Notes under the pieces: generated by a model
What the model was told of the DNA's origin: nothing
The model's input: only the letters and a program-made list of their open reading frames with translations
Databases searched by the model: none
Shown: in pieces, positions 1-64,000 of the stretch
How positions within the stretch are numbered: position 1 is the first letter of the stretch
How the letters are laid out: each line of letters starts with the position of its first letter
From: Mytilus californianus
Taxonomy: Eukaryota
Length of the DNA stretch: 64,000 nt
Assembly (NCBI RefSeq): GCF_021869535.1
Contig: NW_026262734.1
Location: 35,650,001 to 35,714,000 of the forward strand
Reading direction: 5' to 3'
Made by a program: the position numbers and the translations under genes

Positions 1-3000
1 ATATAAACCAGCCCAAGACAGAGAAACTCTGTCAGTTTTATGTGGACCGTTGAAGTGATAACATCACGGATTATATTCCAACTGGTAAGTAGAGTGAATT
101 TAGTGATTCCAAAGGATATATAAATAGTGTTCGGATTTATATGTGGATATTACAATAGTGATTGTGATATAAAGTGAAACTTATATAATAAGTTATTGTA
201 TTAGTGAGAATGCAAGTTGTACTATTGTGGAAGTGTGAATACTTCATAGATGTATATTAGTGAGAATACATGGTGTATACTTGCTGGTGTTGCAAGTTGT
301 TATATTGTGGAAGTGTATAAGTGAAAGTGCACTTCGTTTAACCTTACCAGTTTGGAGAATATTCATTGTGCGGGAACTCATAGGGATAGTTAGTGCGCGA
401 GTTCAGCTGTGTTTATATATATATTCCTTGTGCATGGAAGGATTTGTGCAAGTGTAAATGTGTCATTGTGTTGTTGTTGTTAGTTGCATACTCACAAGGT
501 GATACTACATATTGGTGGACGTTGTAAATAGAAGTTATATATATGTTTGATTTTGTGTTCATATGTTTTGTGTGATACTTACCTGATGCATGTTGCATAG
601 TAATCTGTTGGTGACATTGTGTAATAAAGGGCCTGTTGCATGTTGCATAGTGATCTGTTAGTGACATTGTGAATAAATCGGTCTTATACATGTTGCATAG
701 TGATTGCATAGTGACATTGTGTATATATATTCAGTTATGAAACATTGTGTTTATGCATTGTGAATGAGGTACTTCACCTTGCATTTTGATTTATGTACAT
801 TGTGCTGTGTATATATTTTGCGTTGTGAATCCATTTAAGGATGTGTTAATTGTTTTGAATAGGACAACTGGCTGTGGTGCAAATTTGTGTTTAACACTTG
901 AAATCCTGATTTATTCAGATACGAAAAGTAAAAGGAACATTAAGTCAGTTGATATTGAAATGGCAGATAATCTGTTTGATTCGGAAATTGCAGTTTTAAC
1001 AAGTGAAATTGAAAAATTAGAATACAGCTTAAAACAAAGATTTAGGCATTCACTGCTCAATATTGGTCATATTAATTTATCTACGTTGAAAAGTGTAAAT
1101 GATTCTAGAGATACACTTGTGCTGATTTCATTAAGGATGAAAATGAAGTAACCAGAAATTCTGTTTAGTTTAGGGACATAGGAGCACTTTTCTGAAAACA
1201 TGTCTGTTCAAATTGAATATTTTTGACAAAGAGACTCTGCCTTTAAGACATACAACTAGGCAAATTGAAAATTGTAGAGTAGATGATAAGATATATCATA
1301 TTTGTATATAGTGTACATAGAGTTAAATGTGAGTCCGTCGGATGGGGACGTTAAATCCGATGCCCCATGTACAGGAACATGTCACGCCCTGTGCACGTAA
1401 AAGACCCCTCCTGCAGATTTCGTTAAGAGTAGGCTCCTTGGGGCCGCTGCAGAGGCAAAATTTGTTAGGGACCTTTTAAATTTATTCTTTGGCAGTGACG
1501 CTCAAAATTACAGACGTTAATAGGAAAGAGGTTAATGTTAGAAACAGGGATATTTTGAAGTAGGAAGTTTTAAAAAGTTTTATTCGGACAAAAAGAGAAA
1601 TCCTGTGAATAGTGTTTGTACATCAGAAGAAAGTTCAATATGTTTGATATGGCTGACTGAAATTTGGACATATAGGTAGACTTTGTATCTACGGGTTGTG
1701 CCTTGTGATGTCATCTGTTAAGACCTGATGGACAAAAGTGTAGCCTGACATATTGTCGGATGTAATGGTGCCTGACGTTGTGGTCAGAAGATATATATAT
1801 AATTGAAGATATATATGGTCAGAATCTAACCAAAGTTGTTTGGTATTGTGAAGTGGCAAAGCGGGAAAAGGCTTTGTCTTGATGTATATATGTCCAATGG
1901 AAATAGTGCCTGCACTATGGTAGCGTTTGTGTATGAAAAATGACCACTTTGATAGATGATTTCTCAGCATGTCAGATGTATTCAAGGAGTCATGCGGGAC
2001 GCATGATTTTTGAGGCGTGGGTAGTGTAACGAAAATCGGTCATAGTTCATTTATTTTGATGTGAAATACCAGTTGTCTTTTCCTATTTATTGTGTTTCTA
2101 TATTTATATAAGTTTCTCCATAGTTGGAGCACCATCTGTTACTTAAAACACCCCTAAAGTTGGTATAGTCTTGATTTTCACCCCTTTAAGTATAATGGAC
2201 TGATCCAGATGGTAGTATATAAACCAGCCCAAGACAGAGAAACTCTGTCAGTTTTATGTGGACCGTTGAAGTGATAACATCACGGATTATATTCCAACTG
2301 GTAAGTAGAGTGAATTTAGTGATTCCAAAGGATATATGAATAGTGTTCGGATTTATATGTGGATATTACAATAGTGATTGTGATATAAAGTGAAACTTAT
2401 ATAATAAGTTATTGTATTAGTGAGAATGCAAGTTGTACTATTGTGGAAGTGTGAATACTTCATAGATGTATATTAGTGAGAATACATTGTGTATACTTGC
2501 TGGTGTTGCAAGTTGTTATATTGTGGAAGTGTATAGGTGAAAGTGCACTTCGTTTAACCTTACCAGTTTGGAGAATATTCATTGTGCGGGAACTCATAGG
2601 GATAGTTAGTGCGCGAGTTCAGCTGTGTTTATATATATATTCCTTGTGCATGGAAGGATTTGTGCAAGTGTAAATGTGTCATTGTGTTGTTGTTGTTAGT
2701 TGCATACTCACAAGGTGATACTACATATTGGTGGACGTTGTAAATAGAAGTTATATATATGTTTGATTTTGTGTTCATATGTTTTGTGTGATACTTACCT
2801 GATGCATGTTGCATAGTAATCTGTTGGTGACATTGTGTAATAAAGGGCCTGTTGCATGTTGCATAGTGATCTGTTAGTGACATTGTGAATAAATCGGTCT
2901 TATACATGTTGCATAGTGATTGCATAGTGACATTGTGTATATATATTCAGTTATGAAACATTGTGTTTATGCATTGTGAATGAGGTACTTCACCTTGCAT

Positions 3001-3161
3001 TTTGATTTTTGTACATTGTGCTGTGTATATATTTTGCGTTGTGAATCCATTTAAGGATGTGTTAATTGTTTTGAATAGGACAACTGGCTGTGGTGCAAAT
3101 TTGTGTTTAACACTTGAAATCCTGATTTATTCAGATACGGATCCATTGATCGCCCGTTACA
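1..3161 (+). mobile_element. Non-autonomous LTR retrotransposon (Gypsy-like, inferred): 5' LTR remnant 1-923, internal region 924-2024, 3' LTR 2025-3161
   Basis: 1-923 repeats at 2217-3139 (offset 2216, about 4 mismatches seen by eye). The 3' LTR starts TGTAACG (2025) and ends CGTTACA (3161), just after a purine-rich tract GAGGCGTGGGTAG (2012-2024). No pol ORF; only a possible gag-like start MADNLFDSEIAVL at 960. Confidence 0.8.
1333..1465 (+). mobile_element. Deu/Nin-domain SINE-like fragment inside the LTR element
   Basis: Blocks CGGATGGGGACGTTAAATCCGA...GCACGTAAAAGACCC...TTTCGTTAAGAGTAGG...GCAAAATT resemble the recalled DeuSINE/AmnSINE1 core. No tRNA head seen upstream. Confidence 0.5.
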
Positions 3162-3239
3162 CGTTACAATATTATAGTTTCGCCTGTTTTGGAAGCCCTT
3201 TCGCCATGATGGAATAATGTAAACGCAACACCATAGGTA

Positions 3240-3484
3240 AAGCGGAAGTAATTTAAACATGTAAAACATATATAGCAGGTTTTTTTTCCGCCACTAGATT
3301 TCTACATTATTACACATGTTGCCTGTAAGACACACCTATGCTGAATTCGGTCTTTGGTACTTGTAAGTCACATGTCTGTTCAGTTATAAAGTTCGTTGCA
3401 GACATGCGCACACCTTTAATCAATAATCTAAATAATAGTGTGCAGAAGGAAATCGTTTTATCAACTTTCAAATGTTTGAATCGT
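3240..3484 (-). promoter_or_regulatory. Conserved upstream module, copy A (candidate promoter of a TRIM-like paralogue left of the window)
   Basis: Shares the ordered blocks AAGCGGAAGT, ATTCTACATTATTACA, CATGCGC and TTTCAAATGTTT.AATCG with 12301-12600 and 19313-19617. Confidence 0.45.
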
Positions 3485-3589
3485 ATTTTTGTGTATCTTT
3501 TTTTTTTTTAAATACTGTTCTTGATATTAAATTTACAATTGCACTTATAAAGTCAAATGAAGAGGTGTTGGTTTGTGAGGTACTAATTT

Positions 3590-3778
3590 GGATAATGATT
3601 CTCAATTGAATTGTTTCACATTTTTCATGTCGGGGCCTTTTATAATCGACTAAATGGTATGGGGTTTTCTCATTGTTGAAGGCCGTACGATTGCCTATAA
3701 TCGCATTGAACTTTGGCGGATAGTTGTCTCATTAACAATTATATTATACCATGTATACCACATCTCCTTATTTTTAGA
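3590..3778 (-). repeat. Abundant interspersed repeat of unknown class (AGATGTGGTATGATTGCCAATGAGACAACT family)
   Basis: Related copies at about 27381-27600 (+), 30906-31005 (+) and 34735-35177 (-), plus fragments near 5220 and 44225. Confidence 0.7.
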
Positions 3779-3794
3779 TTAAATGTTTGCTTAA

Positions 3795-4474
3795 AGGGGC
3801 ATTAGCTGTCAAATTCATGTTTACCGATTTGACTCAAATTCTCATATTTGATTTATAACATATTAAAACGTATATCCAAATTACAAAAAGTCTGAAATAA
3901 ACAATTAACAATGCATGGACTCGATAATATGTATTAACTTTTCGTGTGCAATTTTCTCTAGACGTCATCTAATTAACCATCGAGATGACCTCCGGAGACT
4001 GCCAACGGTCATATAATCAGATATAAACATAAAATTAAATAGATAACGACCACGTGCAACTGGATTTTTCTAGGTCTGTTTGATTTCATATTGTAGGTTG
4101 AAAAGTATGTTTATCATCGTTTTTACCTGTATAAGAATAATTTTTGTGTGGATCGAATCAGTCAACCAAATGGTTCATCCTTGTTTCACTTTTCAATGTT
4201 GACATTCTTTTCCTTTTAATAGATGAATAATGCGTAACCAAGCTCCAGCTAAGGGGTTAACTATTGAAGGTCACATGAATACGGATTCAATGAGGTCGAA
4301 TTATTCACGTGCAAGTGAAAAATTCATCAGCGATGTTTCTTAGCTTGTTTTGACAAAATTGAACCAAATTGCCTGCTAAAAGCGAATTATTATTTCACCA
4401 TATCACTTTCATTAATGATTGAACAAAAAAAAATCATATTGTAATTGTTTTTATTTCTCGTAGCTAATGCCCCT
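3795..4474. mobile_element. Kolobok-like MITE
   Basis: 13-bp TIR AGGGGCATTAGCT/AGCTAATGCCCCT flanked by TTAA on both sides (3791-3794, 4475-4478); no ORF. Confidence 0.75.
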
Positions 4475-5618
4475 TTAACGTCCAGTGGGAACTATTGCAT
4501 TCACAATCACGACGAGAACAAATCAGCAATTAGAGAAGGTAGTTCGATCGGATTTAAGGGAAGGAAATTTGGGCTGTCACTGAAAAAAAAGGATTTGTCG
4601 GATAGGGTCGGGAATAGCCTTGCAACAGACAATATGTTGCAAGGGATTTTTAACGAACAGAGAAAGAGTACTCACCCTTTAAAGCTAATCGAATTTAACG
4701 GTTCCATTTTTTTTTTGTTCTATCTTGTACCTTCGTATTCACTACAAATACAACACTTCAATGATTCTTTCTATATAAAATTAATCGAATAGCGAAAATG
4801 AATAAGATTTCTGTCCGTCCGTTCGTTCGTCCAACAAATATTTTCGTCACATTTTTTTTTATGTATGTCGATAGGTTGCTGTTTTGTTTGCGCATACATG
4901 TATATTCACATGTATTGGTATGTATGATTTGTTATCAAGACTCCATGTTTCCACGTACGAATCAGTATCACAGTAAAATGTATAATATTGGCTTTATTTT
5001 GTAACGTCTTTGTATTGACGTATTGATCGTCGGCTTAATACATTGGTGTCCAGCATAATTACGGGCTATCAGTTCCAAAAACAGATGAGTTAAACATAGA
5101 TTTCGGCTATATTTCCTTATGTTTGTGATGGTCCTGAACTCTTATAAGCCTTAGGGGCATGAGTAACACGACGTGTGTCACTAATTTAGTAGGAACAATT
5201 TATTCTTCCAGAGCACCTGATTAGGAGATGTGGTATGATTACCACTGAGATGAGATAACTATCCACGTAAAGCAAACAACAATCAATCATTTAAGTACGA
5301 TAAACTGATGATGATTAATAGGACATAAATCTTATCCCTGTTCAAAGAAAATAGTACATTAATGTTAAATAATCAAGCTATCAATATTTGAGCGCACGAC
5401 ATGAGTTTCTTCATCGAATAAGCTTTTCACGACAAATGATATCATATAATAGTTGTGTAAAAATTGCATCGTAATATTAGACGAGTTTCCAATTTCCAAT
5501 TATGAATCAAATGCCTCGGTCGGCCTGGGGTTTATCTGGGGGAAAGGGGCTTGGGGGGTTGGCGTCATAGGACATAATGAGGTGTGAGGTCAATTTTTTC
5601 CGTGAGAAATTGGCATAC

Positions 5619-6251
5619 ATGTCCAAGACATACTAAGATGTCGATATCGTCGATATCGACAATGTCGACACAATATCGAATCGATATCGGTGAACTTATA
5701 CACTCATATCATAACCAGATGTAGATTTTGATGACGAAACCAATGACAAAACCTGATGTTGATATCGTCGATATCGACATCTTAAAACAGACGAAACAGG
5801 AGAAACTAAATTGTCTATACAGATAACTGTAGGAGATAAACATTTGGAACATATTTTTTCGATATCGACACGATGTCGTCGATATCGACATCTAAAATAG
5901 ACGATCTGGGAGAAACTAAAATTGTTTAAATACATAACTGTAAAAAAGATAGACATTTGGAACATAATGTGTCGATATCGTCGATATCGACATCTTAAAA
6001 CATACGAACCAGGAGAAACCAAATTGTCTATATAGATTATCGTAGTAGATAGTCATTTGAAACATAATGTGTCGATATCGACTTGATATCGTCGATGTCG
6101 TCAATATCGACATCTTTATTAGATGAACCAGGAGAAACTAAATTATCTTTATAGAAAAATGTAGCAGATAAACATTTGGATCATTATTTGTCGATATCGA
6201 CTCGATATCGTTGATGTCGTCGATATCGAGACTACATTGTGTCTTGGACAT
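5619..6251. mobile_element. MITE with internal ~105-120 bp tandem repeats rich in GTCGATATCGAC palindromes
   Basis: TIR ATGTCCAAGACA/TGTCTTGGACAT. GGAGAAAC marks units at about 5800, 5909, 6012 and 6130. Confidence 0.7.
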
Positions 6252-6642
6252 ACGATCATGTATTGATATAATGTTATAGGTTTTCTTAGTTTTCTTAATT
6301 TTTTAATGACTATAAAGAGATATAGGATTTACGTAAATGAGACGGCAATCGAAATACAAAAACACATCAAAAAAAAGTATGTATAGGGTATGATACATAC
6401 TTCAACAATGGACGGGTATCTATACATGTCATACATTATGGCATAAGGATAATAGTTGCGCTGAAAGGTGCCCAGATAGCTCTAAATAATCCCGGGTTAT
6501 ACAAGTTGCGAAAAGATTAAAGAGAAAATTCAAAAATCTTTTATGAAATGTTAGATCCTTACAGAAATTTCAAGGTTACATATTATTCTACTTGTATATT
6601 AAAATATTTCTTAGTAGCAAAAGCAACTGCATCTTCTAATAA

Positions 6643-8301
6643 CTATTTGCACTTGTAAACCAATAACGTCTTATTTTCGTCCAATCCAACATACAATTTA
6701 CTTAAATCTGGACTAAATCGCAAGGCAAGCGGGGAATCAAAACATTCTTTGTTACCATTAGTAACAATAATGTCAATGAATGAACCATCTGGAGCAAGCC
6801 GATGAATATTCTTACTTTTTTTGTCAGCAACATATATACATCCATATCTATCTTCAACTACACCACGTGCTTCTTTTGTCGCGGTGTATTTAAATACACT
6901 TGTATCATCAAATAACCGAATGCAGTAAAGCTTACGGTAGTTCGTGTAAAGAATTGTGTCGTCTCGCCTTTTAACTATACAACGAATGTGGCCTTTTTTG
7001 GGCACTTCAATCGTTCGATTAACTTTACCGTCCATTGTTATTATGTCCAAAACACCATCTCCACCGACAATAAAAGCGTTATTGAATGTTTCTATAGAAT
7101 AATAATTTTTCTCAGTATTTATTTCTCGAATGGAAGATAAACTGACAGCATCGATGATCAAAATGCTACTCTTTAATGGCATTGTAACTGCGGCCTGTTC
7201 ATTATTAGGCATGATTTTTATTTGATATGGACGGTTATCTAAGTCCTTTTTCTGTATAAAAGTACCATCATCATTATACTGAAGTATTGTGTTTGCAAAA
7301 TAGCTACATAAGAGTAATACATTGTTGCTTGTCAATTCGATTCCCGATATTGAGCCAGTTTCGTGTAACGCTAAATAAATAGGTTCATTAAACGTTAGTG
7401 ATAACACGGCAGGAACAAACTGAGCTTTCTTTTGCAACTGAGAGATATGTTCGATATCACACGGCTGGTTCTGTATAGTTATTGAAGAAAGGGCTGATAT
7501 AATGTTGGACAAGTCTTCTTTGACAATGTATTTCAGAGCAACATTCGTCGTTTTTATTAAGTTGTCTTGCAGTCTCGCTTCTACTTCTGATATTTTATTT
7601 TTCGATTTTTCAACTAAACGAAACAATTGGCTATTAGAACCATGCTTCATAATGAAATCAAGATCTTGCTTTGTCTTCTGCATATATTCATTCATTGCGT
7701 TTGCCTCTGTTATCTCAGCATCAAGCTGTGATAAAGTTTCGTCTTTTAGTTTTGCTAAATTAGAGAAAAGAGATTGTTCAAGCGAATCAACGTGTTGCAG
7801 TAGACATTGTTTAAGCTTGACAATTGATGTTTTACACATTGTTTCTTGCGAATATATCGACTCTTTGTTATTTTTGCGATTTTCTTTTACTGAGTCAAAA
7901 GTTCTCAATAACGAAGACACTGCTTTTGATACATCTTCAACTATTGCTGACGACTTGATTCCACTAGACACATCATCAATTAATTCAATCTTCTCACATG
8001 CTCGATGACTTTGAAGAATGCATGTATGACAACAAACGACGTCATGAAATGAACAATAAAAGTCAACGATCTTTTCTGGATGAATATCACAGAAACGTAA
8101 TTTGATGACAGTTTCTTTCGGAATAACCGGTAAGTCGTGTATCTCGGTAACATGGTGTGACATAGTCAGCTTACCTACTCGGTGAGCTTTGTTGCAAACG
8201 GCACATAATATTTCATCACAGTCAGAACACCAGCTGTAACCATATGAGACAGTATCACCTCTTGAACATGGTTCGCAGACAAGTTGATCGTTTGATGCCA
8301 T
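6643..8301 (-). CDS. RING-less TRIM-like protein (B-box1, B-box2, coiled coil, NHL-like beta-propeller), 552 aa
   Basis: ORF with CEPC..CSDCDEILCAVCNKAH and CDIH..YCSFHDVVCCHTCILQSH, a coiled-coil middle, and propeller motifs (IYVAD, IHRLAPDG). Splice acceptor TTTCCAG lies 11 nt upstream of the ATG (exon starts 8312). Confidence 0.92.
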   Translation of the reverse strand: MASNDQLVCEPCSRGDTVSYGYSWCSDCDEILCAVCNKAHRVGKLTMSHHVTEIHDLPVIPKETVIKLRFCDIHPEKIVDFYCSFHDVVCCHTCILQSHRACEKIELIDDVSSGIKSSAIVEDVSKAVSSLLRTFDSVKENRKNNKESIYSQETMCKTSIVKLKQCLLQHVDSLEQSLFSNLAKLKDETLSQLDAEITEANAMNEYMQKTKQDLDFIMKHGSNSQLFRLVEKSKNKISEVEARLQDNLIKTTNVALKYIVKEDLSNIISALSSITIQNQPCDIEHISQLQKKAQFVPAVLSLTFNEPIYLALHETGSISGIELTSNNVLLLCSYFANTILQYNDDGTFIQKKDLDNRPYQIKIMPNNEQAAVTMPLKSSILIIDAVSLSSIREINTEKNYYSIETFNNAFIVGGDGVLDIITMDGKVNRTIEVPKKGHIRCIVKRRDDTILYTNYRKLYCIRLFDDTSVFKYTATKEARGVVEDRYGCIYVADKKSKNIHRLAPDGSFIDIIVTNGNKECFDSPLALRFSPDLSKLYVGLDENKTLLVYKCK

Positions 8302-8506
8302 GTGAAGTTAACCTGGAAAGAAATCATTAGGAATTAAACCTTGAGTTTCAATGACAATCAGAAAAAAAATACAAACAGGGCTAAAGCAAAGGTTAGATCC
8401 TCCAATGTTTGATGAAAAGTCTTGAAAACCAATCCAATAAGACAATAATTAAGACTTTCAAATTAAGCAAGAACAAGGAAATTTAATAATCGATCGTCAC
8501 GCATAT

Positions 8507-9915
8507 CAGTGGCGGATCCAGAGGGGGGCGTAGAGGGCGTACGCCCCCCCCCCCCCTTTTGCTTGCACTTTTTTTTGTTTTTTTTTTTTTGTAAAATGAT
8601 TAATCAGACTAGACTTCGCGAACTTTGCCATTTCCCGTGTATTTAATTTTTATGCGACAATTCTTTACTTATAAAGATATTTTTCGCTCGTATTTACTGT
8701 AATATATTGTTGATTATGTCAAAGTCATGTGATTCGCTACGGTGGAGTTGACCAGTACGTCGAAAAAAACGTCACTCAGTCATTTTGAAATTCAAATTAC
8801 AGTAACACATTGATTAGGCTGAGGATGACAAGCATGACGCCTTCAAAGCTACAAAGTATTGAGCAAGAACGTATTGACTTCTATTTCACAATTCCACCCA
8901 ACAGAAAGTAATACTCTATTACACTCTCATGAAAAAAAAAGTTCCACAGCAGTATTATTTACCTACGAAAACATGTTTAACCCCACACGCCCCAGCCCAT
9001 TAATAACATTGCTGAATAGTGATCCCCAGTCAGTAAGCTCTAGATATAGATTTAAAGTCTAAGGTACGGACCATTTGATTTGAGGGGGCAGTCTGAGATA
9101 TTTTAGAATACAAATTCTGACCTTGATTTTTGCCTTAAACAAAAATTCTGGCCGTATGTGGATTGAAAACAATAATCTTGTCCACTTTTTTGCTATTAGA
9201 AAAAAATATTTTCAACAAAATTATTTAGCATTAAATGAACATGATGAATAAAAAACGGGCGTAAATTTTTTTTTTTGGGGGGGGGGGGGGGTTGCATGTG
9301 AATCCCATATCTGACCGGAATGTCTGTTTCGCCGAACTGATATACTGAATACTTTTTTCAAGGCCCGACTGCAACCTGCCTGCTGGGTGTGGCCTATATG
9401 TCTCCATGTGTCAACCGTCATTCACAACTGCATTGTCATTTCCAACTCATTCGTAGCCTTTGATTGATTTGGAACCCCTCACTTCCCTTGTTGGTTGAAA
9501 CATTTTAACCAAACATTTGGATAAAAATTGCTTGTTTGTCTTTCTTCGTGTCGGTCGTATATGAAATTTCATTGAATAGCCGTATATCTTGTTTACAACA
9601 AGAAATCTGTGAGGTTATGCTAACTAACCATACAACAAACGAGAATTTTCCATGTCCATTTTTTACTGACAAATCCCACATCAAATATATTAATTAGTAC
9701 ATAGCTTTGGATCCATCCAATCATTTTATAATAGACAATAAATGGAGAGAATACGGCACCAAAAATGTCCAACCCCTACACTTTAACTATAAAATGCATT
9801 TTCAACTTATTTTATGTTTTTTAGCCAAAAAAAGGTCCAAAAAATTTTTTGCCTCGCTACGCTCGGCGAACTTTAAAACTACGCCCCCCTTTCCAAAATC
9901 CTGGATCCGCCCCTG
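8507..9915. mobile_element. hAT-like non-autonomous element
   Basis: TIR CAGTGGCGGATCCAG / CTGGATCCGCCCCTG (14/15). A 5-bp direct repeat CATAT flanks it (8502-8506, 9916-9920). Confidence 0.6.
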
Positions 9916-9934
9916 CATATATTTCCACAAAAGT

Positions 9935-10200
9935 GAACTTATAGAAGAGAGAGGTGAAAGATATCAAAGGGATATTCCAATTCATAAGTCGAAAACAAAC
10001 TGACAATGCCATGGAAAAACAGAAAACGACCAAAAGACAAACAACAGTACACTAAACACAACATAGGAACTAAAGGATGAGCAACACAAACCCACCAAAA
10101 AACCGGTGGTGATCTCATGTGCTCCGGGATGGTAAGCAGATCCTGCTCCACAAGTGACACCCGTGGTGTTGCTCGTTTAAGTACCAAGTTGGTGACAAGT
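9935..10200 (-). repeat. Short interspersed repeat, probably derived from a retroelement 3' end (GGAGCAGGATCTGCTTACCATCCCGGAGCACATG family)
   Basis: Degenerate relatives near 5160-5220 and 20565-20700. Class assignment is recollection only. Confidence 0.5.
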
Positions 10201-10626
10201 CTAATTCGTATTTAAATTTAAATTTAAAAAAACTATTTAATAAACATAAGGGGAAAAATTAACTTAAAAACGAATGATCACTTATATACGAAAATTTTAT
10301 CTATCCCGATTATGTTGTCATTTAGCAACAATCCTATTGTCTGGCTTTTACACCAATAAAGTCTTATTTTATCTTCTTATCTTAGCATGGGTTTTACAAC
10401 CGGATGGGTCATAAACTATAAGTGTACTATTTCATACTGCATGTGTCACATTCAGGACATGTATCTTTTTTTGAAAATAATACTTGAGTTTCTTACTTGG
10501 TATATTTCTTATGTATAAGGGAAAGATGTTCTGAAACATCTTCCATAGACTGGAACATTTTTTTTCTCAATTACTTTAGAGAGACAGTGAATGTAACATA
10601 AAACTAGAATTACCAGCACTATCATT

Positions 10627-11495
10627 AACTAGAGGCTCCAAGGAGCCTGTGTCGCTCATCTGATATTTTTGTTTACAATTGATGCATGAAATAATGCAAC
10701 CATTATACTTTTGCTTTAGTTTCAGAGATATAAGCCAAAAACTGCATTTTACCCCTATGTTCTATTTTTTAGCCATGTCGGCCATGTTGGTTGGCAAGCG
10801 GGGTCATCGGACACATTTTTTAAACTAAATACCCTAATGATGATTGTGGCCAAGTTTGGTTAAATTTGTCTCATTAGTTTCAGAGAAGAAGATTTTTGTA
10901 AAAGATGACAAAAATTTACGAAAAATTGTTAAAAATTGACGTTAAAGGGCAATAACTCCTTAAGGGTCAATTGACAATTTTGATCATGTTGACTTATTTG
11001 TAGATCTTATTTTGCTGAACATTATTGCTCTTTACAGTTTATCTCTATCTATAATAATAGTCAAGATAATAACAAAAAACTGCAAAATTTCCTTAAAATT
11101 ACCAATTCAGGGGCAGCAACCCAACAACGGGTTGTCTGATTCGTCTGAAAATTTCAGGGTAGATATATCTTAACCTGATGAACATTGTAACCCCCATGTC
11201 AGATTTACTCTAAATGCTTTAGTTTCAGAGATATAAGCCAAAAACTGCATTTTACCCCTATGTTCTATTTTTATCCATGTCAGCCATCTTGGTTGGAAGG
11301 TGGGGTCATCGGACACATTTTTTAAACTAGATACCCCAATGATGATAGTAGCCAAGTTTGGTTAACTTTGGCCAAGTAGTTTCAGAGGAGAAGATTTTTG
11401 TAAAAGTTAACGACGACGGACGACGACGACGGACGACGACGACGGACAACAACGACGACGGACGACGGACGCCAAGTGATGAGAAAGCTAAGGCC
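10627..11495 (-). mobile_element. Helentron-type non-autonomous element (HINE/DINE-1-like), truncated at one end
   Basis: (GAC)n/GGAC microsatellite at 11410-11470, an internal repeat recurring at about 10716 and 11218, and end AACTAGAGGCTC..GAGCCTG. Confidence 0.65.
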
Positions 11496-12300
11496 AAGTT
11501 ATATAAAAAGGATAACTTCCCATATGACTCGACTGAACAAAGCAATGCACGACATTATACACGCCTGATAAACCATCAAATCACAACCAAATGGTAACGC
11601 GAGAAAAAAAAAAACTTACTTGGATTTTCTGATGAGATTTTCGGGTATAAAATATCAATACTATAGATAGGGTAGGTCAATTTATTGTCAATCTCTGATT
11701 ATTTTTTTTTTTGTTAAATAGAAGAATGTCATGCCATTAAGCTGAATATGTTATGAAGTATTGTCTGTTATCGGTTGTGACATTATGGAACAATGTTGAG
11801 ATCTTCTGTTGAATAAAATTACCAACTATTTAACAGAGAATAATGGACAAAAAGTGAAGAACAAATGGCAGACAAAAAAACCCAAGTGATAGAGAAAAAA
11901 AGGCAACAAAACAAAGCATAGATAAAAAACGCAAAAAAAATTAAGAATAGAAAACAATGAGTGCTTAAATATCAAGAATAGAGAACAATAGGCAAAATGA
12001 ATAAAGAATTGTCTAAAAAAAATCAGAATAAAGAAATGAAGAACCCAACATCCAGACACTCATTGATTTTAACAGTTTATTTTAAACTCACTGTTAATAT
12101 GTACCAGCTATTTGTTATTCATTTAATTTTAAATATTTAGCCATGTTGGAATATACAATTACGCGAAGGGTCGATGACTTTTTCAAAGCAATTCAGATAA
12201 AAATTTACCTATCAAATGTATCAGGGTCCAACAAAAGTCTCATTCACCGTGTTCACATGTGTCTCATTTCGATATTAAAAGTTGGGGTAACATGAAGTAC

Positions 12301-12600
12301 AAGCGGAAGTAATATAGATTGTACCTTTGTATACATACATACCACTTGTATTCTACATTATTACATCAGTTACAATAATAACACACCTGTGTCAGATTCG
12401 TTCTATGACAGCTTCGAACAATGAGTTTGATTCTAGCAATATATTCTTAAATCATCATGCAGGTAGGAAGATAGAAAAAATAGTTCCTTGCAAGCATGCG
12501 CGCTCCTTTTTATCAATAATCAAAGGTGAACTTAATTTAATCAGTGACGTACATTGTAACGGGAAACCTTTTTATCTAATTTTCAAATCTTTAAATCGAC
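12301..12600 (-). promoter_or_regulatory. Conserved upstream module, copy B (candidate promoter of TRIM-like 6643-8301)
   Basis: ETS-like GCGGAAGT and NRF1-like GCATGCGCGC. A minus-strand donor candidate AG|GTAAAT sits at 12208 for a non-coding first exon. Confidence 0.5.
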
Positions 12601-12904
12601 ATAGTCATGTATCTAACATGCATGAAAACTGTATCTTTCCTGTATAAAAACTAATTCTAAATAGTGTAAGATGTTGCGCGTGTGCATGGAAATAATTTAG
12701 CATATATTTTTTTCACATATGCCTTGGTCAATTCTTTTATAGCAATTACTTCGGGTAGAGTAAAATCGAAACTTGAGAAATTCTTAATTTTGAAAAAAAA
12801 AATACTGCATATATTTAAATAGCAGTGCATGGATAATTATATACACATCGTTATACATATTCAGTTTTCCACAAAACTTACATTTTGTATATGAAGGGTT
12901 TTGG

Positions 12905-14563
12905 TACGGGGCCCCGAACGGGACTCTTGTGGTTTTGTACTCGAAATTCAATTTTGTACGGACAAAAGTGAGTTTTGGTCAACAAAAATGAGTTCAGTTT
13001 AACAAAATTTGTAGCATACTACAAATTTAAATTTTGTCATACAAAATTATCTTTCAGTGGACAAAAGTTACTTTTGTCATGACAAAATTCATTTTTGTAT
13101 CACAGACTTTACTTTTGTTACCTAAATTTGAAAATTGGGCGACAAAAGTCAATTTTGTATGCAAATTAGTTTAGTTTGGGTTCTGTGAACTAATTTGCAT
13201 ACAAAACTGAGATTTTGTCACAAAATTCAATTTTGTGTTTATTTTTGTGTAGACAAAATTGAGTTTTGTTAAACAGAAGTGAAAATTTAACAAAAGTTAA
13301 TTTTGTATGCAAATGAATTCTCTCATCACGATTTTGTAAGAAGGCCTCTCATTGGATATAGTAACCGCGGGTCTCGCAGGTTCAAGGACATATCATATGG
13401 GTGATGCGCTATTCTGCAAAAGTAAGTATAAATACCTAATAAAGTATATATGGCAAATATAGGACATTTTGTACAATATTTTTTATTCAATTATGACGTC
13501 CTTCTTTGGCTTTAATGTCAACAAACCCATGTTACTTATGGGATACACGTGATTGACGTCACAATTGAACTTCCGACGTCAGTTATTTTTCAAAAGACGA
13601 TTTAGAGTATCGTGTAGTCATTTGTTCTCGATAGTAATCAGTTCTCGATAACAATGCGCGTGGTTAAAATAGACGTATTTCGCGAAATCGCACATGTTTT
13701 CTATTTGTCGGGATTTCAAGGACAGAACAAAAACTCGCTTCAAGCAAGCAATAATTTCACCATTTCAAGTTTTCAGACATGGTACAACAGTAGAAATAAT
13801 ATTTTCCGATTTTAACCTACAGTACTTTTCCTTATTCCCAAAACTACCCCAACCTCATCCCATCGGTTCATAAATAGCACGTTTTCCCCATAAGTAACAT
13901 GAGTTTGTTGACATTAAAGCAAAAGAAGGACGTCATATTAGAATAATCACTATTGCACAAAATGTCCTATATTTGACATATATACTTTATTAGGTATTAC
14001 TTACTTTTGCAGAATAGCGCATCACCCATATGATATGTCCTTGAACCTGCGAGACCCGCGTTTACTATAGCCAATGAGAGGCCTTCTTACAAAATCATTT
14101 TTTGAGAGAATTCATTTGCAGATCCAAATTTGCATACAAAATTGACTTCTTTTAAAAAGTCAATTTTGTGTTAAATTTTCACTTCTGTTTAACAAAACTC
14201 AATTTTGTCTACACAAAAATAATTTTAATTACAAAATCACAGGATGCTAATTTAATCAACATGTTAATTGCTTACAAATTCAATTTTGTCTCACAAAATT
14301 TACTTTTGTGTTTTAATTTCCATATCAGGTAACAAAAGTCAATTGTGTATGCAAATAAGTTTATATTTGCATACCTATTTGACAAAATTCAATTTTGTCT
14401 ACAAAAATGAATTTTGTCATTACAAAATTGAAGTTCTCATAAAACAAGTCTGTATCACATAGTTTTGTAAGACAAAAATGATTTTGTTATGACAAAATTG
14501 AATTTTGTGTACACAAAATTGATTTTGATTACAAAAAGTTCACGTCCCATTCGGCGCCCCGTA
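12905..14563. mobile_element. Foldback DNA transposon, 1659 bp, with ~640-680 bp inverted arms
   Basis: Termini TACGGGGCCCCGAACGGGAC / GTCCCATTCGGCGCCCCGTA. Arms about 12905-13541 and 13885-14563 carry many CAAAATT..ATTTTG subrepeats. TTTGG flanks both sides (12900-12904, 14564-14568). Confidence 0.85.
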
Positions 14564-16408
14564 TTTGGTGGGGTATAATGAATATAGAGAATAATTCGTA
14601 CAAATAACGAAAAGAAATTAATCATAGTGAATTTAAATAATAGATAGAGAACAGTGAGGTTCTTAAACTGGTTTTAAAATATAAAAATATAAGTAATGTA
14701 CAGAATATGGAAATGTTCGTCCCAAAATTAGTTTTGTAAAAACAGTAAGTTCATAATTAAAAATAAAAAAGAACGTTGCGTGAGTGAAATTGTTTGGGTT
14801 AGTCTGCATATATCTTATGCAAATCGACTGCTTTCTCGCTACTGCAACAGCTACTCCACACATACTGTGGCATATTGTAGGTATGCTAGGTCACAGAAGT
14901 TTAGTCGTTACATTTGGAATTTATCTTTACAGTATACACAAAGAATGTCACCTAATTTAGAAAATAAAATTCAAGGACAGGGCCGGGGTCTGATATTGTG
15001 AGAATCGCTGCCTTAATTTCTCAAAAAAAAAAACACTTCTAACATGAATCGATCATACGCAGTCAGTACTCATTGGACCATCTAAGAGATTGTTTTTTGC
15101 CCAGCCTTTGTGCACATGCAAGTTCATTATGCAAACTTTAAAAAATATATCTAAATTAAGGGTTTTGACCCAGCTTTCAAAGTTCATTGAACATGAATAT
15201 GTGAAAGTGTGACTAGCACGGTATCTAATGGAAACATATTTGTGTTGTGTTATGTTTTGTTCTTCGGTCTTAAATTAAACGTTTTCTCTATTATTTTTTC
15301 TGTTTAAATCCAAATATAATGAAAATTATAAAAAGTGTGTTAACGTCTTTTAGATAATAATTGTAGGAGAGATTTGATCATGCATACCAACATTTTAGTG
15401 AGTTGTTTAATGGGATTTTGCATGGGCTTTCTTTTTGCAGGTCCGAGAAGCATATGAATGTCTGCCAAAATCTATGCATTTTAATGAATACGCAAAAAAG
15501 TGGCTTTTCTATGACGTCACAACTATTGTTATTGTAAAGTCGTTGATTCTTATCTCTCCGTTTTCATGTTGGTTTTATTTCAACTTTAAAACTACTAATG
15601 CCCTTATGGACCCTGGACTTTCTTATCTCTTTTGTATTCTATTTTATATGCAATCCTTCTAATCTATGATTCGATAGAGAAGTACAGTCAAATGTATCAT
15701 ATGTTCAAAATACGAATAAAGATGATGTGGAGTATACTTCAATGACACAGCAAACCAATCAAAGTGGTCAACCTAGAGGTCATCACAGTCAATAATCGCA
15801 GTCTTTACAAAAAGACAGGTTTCTGTACAACATATCGAGCTCTAAATCGTCCCGAGTATAAAAAAATGTTTAGAATCAATTAAACAGAAACTATTAAAGA
15901 TCTGTCATCAACACCAAGTTCTCCAAATAACAGAGAGAAAAAAAAAACATTTAAGAATTGAATGCTTCTTTTTGTAATTCTATTAGATTGTAAAAACGTT
16001 GACCGAAGTACAGTGTGTATGAAGCGAGGAAGCAAATTGACAAAATGCTACTGCAGAGGTACCTTACTTGGAACAGGTATATATATAAATGTGCAGTTAA
16101 AATAGTTTTGTACATATCAAATCCCCCTTTTTAATCTCAACCAGATGGCTAACAAAATGTACATGAAAGAACTCAAAGTAAAATCAATGTAAGAAAAGCA
16201 CTTTCCTCGTTTGTGCATGCAATAGATAACAAAAACGAAAGTACAAAAAATAATTATGTTACCTATCAAATAATGCTTGCAGTTTTTACTTGAAGCAAGC
16301 TCAAAGTCTTAGCATGCTGACATTAAATCGTGCTGCCCTAAATTCTCATATCGAAAATGACTGCAACAATGTTTATGGAATATAACTGACAAATTTAAAT
16401 TTCATAGT

Positions 16409-18064
16409 TCATTTGCATTTGAAAACTGCCAACACATTATTTCGATCCATTCCTACATATAGTTTACTATAATCGCTACTGAAATGCAAAGCAATCGGTA
16501 TACCGATTCCGTCATCTTCCGTAAGTACAATATCAATGAATGATCCATCAGGAGCGAGCCTGTGTATATTTTTCTGTCTTCTGTCTGCGACGTATATATT
16601 TCCATATTGATCTTCAGCTATGCCACGTGCCTCAGTTGTTGAAGAGTACTCAAAAATTGACGTGCCATCTATTAAACGGATACAATATAAATTATAGGAG
16701 TTGGTGAACAATAGTGTATCGTCTTGTCTTTTTCGTATACAGCGAATTTTACTATCCTTAATGTTAGGGACAGTAAAAGGTCGGTTTACACTACCATCAA
16801 ACGATATAATGTCCAAAATATTGACTCCGCCAAAAATAAACGCATGATCAAGTGTTTTCAAAGCAGTGTATGATTTTTCTGTATTTATCATGCGAATGCT
16901 ATCTAAACTTTCACTGTCAATTATCAAAATAGTTGAAGAATCTAGTGTAGTCAGTGCAACATGTGATTCGTTGGGCATCTTTGATATTTGATATGGCTTG
17001 ATTTCAGTGCATTTTTCTTTAATAAATGTACCGTCATTTTTATACACCAATATCTTGCTTGCATTAAAATGACATAACAATAGTCTATCGCCTATTATTT
17101 CTATACCAGATATTGCGCATGTTCCATTCAACGATAAGTCAATTGAATTAGCTGGTGTGAAAGACAAAACGGCTGGTACAAACTGTGCTTTTGTATCCAA
17201 TTGAGATATATGGCTAATACCGCAATGCTGATTTGCAACATTTACTTTGCAATGCGAGGAAATCATGGTGCATAAGTCTTCTTCTACAAAGTATTTCAGA
17301 TCAAAGTTCATTGTCCTTGTTAAATTGTCTTGAAGTTTCATTTCCTCATCTGATATCATATTTTTAAGCTTTTGAACCAAACGAAATAACTGGTTATTAG
17401 AGCCATGTTCGATATTGAAATCAAGTTCTTGTTTAATTTTCTGCCAATTTTGGCTCATTGATTTTGATTCGGTTATATCAGCATTAAGCTGGGATACGGT
17501 TTCGTCTTTTAATTTTGCCAATTCAAAAAGTAGAGATGTTTCAAGAGATTCAACATGTTGCAGTAAATCCTGTTTTAACTTTTCTATTGATGTTTTAATA
17601 ATTGATTCTTGTAAAAACACTGATTCTTTATTGTTTTTGCGATTTTCTATAACTGACTGAAATGTTTTCAGAAAGGAAGAAACTGCTTTTGATACGTCTT
17701 CCACTAGAGCCGACGATTTTATACCACTAGATACATCATCAATAACTTTAACCTGCTTACAAGCTCGATGACTATCAGGTATGCATGTCTGACAGCAAAC
17801 GACGTCATGAAATGCGCAATAAAAGTCAACAATCTTTTCTGGGTGATTTTCACAGAAACGTAATTTGATAACTGTTTCTGTCGGAATAAACGGTAATTCG
17901 CGTATCTCGGTTAGGTTATGCGACAGAGTTAGTTTGTTCACTCGGTGAGATTTGTCACAAACATCACATAATATTTCCTCACAGTCAGAACACCAGCTGT
18001 AACCAGATGAGACAGTATCACCTCTTGAACATGGTTCGCAGACACGTTGATCGTTTGATGCCAT
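16409..18064 (-). CDS. RING-less TRIM-like protein, paralogue of 6643-8301, 551 aa
   Basis: Same architecture and alignable over the full length. Acceptor TTTAAAG also lies 11 nt upstream of the ATG (exon starts 18075). Confidence 0.92.
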   Translation of the reverse strand: MASNDQRVCEPCSRGDTVSSGYSWCSDCEEILCDVCDKSHRVNKLTLSHNLTEIRELPFIPTETVIKLRFCENHPEKIVDFYCAFHDVVCCQTCIPDSHRACKQVKVIDDVSSGIKSSALVEDVSKAVSSFLKTFQSVIENRKNNKESVFLQESIIKTSIEKLKQDLLQHVESLETSLLFELAKLKDETVSQLNADITESKSMSQNWQKIKQELDFNIEHGSNNQLFRLVQKLKNMISDEEMKLQDNLTRTMNFDLKYFVEEDLCTMISSHCKVNVANQHCGISHISQLDTKAQFVPAVLSFTPANSIDLSLNGTCAISGIEIIGDRLLLCHFNASKILVYKNDGTFIKEKCTEIKPYQISKMPNESHVALTTLDSSTILIIDSESLDSIRMINTEKSYTALKTLDHAFIFGGVNILDIISFDGSVNRPFTVPNIKDSKIRCIRKRQDDTLLFTNSYNLYCIRLIDGTSIFEYSSTTEARGIAEDQYGNIYVADRRQKNIHRLAPDGSFIDIVLTEDDGIGIPIALHFSSDYSKLYVGMDRNNVLAVFKCK

Positions 18065-18739
18065 GTGAAAAATATCTTTAAAAAATAATAAGAATTACAA
18101 ATTGAATGACAATCCAATTAAATACAGAATACAAACGGAGCAATATCCAACGTAGTGTTTGAATAACGAAATGGCTTTGAAAATAAAATGTTTCATCGGT
18201 TCAACATATGTTCAACATGTTCGAAGATGAAAAATTACAAAGATATTTAAATAAAGTTTTTATTGCCCAAGACGATTTCGGACAGATCAACCATAAATTG
18301 GATTGTAAATTGTATTAGGTTGAGGGGGCGTGTCTATTAAAGCAAAATGAATAAGACTTGTGAAGTCTTCTCCATAATACAATAAAAATTATAAACTTAT
18401 CACAATATTATGAGCATGCATTTAAGCAAACAGTTTGTAGGATATTATACGAGCTATATAAAAAAGAAAATGATTGAGAGGTAATATAATTCTTTGGCGA
18501 TGACTTGGGTGTTGATGGTGATTTCAACGTTGATAATGACCCACTCAAGTATCAATAACACTTTGTGAAGGTATACGAAATATTGTTTTCCGGGTATTCT
18601 TTTTAACTTGATTAAATTTGATATAAATGTCAAGGCCAAACATGTTTTTTTTTTATTTTGTACACTTGTGTATGGTTAGCATTGCTTGTTACAAAGGCTT
18701 TTACATAAGCACATGTCTGTGCAAGCTGCAGACGATTTT

Positions 18740-19040
18740 ATGCAAACAAACTATGGATGTATATATACAGATTTTCCCCACATACAATCATGGATTGGAA
18801 CCAACTACCGGACAAGCTGTTAAACGTCTAACGCATAAGCGAGTTTTAAAAAACGGCTCACTAAACTTCATTGAAACCCTATCCAGAATCAACAACACTG
18901 ATGTTAACAGTTTATTTTTGAATTCACCGTAAACTATGCACCAGTTATTTATTATTGATTTAATTTACAACATAGCCTTTGATGGAATATGTTTGAGTGA
19001 TGAATCGATGGATGACCCGGCTCTTCCAAGCAAATTATAT
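18740..19040 (+). mobile_element. Degenerate LINE (CR1/L2-type) 3' fragment
   Basis: Translates to FPHTIMDWNQLPD, matching the RT C-terminal FFPxTIxxWNxLP motif. Confidence 0.55.
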
Positions 19041-19312
19041 ATACTACATCCCTTGTCCCAGTTGATCAGTACAAATGTGTTTGCATCTCTTCTAAGAGGG
19101 AATGGATGGGGTTAATAAAATAGAGAATAATGAGCCAAGACTACAGAAAAACGGACCAAGAAATACAAAATAGACCAAAAATTAAGAATAGAGAAAATAT
19201 AAAGAATGTTTAATAAGGGGCAAAATTGAGAGAAAAATGGCCCAATATGTAACAGAATACAGAAATGAGGGTCCCCTTTCCAGAACCCTTTCTACGATCA
19301 TCAAATGAAGGC

Positions 19313-19617
19313 AAGCGGAAGTTAAATAGATTTTCAATTTTATAAATACATATATAATACTTCAATTCTACATTATTACAGAGTTTTGATAATCACAAAC
19401 CTGTGTCAGAGTCGGTCTTTGACATTATGGAACAATGATTTTGATTCTTGCAATATACTTGTCAACACCAGAGGTGGTATGCAGAGATTCGAAGATAGAA
19501 AAATAGTTCCTTGAAAACATGCGCGCACCTTTTTATCAATAACCAGATGTAAAATTTATCGAGCAGTGACGTGACAGGAAACCTTTCTTTATTCAATTTT
19601 CAAATGTTTAAATCGAC
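19313..19617 (-). promoter_or_regulatory. Conserved upstream module, copy C (candidate promoter of TRIM-like 16409-18064)
   Basis: Same ordered blocks as copies A and B; lies 1.25 kb upstream of the ATG. Confidence 0.5.
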
Positions 19618-20954
19618 ATGAAAACTTCTTCGTTCCGATTTAAAAAGACACAGTTACTATGTACCTATACGTTTGTATAGGTACTAATTTGGTATTATTT
19701 TTTTTCTTTTTTTTTCCATGTACCTAAATTGTTATATATTTTTACTACAAATATCAAACTTAAATTGTCAATTATATTATAGTTAATTCCTCGGAGAGTA
19801 AAATAGAAAGTTGTAAAATTTGCGTTTTTAGAAATACTTGTACTATTCAACACAAACTACGGTAAAAAAATTACCCCCCCCCCCCCCTATGAAACTCTCC
19901 TTTAGACGTCCCAATCCTACAAGTAAAACGCATCATGACAATATATGGCACTCGAGACCAGGACAAATTTTGAATAACTTGGCACCAATATGTTTACAAA
20001 AATTGCTTCATAATAATCATTCAAAATATATTTAAAGATACTTTAACATGTGTTTTGTCCATTTTGATATAGTTAATGACCAGATGAATAGTTTTTATAA
20101 TTACTTTATACCTTTTAAAACACACATGCAGTCAACAAACATTATTCAGTATTCTCATCTGATAAATTATATTTGTGAGTGTCCACTTTAAAGGCAATAG
20201 TAAAATACTTTCATACTTGTTGACACTTGAGATGCAAAAGGATAGCCAGGATAGATTTTACAATGAAATCCTTGATATGTCAAACAATACCCTGTTTTCA
20301 AAGTAGAGGATAGAAATTTAAAACATCAAAATAACATTCGACTCATGCAATGATCTTAATTATTATGAAAAAATAATGATTTGATGCGTAAGATTTACAT
20401 CAGTTTTGCTGAAGGCCAAAAATGTTATAGAGCAGATTCAATAATTCCAGGGCCGTACAAAATGTAACTACATTGAGGCAAATGAGGCATTTCATGTTGG
20501 AAATTTCGAGAAAGAAAAAAAGATAAGTTGAAACAAAAGCTTGTCTTCATATCAAATTGTTTTCACGGCGAGTGTCTTGCAAGAAGCAAGTTCTGTTCAC
20601 CCTCTGACGTCGTCCCCTGTTTTTCGGGATCCATGTTCCTGATTTATTTTTAGTTTTCAGTGTTGATGGTCTATTGTTTGTCGTTATGTGTCTTATCTGT
20701 TACCGGGTTTGTCTTTTGTTCGTTTATTGCCCTTCTTCATGACTATTGTCTTAGTGTTGAATTTCATTTGTAAATTTAATTTAGTAATTTTGTTTTTAAA
20801 TTGAGTTTTATTATATTTAAGGACCTTTTGTCTAATTTTAAAAACTACTTTAAATTGTAAAAATATTTGAAATTAGCTCTCCCTTTTTGTTCTGAGGCGG
20901 CATTAAGCGAACACCAATCAATCAATCAATCAATCTTTATAACTAACGCTTCAA

Positions 20955-21190
20955 TTGTCCAATATTAAGCTGTTGTTGATTCTTCTCGTAACATCTGTAT
21001 GTTGTAAACGTTCATTCTCTGCTTTGCGTAGACTTAAGACTTGGAAAAGTTCAACGATGACGGGTGAAAGGTTGTGTGGTTTGGCAATGTTGCATGTCCA
21101 CCGATGCCCAGATATTGTTCGAAAAAATGTTTTGAGAAGATTCAAAGCTACCGGATATAGAAAAATTGGTCGTTTTTTTCATGGAAAATT
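20955..21190 (+). pseudogene. hAT transposase C-terminal dimerisation-domain relic
   Basis: VTSVCCKRSFSALRRLKTWKSSTMTGERLCGLAMLHVHR matches the hATC consensus, with the catalytic E replaced by K; the rest of the transposase is absent. Confidence 0.8.
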
Positions 21191-22393
21191 AAACTTTATA
21201 TTAAAGAATACAAGACTGGCTCTCTTTTCTGTAAATAAAACTAAAAAGCTGACATGGATTAAATTAAAGTGAGACAACCAATCTCCCGGAATCAAATCAT
21301 TTAAAAAGAAAAATCATGTATTGCCATGCGACCTTTTACATTGAAGGGTTAAACTTGCATTAAGCCGTGTTCAGGCCCTTAAATAGAAAATAAAGGATAT
21401 GGAGTAAATGTGCATGGGACAAAATCGCACACACTACATAGAAAAGGTACATATTATCAATGAACAGGGTTTTTATTCCTGTTCTTCATCTTGGCAGTCG
21501 CTTGGGGGTCTTCAACAATGAAAGAATCATTCATATCCCACAATAAGGTCAAGACGGCCCCTAGCGTCGACTTCAGCGGTACTTAAAGTATTGTACTGTG
21601 AATAAATTTCGAAGTCACAAAAAAATACACCAAAGTCTAAACATAATACAAGACCAGAACAGACAGATCCGACATTAATCAACCGGTATAAAATGTAGCA
21701 ATGAGGTCTAAGAACAGTTTACCTGAGTATACCCCGAGTGTACCCTTTTATCCCACTTAGGAACTACATCAAGTTGTAATTGAAATGTGTTATAAAATCT
21801 GAATTCACATAGTTAAATAAATGATAATCAGCCCCCTCTTAACTTGATTTGAAAAAAAAAATAATTGACAGGTATAATACGTTTTCTGCAAGTCGAAACT
21901 CAATTAACAAAAAAAAAAAACAGCCACACACTTAATTATGTGAAATACGGTTTTTGCTTTATCCTACTTATCAGTCTTTTGATGTTGTCCCTACAATGAA
22001 TCTATATATTTTGCTTTGAGACAAAAATATTGTCGAAAACATAATTAAAACAAAACTTGCGTTTCAGATTAAGAACGGGTCCGAGAAGCTCAGAATGCAC
22101 AATTTTGCGTTATTTTTCCCGAACTTCTGGGGGCCTTGCGCGGCCCCCCAGACTCCTCGCCGAAATTGGCTTCGCTCGGCGAATATATTTTGCCTCACTT
22201 TTAAAAGAGGCTAGTTTCGGCCCTGAACTCCAAAGATATTTATGATTAAGCGTGGTCCAATGAAAACCATTTTCTCTCTCTGGCTTTTATAGAGTATGCA
22301 TAGGAGACCGTGCTTTAATTTTTGCATGTTAAAAAAAAAGAGGGGGGAGGGGTATAATCCAAAATTGCAAGGCATTGTTCTTAAAAATTTCAG

Positions 22394-22833
22394 ATGACCC
22401 AGTTATCTTCTTTGTTGCCATTAAGGAAATGTATGCAATTATCAAACAGCGTCACACTGCTGTAGACCATGGTGGACTGCATAAAACATACAATGACATG
22501 AAAACGTATTATGCCAACATAAGCCGTGAAGCAATAAAAACATTTCTGAAACTTTGCGATCACTCTGCTCTAAAGAAACACGTTCTGGGCTTTTGATTAT
22601 TGTTTTTTATTATGCAATAAATTTAAAATGTATATTCTGCTTTATTTAAATTTATTTTCCAATTTTGTACAAGTTAAAACCATTTTTAAGCAATATTTTG
22701 TACATTTTATAACATTTACGAGGTACTTTTGTACATGTTATAACTTGTATTTTTGCATTGTACAAATTATAACATGTACAATATTTTTGTACATGTTATC
22801 ACATGTACAATAAATCGCAACTTGTACACGACA
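22394..22833 (+). mobile_element. Ginger2/KRBA2-like integrase relic and element terminus
   Basis: EMYAIIKQRHTAVDHGGLHKTY..YANISREAIKTFLKLC resembles the KRBA2/SCAND3 integrase zinc-binding region. The segment ends CTTGTACACGACA (..ACA terminus). Confidence 0.65.
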
Positions 22834-22991
22834 TATATACGAGCTAGCGAGTTAATATGGATATAAGTTTTAATTAGATTGATGTCACTTTTGTGGTAAG
22901 AAATCTTTTCGTTTTGTAGCTTCTTCCATACTGGATATTCTATAATATATATATATATATATATAATTCGTCTCAAATTCAGCCCAACAAT

Positions 22992-23100
22992 GTTAGATCT
23001 GTAAATTTGTGTCAGCGGGATTCAAACCCTTGCGTCTGTGACATCGTGGCAACTCCGCCTGCACTGTGACCAGCGCCCTAGACCACTCGACCAACTAGGC
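22992..23100 (-). mobile_element. tRNA-derived SINE head
   Basis: Minus strand has A box TGGTCGAGTGG and B box GGTTTGAATCC about 54 nt apart, with no cloverleaf. Confidence 0.65.
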
Positions 23101-24947
23101 TACAAGTATATAAAACTATATCTTAAATTTCGTTAGTCGAGTACAAATACCTTTTCTCGTATATAAATATATAATATATATAATTATACTAGACTACTTA
23201 AGGACTAAACACAGTTTTGCACATTTTAGGGGTTTTGTTCAGCCCGCTGTACTGGTTCTAAGTGTTGTTACTCTGCTTGCAGGTAATTTGATACAAGTTC
23301 TAGCATTTTTATGCTGGCTAACTAGCTTACATTGTAATTTATTATTTTAAGTTTCATTATGGTAGCTGTCCCACCTCAGTCGGTGCACATAGAGGTGCTA
23401 GCAGGGGTGGGTACCGGACTCAGTGTGGAGATAAAAAAACTTAAATAAAATTAAATATCTCATTTCTATAAGCTTGGCTCTATTTTAAATTTTTTTTAAT
23501 TTTTTATGCAGGATACTGTCTGAATATATACGTGATAGCCAGATAAAGAGCGCTTTGTGTCTTTATATGTTTCTGTCGGGTAATAGCCTCCTTCAACAAA
23601 TTGAAGATTATGCTATATAAGATTTTTTGTTTCCTAACAAGTTCCGTTTGCAGGATAGGACCTCATGTAAGAAATCTTTGTGCTGTTATCCAATGGAAAT
23701 AACGATATTCAAGTGAAATTTAAATTTTAAACTTTAAAAACTGGCTAAAAACAGTAGGAACCTCCAAGGCTCTAGAGGTTTGACACTAGGGCCTTGAAGA
23801 CACCTAGTGTTTCTGTCTGTGGGTTGTCCGGTGATAAGGCGTTCTAGTCCCTTATAATCTGTGGTAAGTATGAAAACTTATGTGGTGCATCAATACGTGA
23901 GTGTGGTAATTGATGTGCTTTTGAATGTTCTCTATTTTATGAAACATGACTAGTCTGGTAAAAATTGGCAGATTAATGGTGCAAAATCAGCAGATGTCGT
24001 ATCAGCAGATGGGTGATCTAGACCCGTCTCAGTCTGGTTCCCTTTCTACGTTGTTGAAGTGATATTTCCATTGCTGAGTGCAGGTGATCTATCATTTCTG
24101 AGACACTAGCAGTTGGTTTTGTACTTGTTTGTCACGTATTTGGCAGTTTTTGTTTGTGTATATGTTTTATTATTGTAGATAGATTCTTTTATGGCTGGGT
24201 CCCAAACAGTTGAGGTATATTCTGATCATAGATATTGGCTTTTACTTTTGTTCATGAAATTCATGATATTTTCCCGCAAAAATCCGAGTGTTTTACTAGC
24301 TTCGTCCGTTATCTGCTGTATTATTGGTCTCATTTCAGGTTGTTTTGTATGGTGGTATATAATATATGCTCGTTTTAATTTTTAGTTATTACAAGTAAAA
24401 ATATAGTTAATTTCACGTTCAATGACTATCAGGACTGACCAGATTAAGTTGCAATTGTCTTACTTTCATCTTTTATATTAGATTGGCTGATTGCTTTACG
24501 TACAGTTACACTTGTACGTGCTTTAAGTGTCGGTTTTTTTGTGTGCTAGACCAAGGATTTGTATAGTATTACCTTAGATAATAAAATGACTATTATATCT
24601 ATGGTATTAGTACTATACAAATCCAGGCTGAGTTGGCTGTTTTATAATTATTTATTTGCTTTTAATGTTTGATTTTTTTGTTTATTTATTCTTTTTTTTT
24701 ACTGTAATTGTTTTCATTTTGGGAGAAAAGCTCATCAGATCTGTTTGAATGAAATGTTTGTCTGATGTCAATACGTCGAATCCAAATAAAGTTTAACTTA
24801 CTTACTTTCGGAAAAAAGTCGTTGTCTGTTCCGCATCCAGTTTTGTATTTTAAAATCATTTATTGACAGGAAATGACGAACAACACACAAAATCGAAAAC
24901 CACGTTTTTCGGTGTAAACAGATTCAGCTGATCAGATATCATCTATT

Positions 24948-27900
24948 ATGGGGAAGAAAAGTAAAACAGGGAAATCTAGAAAAGACAAATTTTACAAACT
25001 AGCTAAAGAAACAGGTAATCATCATTATTCAAATATAGTTTTCCCTATATTTTTCTAATTTTATCACTGATCAACCACATCAGAAAAATACTCACTCTTC
25101 TCCCTAATTGCATAGGTAGAACCGATTATATAGAAGTACATCATAGTAGATTCTCGCTTTTGGTATAGTTAGGAATTTAGAGTTTAGAGAGGTCGTGTAG
25201 TTCTGTTGTGTATGCCCACTGAATATCTTCCCTTCCAATCAGCATAATTTCAAGATCTGTTTCTACAAATTGTCAAAAAAATTCAATATACATTTTTTTT
25301 GTACTGCAGGTTGCATTCTTTTTTGTGATATTTTCAATGGGTTTCTTCCTTGAAATCAAAAGACAAATATGAATATTTCCAGTTACCTGACTCACCCTAT
25401 TTTTTGCGGCCCTTTTGCAGACCCCAACATTTTTGTGATGGTTGTCTTTAAGTTATTGGGATTAAAAGTACATCTGTATCTGTATATATACGTTGAAGAT
25501 ACCAATTCTGGCTTTTATTCAACAGGAGAGAGAGAGACAGCTATTGACGATGTTGGAGAGCTGCCTTGAAAAACTCAACTGTAGTGCATACAATACTTTC
25601 TTCAAGTTGGTTCCAATGTAATAATACAATTATGTTTCTTGACAAAGAAAGAGTTCTTATATGGATCCGTATTATATGAAATAGTGTTGAGGGCCTCCGT
25701 ATTGTTTTTCACTGAATTTGTCACTATATTGGCACTTTCAAAGTTATCAAATTTTTTCGGTTTAATTTTTTTCTCTTAGGTTTTTGTTTTAACCAGAAAA
25801 TCGTTGGGATTAAAAGCTTGGACCAAACCCCTCAACCACTTTGAACAGAAATACCAGCCTTTGACTTGTTCTTCTTGACTGTAGATTGTCCAGTTCTAAC
25901 TCTGCTAGCATTTTAGTGACCGACCCCCCTTCTCTAGATCATTAATCGCCTGTTATAGATCTATCTGCCCTACATGGGATCCTTTCCAGTTGGTTTATAT
26001 TGTGTTGTGTACATGTATATTGGTCCCATATTATGGCCCCATATTCCATAGTCAATCTCACTAAAGATATATATGCCGTCTTTTTGCAATCTTTTTGGCA
26101 AAATCATAGATTTCTTCTGAGAAAACCAAGCTTGGAATTAGCTTTCTTGGCTACGGTTGTAGTACCTGTCCATCAAGGATGAAATAGCAAGACCTGAATC
26201 CATGACATTGCATTACAAATTGTGAAATTAAGTTTTGTATTTACTTTAGGCTACAGAGCTAGATCAGCTTTCAAACTTATCCAGCTGAACAGAAAATATG
26301 AGTTTTTACAGAAGTCCAGAGTAGTGATTGATCTGTGTGCTGCTCCAGGAGGATGGTTACAAGTCTGTTCCGAAAATACTCCAGTATCCAGTCTTATTCT
26401 TGGTATGTTTGTATACATTTGTAGTTCACTGTCACGGCCTTAAGAAATGTACAAATCAAATTTGCTGCATATTATTATACGCTTTTGTGAGAGAAAAAAC
26501 TGTCAGATGAGATAATTGTCCAATTATTATATTTAATTGTCATGAAATAGAATTTCCTTCATAAGATAAGTTCCAAATGGAAGAAGTATTCTGTAGTATA
26601 TATTCCACTGGAACAAATAGTACAGAATTTGTTCCTTACGGTATAAAGGGTATAGAATATTTATATAACAAATATATATTGACAGAATGTCATGTACATG
26701 TATATCCAATTATCTTGTACCATAATGTTATTGTATGCTGTAAAAAAATGATTATTATGAAAATATTAATACATTGTAAATAACTTGAATATATTATTTT
26801 AACAAAATTGCTTACTTTAGCAGAGACCCAATTCTTTTTGTTTTTAATTATAAAACACAGGTGATAAACATCAAAAAATTAAAATTACAAAATTAACAGA
26901 ATAAAAAAAATGAATCTACAAACAAGAAGTGTCTTGCAAATAGAAATGCTTTTAACTCTCAGAAAAAATAGAACAGTCTGTCATATAACTTTTGTTGGCG
27001 ACACAACTTCACAAGTATAAAATGTTCCTCCTTTGTCCAACCCCAAAACAGAATCCTATCATGTATTAGAAACTTTGCTTGTAGGCTTACCAACCCAAAT
27101 TTCTACTGTATGTTTTAAATATGATAGAATTAACATTTATGTACATAAAAATATCTGAAATGATTTTTTTTTGTCATCAGGTGTAGATTTGGTATCTATA
27201 AGACCTATACCCAATGTAACAACATTTCAGGAAGATATCACTACAGAGAAATGCAGACAGGTTAGTATGTAAAGAGACAGCTATTTCTTGTTAGAAAATA
27301 ATATCCTTTGTCCATTAACTAACTGTTGGGAATTTGTCTACAGTTTAAAGATTTTAATGTACTAGTTCTATAAGCGATATAAAAATAAGAAGATGTGGTA
27401 TAATTGCCAATGAGACAACTCTCCACAAGAGACCAAATGACACAGAAATTAACAACTATAGGTCACCGTATGGCCTTCAACAATGAGCAAATCCCATACT
27501 GCATGCCAAAAGGCCCTGAAATGACAAATGTAAAGCAGTTCAAAAGAGAAAACTAACAGCCTAATTTAAGTACAAAATAATGAAAGAAAAACAAATATGT
27601 TCTTTTTGTTGAACCACTTGCTTAATGCTGAAAATCATCAACAAGTATTGTGTAAAACCAGGTATGAACATATTTGAATTAACTGACAAAAACAACTTCG
27701 AAAATTTGCCTCTCTTTATACATGTATATTGTACCAATTGTAATATGAGTGTTACTTATTCTTTAAAACCTATGCATAAAGCCTAATAAAGGTTAAGGCA
27801 TAAGAACTGTAGCTGAGATATATATTTTTAGCTGTAAAAAGGTTAATACCACAAATTTTATCACCATGACTTCCATGTATATTTTAAACAGTATTGTACA

Positions 27901-30900
27901 GTTTTGCACAGTATCCAGATCATAAAAAGTTTACAAGCTACATGCTTAAAATACACTCTTCTTAAACCATTGACAGAATTATTTTTGAAATATTTTGACA
28001 TAATGCCAGTGTGCGTAATCTTTAAAATTTTGTATCCAATGTTTTTTTGGTATGCTTTCTGATTGAAAAATATGTATATGTCATATCTACAAAAAAGTAC
28101 TAAAGGCATCTTGTTTCAGGAACTTATCCACTGAATGGATTTCAATGAAACTTTCAAAAAATCTTTCATGGCATTTTGCACTTCCTACATGTACCATGTT
28201 TTAATATTTTAGTCTGTAAGCTATTAGAGTTTTTAAGCAGTTAAGCTGCTTTATGCGAGCACCCTAGATTTGTGTTCTACCCAATAAATGCTGAAATATG
28301 TGCCATTGTTATTATCTGGCTGGCTATTATGTTATTTATAACTAATTGAACACTTTTTTCATACTTTTAATTCTGGAATACAAAAAATATGACCAGAAAA
28401 ACCTTAAATGATCGTCGAACCACCCAAACGTTTTGAAGTTGCACATAGGAAGTAGTGCTCAATAGAAATCCTTATGTAGTTTATTATCCCCTGTGCTTTT
28501 GGCCAAGATGTCAAAGAACAATTGCATGAATTATTTCATCGCCGAAAATCTCTAATTACAAGTCGTTTACAGTTGCCAAATGGCACAAAGCGCAGGAATA
28601 TTGTATAACAGCTGTGACTAATATGACACGGAGTTGAAGTCTCAGTGACGGTAATTTTAACTTCGTCGACAAAACGTAAATCAAGGACGTTTTAAATTTG
28701 GTGATTTCTGATAATAATCATTTTGTTCAACCGCTAGCTTTATACCGAAAATCGGCAACATGTTATGTGTAAATCCGAGTAAATCGTATCTGACTGACAA
28801 AAACAACATTGAAAAACAATGGATGCCATAAACCGGAAATTATAATACCGGATCTAATTCCGGGGGCGGATAAGGGTAATTCCGGGTTTGCCGATCAAAT
28901 ACAATAAAAATATAATAATTCCAGGCATGAGACAAAATACATCTATCATGATGAAATATAAACTCTAGAATTGAAAACCAAAGATATATTGAAAAGAAAG
29001 AAAAAGCAGGAAATATTTTATACAGAAACTCAAAATTACTTTTAGTTCACAAATTTTCATGTCAAAAACCAATAAAATGTGACAGTATTTTCCTTATCAT
29101 TAATAAATATTGATATTACATGTAGATGTTTTTATTGTTTAAACATATTACTACAATTCCATGAGGTAATTTCTTCTCAATTTTGAAGGGCCTATAAAAA
29201 TCTGGAAGTTTCTTACTTTATTTTCACAGAGGAACTAGCTAATATAATATATAGTGCAACTAGATATGATACACCAGAGACATATATGTCTCTGGATACA
29301 CTTAAACAGTTTTGAATTTGAACTGTTAAATATAATGGTATAATTAGTAATAAATAATCAATTGTTGAGACAACACACCCACCAACAGTGATACCCTCAG
29401 CCTCCCTCAGCCTTCCTAATACAAAAAAAAAGATTATTTGAATTCATAAATTAATATACAAGACAATTACATTTATTATTAAACAAGTTAAACGACAGTG
29501 ACACTGACAATGAAACAAGCTAACTTAACACCAAAAGCACATTAAAGTATCTTACTGAGTTATGAACTATTTCAAGTAAAAGCAGGACCTGGAATTTAGG
29601 TTGTGGACCTTTCAGTTTGGAGTGTCAAAGGTCCTGGACTGTCCAGTACCAAATGTTAATTTTAACCCCTGCATTCACAGTAAAGCAATTTTGACGTGTA
29701 TTGCAATTCCAAGTAGAATTTACTTTTGGACATTAAACGTTTCGAATGCGTATTAAACTAATTCAAATCAGTTAATAATGTGAATCGAATTCGAATTATG
29801 TGTGAACGCACTCAACGCAGCATTGATATATCTAAGAAATGAAGAATATTAAAAAAAGATGGACAAAATATTTGTATTAAATTTGTTGCAATTTTTGTCT
29901 TGCCTTGACAGAGTCAAAAAGTGAGACATATATATATATATATAGGCATGCTGTTTTGGCGGAATCAACAATGTATTAGTTTGTGATTTTGTGATAAGGT
30001 CTGGTTTCTGGTAGGTCAATGACATTTTGTAAGTAGTTGTGTTAGCATAGGCACATCTCATTACCATAGAGAATATTTGGCCCCACCCCCTTAGTCATGG
30101 TCTATTGACTTTGAAACTTTGCATAGTTTACATGTATATGTTTGTGATTAGGTCAGTTTAGGGGGAACCACTAGTGGTAGGTCAATGATATTTGGTGTGC
30201 AGTTGTATAAACTTTTTCATTTCTAATTTCCATTGAGATTATTTGGCCCCGCCCCCTCAATCATGCTCTTTTTACTTGGAAACTTATGTTACTTTGAAAT
30301 TTCATTTATTAGTTTTCGATTAGGTTAGTATTAGGGAAACTAATAGTGGTAGGTAAATGATAATTGGCATGTAGGTGTAGAAGCATTAGTACGTCTCATT
30401 TCCATAGAGGATATTTGGTCCTCACCCCTCAGTCATATGCATGATCTATTGACTTTGAAACTTTTACTTAGTTTACATGAATGAGTTTGTGATTATTATG
30501 ATTATGTCAGTTTAAAATTACCAGTAATCTTAAGTCAAAGCTATTTGGTATGCGAACGTATTGGTATTCAAAAGTTTCATTTCCATGGATATTATATAAC
30601 CCCACCCCCTCATTATGGTTCATTGACTTAGAAATTGAATTTGTGTTAAGGTTTGTTTAAAGGGAACGACTTATGAAAAGTCAATGGTATTTGGTTTGCG
30701 GTTGAACAAGCATTGGCACCTTTCATTTCCATAGAGATTGTTTAGCCTTGTACCTTCAGTCATGGTTCATTGACTTTGAATATCACTTACATGTTAAAGT
30801 ATTACTATTTTAAGTGTAACATTTGCATTATCAAAATAACAAATAGGCAAAACATTACGTTGTGTTAATAGCTTATTATAGATTAGACATGTGTAATTAT

Positions 30901-33900
30901 TATAAAAATAAGGAGATGTGGTATGATTGCCAATGAGACAACTATCCACCAAAATTCAAATGAAGTGGATGTAAGCAATTACAGGCAACCGTACAGCCTT
31001 CAAAAATATATGTTGCATCATTGCTAGGCCATTATAACAACATCAGCATTTCTTGTAATACTAGTATACAAGAAAATTACACCATTTCAGATAGTTTCAG
31101 GTATGATTTGATAATTGTGCATAGTGGCACCAGCTGATCCAACTAAAAGCGCTAATATGGCATATTCAAACTCTAGTACATAGTGGAATTAAACCATACA
31201 CCACTGTTGGACACCATAATTGAAATTATTATTCTGAAAAGAATATTCCTCCATGCAGCCTGCAACAATTAGCAAAACCTATACTGCATAGTAAGATATA
31301 AACGACCACGAAATGACAAATGTAAAACAATAAAACTAAAGCAGCCTGATTTATGTACAAAACAATTATGAAAAATAAATATGATATACATCAACAATCA
31401 CCAAATTACTGGGTCCTCACTATGGACAGGTACATACAGAATGTGGCGGGTTAAACATGTTAGCTGGCACAAAACTCTCCCCTAACATGGGACAGTGTAT
31501 GTGCATAATCTCAGACATTGAATCTTTAAAAAATAAATTGGAAATAACTTTTGAAAGTGGTAGGATTGGATAGAAGAAACATTACGGTACAAACATTATT
31601 TGATACTTGAGAAATAGCTGAGATATATAGATTCTACCACTGCATCGAGTGTGATACGATATTTATCCACTCGAGACAGTCATGACAGTTAAATTTTCAA
31701 ATTTAAAACGCGAGGCTCGTCGAGCGTTTTAAATATTTAAAATTTAACTGTCGAGAGTGGATAAATATCGTATTACACGAGATTTGGTGGTGGTATCTGT
31801 TTCTCTAATGATTTTCAAACAATATGCAGGCAAACTTATTCCGTCTTTTCGAATGATCTGTAAAAAGATGTGTTCTTTCTATGTGACGTCATCAGGCATG
31901 GTCGCCTTTTTTCATGCCGTCACAATAGGAAATTCAGAGGAAAGCAAGTAAATTCGACGTCATAATCGGATTTTAACCAATGAAGAACTGAGATCAAACG
32001 AACCACACGTTGATTAAATTTTTTGTATACAATGGGTGCAGAAAGGGATAAATTGACGAAGAATTAGAGAAAAATATTTTCATCCATTCTTCCGCTATAT
32101 TCATCTTAACTTCTGCCAAGTTTACCTTTGATTTTTTTAATTAACTGCCTATAGCGCCTTTGGTGCTTTGATTTAGATTGTTAATGCTGAATAATATAAT
32201 TATTTCTTATCAGTTAATTGTACATTCTTCTAATTATATCAGTGACATATTTTTTGTTTCATTTTTAGACATTGAGGAAGGAATTACATCAATGGAAAGC
32301 TGATGTAGTTCTCAATGATGGAGCTCCTAATGTCGGCAAAAACTGGTTACATGATGCTTTCCAACAAGGTATTGTATTATATTAGTAAAACATGTTGCAT
32401 GAAAAAGCTTTCCAATAAAGTTTGGTGTTGTATTAGTAACACTCTTTGCTACAGGATGCTTTCCAGCAAAAACTGGTACGGCTTTGATAAAATCAAACTG
32501 CATTACTTTCCAGCATTTGTTCAGTAAGGTATAATATAAAAAAGTAGGATGTAATGATTATTAATGATCATCTGATGGAAGCAAGAGATTTTCATATTCA
32601 TTATTTGTTTCAAATATTTTCAATTTTGCTTAAAGATTAAAATCTTTCAATGCAATTATGCACTTTTGATACATATAATCATGTTATTATTATGCCCCTA
32701 CCACGCAGCAGAGGGGGCATTAAGTGTTACCTTGTCCGTCTGTACGTACGTCCCAAAAGATTCAATTCTATAAGTTCACTTTAGTTTGCCTGAACCAAAT
32801 GTTATGAAACTTATACACAATGCTTATTACCACAAAACACAGATCAAGTTTGAATTTGGGTGGCTTCACTTTTACTGTTCTTGAGTTATGTCCCTTAATA
32901 ACGTTATATGCAAGTGGGACATCATCTGTGTCCTATGGGGACACATTCTCCATTTATTTTTTTAAAACATGCAAGTGATTATTCTTGTTTGATGTATTTT
33001 CCTCTTTTGTATATTTTCAGTTCAGCTTGCCCTCCAGGCGTTAAAATTAGCAACAGATTTTTTAAAACCAGGTGGATGGTTTGTTACAAAAGTGTTCAGA
33101 TCCAAAGACTACAATGCACTTCTCTGGGTAATGCAACAGTTATTTAAACGTGTACATGCTACCAAACCACAAGCTTCACGTAATGAATCGGCAGAAATAT
33201 TTGTGGTCTGTGAGAAATTTTTAGCACCAGATAAAATAGACCCAAAATTTCTGGACCCTAAGTATGTCTTCCAGGAGTTGGAAATGGAACCTAAACAGAC
33301 CATTAGTTTGATCCATCCAGAAAAAAAGAAAAGGTATGTTCATGCATTTTTAAGGATAATTTTATTGATACCAATTTCTTATTTTCAAATAAAAGCTCTA
33401 TTTTGCGATTACAGTAGACACCACGTAATCGGATATCGGCTATACGAATATATATCGGCTATTGTAATATTATTTCAAAACACCAAACCCTTCCCTATAT
33501 GTTTAATGTTAATTTTATCGTGTAATCGAATATGGGATATAAGAATATATCGGCAAATAGGACAAGAATATTCAGAAAATTGTGTTCAAAACCATGCACA
33601 ATCGGATATTTTCAGTGTTTTTCTGACAGGAAATGGACCTGGAAGTTACAAAATTACAATCTTGCAGACAAAAAAAAAATAGTTTTGACTAAATAAAAAG
33701 GAACTATTTCTTAATGAATTGTTGTCTTTATTCATTGTCTTCGTTTGTAATGTGAATGAGATGCCCTTTAAATTCAAATGGTTTGAATTTATTTATAAAA
33801 TATACAAGTGCAGTATGCTGGGAGAATTTTGATAAAACTCTGCTCACAGAATCAGAAATATAATTTAAACTGAATGTACCTCCTTCTGAATAATTTATTG

Positions 33901-36900
33901 CAATATACATATAAATCCCTTTTGACAAGAGAAATCTGACTTTTGTCAGATATAATTTTGTAACATGTACATGACCACATGTCATGGACGCCTTTTTGTT
34001 TTGTTTAGAAAATGTGAAGAAGCCTCGAGAACCATGACCTAAACATTATAAACAGTCAGAGTCTTCAGAAAACTTGATGCAATAATATTTAATCAATCAT
34101 GATTATCTTCATAAATTAAAATTTGATTATTTAAAAAGATAAAATAGATAACAAATAAGATTTTAGTTTAGAGACTACACAGAACACGCTTTCAGTAACT
34201 GCGAGTACTCTCAAATCGTACTTTCTTTTTAATTTGACCTGTTGATACTATTTGTAATGCTTTTTTGTTATTTAATGTTAACATGGATCTTGTCTATATA
34301 CCAGCTTTGATTATTTGGTATTTAATTTACTACAAATTTTCACTTCTTCGTACTATGAACATCAAAATTATTTCATTTTTCCTTAGATGCTGTTCTTGGA
34401 CCTGTACAGGAAGTTTTATCTAGCACTAATTGCATATTTTTATTGTTGATATTCACCCCATATGTACCAAGTGTTAGATTAGTTTTATTGATATTTAAGA
34501 AATTTCTTGGTATTCCTAAACGGAAGATTTTATACACACAGAAGAAGAAGTATACTTAACAACAAAATTATTTTCATTTAATGTGTATAATATGATGCAG
34601 GTTTCTTCAAAAGTGATGATTTTCTAAAAATTGTTTGAAATTTCACAGTGATATCATACTTTTACTTTGTTTAAACCTGTTTATTTACTTTTGACTTTAA
34701 TTATTTATCCCTTGTAATTTTTTATTAACTGTGTATTTGCATTCAGGTGTCACAGGTCAAATTTATTCGTTCATTGTGTGTTAATTTAAGTTTTTTGATT
34801 GAGTTAAGCCTTCCAATTGATATTTTATAGTGTGTTTTTCTATGTTGTGATGTTATACTATTGTTTCAGAAAAGGGAGAAGGTTTGGTACCATTAAAACG
34901 TTTAATCCCGCTGCAAATGTTTGCACCTGTCCTAAGTCAGGAATCTAATTACAGTAGTTGTCGTCTGTTTATGTAGTTCATACGTGTTTCTCCTTTCTCG
35001 TTTTTATATAGATTAGACCGTTGGTTTTTCAGTTTGAATGGTTTTACACTAGTTCGGTGTGAGCCAAGGCTCCGTGTTGAAGACCGTACTTTGAACTATA
35101 ATGGTTTACTTTTATAAATTTTGACTTGGATGGAGAGTTGTCTCATTGGCACTCATACCACATCTTCTTATATCTATTTGATGTATTCATAGCCAAATTA
35201 GCTTACCTGTTATTAATGAAAATAATGGATATTATTCGTTTACAAAACAAATAAAGACACAAACTATGGATGGTAGATATTTATTCACATAAATATTTCA
35301 GAAAATTTGATTTACTTTAATAAATGTAGGATTTAAAAGCTGAAAACAAATATGAGCATTACATAACCGATCATAACCAGCTGATAATTTTTTACACAAA
35401 CATCGAGGTGATGTAACTGATAAAAAACACTCCAGCCCTTACATATATATAGAGCAGTGGTCAGGGCTAGTAACATCTCAGGATTAGGTCTACTCATTAT
35501 TGCAGAATATTCAATGAATATACATTTATCGTCTAATTGAATATATCGGGTAATGGGATATTTTTTGCTGACATTTTGGGTATCCGATTTGCAGGAGTCT
35601 TACTGTACTTATTTTTGTTGGTAGAGTCACCCCAGCCATAATTGATGCTGATGCTGTGATCACTAAAAAGATGAGGATGTTAATTGAAATTTTCAACAAG
35701 ACTTTTAATTTTCAGAAAATACATATATATTGCACAGGCTTATTATGTATGCTTCAGACTTGTATTACTTTTGAGAATTTTATTATTAGGATAATTAATA
35801 CTAATGTATGTATGTACCCATTCAGTCCATATTGTATGCACCGGTATATCTCTTTTTTCCCTGATTCCAGTGAATGAGGAATCTGAATGAACAATTTTTA
35901 TACACCCGTCAATTTTTGACGGGACGTATTATGGTATACAAATGTCCGGTGTCCGTCCGTCTGTCTGTCTGTCTGTCCGGCGTAAACATGTCGCTCCGTA
36001 ACTTGAGAATGACTTATCAAAATTTCATGAAACTTTACATAGTTGTTTCTTATGATGGTCAAACGATCTGCATACTTTTTGGTGAAAAATAAGATTAAAA
36101 CTTTTTGAGTTACGGGACTTAGTAACTAAAACAGGTGTGTGTTTTTTTTCACATGTCGCGCCGTATCTCAAAAACAATTTATGATTATTGCTTAAAACTT
36201 TACACACTTCTTAGTTATATTAATCTTAAGATCTGTATACTTTTTGGTGATGATTCAAAATTTTATTTTAGAGATATTGAGTATTTTGTTAAAAAAGGGG
36301 GAGGGGTTTTTCACATGTTGCGCCGTATCTCAAAAACAGTTTATGATTATTGCTTAAAGCTTTACACACTTCTTAGTTATATTACCCTTAAGATCTGTAT
36401 ACTTTTTGGTGATGATTCAAAATTTTATTTTTGAGTTATTGAGTATTTTGTAAAAAAAGGGGGGAGGGGTTTTTCACATGTCGCACAGTATCTCAAAAAC
36501 GATTTATGATTATTGCTTAAAATTTTACACACTTCTTAGTTATATTTAATCTCAAGATCTGTATAATTTTTGGTTTTGATTCAAAATTTTATTTTTGAGA
36601 TATTGATTTTTTTTTTTTAAAAGGGGGGTTTTCACATGTCGCGCCGTATCTCAAAAACGATTTATGATTATTGCTTAAAATTTTACACACTTCTTAGTTA
36701 TATTAATCTAAAGATCTGTATACTTTTTGGTTTTGATTCAAAATTTTATTTTAGCGATATTGAGTTTTTTGTAAAAAAAAAAGGGGGTTTTCGCATGTCA
36801 CACTGTATGTCAGAAACTATTTATGCTTATTGCATAAAAATTCACACACAAGACGATGGGCGTATCATGTGCTCATGGCGCAGCTGTTTATTATCAATGC

Positions 36901-39900
36901 ACTGAGAAAAAAATCGGAGTTTTTAGTAAATCTTTTGCAAATCAAGGCTTTTAGAATTTATTTCTTTGTAGATAACCTAGTCTTGCGTCTATTTAATGGT
37001 CATAATTTGTATGTTTATGTGAATATCGTATTTCAGGCAAAGAGATGGTTATGCTGAAGGAGACTACACACTTTTCCACACATTAAATGCTTCAGAATTT
37101 ATACAGAGTCCAAATTATTTAGAACTGTTGGCAGCGGCTAATCAGGTTTGTTATACATGTACAGTTAGCATTAACAAATATTTAATAAGCATTATCTAGC
37201 CTTGATAATGATTTAAACTGCAATATTCTGCTAGAAAGGTGAACCAAAAATACATTTGCATATTGTTTACATTCTGGTACATATATCAGATCATTGTAAT
37301 GTAGTTATCATTCAAAACAATTTGGCCCTTTGTTCTTAGTTACATGGTCATGTGATTAATAAGTGCTTGAATTATATAACGATGGTTTCTCAGAATTATT
37401 TCTTGTTGAGATGAGATAGCGTGAAAAAAATCCATATCCATCATGATCACATTCTTGTTTCCAAATAAAAATGACCTGTGAAATTCTGCATTTACTGTAC
37501 ATTATTAATGATTGATTATTGTTTGCTTAATGTCCAGTGGCAATTATTTCATGCATTTACTGGTACATGTCCTTGTTTTAATGTACAGGGATGCAAATTA
37601 CTAATGACAATTTAAGAGTTACTATACATTGCTTATTAAAGGTTGTGAATAGCTCAAATTTCATATTTTCAATTATTTTTTTTAGGGAGAAAAATTGTAT
37701 TAAGTGTTACTTTTTTCTTTAAACAAATAGCATGTGTAATTTTATAATTTACTAACTTTATTTAATACTAGGTAATTCTTGATGAAGATAGAATAGCAAA
37801 TCATCCTGAATCCACAGAAGAACTGAAACACTGTTTAGGAGATATAAAAGTCTTAGGCAAGAAAGAATTAAGGTAAATTGTTACATTGGTTGCTATATAA
37901 TGCAGTTATTTCCCAGTCAAATAAAAACTGATAATTTCACATGTGAAAGAAATTCTGTAATTTGACCATACATGAAGAGGTTTTGTCGTGATGTTTTCAA
38001 TGATATTGCATCAAAACCAATTTAAAACACATAGAAAAAATAAAGTTTCTTGGATTTTCTTCTTTATTTACATTAAAAGTCAATATAATAAAAAGAAGAA
38101 CTCATCTAAGAATTAAAATATTGAAAAATGATCAACTAATGACCTAACAACAGTAGTTGATATGATACTCATGCATTTGTAAATTAATATGCTGTTCATT
38201 CACTCATTGAAGAAATTCTCTGATTAGTTATTACATATTAAATTATAATAAACTTCCAAACAAAACAAAAAAGAAACTTTTTCCTATCGCATTAGTGATG
38301 TCTATTCATTTATTTTCTTGATAATTAACAAATAATTGGTTGGCAATAAATCAATAGAATAGAATTCTAATATTTTAAAAACTTATATAAATTTGTTAGG
38401 GCTTTTCCAGAATTAATTAAATGGGGGTCAGAACTTCTGAGATTCAAGACCAGCTGATCAATGAACTTGACCCTAAGACTCTCAAAATTCGACCTCTGAC
38501 TGGGACTGTCCTTGATAAGATTGCCACCAAATAGAAAGTTACCACTCTCCTGAACCTCAGAGGGGACTTCAGACAGAAAGGATTCCAACTTAGGCCCAGC
38601 AGTAGACTTCATACCAAGAATAGCAGCACAGGCAGGGTCAATAACATCCTTGATAACAGAAAAAGTCAGATCCTCTCTCTGAAATACACGACTCACTCTA
38701 CAAACAATACCCATAACATCACCCATGAAGTGAGAGACAGCTAAAAACTCATAAGTAGAAATAAACCTAACCAAGCCACCAGCAACAATGTTACCACCTT
38801 CCTCATCCACAAGCAAACAGCCAATCAAGATATCAAAGTTATGCAAAAGAGAGGAAACAGAACCTTCAAAGGACAACCACCTTGTACTGAACACCTCCTG
38901 AAACCTTTTCTCTGCCTTGTCAAAAATTGTAGCCATAGCTTTTAACTCTGACATGTGTTTACATGAATGATGATAATATTTGTATACCTCATTAAGAGTA
39001 CCCTGGTATTTCTTCAAATAATTAATAGAATTGGCTGCCTGTGATGATGCTAAGGCTAGCCTGTGTGCAATACAATGTGTCTTAATTATGAAAGGGTTTT
39101 GCTCTGAAAACTTAGTAGTTACACCTGACCGTAAACCAGTCATTACACTAGCACCATCTGTAGAGATGGATATACACTTTGAAAAATCTAAGTCATACAT
39201 ATCAAAAAGCGTTTTTACAGCAGTAAATATAACATCAGCAGTACCACCAGACAGTTCAAGAACAGATAAAAATCTTGTTACAGACACATTTGATTTTATG
39301 TAACGTACATATAACATTAAAGTTTTTTCTGTTGTACGGTCAGTTGATTCATCAAGCATGACTGAGTAGTAAGCAGAGGCTTTCATGTCTTCAATAATTT
39401 CCTCGTCAACGACCTTGGCTAGTGCAATCTGCATGTCCAGGACGGAGTCTGAGCTGGTATATTTTGCATTCTTTGCTTTCTGAATTGCAGACACAGATTC
39501 TACACCCTGAAAAAAGAAGTAGAATATTGTAAAATTATGCATAACGTAGTTATCACTAAGACATAAGTATTTTAAATAATAATTTACATTTGTTTCTGTC
39601 TCATTGGCAATTACCACTAAGCAACACAATTCTATCATTTAATTTATCTCTTGAACATTTATACGAATTTCGGCATTTCGTCATTTGTAAAAAAAAATCT
39701 TATTTTTCTTTATTTAATCTTTCACATTTACCCATTTTCGTCATTTTCGGAATTAACATAAGTCTCATTGACAACTTACTCCATATTGAGAAAATCGCTA
39801 ATATTTTATTGAGGGAGGGACGAAGGCAATTTTTATTAAAACAAAATAAAGCAGACAATCACCACATACATGGAAATCAAGTAGATCATTGACGTCGTTG

Positions 39901-42900
39901 TACAGTGATGTGGACAGGTTGTGTTTTGCCATCCAGAAAATGTTTGACATAGCTGCGGTAACTTCCTTCTCGTGAGTTTTGTTGGCTGTAGCAATGCCTT
40001 GGTCCCAGTCAGTTCTCATGATCTTGGCTTGAATGGCCTTCTTATGGTCGGCGCTCTTTATGTGTTTTTGGATGTTGTCTTTTAACATCGTCTGGATTCA
40101 ATCGTAAACGAATTAATCATTTTGGCTGTTTTGCAGTCTTTGCAGTACATTGCGTCGGTATCTGCGTCAAAGTCAATGCATGGGAAAATCTTTGACCATT
40201 GTGGTTTAAATTTTGAATTCTGAAGACGATCTGATCTAGATTTCTTGTTACTGGTTTGAACTTTAGCCGGAACCTTTGACCCCGGGTCATGTGATGAAGT
40301 GAAGAAGTTTGTAATCATGGCGGATTGTAACGTGACAATCGTGAATAATTGTGGAGTTCATAATGTTTGGCTATTTATTACAACCAAAGGCATTTTGAGA
40401 AATTTGAGTTGTTTGTCTAACTATGAGCAGTCTACTCATGATAGCATCCAAGCAGACTTTAATGTTCCCGTTGATTGAATGATTACTTAAATGGATTATT
40501 TATGAGAACCGTTAATGACCCAATTATCGGATTATCTATACCAACAGTTTATGACACCTGTTGAAACCATTAATTAGCTTGGGGTCATAAACTTGTCTGA
40601 AACATGTAACAAGGTAACTTTAAGTGAAAATTTTATGGCGAAAATTTTTATACTTTAAAAATTTTAAGTGACGAAATTGATTTGAAAAACTTTCGTCATT
40701 TCGAAAATCCTTTCGTATTTTGCGAAAGTGACGAGCGCTAGCAAAATCACTGGTCAGAAGCAACTTTTATTAAAATTTGATGGGTGGCAGTTATTTTAGA
40801 CAGATAACCTCAACAGTTATATGATGGAATCATTTAAAATTTTATTCATGGCAGGGTTAAATAAAAAGTGCCTTCTGATCCTCCCATATGTTTATTTCTG
40901 GAAGAGCCCTTATTTGTAAACCAATTTTGGTTCTGTGGTTGATTGGAAGAATTTAGTCCATATACTTTGCAGGAGATGACCACCTTATCCATAAACCACC
41001 ATATGGCCCTCATTGCTGTGAACTGTTTATCATATGAAAATGACATAATTAACATGATTAAAGTTAAAAAAAAAATATTTTTCTATCATAATCACTTTCT
41101 AAATTTCTAATTCTACATTTCTAAATGAAATTTAAATATTATACAAATAATTGTATGACTAAAATTAAAAATATTTATGGGTATACTTTGAAGGAGTATT
41201 ATTAACTGGAGGAAAAGACTGAAAAAGGATTTCAACTTAGAGGATAAAGAAGACAAACCTGTGTAAGTACTTTGTATATAAATATGTGTAGAATATTGCT
41301 TATTGTATTCCATATTAAAAACAATATTATTCCAAGATTGTTGTATTTTTTATCATCTCTGAAAATAATTATTAGGATGCATATAGTCATCTTGTTGTTT
41401 ATCATAGACTTTGCAATTGCATCCCGTGGGGGCAATGGAATCATTTTGTGATCTTTGCTAACTTTGCTTGCAGTACTTGTATTTCTGGTTGTTTTTCTGT
41501 CAGTGTGATGTTTGAGAAAACATCTTATGGCTGTGCTAGCTTAAATTTGCTTGGTTTTGTTGAGTTATCATTGAATTGTCGTTGGATCGATGTATATCCT
41601 TCATGTCCGTAAACATGAAATAGAGCATCAGCAAAAGTAAGTTGGTTTAAAGTATACATTTATCATATTTATATCCTACACAAAATTATCTTTTAACTAT
41701 AATCAATGTATTATTTACACATAATTTTAAAGCAACATTGCTTTTCATTGCTTAATTTGATATAAAAATATATGACATCAGCATAAAAATTCTATAAATA
41801 GACATAAAACATATATAGCAAAAATCACCGAAGAGCTTCCTGACTTGGTACAGTTAGAGAATTAAGTGGTTGGCTTCAACTAGTTTTATGCCATCTAATA
41901 TCTCGGACAGTGGTGGAACAAATACCACAGTTAAAAGTTCACATATTAAAAGACAACATAGATGGAAATATGGCTGCTACTGGCACATTCACTGCCTGCT
42001 TTCTATACTAGATGAGAATGTAAAAAAATGTAGCAAAGCCCTTTGTTTTATTAGGTTATAACACAAAGATTGTTTTTTATACCATAATTATTCTCAGTTA
42101 TATTTCAGGAAAGAAGAAGAAAAAGAAGAAAAGGAAGAAGATTCAGAGGATGATGAGGCAGAGTTGTTAAAGAAAATTGCAATGGCTGAGGAGGAGGAGA
42201 AAAAGGCATTAAAAAGGTCAGTTTCTGGTTTAACCTTTGCTACAGCAAATAAAATATACATATCATATTAATATTTTAAACTAAATAAGATCAAGTATAT
42301 TAAAATTTTCTCATAATTCCTCATTTCCCATATGGAGATGAAGAACAGCAATAAAAGTGCTGTACCTTTGCTTTTTGTGTGTTTTTTGCTGTGCATGTAC
42401 TGCTTTTGTGACACGGATGGATACCCCATATCCTTTGTTTTATATTACATATATATATATATGAAGCTTTTCCTAAAATCGCAATTATTAAACTCGCATT
42501 TTTGTTAATTCTTCAAAAATCGCAATAATTTCTGAATTTACAGTACATATTTTCTATTTTTTGTCTGTGTTAGACATTCACAGAATGAATGGAAATATGA
42601 CTGATTGCATCTCTCTTATCAGCCACTGAGTTCAATAAATAAATCAAAGCTTTAAGATTTTTTTCAAAACTTGCTTGTAGAGAACAACTCCCACTGACTT
42701 AGAATGGCTTTCAATATTGAGGGATGAGCAATACTTGGGGATGATATTATTCAGATCTGCACGATTAAACTTTTGAATTGTAATAAATCAATATGCATTC
42801 ATTTTAATTGTAGGAAAATAAAAAAGATTAGAAGGGAGAAAGCCAAGTTAAGAAGAAAGATTGACCTGAAAATGATAATACCTGGTGATAGACATGACTT

Positions 42901-45900
42901 TGTCGATGATATTGGAATGTTTAACTTACAGAAAATCAAAAATAAAACAGTATGTATATTTGGAAAGTATTTACAGCCTATCTCAGGTGTACCATATACA
43001 TTTATGGTACAATGTGTCATATTGATATTTCCCTGACTTTTATTGCCCCTCCCAATAGAGAGGATGCAACTTTTGAAGACTATGTTATAAATAATAACGA
43101 TTCACCATAAAAGTTCGAAATGTAAAAACTGTCAACACAAAAGCTAATTGCAAGTATATGAGGATTGGAACATATCAAAGAAAAATAATTTATGTACCCT
43201 TACTTGGGTATACATGTTATCTTATTCTAAATGCAATGAAATTGCTATCTAGTTATGATCTTTATTTTCCAAAATTGAAATTCATTTGGAATTCCCACTC
43301 TTTTGATTCGAGCGTAACTAATGAGTCTTGTATATGACTTCATGACATATGGTATCGCAAGCTTAGACGAGGGTTTATAATGTGTTGGTTTACCTATCCG
43401 CTGACCTGATTGGAAGCAAAAAGTACGAAAACTATGTGTCAACATAAGCCAGAAGTTTTGAAGGTGGAAAATGCGAAAGGAAACCTACATGACTGTGAAA
43501 ATAAATCTAATTTCAAATGGTATAACACTCAACCAGAGACCAACTGACAATACTTGTATTACTAGAAGTCATCTCCAAAGACAGATTTAGGGGGGCAGGG
43601 GACCTTGGTCCCCCTTATGGAGCTACATATATGGTTGATGTATAGACTTTTTACTTGTCTCACTCCAAATGTTGCCTAGTTTGGGCCCCCTTTTTCAAAA
43701 TCCTGGATCTGCATCCGATCTTTACCTTAAAATGCAGCTTTGTCCTTTAGAATGACTTGGATTAAGAAGTGTAATTTATGACTTACTTTGCTATACATAG
43801 ATTTAAAATAATAATTAAATTCTAATTGAAATATACACTAATAATACAGTAAGAGGCAAATTTTCAGATGTTAAAGATTTAGAGCTATTTTCCTAGGGCT
43901 TGTAGTTTAAATGTTTGGTTGGCTTGCTTGCTTTGTTTGTATAAATGTTTACTCAAGCATTGTAATTAAGATTGACATCTACAATCAATATAGATAGGCA
44001 GGGCTTGCATCAGCTTGTGTTCATTATTCTCTGTATTATACTTAACATCCAATAACATTTAAGTATAATGTATACAAGATGAAGCCCCGCCTATCTACTG
44101 ATTGCAGATGTCAATCTTAATTACAATGCTTGAGCAAACATTTATACAAACAAAGCAAGCAACCCCACCAAACCTTTAAACTACAAGCATTAGAAAAATG
44201 GCTCTAAACAGATTTCATGATTATAGGAGATGTTTGGTTTATGTGAATGAGACAGCTATTCAATGGCATGTTAAGATACCTTGTGGTAATATTTGTAATG
44301 TTTGTTATGTGCTAAACAGTCTTCACCAATTGTCTAGCGTCGATACAATATGTTTATTTCTATAAAGTCCAAGAGTCCAGAATAGCCATGAATAAATTTT
44401 TAAAAGACTATCTCTATCTAAGATCTGCCATCAATGCTAAATTCCCTAAATAACAAAAAATGTACAACTATAAAGAACCACTGAAATTCTGTTGTAAGCA
44501 TAGAATTGATATGACCAATAAAAAAGAATAGTCTATTTTCTTTAGAAAATATTTTTTCAATCTTAAGCAGAAATTCTAGGTCATGTTAGTGCTGCAAATT
44601 ATCAATACTGTGGATTCATTTATTTTCGTGGGGTGTCAATTTTCGGCGATTATGGAAATCTTGCATTTTCGTGGCTATTTAATTTCGTGGTTTTTCCAAA
44701 GTCTGCATACAACCTTATATAAAATGTGTCTTTTGTTGAACATTAAAATTCGAGGTTCATCTGTACCAATGAAATCCATAAGAATTGGTATCCAACGAAT
44801 AATAATGAATCCACATTATTATGTTTTTTACATATTAATATATGGTTGACTTTGTAATTGATGTTCTAACAAAAGTGAAAATTGAAAAGTAGAAGAATTA
44901 AGGGAATATTGAAAAAGGGAATATGAGTTATAGTTGCATGGATTTACTGTTATGTACATAAATAAAAAGTGTTAGCTAGTCTTGTTATTAAAATAATGCA
45001 TTCATATCTAAATATTAAAGCTTTTACAAGAAGAAAAAGAAAATGAATTTTTAAAACTAATATTAAAGAAATAACAAGGAATTTCCACAAAAAGCAATGA
45101 TATTTCTAATTTTTAGCAATTGGATAATGTTGAAGAAGGTGATACAATGATTGCTGATGAGTATGCTGCTGAACAAGACATAGAAGAAGAAGATCTTAAT
45201 GCTCAACAGAAAAAACTTACGTTCGATCGAGAGGACAAGGAGCACCTAGATTCTGATCTATACTCGTCTGGTGAGGAAGGAGAGGATGAGCCAGAATTCG
45301 ATGAAATGGATGATGATAACGATGAAGAGATTGAAGGGTATGTTTACAAAATTTATTTCGGCAGAAATAATGCAGGCTATATATTGGTTTATGTCTGTGA
45401 TTTTGTTTTGCAGCCTGTATCTAATGTGTAAGCAATGTAACATTGATGTAAAAAAAATAGATTTTCTTATAAAAGTGAATGAAAAAATAAACTGGAATTT
45501 CTTGAAAAGTGACAGTAAAAAGACTAAAATTTCATTGTACATTTCTTCCTGCAACATACACCTGGTAAAAATATAGCTCTAATGATGACTCGTTGTAGTG
45601 ATTTGGAAGCAGAGGATAATGATGATAATCCATTGCTGGTCAAAATGGAAGGTAGAGACCAAAGGACAGAGAAAAAACTAAATAGTTGGTTCAGTAAGGT
45701 ATGTGAATTATTTGAAGTACATTTTTTTCAATATTGATATTTTCTTACCCGAGACGAAAGTCGCGGAAGGTGAGACATAGGTATCGTTTTTCCAGCGACG
45801 ATCGATCAACAATTGTTAAGTTAGTTTGATAAGACCTATTTGAGATAGATCAATGATATTTTGTATGAAGTTGCATTACTATCAATATATATCAGTTTGA

Positions 45901-48900
45901 CAATTATTTTGAGGCCCTGTTCCCTAGGTCATGGTCCAGTGACTTTCAATTAATTGGCAATTTTCAATGTTAAGTTTTTTTTTGTTAAGTTAGTTTTATA
46001 GGAACTACTTGTGATAGATCAATGGTATTTTCTATAAATTTGCATTACTATCAGTTCATATCAGTTTGACGACTACTTCGAGGCCCTGCCTCCTAGGTCA
46101 TGGTCCAGTGACTGTGAATTAATGAGCAATTTTCAATGTTAAGTTTTCTGCTTAAGTCAGTTTGATAGGAACTACTTACAATAGACAACGATATTTTCTA
46201 TATAAAGTTACATTACTGTCTGTACAGTGTACATCTCAGTTTGTTGACCATTCCAAGGCCCTGCCCACTAATTCATGGTCAAGCGACTTTGAAATGATGA
46301 GCAATGTTGATGTACAGCAGATTGTCTTTTTCTTAATTTTATGCTGACAGGCGAGACATATCTCGGTGTCAACAGTTTATTATAAGAGAAAGAGAGATTT
46401 TCAATTTAGTTTTATTAGAGAGAGAGAGAGAGTGATAATCATCTTGGTACTTGATTAGCTTAAATGGTCAGCATAAGTAACTTCAGTGTTCCAGCTAGGC
46501 TGTTTTCACAGGGCGGTCCGCCCGCCCTTTCCCAAGTGCCGCCCTGTGCCTTTTTTTACAGTTTCCAGGGTGCCCTGCCTTTTTGAAGATCGATTGTATA
46601 TTATTTTGTTCGTATTGATATGATCCGCCAATTACGAAAATTTACCTGGCGACAAGTATATGACTTTGTTTACGACCCCAAGCTAATCAACGGTTAAAAC
46701 AGGTGTCATAATCCGTTGTTATAGGTAATCCGTTTATCGGATGGGTCATTAATGATCATCAACAGTAATTCATTCAAATAGAATCGGTAAGTCGGCATTT
46801 GTCTTTGAATAAATATTAATACAACTTGGGCACTGTTTACCGTAGTTTCATGGAGAAAATGTAATTGACAGAAAGTCGAAAACCATAATCAACTGGTTAA
46901 AAACATTGCTGTTATTGTTTACCGTGAAATAAATAGCAAATTCAGACGTATTTGTCATTGACTGCCCTCATTTTTTATACGAAAATAACAAAATAGGCTG
47001 CCATATTGTTGATCGTATATACATCTTCTACGTACTGTTTATAATCCTCCAAAGAAGGAGCACACCAAAAATAAAGAAAGATAACTCAATCTTATTTTTT
47101 CTTAGCATTGAGTAACCTACTTAAGATATTATAAAATATGTCTACACACTTCTGGCTTTAGAATTTATATGTTTAGGTATTTTGAGTTATGGGAAAAGTT
47201 AAAGAGGGTCTTAGTAGCAGGGTTGGTAGGGTGCCTTGGTCATCTTTTTCTGCATTCTTTATTTTTAATCCCAATTTTCACTGTTCATTATATCCTAACA
47301 TTGTGCATTTACAGCTGTTTTGTGCTGTATTGCCATTAAGCACAGAAGAGGTAGAAAGGTGAAACTTGTAAAGTGTGTCAGACCATAGAAACAGAATGAA
47401 GCAGGACACACTGCATATAAAGCTTAACTGTGCCAAGCAATGACTTGAAACTTGTGTGACAAGCTGCTTGACAAGTTTTCAGCCTAAAAAGTAGAACGAT
47501 AGAGTTTTTCTATGAGCTAATGATGTTGTTCTTGTATATATATAACCAGTGATTCAATGAATAAACAATGTTTGATAATTATCTTTATTAAAACATGCCC
47601 TTTTCATATTATCATATCACGCGTTAAATGCCCTTTTTCAGGATTGGCACCCTGCCCTTTTGAAATCCTAGCTGGAACACTGAACTTGAATGTCGGAAGA
47701 TTTTGAAATCTACTTTGTCTTTAACTTTGAGCATAAACTCACACATAACAGAAAAGAGCCTTGGATTGTTAATTTATTACCTCACATTAAAAAAAAACCT
47801 GATTTAGTCCTGCATAAATGTTTCTATTATATTCTACATTTCTGTAGATCTCTTTCAGTTTTGTGCTTTTTGTATGGCATGCAGAGTTACCTTGGCAATG
47901 GGATATGTTGTTTTTAGATTTTATTGCTCAGATTGCTTTGAGGTTACTTGACAGCTTTTTAATGTAAAAATTGGATTGTTAATATTTCATAATATATGCA
48001 CATGATATAAGCATTTAATAGCTGATATGAAAATATCCTAATGTATGGTAGCAGCTCAATAGTTAATTTGCCATTTCAGAATCTAAAGCATTCTGGGTAA
48101 CTTTTTTAAATGAAGCACACAAAAATTGTTATTGGTTTAACAACAACCACAACAATTGACAATCAGCCATTGGTGCAATGTCATTTTCATTTTTGGTGCA
48201 GACAAACATTGAAGTTACCGATAGTCCTTTAGATCTTGAAAATAACTTACTGATATTTTTGGTTTAATTTGCAGGATGTATTTGCTGATCTTGTTGATGA
48301 TGATCATGAAGACATTGAATTAAAAACAATGGCTAAGGAATATGTTAAAAAGGGTGGTAAAATTCTTGACCAAAAACCAAGTGTAAAATTAGCTGAAACT
48401 GACACTGACAACAAAAAATCCAGTGATACATTGACTAATGGCAAACCTTCAAGTGATTCAAAAACTAAAAAACAGTTGGACGATTCAGATGATAGTGGTT
48501 TGTCAGATGACAGTGATACTGAAAGTGAAAGTAGTAGTGATAGCAATGCTAGTGACAGTGATTATGATACTTCAGAACTTTATAGAAAGGAAAAGGAAAG
48601 TAGAAAAAAAGAAAAGGCACAGACAAAAAAGGATGGTTTTGAAACAGTGCCAGTAGATTCAGGTAAAATATTATGTATTGTATTTCCTCTGTATAATAGA
48701 TTTTGCATTTGCATATTATAGTCTGTCCATCCTTTTACATTTGAATGATAGTCTGATTTATCATGGAATTTAATCATAATTTTATTATCTGAAACATAGC
48801 ACAGTGAAAGTGAGCTCTGTATGTTCCAACTTAATGATGTTCTAGAGATTTAGAGTTATGTTGATGTAAAAAAAAAATGTGTATTTTTCCACATTGAGCA

Positions 48901-51900
48901 GTAACAGAAGTCAACTTGTTATTTTACAATTGTAGAGGGCATAATCTTTATATTTTCTGATAATTTCTTTTTTCAATAGCCGTAAAGTGAAAATTTATTT
49001 TTTAAACCTTTTTCACTGACACATTGAGATTTTGCATCTAAATGGGAATTTTATGTTCCAGTTGGATAGGGGGACATAGATTCATACGTATATACTTTTT
49101 TAAAGTCAGTGATTTAATATGAAATATTAAATAAGCAGAAAGAAAATTTGTTCATTAAACTTATTTTGAAATATGAGGCAATTTATTTGATAATTCTTCA
49201 TTGTAGCAGCCAATATCCCGAAGTTAAATGCAGTAGGATTAGCTATTGGTGCTGCCATGGTAACATCAAGGAAGAGAAAACGTGATATTGTTGATGATGG
49301 ATATCATAGGTAGGACTCTACGATGATCTTTTTAAGCTTTGTGAAAGTAGGAAATCCACCTTAAGAAAGTTATGTTGGTTTTTTTTTTTTTTGCCGTATG
49401 ACCTTTTTCTCAATGTTTTACTGATATTATGCATTACTTGTTGCTGTTGAACGAAGGTTCATTGTGATGGAAAAGCGGTGGAAGTATATCTAAGTAATTA
49501 TGATACATAGTAACTGTATTCTTGGTTGATAGTTAGCTTCGTAAAATTCAGTGTTTCACAATTTTTATACGACCGCAAAAATTGAAAATTTTTTGGTCGT
49601 ATATTGGTATGACGTTGGCGTCGTCCAGCCTAGTCCGAAGACACATTGGTTTTCGCACTCTAACTTTAGTTTAAGTGAATGGATCTCCATGAAATTTTAC
49701 CATAAGGTTCAATACCACGAAAGGAAGGTGGGGATTGATTTTGGGGGTTATGGTACCAACAGTTAAGGAATTAGGGGCCAAAAAGGGACCAAAAATAAGC
49801 ATTTTTGTAACTTCCAGACAATAACTTGTGTGTAAGTGTATGGATCTCTCTGACATTGTACCACAAGGTTCCATATCACAAAGGGAAGGCTGTAATTGAT
49901 TTTGGGGGTAATTGCCTCAAAATTTTAGGAATTAGGGGCCAAAAAAGGGGCAAAAAAAAAGCATTTTACTAGTTTCAGTGTTCCAGCTAGCATGAAATGG
50001 AGGGGCGCCGCGCCCCGCCCCCGAAATTTTGCGCCCCTCTGCCTTTTTAAGCGCCCCTCTGCCCTTCTGATGCGCCCCTCTGTGCCCTTTTGAAAAAAGT
50101 TTAAAAAACAATCTTTTTTCCTCATATCATCGCCATTTTGTTGAGTTCTTTATACACACACTTCATTAAGACAACAGATTGAAACTGTTGACACTTGTTA
50201 CCTGTATATAATCACCTATTTGATTAGAGTCAATTACTTAATCAGGTGAAATTTACGACCCTGTCTAATCCCTTTGCCCTGAAGCACCAAACATCCAAGT
50301 TAAATGAATTGATTTTTTAACACCTGACGATGCAATATAGAATTTATAAAATAAATGTGACGATGTTCATTTCTATCGTATTTGTTATTTATAAAATAAC
50401 GTTCATTAAAAAAGAATCATTCCAATAGTATATCGTAAATCGTCAACACGCAAAATGCCGACGAAAAAATGAAAAATTTACCGACTCGAAAATGAAAAGA
50501 AGCAAAGACTTGCCAGTCTATTACATCTTTTTTCAAGAATAATGACCATCAAAGGTAAAAAAATAATTTGATTCTTTACTTTTAAGAAAAATCGAGAAGA
50601 AGAAAGGTTTCTATCAGATATCGCAATTGTTCTTCTATTGTAAATTCCGCCGATTACGGAGCACTCGAAAGTCCGATTTTTATATCATTTTTCTTAAATT
50701 GAAATCCGTTTTGACTAACTTTAATATTGATATTATTAGATACGCTCAACATGAAATATACGGAGATGCTTGTTGAATTGATAATAAACTTTCAAAGTTG
50801 AATTAATTTATTATTGTGCCGATTACGGAGCTCTGGAAAGTCCGATTTTTGTATCAATTTTCTTATTGAAATCCGTTTTGACAAACTTATTGATATTATT
50901 AGATACGCTCAACATGAAATATACGGAGATGCTTGTGTGGAGAAAACTGTCAATTTGTTGACAACAAGAAAGACCCAGAATGACCCATGGCTTCAAAAAG
51001 AGGAACATTTTTTAAGAAGCACATGTAACATTACTAACCCACCCCCAGTAGATAACGACACTAAAGTCAGAGAGTGCTTTCTCAATGGATTAATTGAAAA
51101 TATAACAATTAGATTTATGGATGCTGACACAATCCATCAGTTGGCCATTTTAGACCTTACAGGAACAGACAACATTGAAACAATGTATGGTTTTACAGAG
51201 ATAGAAGCTCTGGCAAATACATTTGACATGGACCCTGAAACTCTCCTTATTCAATGGCAGGAATTTATAGCTCTTGTGTCATCAGCAGAACTTACAGATC
51301 GTTCCTTACCTAGTCTGCTAGAGCTATTTCATTCACCTTGTCATAACCTATTATCTATGTACCCTCTTGTTGCAAAACTATTCAGTGTTGCAATAATACA
51401 ACCACTCAGTACAGCAGAGGTGGAGAGAATATTCTCTCAGGTCAAATTGATAAAGACAAGTCACAGGGCAAACTTGAAAACACAGACATTAACAAAAATA
51501 TTAACTGTAAAATTAAACTGTGATGAAACTAAATTTGAAAAAATTCATGATCAATGTGTGACAACCTTCTTCAAAAAGAAAAACAGAAGACTTGTCAATG
51601 TTGTTTAATATTTATTTGCATTTGAACTCTTCTTTGAAAAAATCTGTAGTTCTGAAAGAGAAATGAATATAGTAATGACTATTAGTGCTCTCAGTTTGAT
51701 TTTATTCTAAATAAATGATTTTTAAACTGGTATATAATAGTATAGAGTATTTAACTTAGCTACATGCTTGCTAAAAATATGTCATTATGTTGTAATATTA
51801 AGTATTTGAATTTTTTCAGTGAGAACGCGCTAAAGTGCCCTTTTTTAAAAACGCGCCCCTCTATTTTCAAATCCTAGCTGGAACACTGAGTTTCATGACA

Positions 51901-54900
51901 ATAACTTGTGTGTAAGTGTTTGGATATTTCTGAAATTGTACTACAAGGTTCCATATCACAAGGGGAAAGCTGGAATTGAGTTTGGGGGTAATTGCCCGAA
52001 ACGTTTAGGAATTGGGGGCCAAAAAGGGGCCAAAAATAAGCATTTTTCTAGTTTCCAGACAATAACTAGTGTTCAAGTGTATGGATCTCTCTGAAATTGT
52101 ACTGCAAGGTACCATACCACAAAGGGAAGGCTGGGATTGAGTTTGGGGGTGATGAATCATAAGGGGGTTCAAAAAATTTGGGGGGGGAATTTTTTTTTTT
52201 TCTTTTTTTCCTTTTTTTTTTCTTTTAAAATTTTCCATTTTAAGTTGGTTATTTCTGATTAATATTTAAAAGCAAATAATAATGATATGGTAGGAGATAC
52301 ACACCAAACAGGATGTGTAAATTATTATATAATAAGTATTGTGCAATAGCAAGAAATTTTCAATTGCACAGTATTGCACAATTGCAAGAAATCTTCAATT
52401 GCACAGTATTGCGCAATAGCAAGAAATCTTCAATTGCACAGTATTGCGCAATAGCAAGAAATATCCAATAGCACAATATTGCGCAATAGCAAGAAATTGT
52501 CAATTGTACAGTATTGCACAATAGCAAGAAATATTCAATTGCACAGTATTGTGCAAAAGAAGATACTTCGTATAAATTGCTTTTTTCTTGATCAATTTGA
52601 ATGGGGTTTTATTCTTGAATTCTTGGGGTTCTTTAATATGCTGAATCTAACCGTGTATTAAGTTTTTGGATTTTGGGCCCCGTTTTTAAATTGGTCCACA
52701 TTGAGGTCCAAAGGGTCCAAAATTTAACTTTGTTTGATTTCATCAAAAATTGAATTATTGGGGTTCTTTGATATGCCGAATCTAACCGTGTATTTAGATT
52801 CTTAATTTTTGGTTCCGTTTTCAAATTGGTCTACATTAAGGTCAAAAGGGTCCAAAATTAAACTTAGTTTGATTTTAACAAAAATTGAATTTTTAGGGTA
52901 CTTTGATATGCTGAATCTAAACATGTATTTAGATTTTTGATTATGGGCCCAGTTTTCAAGTTGGTCCAAATCGGGGTCCAAAATTAAACTTTGTTTGATT
53001 TCAACAAAAATTGAATATATGGGGTTCTTTGATATGCTGAATCTAACCATGTATTTAGATTTTTGATTTTTGGGCCCCGTTATCAACTTTGTCCACATTG
53101 AGGTCAAAAGGGTCCAAAATTAAACTTTGTTTGATTTCATCAAAAATTGAATTCTTGGGGTTCTTTGATATGCTGAATCTAACCATGTATTTAGATTTTT
53201 TATTTGTGGACCGGCTATCAAATTGGTTCATATTGAAGTCAAAAGGGTCCAAAATTAAACTTTGTTTGATTTCATCAAAAATTGAATTATTGGGGTTCTT
53301 TGATATGCCAAATCTAACCGTGTATTCAGATTTTTAATTTTGGGTCCCGTTTTTAAATTGGTCTACATTAAGGTCCAAAGGGTCCAAAATTAAACTTAGT
53401 TTGATTTTAACAAAAATTGAATTCTTGGGGTTCTTTGATATGCTGAATCTAAACATGTGTTTAGATTTTTTATTATGGGCCCAGTTTTCAAGTTGGTCCA
53501 AGTTGGGGTCCAAAATTAAACTTTGTTTGATTTCAACAAAAATTGAATATATGGGGTTCTTTGATATGCTGAATCTAAACATGTATTTAGATTTTAGATT
53601 TTTGGCCCAGTTTTCAAGTTGGTCCAAATTGGGGTCCAAAATTAAACTTTGTTTGATTTCAACAAAAATTGAATATAAGGGGTTCTTTGATATGCTGAAT
53701 CTTACCATGTATTTAGATTTTTTATTTGTGGGCCCGCTATCAAATTGGTTCATATTGAGGTCAAAAGGGTCCAAAATTAAACTTTGTTTGATTTCATCAA
53801 AAATTTAATTATTGGGGTTCTTTGATATGCCAAATCTAACCGTGTATTTAGATTTTTAATTTTGGGTCCCGTTTTTTAAATTGGTCTACATTAAGGTCCA
53901 AAGGGTCCAAAATTAAACTTAGTTTGATTTTAACAAAAATTGAATTTTTTGGGTTCTTTGATATGCTGAATCTAAACATGTGTTTAGATTTTTTATTATG
54001 GGACCAGTTTTCAAGTTGGTCCAAGTTGGGGTCCAAAATTAAACTTTGTTTGATTTCAACAAAAATTGAATATATGGGGTTCTTTGATATGCTGAATCTA
54101 AACATGTATTTAGATTTTAGATTTTTGGCCCAGTTTTCAAGTTGGTCCAAATTGGGGTCCAAAATTAAACTTTGTTTGATTTCAACAAAAATTGAATATA
54201 TGGGGTTCTTTGATATGCTGAATCTTACCATGTATTTAGATTTTTTATTTTGTGGGCCCGCTATCAAATTGGTTCATATTGAGGTCAAAAGGGTCCAAAA
54301 TTAAACTTTGTTTGATTTCATCAAAAATTGAATTATTGGGGTTCTTTGATATGCCAAATCTAACCGTGTTTTTAGATTTTTAATTTTGGGTCCCGTTTTT
54401 TAAATTGGTCTACATTAAGGTCCAAAGGGTCCAAAATTAAACTTAGTTTGATTTTAACAAAAATTGAATTCTTGGGGTACTTTGATATGCTGAATCTAAA
54501 CATGTGTTTAGATTTTTTATTATGGGACCAGTTTTCAAGTTTGTTCAAGTTGGGGTCCAAAATTAAACTTTGTTTGATTTAAAAAAAAATTGAATATATG
54601 GGGTTCTTTGATATGCTGAATCTAACCATGTATTTTGATTTTGGACATTGGACCATAATAGGTAAATTAAAAAAATTGAAGTTCTTAGACCACATTCTTT
54701 CTGTGTCAGAACGCAGAGTTGGAAATTATAGCCCGCCCGACCGCCCGAGACGGCCTATTTTACGATCGGGCGGTCAAAAATTAAATTTCAACAGTCCGGT
54801 GGACGGTCTATTTTTGAAGGTGGCTGGGATTACCTTTTTCTATTTTTGGAATGAGTTCTCAGTATTACCCCATTCATAACAGCACGTAAGAAACATGACT

Positions 54901-57900
54901 GTCAATTAACCTTGTACTACCACGTGTTTCCACACGATTTCTGCAGGGAACATGGTGATACCTGTTGTTTGTAAGATCCGCACTCATTGGCTTGTTGGTA
55001 TCGAATCGTCCAATCACGATCGCGTTTATTGAATAAAAAATAAATATATATAAATAAATTTGTTTTGGTAAACTCGATGTCTTTAAGACAGTACTTGGGC
55101 CTTTTGTCGCCGAAAAAGCGAACTGCTGTTGAATCAACAGAAAAAAATAAATTGTATGATCAGTCTAAGAGGAAGCGGGTAATTGTTCCTGGTTGGAAAA
55201 CGGAGTTCGAGTGGTTGATTTGTGACGACTCGCATGGTAAAATATTTTGTCAACCATGCCGTTCAGCGTATGGGCCCTTGGCTGTCAGAAAAGTACCTGA
55301 AAGATTTCGGCGATATGCAAAAGGCCCGTTTGTAGTTGGTTGTGCAAATTTAAGGCACGATGCCCTTACTACACATGCAAAATCCGATGGCCACAACTAC
55401 GCAGTTGAATTTCTGAAAAATCGAGGACAACCAACAGGAGAGAGTGTAGCTGAAAAAACAGTACAAACCCTCAACAAGGCATCATTTCATAGACTTGAAA
55501 AACTATTTAGGAATGTACATGCCATAGCGAAAAAGTCACGGCCTATTTCTGATTATACATGGCAATGTGAGCTTGACATCCAAAAGGGTATTGACTTAGG
55601 AGACACCTACAGAAACACCAAAAGTTGCAAGGAATTTCTGGTTGCTATTTCGGAAATTGAAAGGGGTAAAATTGAGGAAAAGATTGAACTAGCCAAATTT
55701 TATACCCTTATGTCTGATGGATCCACTGATGTTTCCGTTATTGAAAATGAAATTGTCTACATTCATTTTGCGCATAGAGGTATTGCCTACTGCTATTTCC
55801 TTGGGCTCATTCAGTGTGAGTCTGCTGATTCCAAAGGAATATATGCAGCAATTCTACAAGCTTTGAATTTCAAGAACTTGACGGTCAATGATATTCTTAA
55901 GAGAACCGTAGGATTTGCTGGGGATGGCGCATCAGTGAACACGGGACAGCTGAATGGTGTTATTGCACATTTTCGAGAAAATGCTTCCTCTTCTGTAGTC
56001 ATGGTCCAGTGCATGTCACATAGAATTGAACTTGCATACAAAACTGCTTTCAAGGTATAAAAAGAACAAATTATTAGGTTTGTCTTGTGTTTATTTTTAC
56101 TTTATTCTTTTACTAATAAGGGTATGTTCTTTACTAGTATACTGTTAATTGAGGTACGTTTGACTAGATTAAATGCAATCCAAACATTATTATTTACAAC
56201 TTCTGGTTTTTCTGTTAAAGTCTCCAATTTTTATCATTTTGTGTATCAATCTTACACTGCCACAACAATAAAATAAATTATAAATTAAATTTAAATAATA
56301 CTTCATTCTTCAACATTATGTCATATTCATAACAGTAATACATGAAAAATTTTACAATAGTTATGTAGCTCTCTAATAATCCAAAATAATTCCAAAAATC
56401 CACTTTTAGGTAGCTCCAGTTTTTACTAAAGTCTTTAGTCTCCTAGATGATCTGTTTAAATTTTACCACAAAAGTCCTAAACAGACAAGCAACTTGAAGC
56501 AGACCTTTACCGCACTCAAGATCAAACAGACAATGCCAACAAGGATTGGTGGTACCCGATGGTTAGGACATGTTCAGACTGCCCTAAACAGTCTCTGGAA
56601 GGGATATCCTGCATTTGTCACTCATCTTGGACAGGTAACCATAACGAATTGTCAATGCACTTAGATTTAGAATTAAAAATAATTTGGCTTCGAGCATCAC
56701 TGAAGAGACATTAATTGTTGCTATGTGCATCTGCCAAATCTGGTCACTCACTCACTGATGCAGCAAAATTGGTATTTTTAATTTTACATGATTTTTCAAT
56801 TTATTTTATATTTAAAAAATGAGTACCATACATGTAAGGTTTGTAATACTTTTCTCATACATCAGACAATGATTTTATATTTATACTTTGCCAAGTGAAT
56901 TTTTCAATGAAGACAGTATTTTTTATATTTTATGCTTTAGCTTTCTTTTGATTTTCTATGAACTCATTCCCTCTTAACTGGTAGTCTGAGTCTGTGCATT
57001 ACTTATATACTACATGTACACATTTCTTTTTCAGGTTTCATTACACAACACTCAGAGTGCTACACAATCCAAGGCAAAGTATCTTCTTAAACTTCTCAGA
57101 AGCAAGAGTGTTATTGTATTTGCCCATTTCATTAATGATGTTGTCAATGTACTGACCAAGCTTTCCATGTGCCTGCAGCAGAGAGCTACTTGCCTTTATG
57201 AAGTTCACCAGGATCTAGAGTGTACCATAGCCAATATACAAAAACTAGAAGCAAGGTTCATTTCTATTCAGCTTTAAACATAATACAGGCTTGCACATTA
57301 TCAGCTTCATTTTCTCTTTGTTTGTCCTTTACCAATAACTTTTTTATTGAAACTTATCCAGATATCACTTACATGTTTTAATAATCTTTTATTATTTTTT
57401 TTCAAGTGTCATTCACTTCTTACAGTGCAGTTCTTAGGAAAGGACAAACAATTAGACCTTAGTCTATTAACCATGTAGAGTAGACCATATTTTTTTAATA
57501 CACTTCTATATCATATGCTTTTAATACACTTCTATATCATATGCTTTTAATACACTTCTATATCATGTGCTTTTAATACGTCTTACCTCATGTAATATAT
57601 GCATGTCATGTATAATAATCTGCTTTAAATCTAAAAACCTAATGCACTAATTATATATCTGCATATGATTGACAGATTATTTTTTGTTGATCATGGACTC
57701 GTGTTAATATTCACAGCTAACTTTTTTATAGGCCAGGTCCAGAATTAAGGAAAGTTAGAGAAATTATTAGTAATGATGGCAAATTTGAAGGTGAACTCCT
57801 TGTGGGAAATGATGATTGTGAGGGCCAAACAGTAAAGGTCTTAAAAGCTTTGGTTGAGAGTCTTCAAAAGAGGTTTAAGGATGTAACAGAAGGTGTAAAA

Positions 57901-60900
57901 CAAGCTACCAAGATTGCTGATTTAGCCTCATGGCCTGCAACTATTGATAATGAACCTGGTATATTTGAAAAAATCAGGGCAGATCTGTTCTTTTAAAAAT
58001 TAATTTCTTAATTAACACTATCATGCTGATTTTTGTTTTTATAAAAGTCATATTTTATAATGCTTTGCAAACAGAAATTAATTTTCAAATTCCTTGAAAT
58101 GTTGATTTCTCTACAAACCTGAAAATAAAGATAGATATTGGTGAACCATATAGACTAAATATACAGTTTTCTCTGTGCTACAGCAGCAGTTCCAAATTTC
58201 CAGACAGTTTGTTATTTCTAAGTACATGTACCTAATGTATTTGCAGATTACAATCACAGATCTTTGACATTGCAGATTTTCAATTTTATTTAATAAATTT
58301 GCAAATTTGATTTGAAATTGGAAGTGTTATCTATTGCAGAGTTTGGTGATGAAATGGTGAGCAATCTGGTTGACCACTATAGACAGTTATTGGATCAGAC
58401 TGATGGTGTAGATGTAAGCAACATAGAACCAGAGTGGACAATATTAAAGAACCTATTGTATAAAAAGTGAGTTAAACTGCAATTAGAATTCAGTATTAAA
58501 TGTCAAAAATGCTGAGTTTTGGTGAAAAAAAATGTTCAAGTATTTTTTGTTTTACAGATAAAGGGCTTTGAAAAGTAAACCAAATTGCTTATACCATCTC
58601 TATTCATGATTCATGCAATGATAATTGCTGTATGTCAAAACACATTGTTTTAAATATTTTATGGCTATGTATCTATTTTCAGTCATAAAGTCCATGAGAT
58701 GAATTGGAGCACAATCAATGATCTGTACCAAGACAAGTGTGCCAATGCACTGAATGTAATAGATCTAGTGTTGAGTCTACCAGCAGGAACATCAGAATGT
58801 GAGAGGGGATTCTCACAAATGAAAATTATCAAAAACCAATGGCGTAATAAACTGAAGTCTACATCAATGACATTACTGATGACAATACAATTGCATTCAG
58901 ATCCAATTACACAATTTAACCCTGAACATGCAATCCACCAATGGAACAAGGGGGCTAGAAGACGACCAAACTTCATGCAAAAAAAGGTGAAAAAAACTGT
59001 TGTTCAACAGATGGAAGAAATAATGAATGTCATTGAGGATGAAACACAAGAACTTACAAATACTGTAGATAATTTGGAAACTGCTGCTTCCTGCCCTGAC
59101 AAAGCTGCTGACTCTGACAATGATTCTTGTTTTTCTGACATGGAGGAGGGATTTTATTCTGGTGATGAGATTGGTACTGGTAGTGACAGGAGTGACATTG
59201 ACTGAGTTTCAAATATTGTGAAAATGAGGAGCAATAAAATTATAAATGAAACCAAAATTTTATTTTTATTTGCTTAAAAGTAATTTTGTGGAACAAAGGT
59301 ACAAACAAAGGCATGCTGAATTACACTGAAGACAAACTAACACCCCCCAGTGCCCACCCCAAATTCTAAAAATGAAATCACACCTTGCTTCTGAACAAAT
59401 GGTCATTAGGCTTAGCAGTGTCTGCTTAAATGTGCACTTGTGAGTCTTGTTGCAGTGTGTTTTACATAAGCAGTCATAAGTCATTTTCATCACAAAAAAT
59501 CCTGAAGTTTATCTAATAATACTTCTAGTCATTAAAACATCTCAAAACACAAAAACATAATTTAGAATCTTGAAGGAAAATGGGTTGGATTTTTATTGCA
59601 TTAATTTTCAGGGCTGGTAAATTTTGATCAGGACAGGTAATTTTTTTATGCAGCCAGCCCTGTGGTCTGGTAGACATTTCCAGTGAGTTTCCTACCCTGC
59701 AGAACGTATGCTGTGTCAAATATTTAATCACAATCCAAATTCAGAGCTGTATCAAGCTTGAATGTTGTGTCCATACTTGCCCCAACTGTTCAGGGTTCGA
59801 CCTCTGCGGTCGTATCAAGCTGTGCCCAGCGAAGCATTTTATTATACATTGTACCTTTGTTTTGTTGATTTTTGGTTGCTTAACATCCATTGGTAAACAT
59901 TTCAAGTTCAATACTAGTTTTGAATAGAAGTCAACTATACATGCTTCTGAAACAATTAATGTATAACACTATATATTCATATATTTCAGGTACATGTATG
60001 ATGATGAAGGCCTCCCAGAATGGTTTGTTATGGATGAATCAAAGCATACCAAACGGGATTTACCTGTCACAAAGGTAAGGTATTTACTGTTCATATGTAT
60101 GTTCTGGCAATTTTCCTTTTATGAAAGAACCTTTTTGAAAAACTCAGTTTGGTCATGCTGTATTTATCAGAGGGTATTGCCCCAGTTATGATATTTTTTG
60201 CGACATTGTAATGGAAAAGAAGTAATATGGTGTATTAATGCATGTAAAAAAAAAGATTCAGACATTTGAACAAGCACAAAGTATAGGAACACCGCTTTTA
60301 TTGCCTGTCTTATTATCAAAGTCACAATGAGGACTTTAGCAAAGTACAAAGGCTTACATCTCACTAACTATTTCAGACAGCCAATAGCTTTTTTGAACCA
60401 AATTTCTGGCTTGATGTTGATAATTTAACACCTATGCATTGAAGAACACTGGTTTGAGTAATATTTAATAATTATAGACCAAAGAAATCTTACAAATAAT
60501 GTCAATAGTTTTCTTAATGATCTGATACATACAAACATTAAAACATTTGTGTTAACAGTCAAAGATAGTTAACCAGTAATTGATGAGTTGCCAGGGCCAA
60601 CAGTTTATACAGGAGTGGTCAAATTTAACATTTCGTTTCACCTAAACTGAAAGAATAACTATATCTAAGTAAATGTGTATGATTTAAGGATGAAGTTCAG
60701 AAGAATAAAATGATAAAAATAAATGCATGTAAATGTGTATGATTTAAGGATGAAGTTCAGGAGTATAAAGTGATAAAAATAAATGCATGTAAATGTGTAT
60801 GATTAAAGGATGAAGTTCAGGAGTATAAAATAATAAAATAAAAGCATGTAAATGTGTATGATTAAAGGATGAAGTTCAGGAGTATAAAATAATAAAATAA

Positions 60901-61957
60901 AAGCATGTAAATGTGTATGATTTAAGGATGAAGTTCAGGAGTATAAAATAATAAAATAAAAGCATGTAAATGTGTATGATTTAAGGATGAAGTTCAGGAG
61001 TATAAAATAATAAAATAAAAGCATGTAAATGTGTTTGATTTAAGGATGAAGTTCAGGAGTATAAAATGAAGATGAAAGATATAGATGCTCGTCCTATCAA
61101 GAAAGTAGCAGAGGCCAAGGCTCGAAAAAAACATAGGGTGAGTACATGTCTTATCCATTAAGTTATGTCATTATTAAGAACCTTGATTATAACTTGTTCT
61201 GGTTCTGACTGAGCTGTTATTGTGCTAGGTATTAAGTAGACCTTTATGTCTAGTATTTGGGAACACTAAAATTAGGGAATTTTTAAATGTGATTTTGAAT
61301 TTATTAGGAAGGAAAATTTTATGTTGAACTTTACATAACTGGCAATTCTACAAAATTTGAATAAGATTTTTTTGGAGGTAGGGCTATATGGATAATTGTT
61401 TTGCAGGTTAACCCATGAATGTCTGTTTGACAGAAAAAAATCAAGAATTGATCATTGTATCAAAAATTATAAAAAGCTGGATACATTTCAGAAATAGTAC
61501 AGGTATTTTTAATATATTTTTACACTATGTAGTTTAACAGCATAAAAGTTCCTACATAACCATAAACTTTCATATCTTTTGACCCTTGCATCTTAAAGGA
61601 AAGTAGTGGAACTTAAAATAGCTTGTTACCATAAACTAGGCTACTGTAAACCTTAACTTTGATATATAAGACATAAAAATTCCAATATTAATTGACTAGG
61701 TTGTCAGTTTTCCTGCTGAAAGTCGGTGGTTTCTCCACCTTCCTACACCAATACAAACTGACTGTTATGATATAGCAAATAGTACTGAAAGTAGTTTAAA
61801 ACAATCAAGTAATCAATCAGAAATTTCAATTTTCAGTATAAAATCCTTTTTGTTGATTGTAGGAAGGTAAACGCTTAGATAGAGCCAGGAAGAGAGCTGA
61901 AGCCATCTCTGACACAGTAGATATTACTGAGAGAGATAAAATGCAGCAGATTAAACA
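24948..61957 (+). CDS. FTSJ3: pre-rRNA 2'-O-ribose methyltransferase FTSJ3/SPB1 (3'-incomplete in window). Exons: 24948-25014, 26250-26402, 27181-27260, 32269-32368, 33021-33333, 37037-37145, 37772-37872, 41194-41262, 42109-42216, 42814-42949, 45117-45337, 45599-45698, 48275-48662, 49207-49309, 59990-60074, 61045-61137, 61863-61957
   Basis: [80 protein letters not shown], then acidic/lysine-rich segments and [20 protein letters not shown]. All introns are GT-AG and the phases join without stops (2321 nt). Confidence 0.95.
25790..26200 (-). mobile_element. Degenerate LINE (CR1/L2-type) RT C-terminal fragment in FTSJ3 intron 1
   Basis: Minus translation [55 protein letters not shown], with stops and frameshifts. 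Confidence 0.8.
29892..30877 (+). mobile_element. HINE-like element with degenerate internal tandem repeats
   Basis: Starts TTTTTGTCTTGCC..GTGAGACATA and ends AGGCAAAACAT; repeats contain TCATGGT..TTGACTTTGAA. Related to 45740-46380. Confidence 0.55.
31630..32075. mobile_element. Non-autonomous element with a central long palindrome, class uncertain
   Basis: GATATTTATCCACTCGAGACAGT...AACTGTCGAGAGTGGATAAATATC inverted arms around CGAGGCTCG. Confidence 0.5.
32687..32957 (+). mobile_element. Short HINE-like element
   Basis: ATGCCCC..GGGGCAT 5' hairpin, GTCC/GTAC microsatellite-like tract, 3' palindrome TGTGTCC..GGACACA. Confidence 0.55.
35895..36889 (+). mobile_element. HINE with about 4 copies of a ~160-bp repeat
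   Basis: T-run, subTIR ATACACCCGTC with hairpin GACGGG, (GTCT)n tract, units at 36150/36312/36475/36633/36792, 3' GGGCGTAT plus hairpin and T-run. Confidence 0.8.
38434..40318 (-). pseudogene. ZNF862-like hAT transposase pseudogene (exon 40318-39870 with a frameshift near 40090; intron 39869-39507; exon from 39506, truncated)
   Basis: TTF-type zinc finger [41 protein letters not shown]. The C-terminal catalytic E and hATC domain are missing. Confidence 0.85.
38434..40752 (-). mobile_element. 3'-truncated hAT (ZNF862-like) element
   Basis: 5' end CAGTGATTTTGCTAG at 40752. GTCAGAA flanks both sides (38427-38433, 40753-40759). No 3' TIR. Confidence 0.8.
43301..43345 (+). other. Degenerate minimal hammerhead-ribozyme relic (Penelope/retrozyme type)
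   Basis: TTCGAGCGTAA-CTAATGA-GTC-loop-GAC. CUGAUGA is mutated and GAAA is absent. Confidence 0.35.
43878..44208. mobile_element. Palindromic MITE (~135-bp arms, ~60-bp spacer)
   Basis: The arm CTTGTAGTTTAAA..CTCAAGCATTGTAATTAAGATTGACATCT..GATAGGC is mirrored at about 44080-44208. Confidence 0.8.
44606..44818. mobile_element. Tc1/mariner-type MITE
   Basis: TACTGTGGATTCAT..TATTTTCG / CGAATAATAATGAATCCACA termini in TA context. Confidence 0.65.
45740..46380 (+). mobile_element. HINE-like element with ~190-bp internal repeats
   Basis: 5' hairpin ..GTGAGACATAGG, 3' GGCGAGACATATCTC..ACAGTTT; repeat GGCCCTG..TAGGTCATGGTCCAGTGACT. Confidence 0.6.
46484..47682 (+). mobile_element. Non-autonomous hAT with 5-bp TSD (hAT5-like)
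   Basis: Perfect 15-bp TIR CAGTGTTCCAGCTAG; TSD AACTT (46479-46483, 47683-47687); decayed [10 protein letters not shown] relic near 47330. Confidence 0.9.
49976..51888 (+). mobile_element. Internally deleted hAT with 5-bp TSD (hAT5-like), retaining the C-terminal transposase ORF
   Basis: Perfect TIR CAGTGTTCCAGCTAG; TSD AGTTT (49971-49975, 51889-51893). The ORF ending 51608 has [19 protein letters not shown]; an N-terminal QSITSFFK relic lies near 50515. Confidence 0.9.
52337..52558. repeat. 35-bp minisatellite, about 6 copies
   Basis: Unit GCAATAGCAAGAAATCTTCAATTGCACAGTATTGC. Confidence 0.85.
52600..54640. repeat. Satellite array of 126/135-bp monomers (about 15 copies) with a ~523-bp higher-order repeat
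   Basis: GGGGTTCTTTGATATG recurs every 126-136 bp; the translated ORF pair 53401/53924 shows the 523-bp offset. Confidence 0.9.
55077..59205 (+). CDS. hAT transposase, 766 aa, 6 exons: 55077-56054, 56410-56634, 57035-57255, 57732-57958, 58340-58466, 58683-59205
   Basis: GT-AG introns with consistent phases and no stops. Motifs: zinc finger (FCQPC..HAKSDGH), [31 protein letters not shown] and an acidic tail. AATAAA at 59233. Confidence 0.88.
56684..56735 (+). other. Degenerate minimal hammerhead-ribozyme relic in transposase intron 2
   Basis: CATCA-CTGAAGA-GAC-ATTAATT-GTT-GCTA-TGTGC-ATC. CUGANGA and stem II are kept; GAAA is replaced by GCTA. Confidence 0.4.
60669..61069 (+). repeat. 59-60 bp tandem repeat (7 copies) spanning the FTSJ3 exon-16 splice acceptor
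   Basis: GTAAATGTGTATGATTTAAG|GATGAAGTTCAGGAGTATAAAA starts at 60669, 60729, 60789, 60848, 60907, 60966 and 61025. Confidence 0.95.
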
Positions 61958-62308
61958 GTAAGTTTATTATATAGTGGATAGACTTGGGTTGTTATTGGCT
62001 AATGTATGATTACATGTTAACTCAATGCTTTTCATTGGTATTAGTTCTTACCTCACATGGTCAAAAGGGAAAATGCTATTGCCATCATTCGGTTATGTTA
62101 TAGTCCGTATACTTTCATTCTCGAATTTCCACTCCTAAAAATGGCTTCAAGCTTTTTTGTGAGTGCGGCCACTTGTGTTGTTTCGACACATCTAGTTTCT
62201 TCTTTTCATCATTATTTTGATGCAAGGCATATTTCTGTATTACAAATTTTGTCTTTAGTTGGATGAGAGTAAACATTTTAGTTTTTATGATTTAGATCCA
62301 TCTCTCAT

Positions 62309-63717
62309 TAGTCCCCTACTGAAGGTAACTTTACGTTTGCACTCTGTCCGTCTTTCTGTCTGTCTGTCTGGCTGTCCATTCGTCATTCCGGCAAATCAGT
62401 TTTCCACACTTTTTTCCGTCATGCTTGAAGATATTGATTTGATAATTGGTATATATAGTTTACATCATGACAAGTTACAGATCAAGTACGAATTTTGTTC
62501 CGGTCTAATGATGTCTTCGTCAGCGTCATCGTCGTCTGAAGACATTTGGTTTCCGGACAATAACTTTAGTTTAAGTGTACGGATATCTATGAAATTTGAC
62601 CAAAAGGTTCAATACCACAAAAGGAAGGTTAGAATTGTTTTTGGGGGTGATGGTCCTAACCGTTTAGGAATTAGGGGCCAAAAAGGGGCCCAAAACAAGC
62701 ATTTTTCTAGTTTCAGGACAATAACTTGTGTATAAGTATTTTGATTGCTCTGAAATTGTACCAGAAGGTTCAATACCACAAGTAGAAGGTAAGGATTTAA
62801 TTTGGGGGTAATTGCCCAAACCGTTCAGGAATTAGGGGCCAAAAAGGGTCTAAAACAAGCATTTTTCTAGTTTTCAGACAATAACTTGTGTTTCAGTGTA
62901 TTGATGTCTCTTTAATAAATTGTACCACATTTTACAAAAATATTTTTTTTGGAAAAGGGGGGGGGGGGGGGAGGGGTAAAAAAAAAATTTTTTTTGGGGG
63001 GGGGGGGGGGCAATTTTTTTTCCACAAGATTTAAGAAATTAAAAAGAAAATTTCTTCAAATATTTTTTTGGGCAAAAACATTTTTTTGGGGGGTGTCTTT
63101 GTATATATAGTATTATTTTTGGAAGAGGAGGGGGGGGGTGGATAAAAAAAAAATTATGGGGTAAGAAATTGTCAATTTTCCAAAGAAAAATTTGGGGTCA
63201 CAATTTATTTTGCTAATTCTTTGTATATAGTCTGAAAACAGATTTACTAAATATTGCGCAACAGCACAGTGTTAATCAAAAAAGCTAGAAATCTTCAATT
63301 GAATATAAATTCAAATCATTTAACCAATTTCAAGTTCTTTGACTACATTTATTCTGTGTCAGAAACCTATAATGTGTCAAATATTTAATTACAATCCAAA
63401 TTCAGACCTGTATCAAGCTTGAATATTGTGTCCATTGTTGCCCCAACTGTTCAGAGTTGGACCTCTGTGGTCGTATCCAGCTGTGCTCGGCGAAGCAGTT
63501 TATGTCTAGAGTTATGGTCCTTAGACTTGAAAAATTCACTAAAATAATCAGTTTACCACACTTTTTTTTTGTCATGCTTGAAGATATTGACTTACTATTT
63601 GTTATATAGTTTACACCATGACAAGTTATAGATCAAGTTAGCATTTTGTTCCAGTACAATGAATTTAAACGGTAGGGGACTATGCATTGCCATGCAATAC
63701 CCTCAGAATGCTTGTTT
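62309..63717 (+). mobile_element. HINE with a second, 5'-truncated HINE (about 62511-63501) nested inside
   Basis: Outer subTIR TAGTCCCCTAC / GTAGGGGACTA with a (GTCT)n tract. The inner element shares the ~160-bp repeats and the GTGGTCGTAT..GCGAAGCA end of 49562-59840. Confidence 0.75.
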
Positions 63718-64000
63718 ATTATAAGTATTAAGTCAGCTATATCTGTTCGTTAGATTATTGTGTACATGTCTGTTAGACAGGATTATCCATACCTTGACCT
63801 CTATCAGTGTTAAGACTTAAGTTTTCATTTTCGGGTCTGTTTCTAAGTTACTACATTGTATAAAAGATGGACTATGTACATGTTGGTACATAGGGTCAAG
63901 TTTGTTTTCAAGATTATGTCAGTTTATTTTTAAAAGTAATAGATGGACTATAAAGGGTGTAAAGTGTACATGTCCAATTGTCATGGTTTGATGATTAGTG

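What the first reader, a model, noticed from the sequence alone, without database searches (positions are those of the whole stretch)
60669..61137. Seven tandem copies of a splice acceptor, of which only the last is productive
Each unit holds AG|GATGAAGTTCAG, with AGs ending at 60688, 60748, 60808, 60867, 60926, 60985 and 61044. Use of any of the first six gives a stop within 11-18 codons. Only the last copy has GTGTTTGATTTAAG (T at 61035, where the others have A), a slightly better pyrimidine tract. The decoy units also carry AATAAA followed by a GT-rich stretch, so each resembles a ready-made terminal exon that would remove most of the Spb1 C-terminal domain. Copy number could therefore tune FTSJ3 output (inference).
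Basis: partly seen in the sequence, partly recalled or inferred. Interest (0 to 1): 0.7.

Follow-up and report, generated by a model that had tools for sequence, protein, structure and literature searches.

The report
Silent splice-acceptor minisatellite in FTSJ3 intron
The last 36 bases of an intron plus the first 23 bases of the next exon of a mollusc FTSJ3 (rRNA methyltransferase) gene are repeated in tandem, giving seven copies of the acceptor, yet the RNA sampled joins only to the last, genuine copy, so this is an ordinary example of a known, apparently harmless splice-junction repeat ("mirage").

Summary
A 59-60-base minisatellite (60669-61067, 6.7 copies, 97% matches) straddles the intron/exon boundary of a Spb1_C-coding exon of FTSJ3. 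It gives seven copies of AG|GATGAAGTTCAG at exactly the stated positions. Six lead to a stop at codon 11 or 18.

RNA does not support the regulatory reading. One raw RNA-seq run and two transcript assemblies show only the junction 60074|61045. They show no decoy junction, no extended exon and no coverage or ends at the AATAAA sites. Array sequence in the RNA runs is no deeper than unique intron sequence, as unspliced pre-mRNA would give. DNA contigs of a different haplotype enter the array from both sides, and its unit is about 6-fold over single-copy depth, so the array is not an assembly artefact.

The true acceptor differs from decoys 5 and 6 by one base (T61035) over 82 bases. Choice of the last copy is best explained by exon definition: the acceptor nearest the 5' splice site across the exon is used. 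This repeat type is already described: "mirages" in amphioxus, and the mirror-image human F7 intron 7 VNTR. This scan has 19 earlier notes naming mirage minisatellites elsewhere in this same genome. Verdict: new member of a known kind, low interest. Copy-number tuning is unsupported but not excluded below about 25% usage (about 2% in one transcriptome).

The parts
60669..61067 (+). 59-60-nt minisatellite (6.7 copies). Each unit is 20 nt of intron 3' end, the first 23-25 nt of the exon and a 16-17-nt A/T-rich tail.
   Evidence: TRF; unit alignment
60669..60985 (+). Six silent decoy 3' splice sites (AG ending at 60688, 60748, 60808, 60867, 60926, 60985). Each gives a premature stop at codon 18, 18, 11, 11, 11, 11.
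   Evidence: no junction reads to any of them
61025..61044 (+). Authentic 3' splice site (AAG), the only one used. It carries the private T at 61035 (-10).
   Evidence: Junction 60074|61045 in X23 (10 reads, 9 starts), X1 and X2 contigs
61045..61137 (+). FTSJ3 exon (31 codons, Spb1_C profile positions 99-128). Its first 23 nt are part of the repeat unit; a purine-rich stretch begins at +24; the donor is AGG|GTGAGT.
   Evidence: Pfam E 1.3e-10; human FTSJ3 residues 723-752; junction 61137|61863
59990..60074 (+). Upstream FTSJ3 exon (Spb1_C profile positions 70-97), donor AAG|GTAAGG.
60075..61044 (+). 970-nt intron whose last 376 nt are the array.
   Evidence: joint with GT..AG ends
61863..61957 (+). 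Downstream FTSJ3 exon (Spb1_C profile positions 131-159).

Best explanation
This is a 'mirage' minisatellite. Slippage or unequal exchange duplicated a roughly 60-nt segment spanning the intron/exon boundary, and the duplicate then grew into an array. Because the extra copies lie upstream of the exon, they are simply part of the intron. The spliceosome ignores them because acceptor choice here is made by exon definition. The flanking introns are long (970 and 725 nt), and the copy nearest the strong downstream donor (93 nt away, across a purine-rich exon body) is the one paired. The decoys are followed by A/T-rich intron-like sequence and would make exons of 152-449 nt. The single T at -10 may add a little. 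Any rare mis-splice carries a premature stop far upstream of later junctions and would be removed by nonsense-mediated decay. Shown: the array, the identity of the signals, and exclusive use of the last copy at the depth available. Inferred: the origin by slippage, the exon-definition mechanism, and neutrality.
For: Array and seven acceptors. Gene and frame; the three exons are colinear in Spb1_C. RNA: only 60074|61045 and 61137|61863 are seen. X23 has zero depth across 60105-60995 apart from 0.31 in one bin. In X1 and X2 the array appears as an 89-nt contig (59+30, a closed k=31 cycle) at depth 5.0 and 5.4. Unique intron pieces stand at 2.1 and 4.6, and exons at 24.8 and 297.8. The true acceptor and the decoys at 60926 and 60985 are identical from -59 to +23 except at 61035, and candidate branch sites are the same. 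No RNA structure hides the decoys (z +1.1). Central units are identical and edge units diverged, as in amphioxus mirages (PMC3087553). With long flanking introns, the splice sites closest across the exon are preferred (PMC9225289). In the mirror-image F7 VNTR only the exon-adjacent copy is used, although the pseudo-sites are functional (PMC1557585). Mirages do not disturb splicing in amphioxus.
Against: Depth is low. Zero of at most 10 junction reads only bounds decoy use below about 26% (95%). Contigs drop rare variants. No sample had nonsense-mediated decay inhibited, so decoy use followed by decay is only bounded, not excluded. T61035 is confounded with position, so site strength and exon context cannot be separated here. 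Copy-number variation was not measured. Neutrality is an inference.
Confidence: 0.8

Rival explanations
1. The decoys are used at a meaningful rate as poison acceptors or as short terminal exons ending at their AATAAA, so array length sets how much productive FTSJ3 mRNA is made.
For: Every decoy has the same AG, tract and candidate branch sites as the real site. Each has a stop and an AATAAA with a GT-rich stretch after it. Tandem-repeat length is associated with splicing in humans (title and abstract of PMC10078293, listed).
Against: No decoy junction, no coverage and no listed read ends in the array in raw RNA reads. Array depth is at most about 2% of exon depth in X2 and no higher than unique intron. 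Suppose all seven sites were used equally and decay removed 90% of the products. Decoys would then still be about 37% of junction reads, and seeing 0 of 10 would have probability about 0.009 (own arithmetic). AATAAA is common in this 33% GC DNA, at 1.6 per kb.
Confidence: 0.07
2. Site strength decides, not position. The A-to-T change at 61035 lengthens the U run, makes the last acceptor the only competent one, and was selected for that reason.
For: It is the only difference within 82 nt from decoys 5 and 6. It raises the pyrimidine count from 8 to 9 of 17. All seven acceptors are weak AAG sites, so a small gain could matter.
Against: One pyrimidine in a still poor tract is a small effect. In the F7 VNTR, identical pseudo-sites stay silent through position alone. 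Private changes in edge units are expected from repeat turnover. Earlier notes of this scan report last-copy use in other arrays (not checked here).
Confidence: 0.12
3. Assembly artefact. The array, or its copy number, does not exist in the animal.
For: Short-read contigs cannot span it. X20 contigs stop at 60698 and restart at 61040, so the count of seven rests on the window's assembly alone.
Against: Contigs of a different haplotype (about 1% different) enter the array from both sides. The unit's depth in X20 is 199.6 against about 34 for single copy. Closed-cycle 89-nt contigs of the unit occur in two further studies. The units show ordered variant blocks, not noise.
Confidence: 0.03

Closest known systems
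'Mirage' minisatellites of amphioxus (Adh3, globin BflGb6 and BflGb9, troponin C, PGBD5; PMC3087553, PMC3902484, citing Canestro et al. 2002)
   Same: The tandem units span an exon-intron boundary. In BflGb6 the unit is likewise the 3' end of an intron plus the 5' part of the next exon. Many copies keep AG or GT signals, normal splicing is undisturbed, central units are homogenised and edge units diverge.
   Different: The host is a mollusc, not a cephalochordate. The unit is 59-60 nt in a ribosome-biogenesis gene. Length or somatic instability was not measured here.
Human F7 intron 7 37-bp VNTR (PMC1557585)
   Same: A minisatellite whose terminal unit contains the real splice junction, producing five to nine identical pseudo-sites that stay silent. 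Only the exon-adjacent copy is used.
   Different: It is the mirror image: 5' splice sites with the first copy used, against 3' splice sites with the last copy used. F7 has been tested with 50 constructs; nothing has been tested here.
Proximity rule under exon definition (PMC9225289) and the engineered duplicated globin splice sites reviewed in PMC1557585
   Same: Competing equal sites flanked by long introns: the pair closest across the exon is chosen, which predicts use of the last copy here.
   Different: Those are statistical or engineered cases with two sites. This is a natural seven-site array.
Poison-exon splicing coupled to nonsense-mediated decay, and splicing-associated tandem repeats (PMC10078293)
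   Same: On paper, each decoy gives a premature stop, and repeat length could change splicing.
   Different: The defining feature, detectable use of the unproductive site, was looked for and not found.

Membership tests
Mirage (splice-junction) minisatellite | Tandem array of minisatellite-sized units (10-160 bp reported) | tested here: met
   Period 59-60, 6.7 copies, 97% matches
Mirage (splice-junction) minisatellite | The unit spans an exon-intron boundary and so copies the splice site plus exon sequence | tested here: met
   The unit holds the AG acceptor and exon bases +1 to +23/25. The boundary is fixed by RNA junctions and Pfam colinearity.
Mirage (splice-junction) minisatellite | Regular splicing is not disturbed; only the authentic terminal copy is in the mRNA | tested here: met
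   Only 60074|61045 is seen, in one raw RNA run and two transcript assemblies from three studies. Sensitivity is limited to about 25% in raw reads and about 2% by depth in X2.
Mirage (splice-junction) minisatellite | Repeat turnover pattern: central units homogenised, boundary units divergent | tested here: met
   Unit strings 4 and 5 (between successive acceptors) are identical and strings 3 and 6 each differ from them by one base. Strings 1 and 2 are a diverged 60-nt type, and the T61035 change in string 6 belongs to the true acceptor.
Mirage (splice-junction) minisatellite | Length polymorphism or instability between haplotypes | tested here: inconclusive
   Unit depth in X20 is about 5.8 times single copy, against an expected 3-4 times from the window's count. 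This is only a hint.
Poison acceptor coupled to nonsense-mediated decay | Detectable use of the unproductive splice site in RNA | tested here: not met
   No decoy joints, and array depth equals intron background. No decay-inhibited sample was available.
Intronic polyadenylation terminal exon | Poly(A) signal hexamer with a downstream GU-rich element | tested here: met
   AATAAA in every decoy unit, followed by a GT-rich stretch. The hexamer is frequent in this A/T-rich DNA, at 1.6 per kb.
Intronic polyadenylation terminal exon | RNA 3' ends or coverage ending at the site | tested here: not met
   No places where molecules end and essentially zero X23 depth in the array. No 3'-end sequencing was available.
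NAGNAG or adjacent tandem acceptors | Competing AGs 3-18 nt apart sharing one branch site and tract | tested here: not met
   The copies are 59-60 nt apart, each with its own upstream signals.

The most novel reading that the evidence does not exclude
The array is a heritable, copy-number-variable attenuator of an essential rRNA 2'-O-methyltransferase. A minority of transcripts splice to decoys and are lost to nonsense-mediated decay, or end at the built-in AATAAA. Longer alleles would then give less FTSJ3. Conversely, the decoys might act as a landing pad that concentrates U2AF/U2 and helps the weak AAG acceptor.
Probability: 0.05. Interest if true: 0.6.

Novelty: new member of a known kind. 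Interest (0 to 1): 0.22.

Why it matters
Taken alone it is ordinary. It has three modest uses.

First, it is a clean natural version of the duplicated-3'-splice-site experiment. The true site and two decoys are identical over 82 nt but for one base, so position and exon context can be separated from site strength with one minigene series.

Second, it adds to the evidence that mirage repeats, described in amphioxus and in a few human genes, also occur in molluscs. My paper searches found no mollusc report.

Third, such arrays can mislead gene predictors into truncated models.

Tried and rejected
1. RNA structure masking the decoys: the fold of 60640-61140 is no more stable than shuffles (z +1.13), so rejected.
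2. A branch-site difference between the decoys and the true site: there is none. The candidates lie inside the unit and are identical, and no YTNAY match occurs.
3. Origin of the 16-17-nt unit tail from the exon body or from the upstream intron: local alignments are no better than shuffles (p 0.37-0.86), so it stays undetermined.
4. Other junction-anchored arrays in this window: TRF over 1-59000 gave none on a junction I could confirm. The 34-nt array at 45448-45533 lies inside an intron-like stretch.
5. Copies in other samples: an exact 23-nt unit core gave 0 hits in metagenome contigs.
6. Rfam: no family in the window.
7. The original mirage paper (PMC117041) is not held. It is cited only through PMC3087553.
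8. The exons were searched singly by reference. For that reason orthologous loci of other species could not be fetched.

Full report
**The observation.** The sequence and Tandem Repeats Finder show one array at 60669-61067: period 59, 6.7 copies, 97% matches, no indels, score 710.
- An exact search finds AG|GATGAAGTTCAG seven times on the + strand and nowhere else in the window.
- The AGs end at 60688, 60748, 60808, 60867, 60926, 60985 and 61044, with spacings of 60, 60, 59, 59, 59, 59.
- In the exon's frame the six upstream copies reach a stop after 17, 17, 10, 10, 10 and 10 sense codons. The last opens 31 codons.
- T61035 (-10) is private to the last unit.
- All 11 AATAAA of the intron lie in the array.

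Two details were missed. The acceptors at 60808 and 60867 carry T>A at -5. All seven are weak AAG acceptors with 7-9 pyrimidines in -20..-4, against 11 and 12 at the two neighbouring acceptors of the gene.

**The gene.** The flanking exons translate to pieces that hit Pfam Spb1_C colinearly:
- 59990-60074 matches profile positions 70-97.
- 61045-61137 matches positions 99-128.
- 61863-61957 matches positions 131-159.

An upstream ORF carries the end of the FtsJ methyltransferase domain. The exon after the array aligns to residues 723-752 of human FTSJ3 and to yeast Spb1 from pre-60S structures. The gene is therefore the FTSJ3/Spb1 orthologue on the + strand. A decoy stop would remove the protein from about Spb1_C profile position 105-115 onward. 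The DNA is 31-36% GC. Run labels say mollusc. Earlier notes of this scan call the genome the California mussel, which I did not check.

**RNA evidence.** The single reads call laid one raw stranded RNA-seq run (X23), two transcript assemblies from other studies (X1, X2) and one DNA run (X20) on 59700-62100.
- The only joints inside the gene are 60074|61045 and 61137|61863, both GT..AG. Each is seen in 10 reads (9 and 10 different starts) in X23. Each is also in one contig in X1 (depth 24.8) and one in X2 (depth 297.8).
- No joint to any decoy was listed, although the listing threshold was set at 2%.
- X23 has zero depth from 60105 to 60995 apart from 0.31 in one bin. Extended exons starting at a decoy, and mini terminal exons, are therefore absent at that depth. 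No read ends are listed there.
- In X1 and X2 the array appears as an 89-nt contig, which is 59+30, the signature of a closed 59-nt cycle in a k=31 graph. Its depths are 5.0 and 5.4, while unique intron pieces stand at 2.1 and 4.6. The cycle collapses three or four units, so the per-unit depth is at or below the intron background. That is what unspliced pre-mRNA gives.

My own arithmetic follows. Zero of at most 10 junction reads bounds decoy use below about 26% (95%). If the seven sites were equivalent and decay removed 90% of the products, decoys would still be about 37% of junctions, and 0 of 10 would have probability about 0.009. X2 suggests a ceiling near 2%, with the caveat that contigs show presence, not absence.

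**Is the array real?** X20 contigs differ from the window at about 1% of positions, so they come from another haplotype. One runs into the array and stops at 60698. Another restarts at 61040, as a de Bruijn assembler must at a repeat. The unit's depth is 199.6 against about 34 for the flanks. Together with the cycle contigs in X1 and X2, the array is present in three studies. The exact count of seven rests on the window's assembly. The 5.8-fold depth, against an expected 3-4-fold, hints at copy-number variation but proves nothing.

**Why only the last copy?**
- From -59 to +23 the true acceptor is identical to the decoys at 60926 and 60985 except for T61035.
- The AG-free zone upstream of each is 21 nt, and every candidate branch adenosine lies inside the unit and is shared.
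- The array RNA is not more structured than shuffles.
- Apart from one base, what differs is what follows +23. After the decoys comes A/T-rich tail sequence. After the true site comes a purine-rich exon body and, 93 nt on, a strong donor (AGG|GTGAGT).
- The flanking introns are 970 and 725 nt long.

Published analysis shows that, when competing sites are flanked by long introns, the 5' and 3' sites closest across the exon are chosen (PMC9225289). The human F7 intron 7 VNTR is the exact mirror of this array, and there 50 constructs were tested. They showed that identical pseudo-sites are functional, yet only the exon-adjacent copy is selected (PMC1557585). I therefore take exon definition by proximity as the mechanism. 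T61035 would be at most a helper, and nonsense-mediated decay a backstop. These steps are inference.

**Comparison with what is known.** After I had formed the neutral-VNTR reading, earlier notes of this scan supplied the name 'mirage', and I checked it in the literature. [quoted passage not shown] They are reported in globin genes, where the BflGb6 unit is the 3' end of an intron plus the 5' part of exon 2. They are also reported in troponin C and PGBD5. They do not interfere with splicing, vary between haplotypes, and show central homogenisation with divergent boundary units (PMC3087553; PMC3902484).
- The present array meets four of the five listed features.
- The fifth, polymorphism, is undecided.
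- The unit pattern fits: unit strings 4 and 5 are identical, strings 3 and 6 each differ from them by one base, strings 1 and 2 are an older 60-nt type, and the T61035 change in string 6 belongs to the true acceptor.

Nineteen notes of this scan name mirage minisatellites elsewhere in this same genome. Those are unchecked leads. My paper searches found no report of such repeats in Mytilus.

**Verdict.** 'Only the last is productive' is right and is now backed by RNA. This is a modest new member of a known kind.

Noticed in passing
window 54688-54710, 59703-59845 and 63341-63503: The hAT element at 54714-59699 splits one copy of a very abundant dispersed repeat of about 165 nt. The repeat's first 23 nt sit just before the hAT and the rest just after it. 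An uninterrupted copy, 89% identical, lies at 63341-63503. The repeat has RNA depth of about 3000 and DNA k-mer depth of about 3 million, against 34 for single-copy DNA.
   Followed up: partly
window 49310-59989: The FTSJ3 intron upstream of the studied exons is 10.7 kb. Its donor at 49309|49310 was found from the transcript contigs' loose end. It holds a 126-nt satellite (52615-54642, 15 copies), a 35-nt array (52335-52563) and the hAT.
   Followed up: partly
window 582-723 and 2798-2939: Two TRF rows have identical period, score and consensus (50-nt unit, 2.8 copies). This implies a direct duplication about 2.2 kb apart.
   Followed up: no
window 61045-61056: A better-looking CAG|G acceptor lies 12 nt inside the exon. 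Using it would delete four codons in frame. The RNA joints show that the weaker AAG at 61044 is used instead.
   Followed up: partly
window 49661-49967, 51906-52094 and 62549-62905: A 161-nt unit recurs as short tandem arrays and dispersed copies. It has a recurring open frame (peptide KVQYHK...FGG...LGIRGQKG) and is probably a mobile-element fragment.
   Followed up: no
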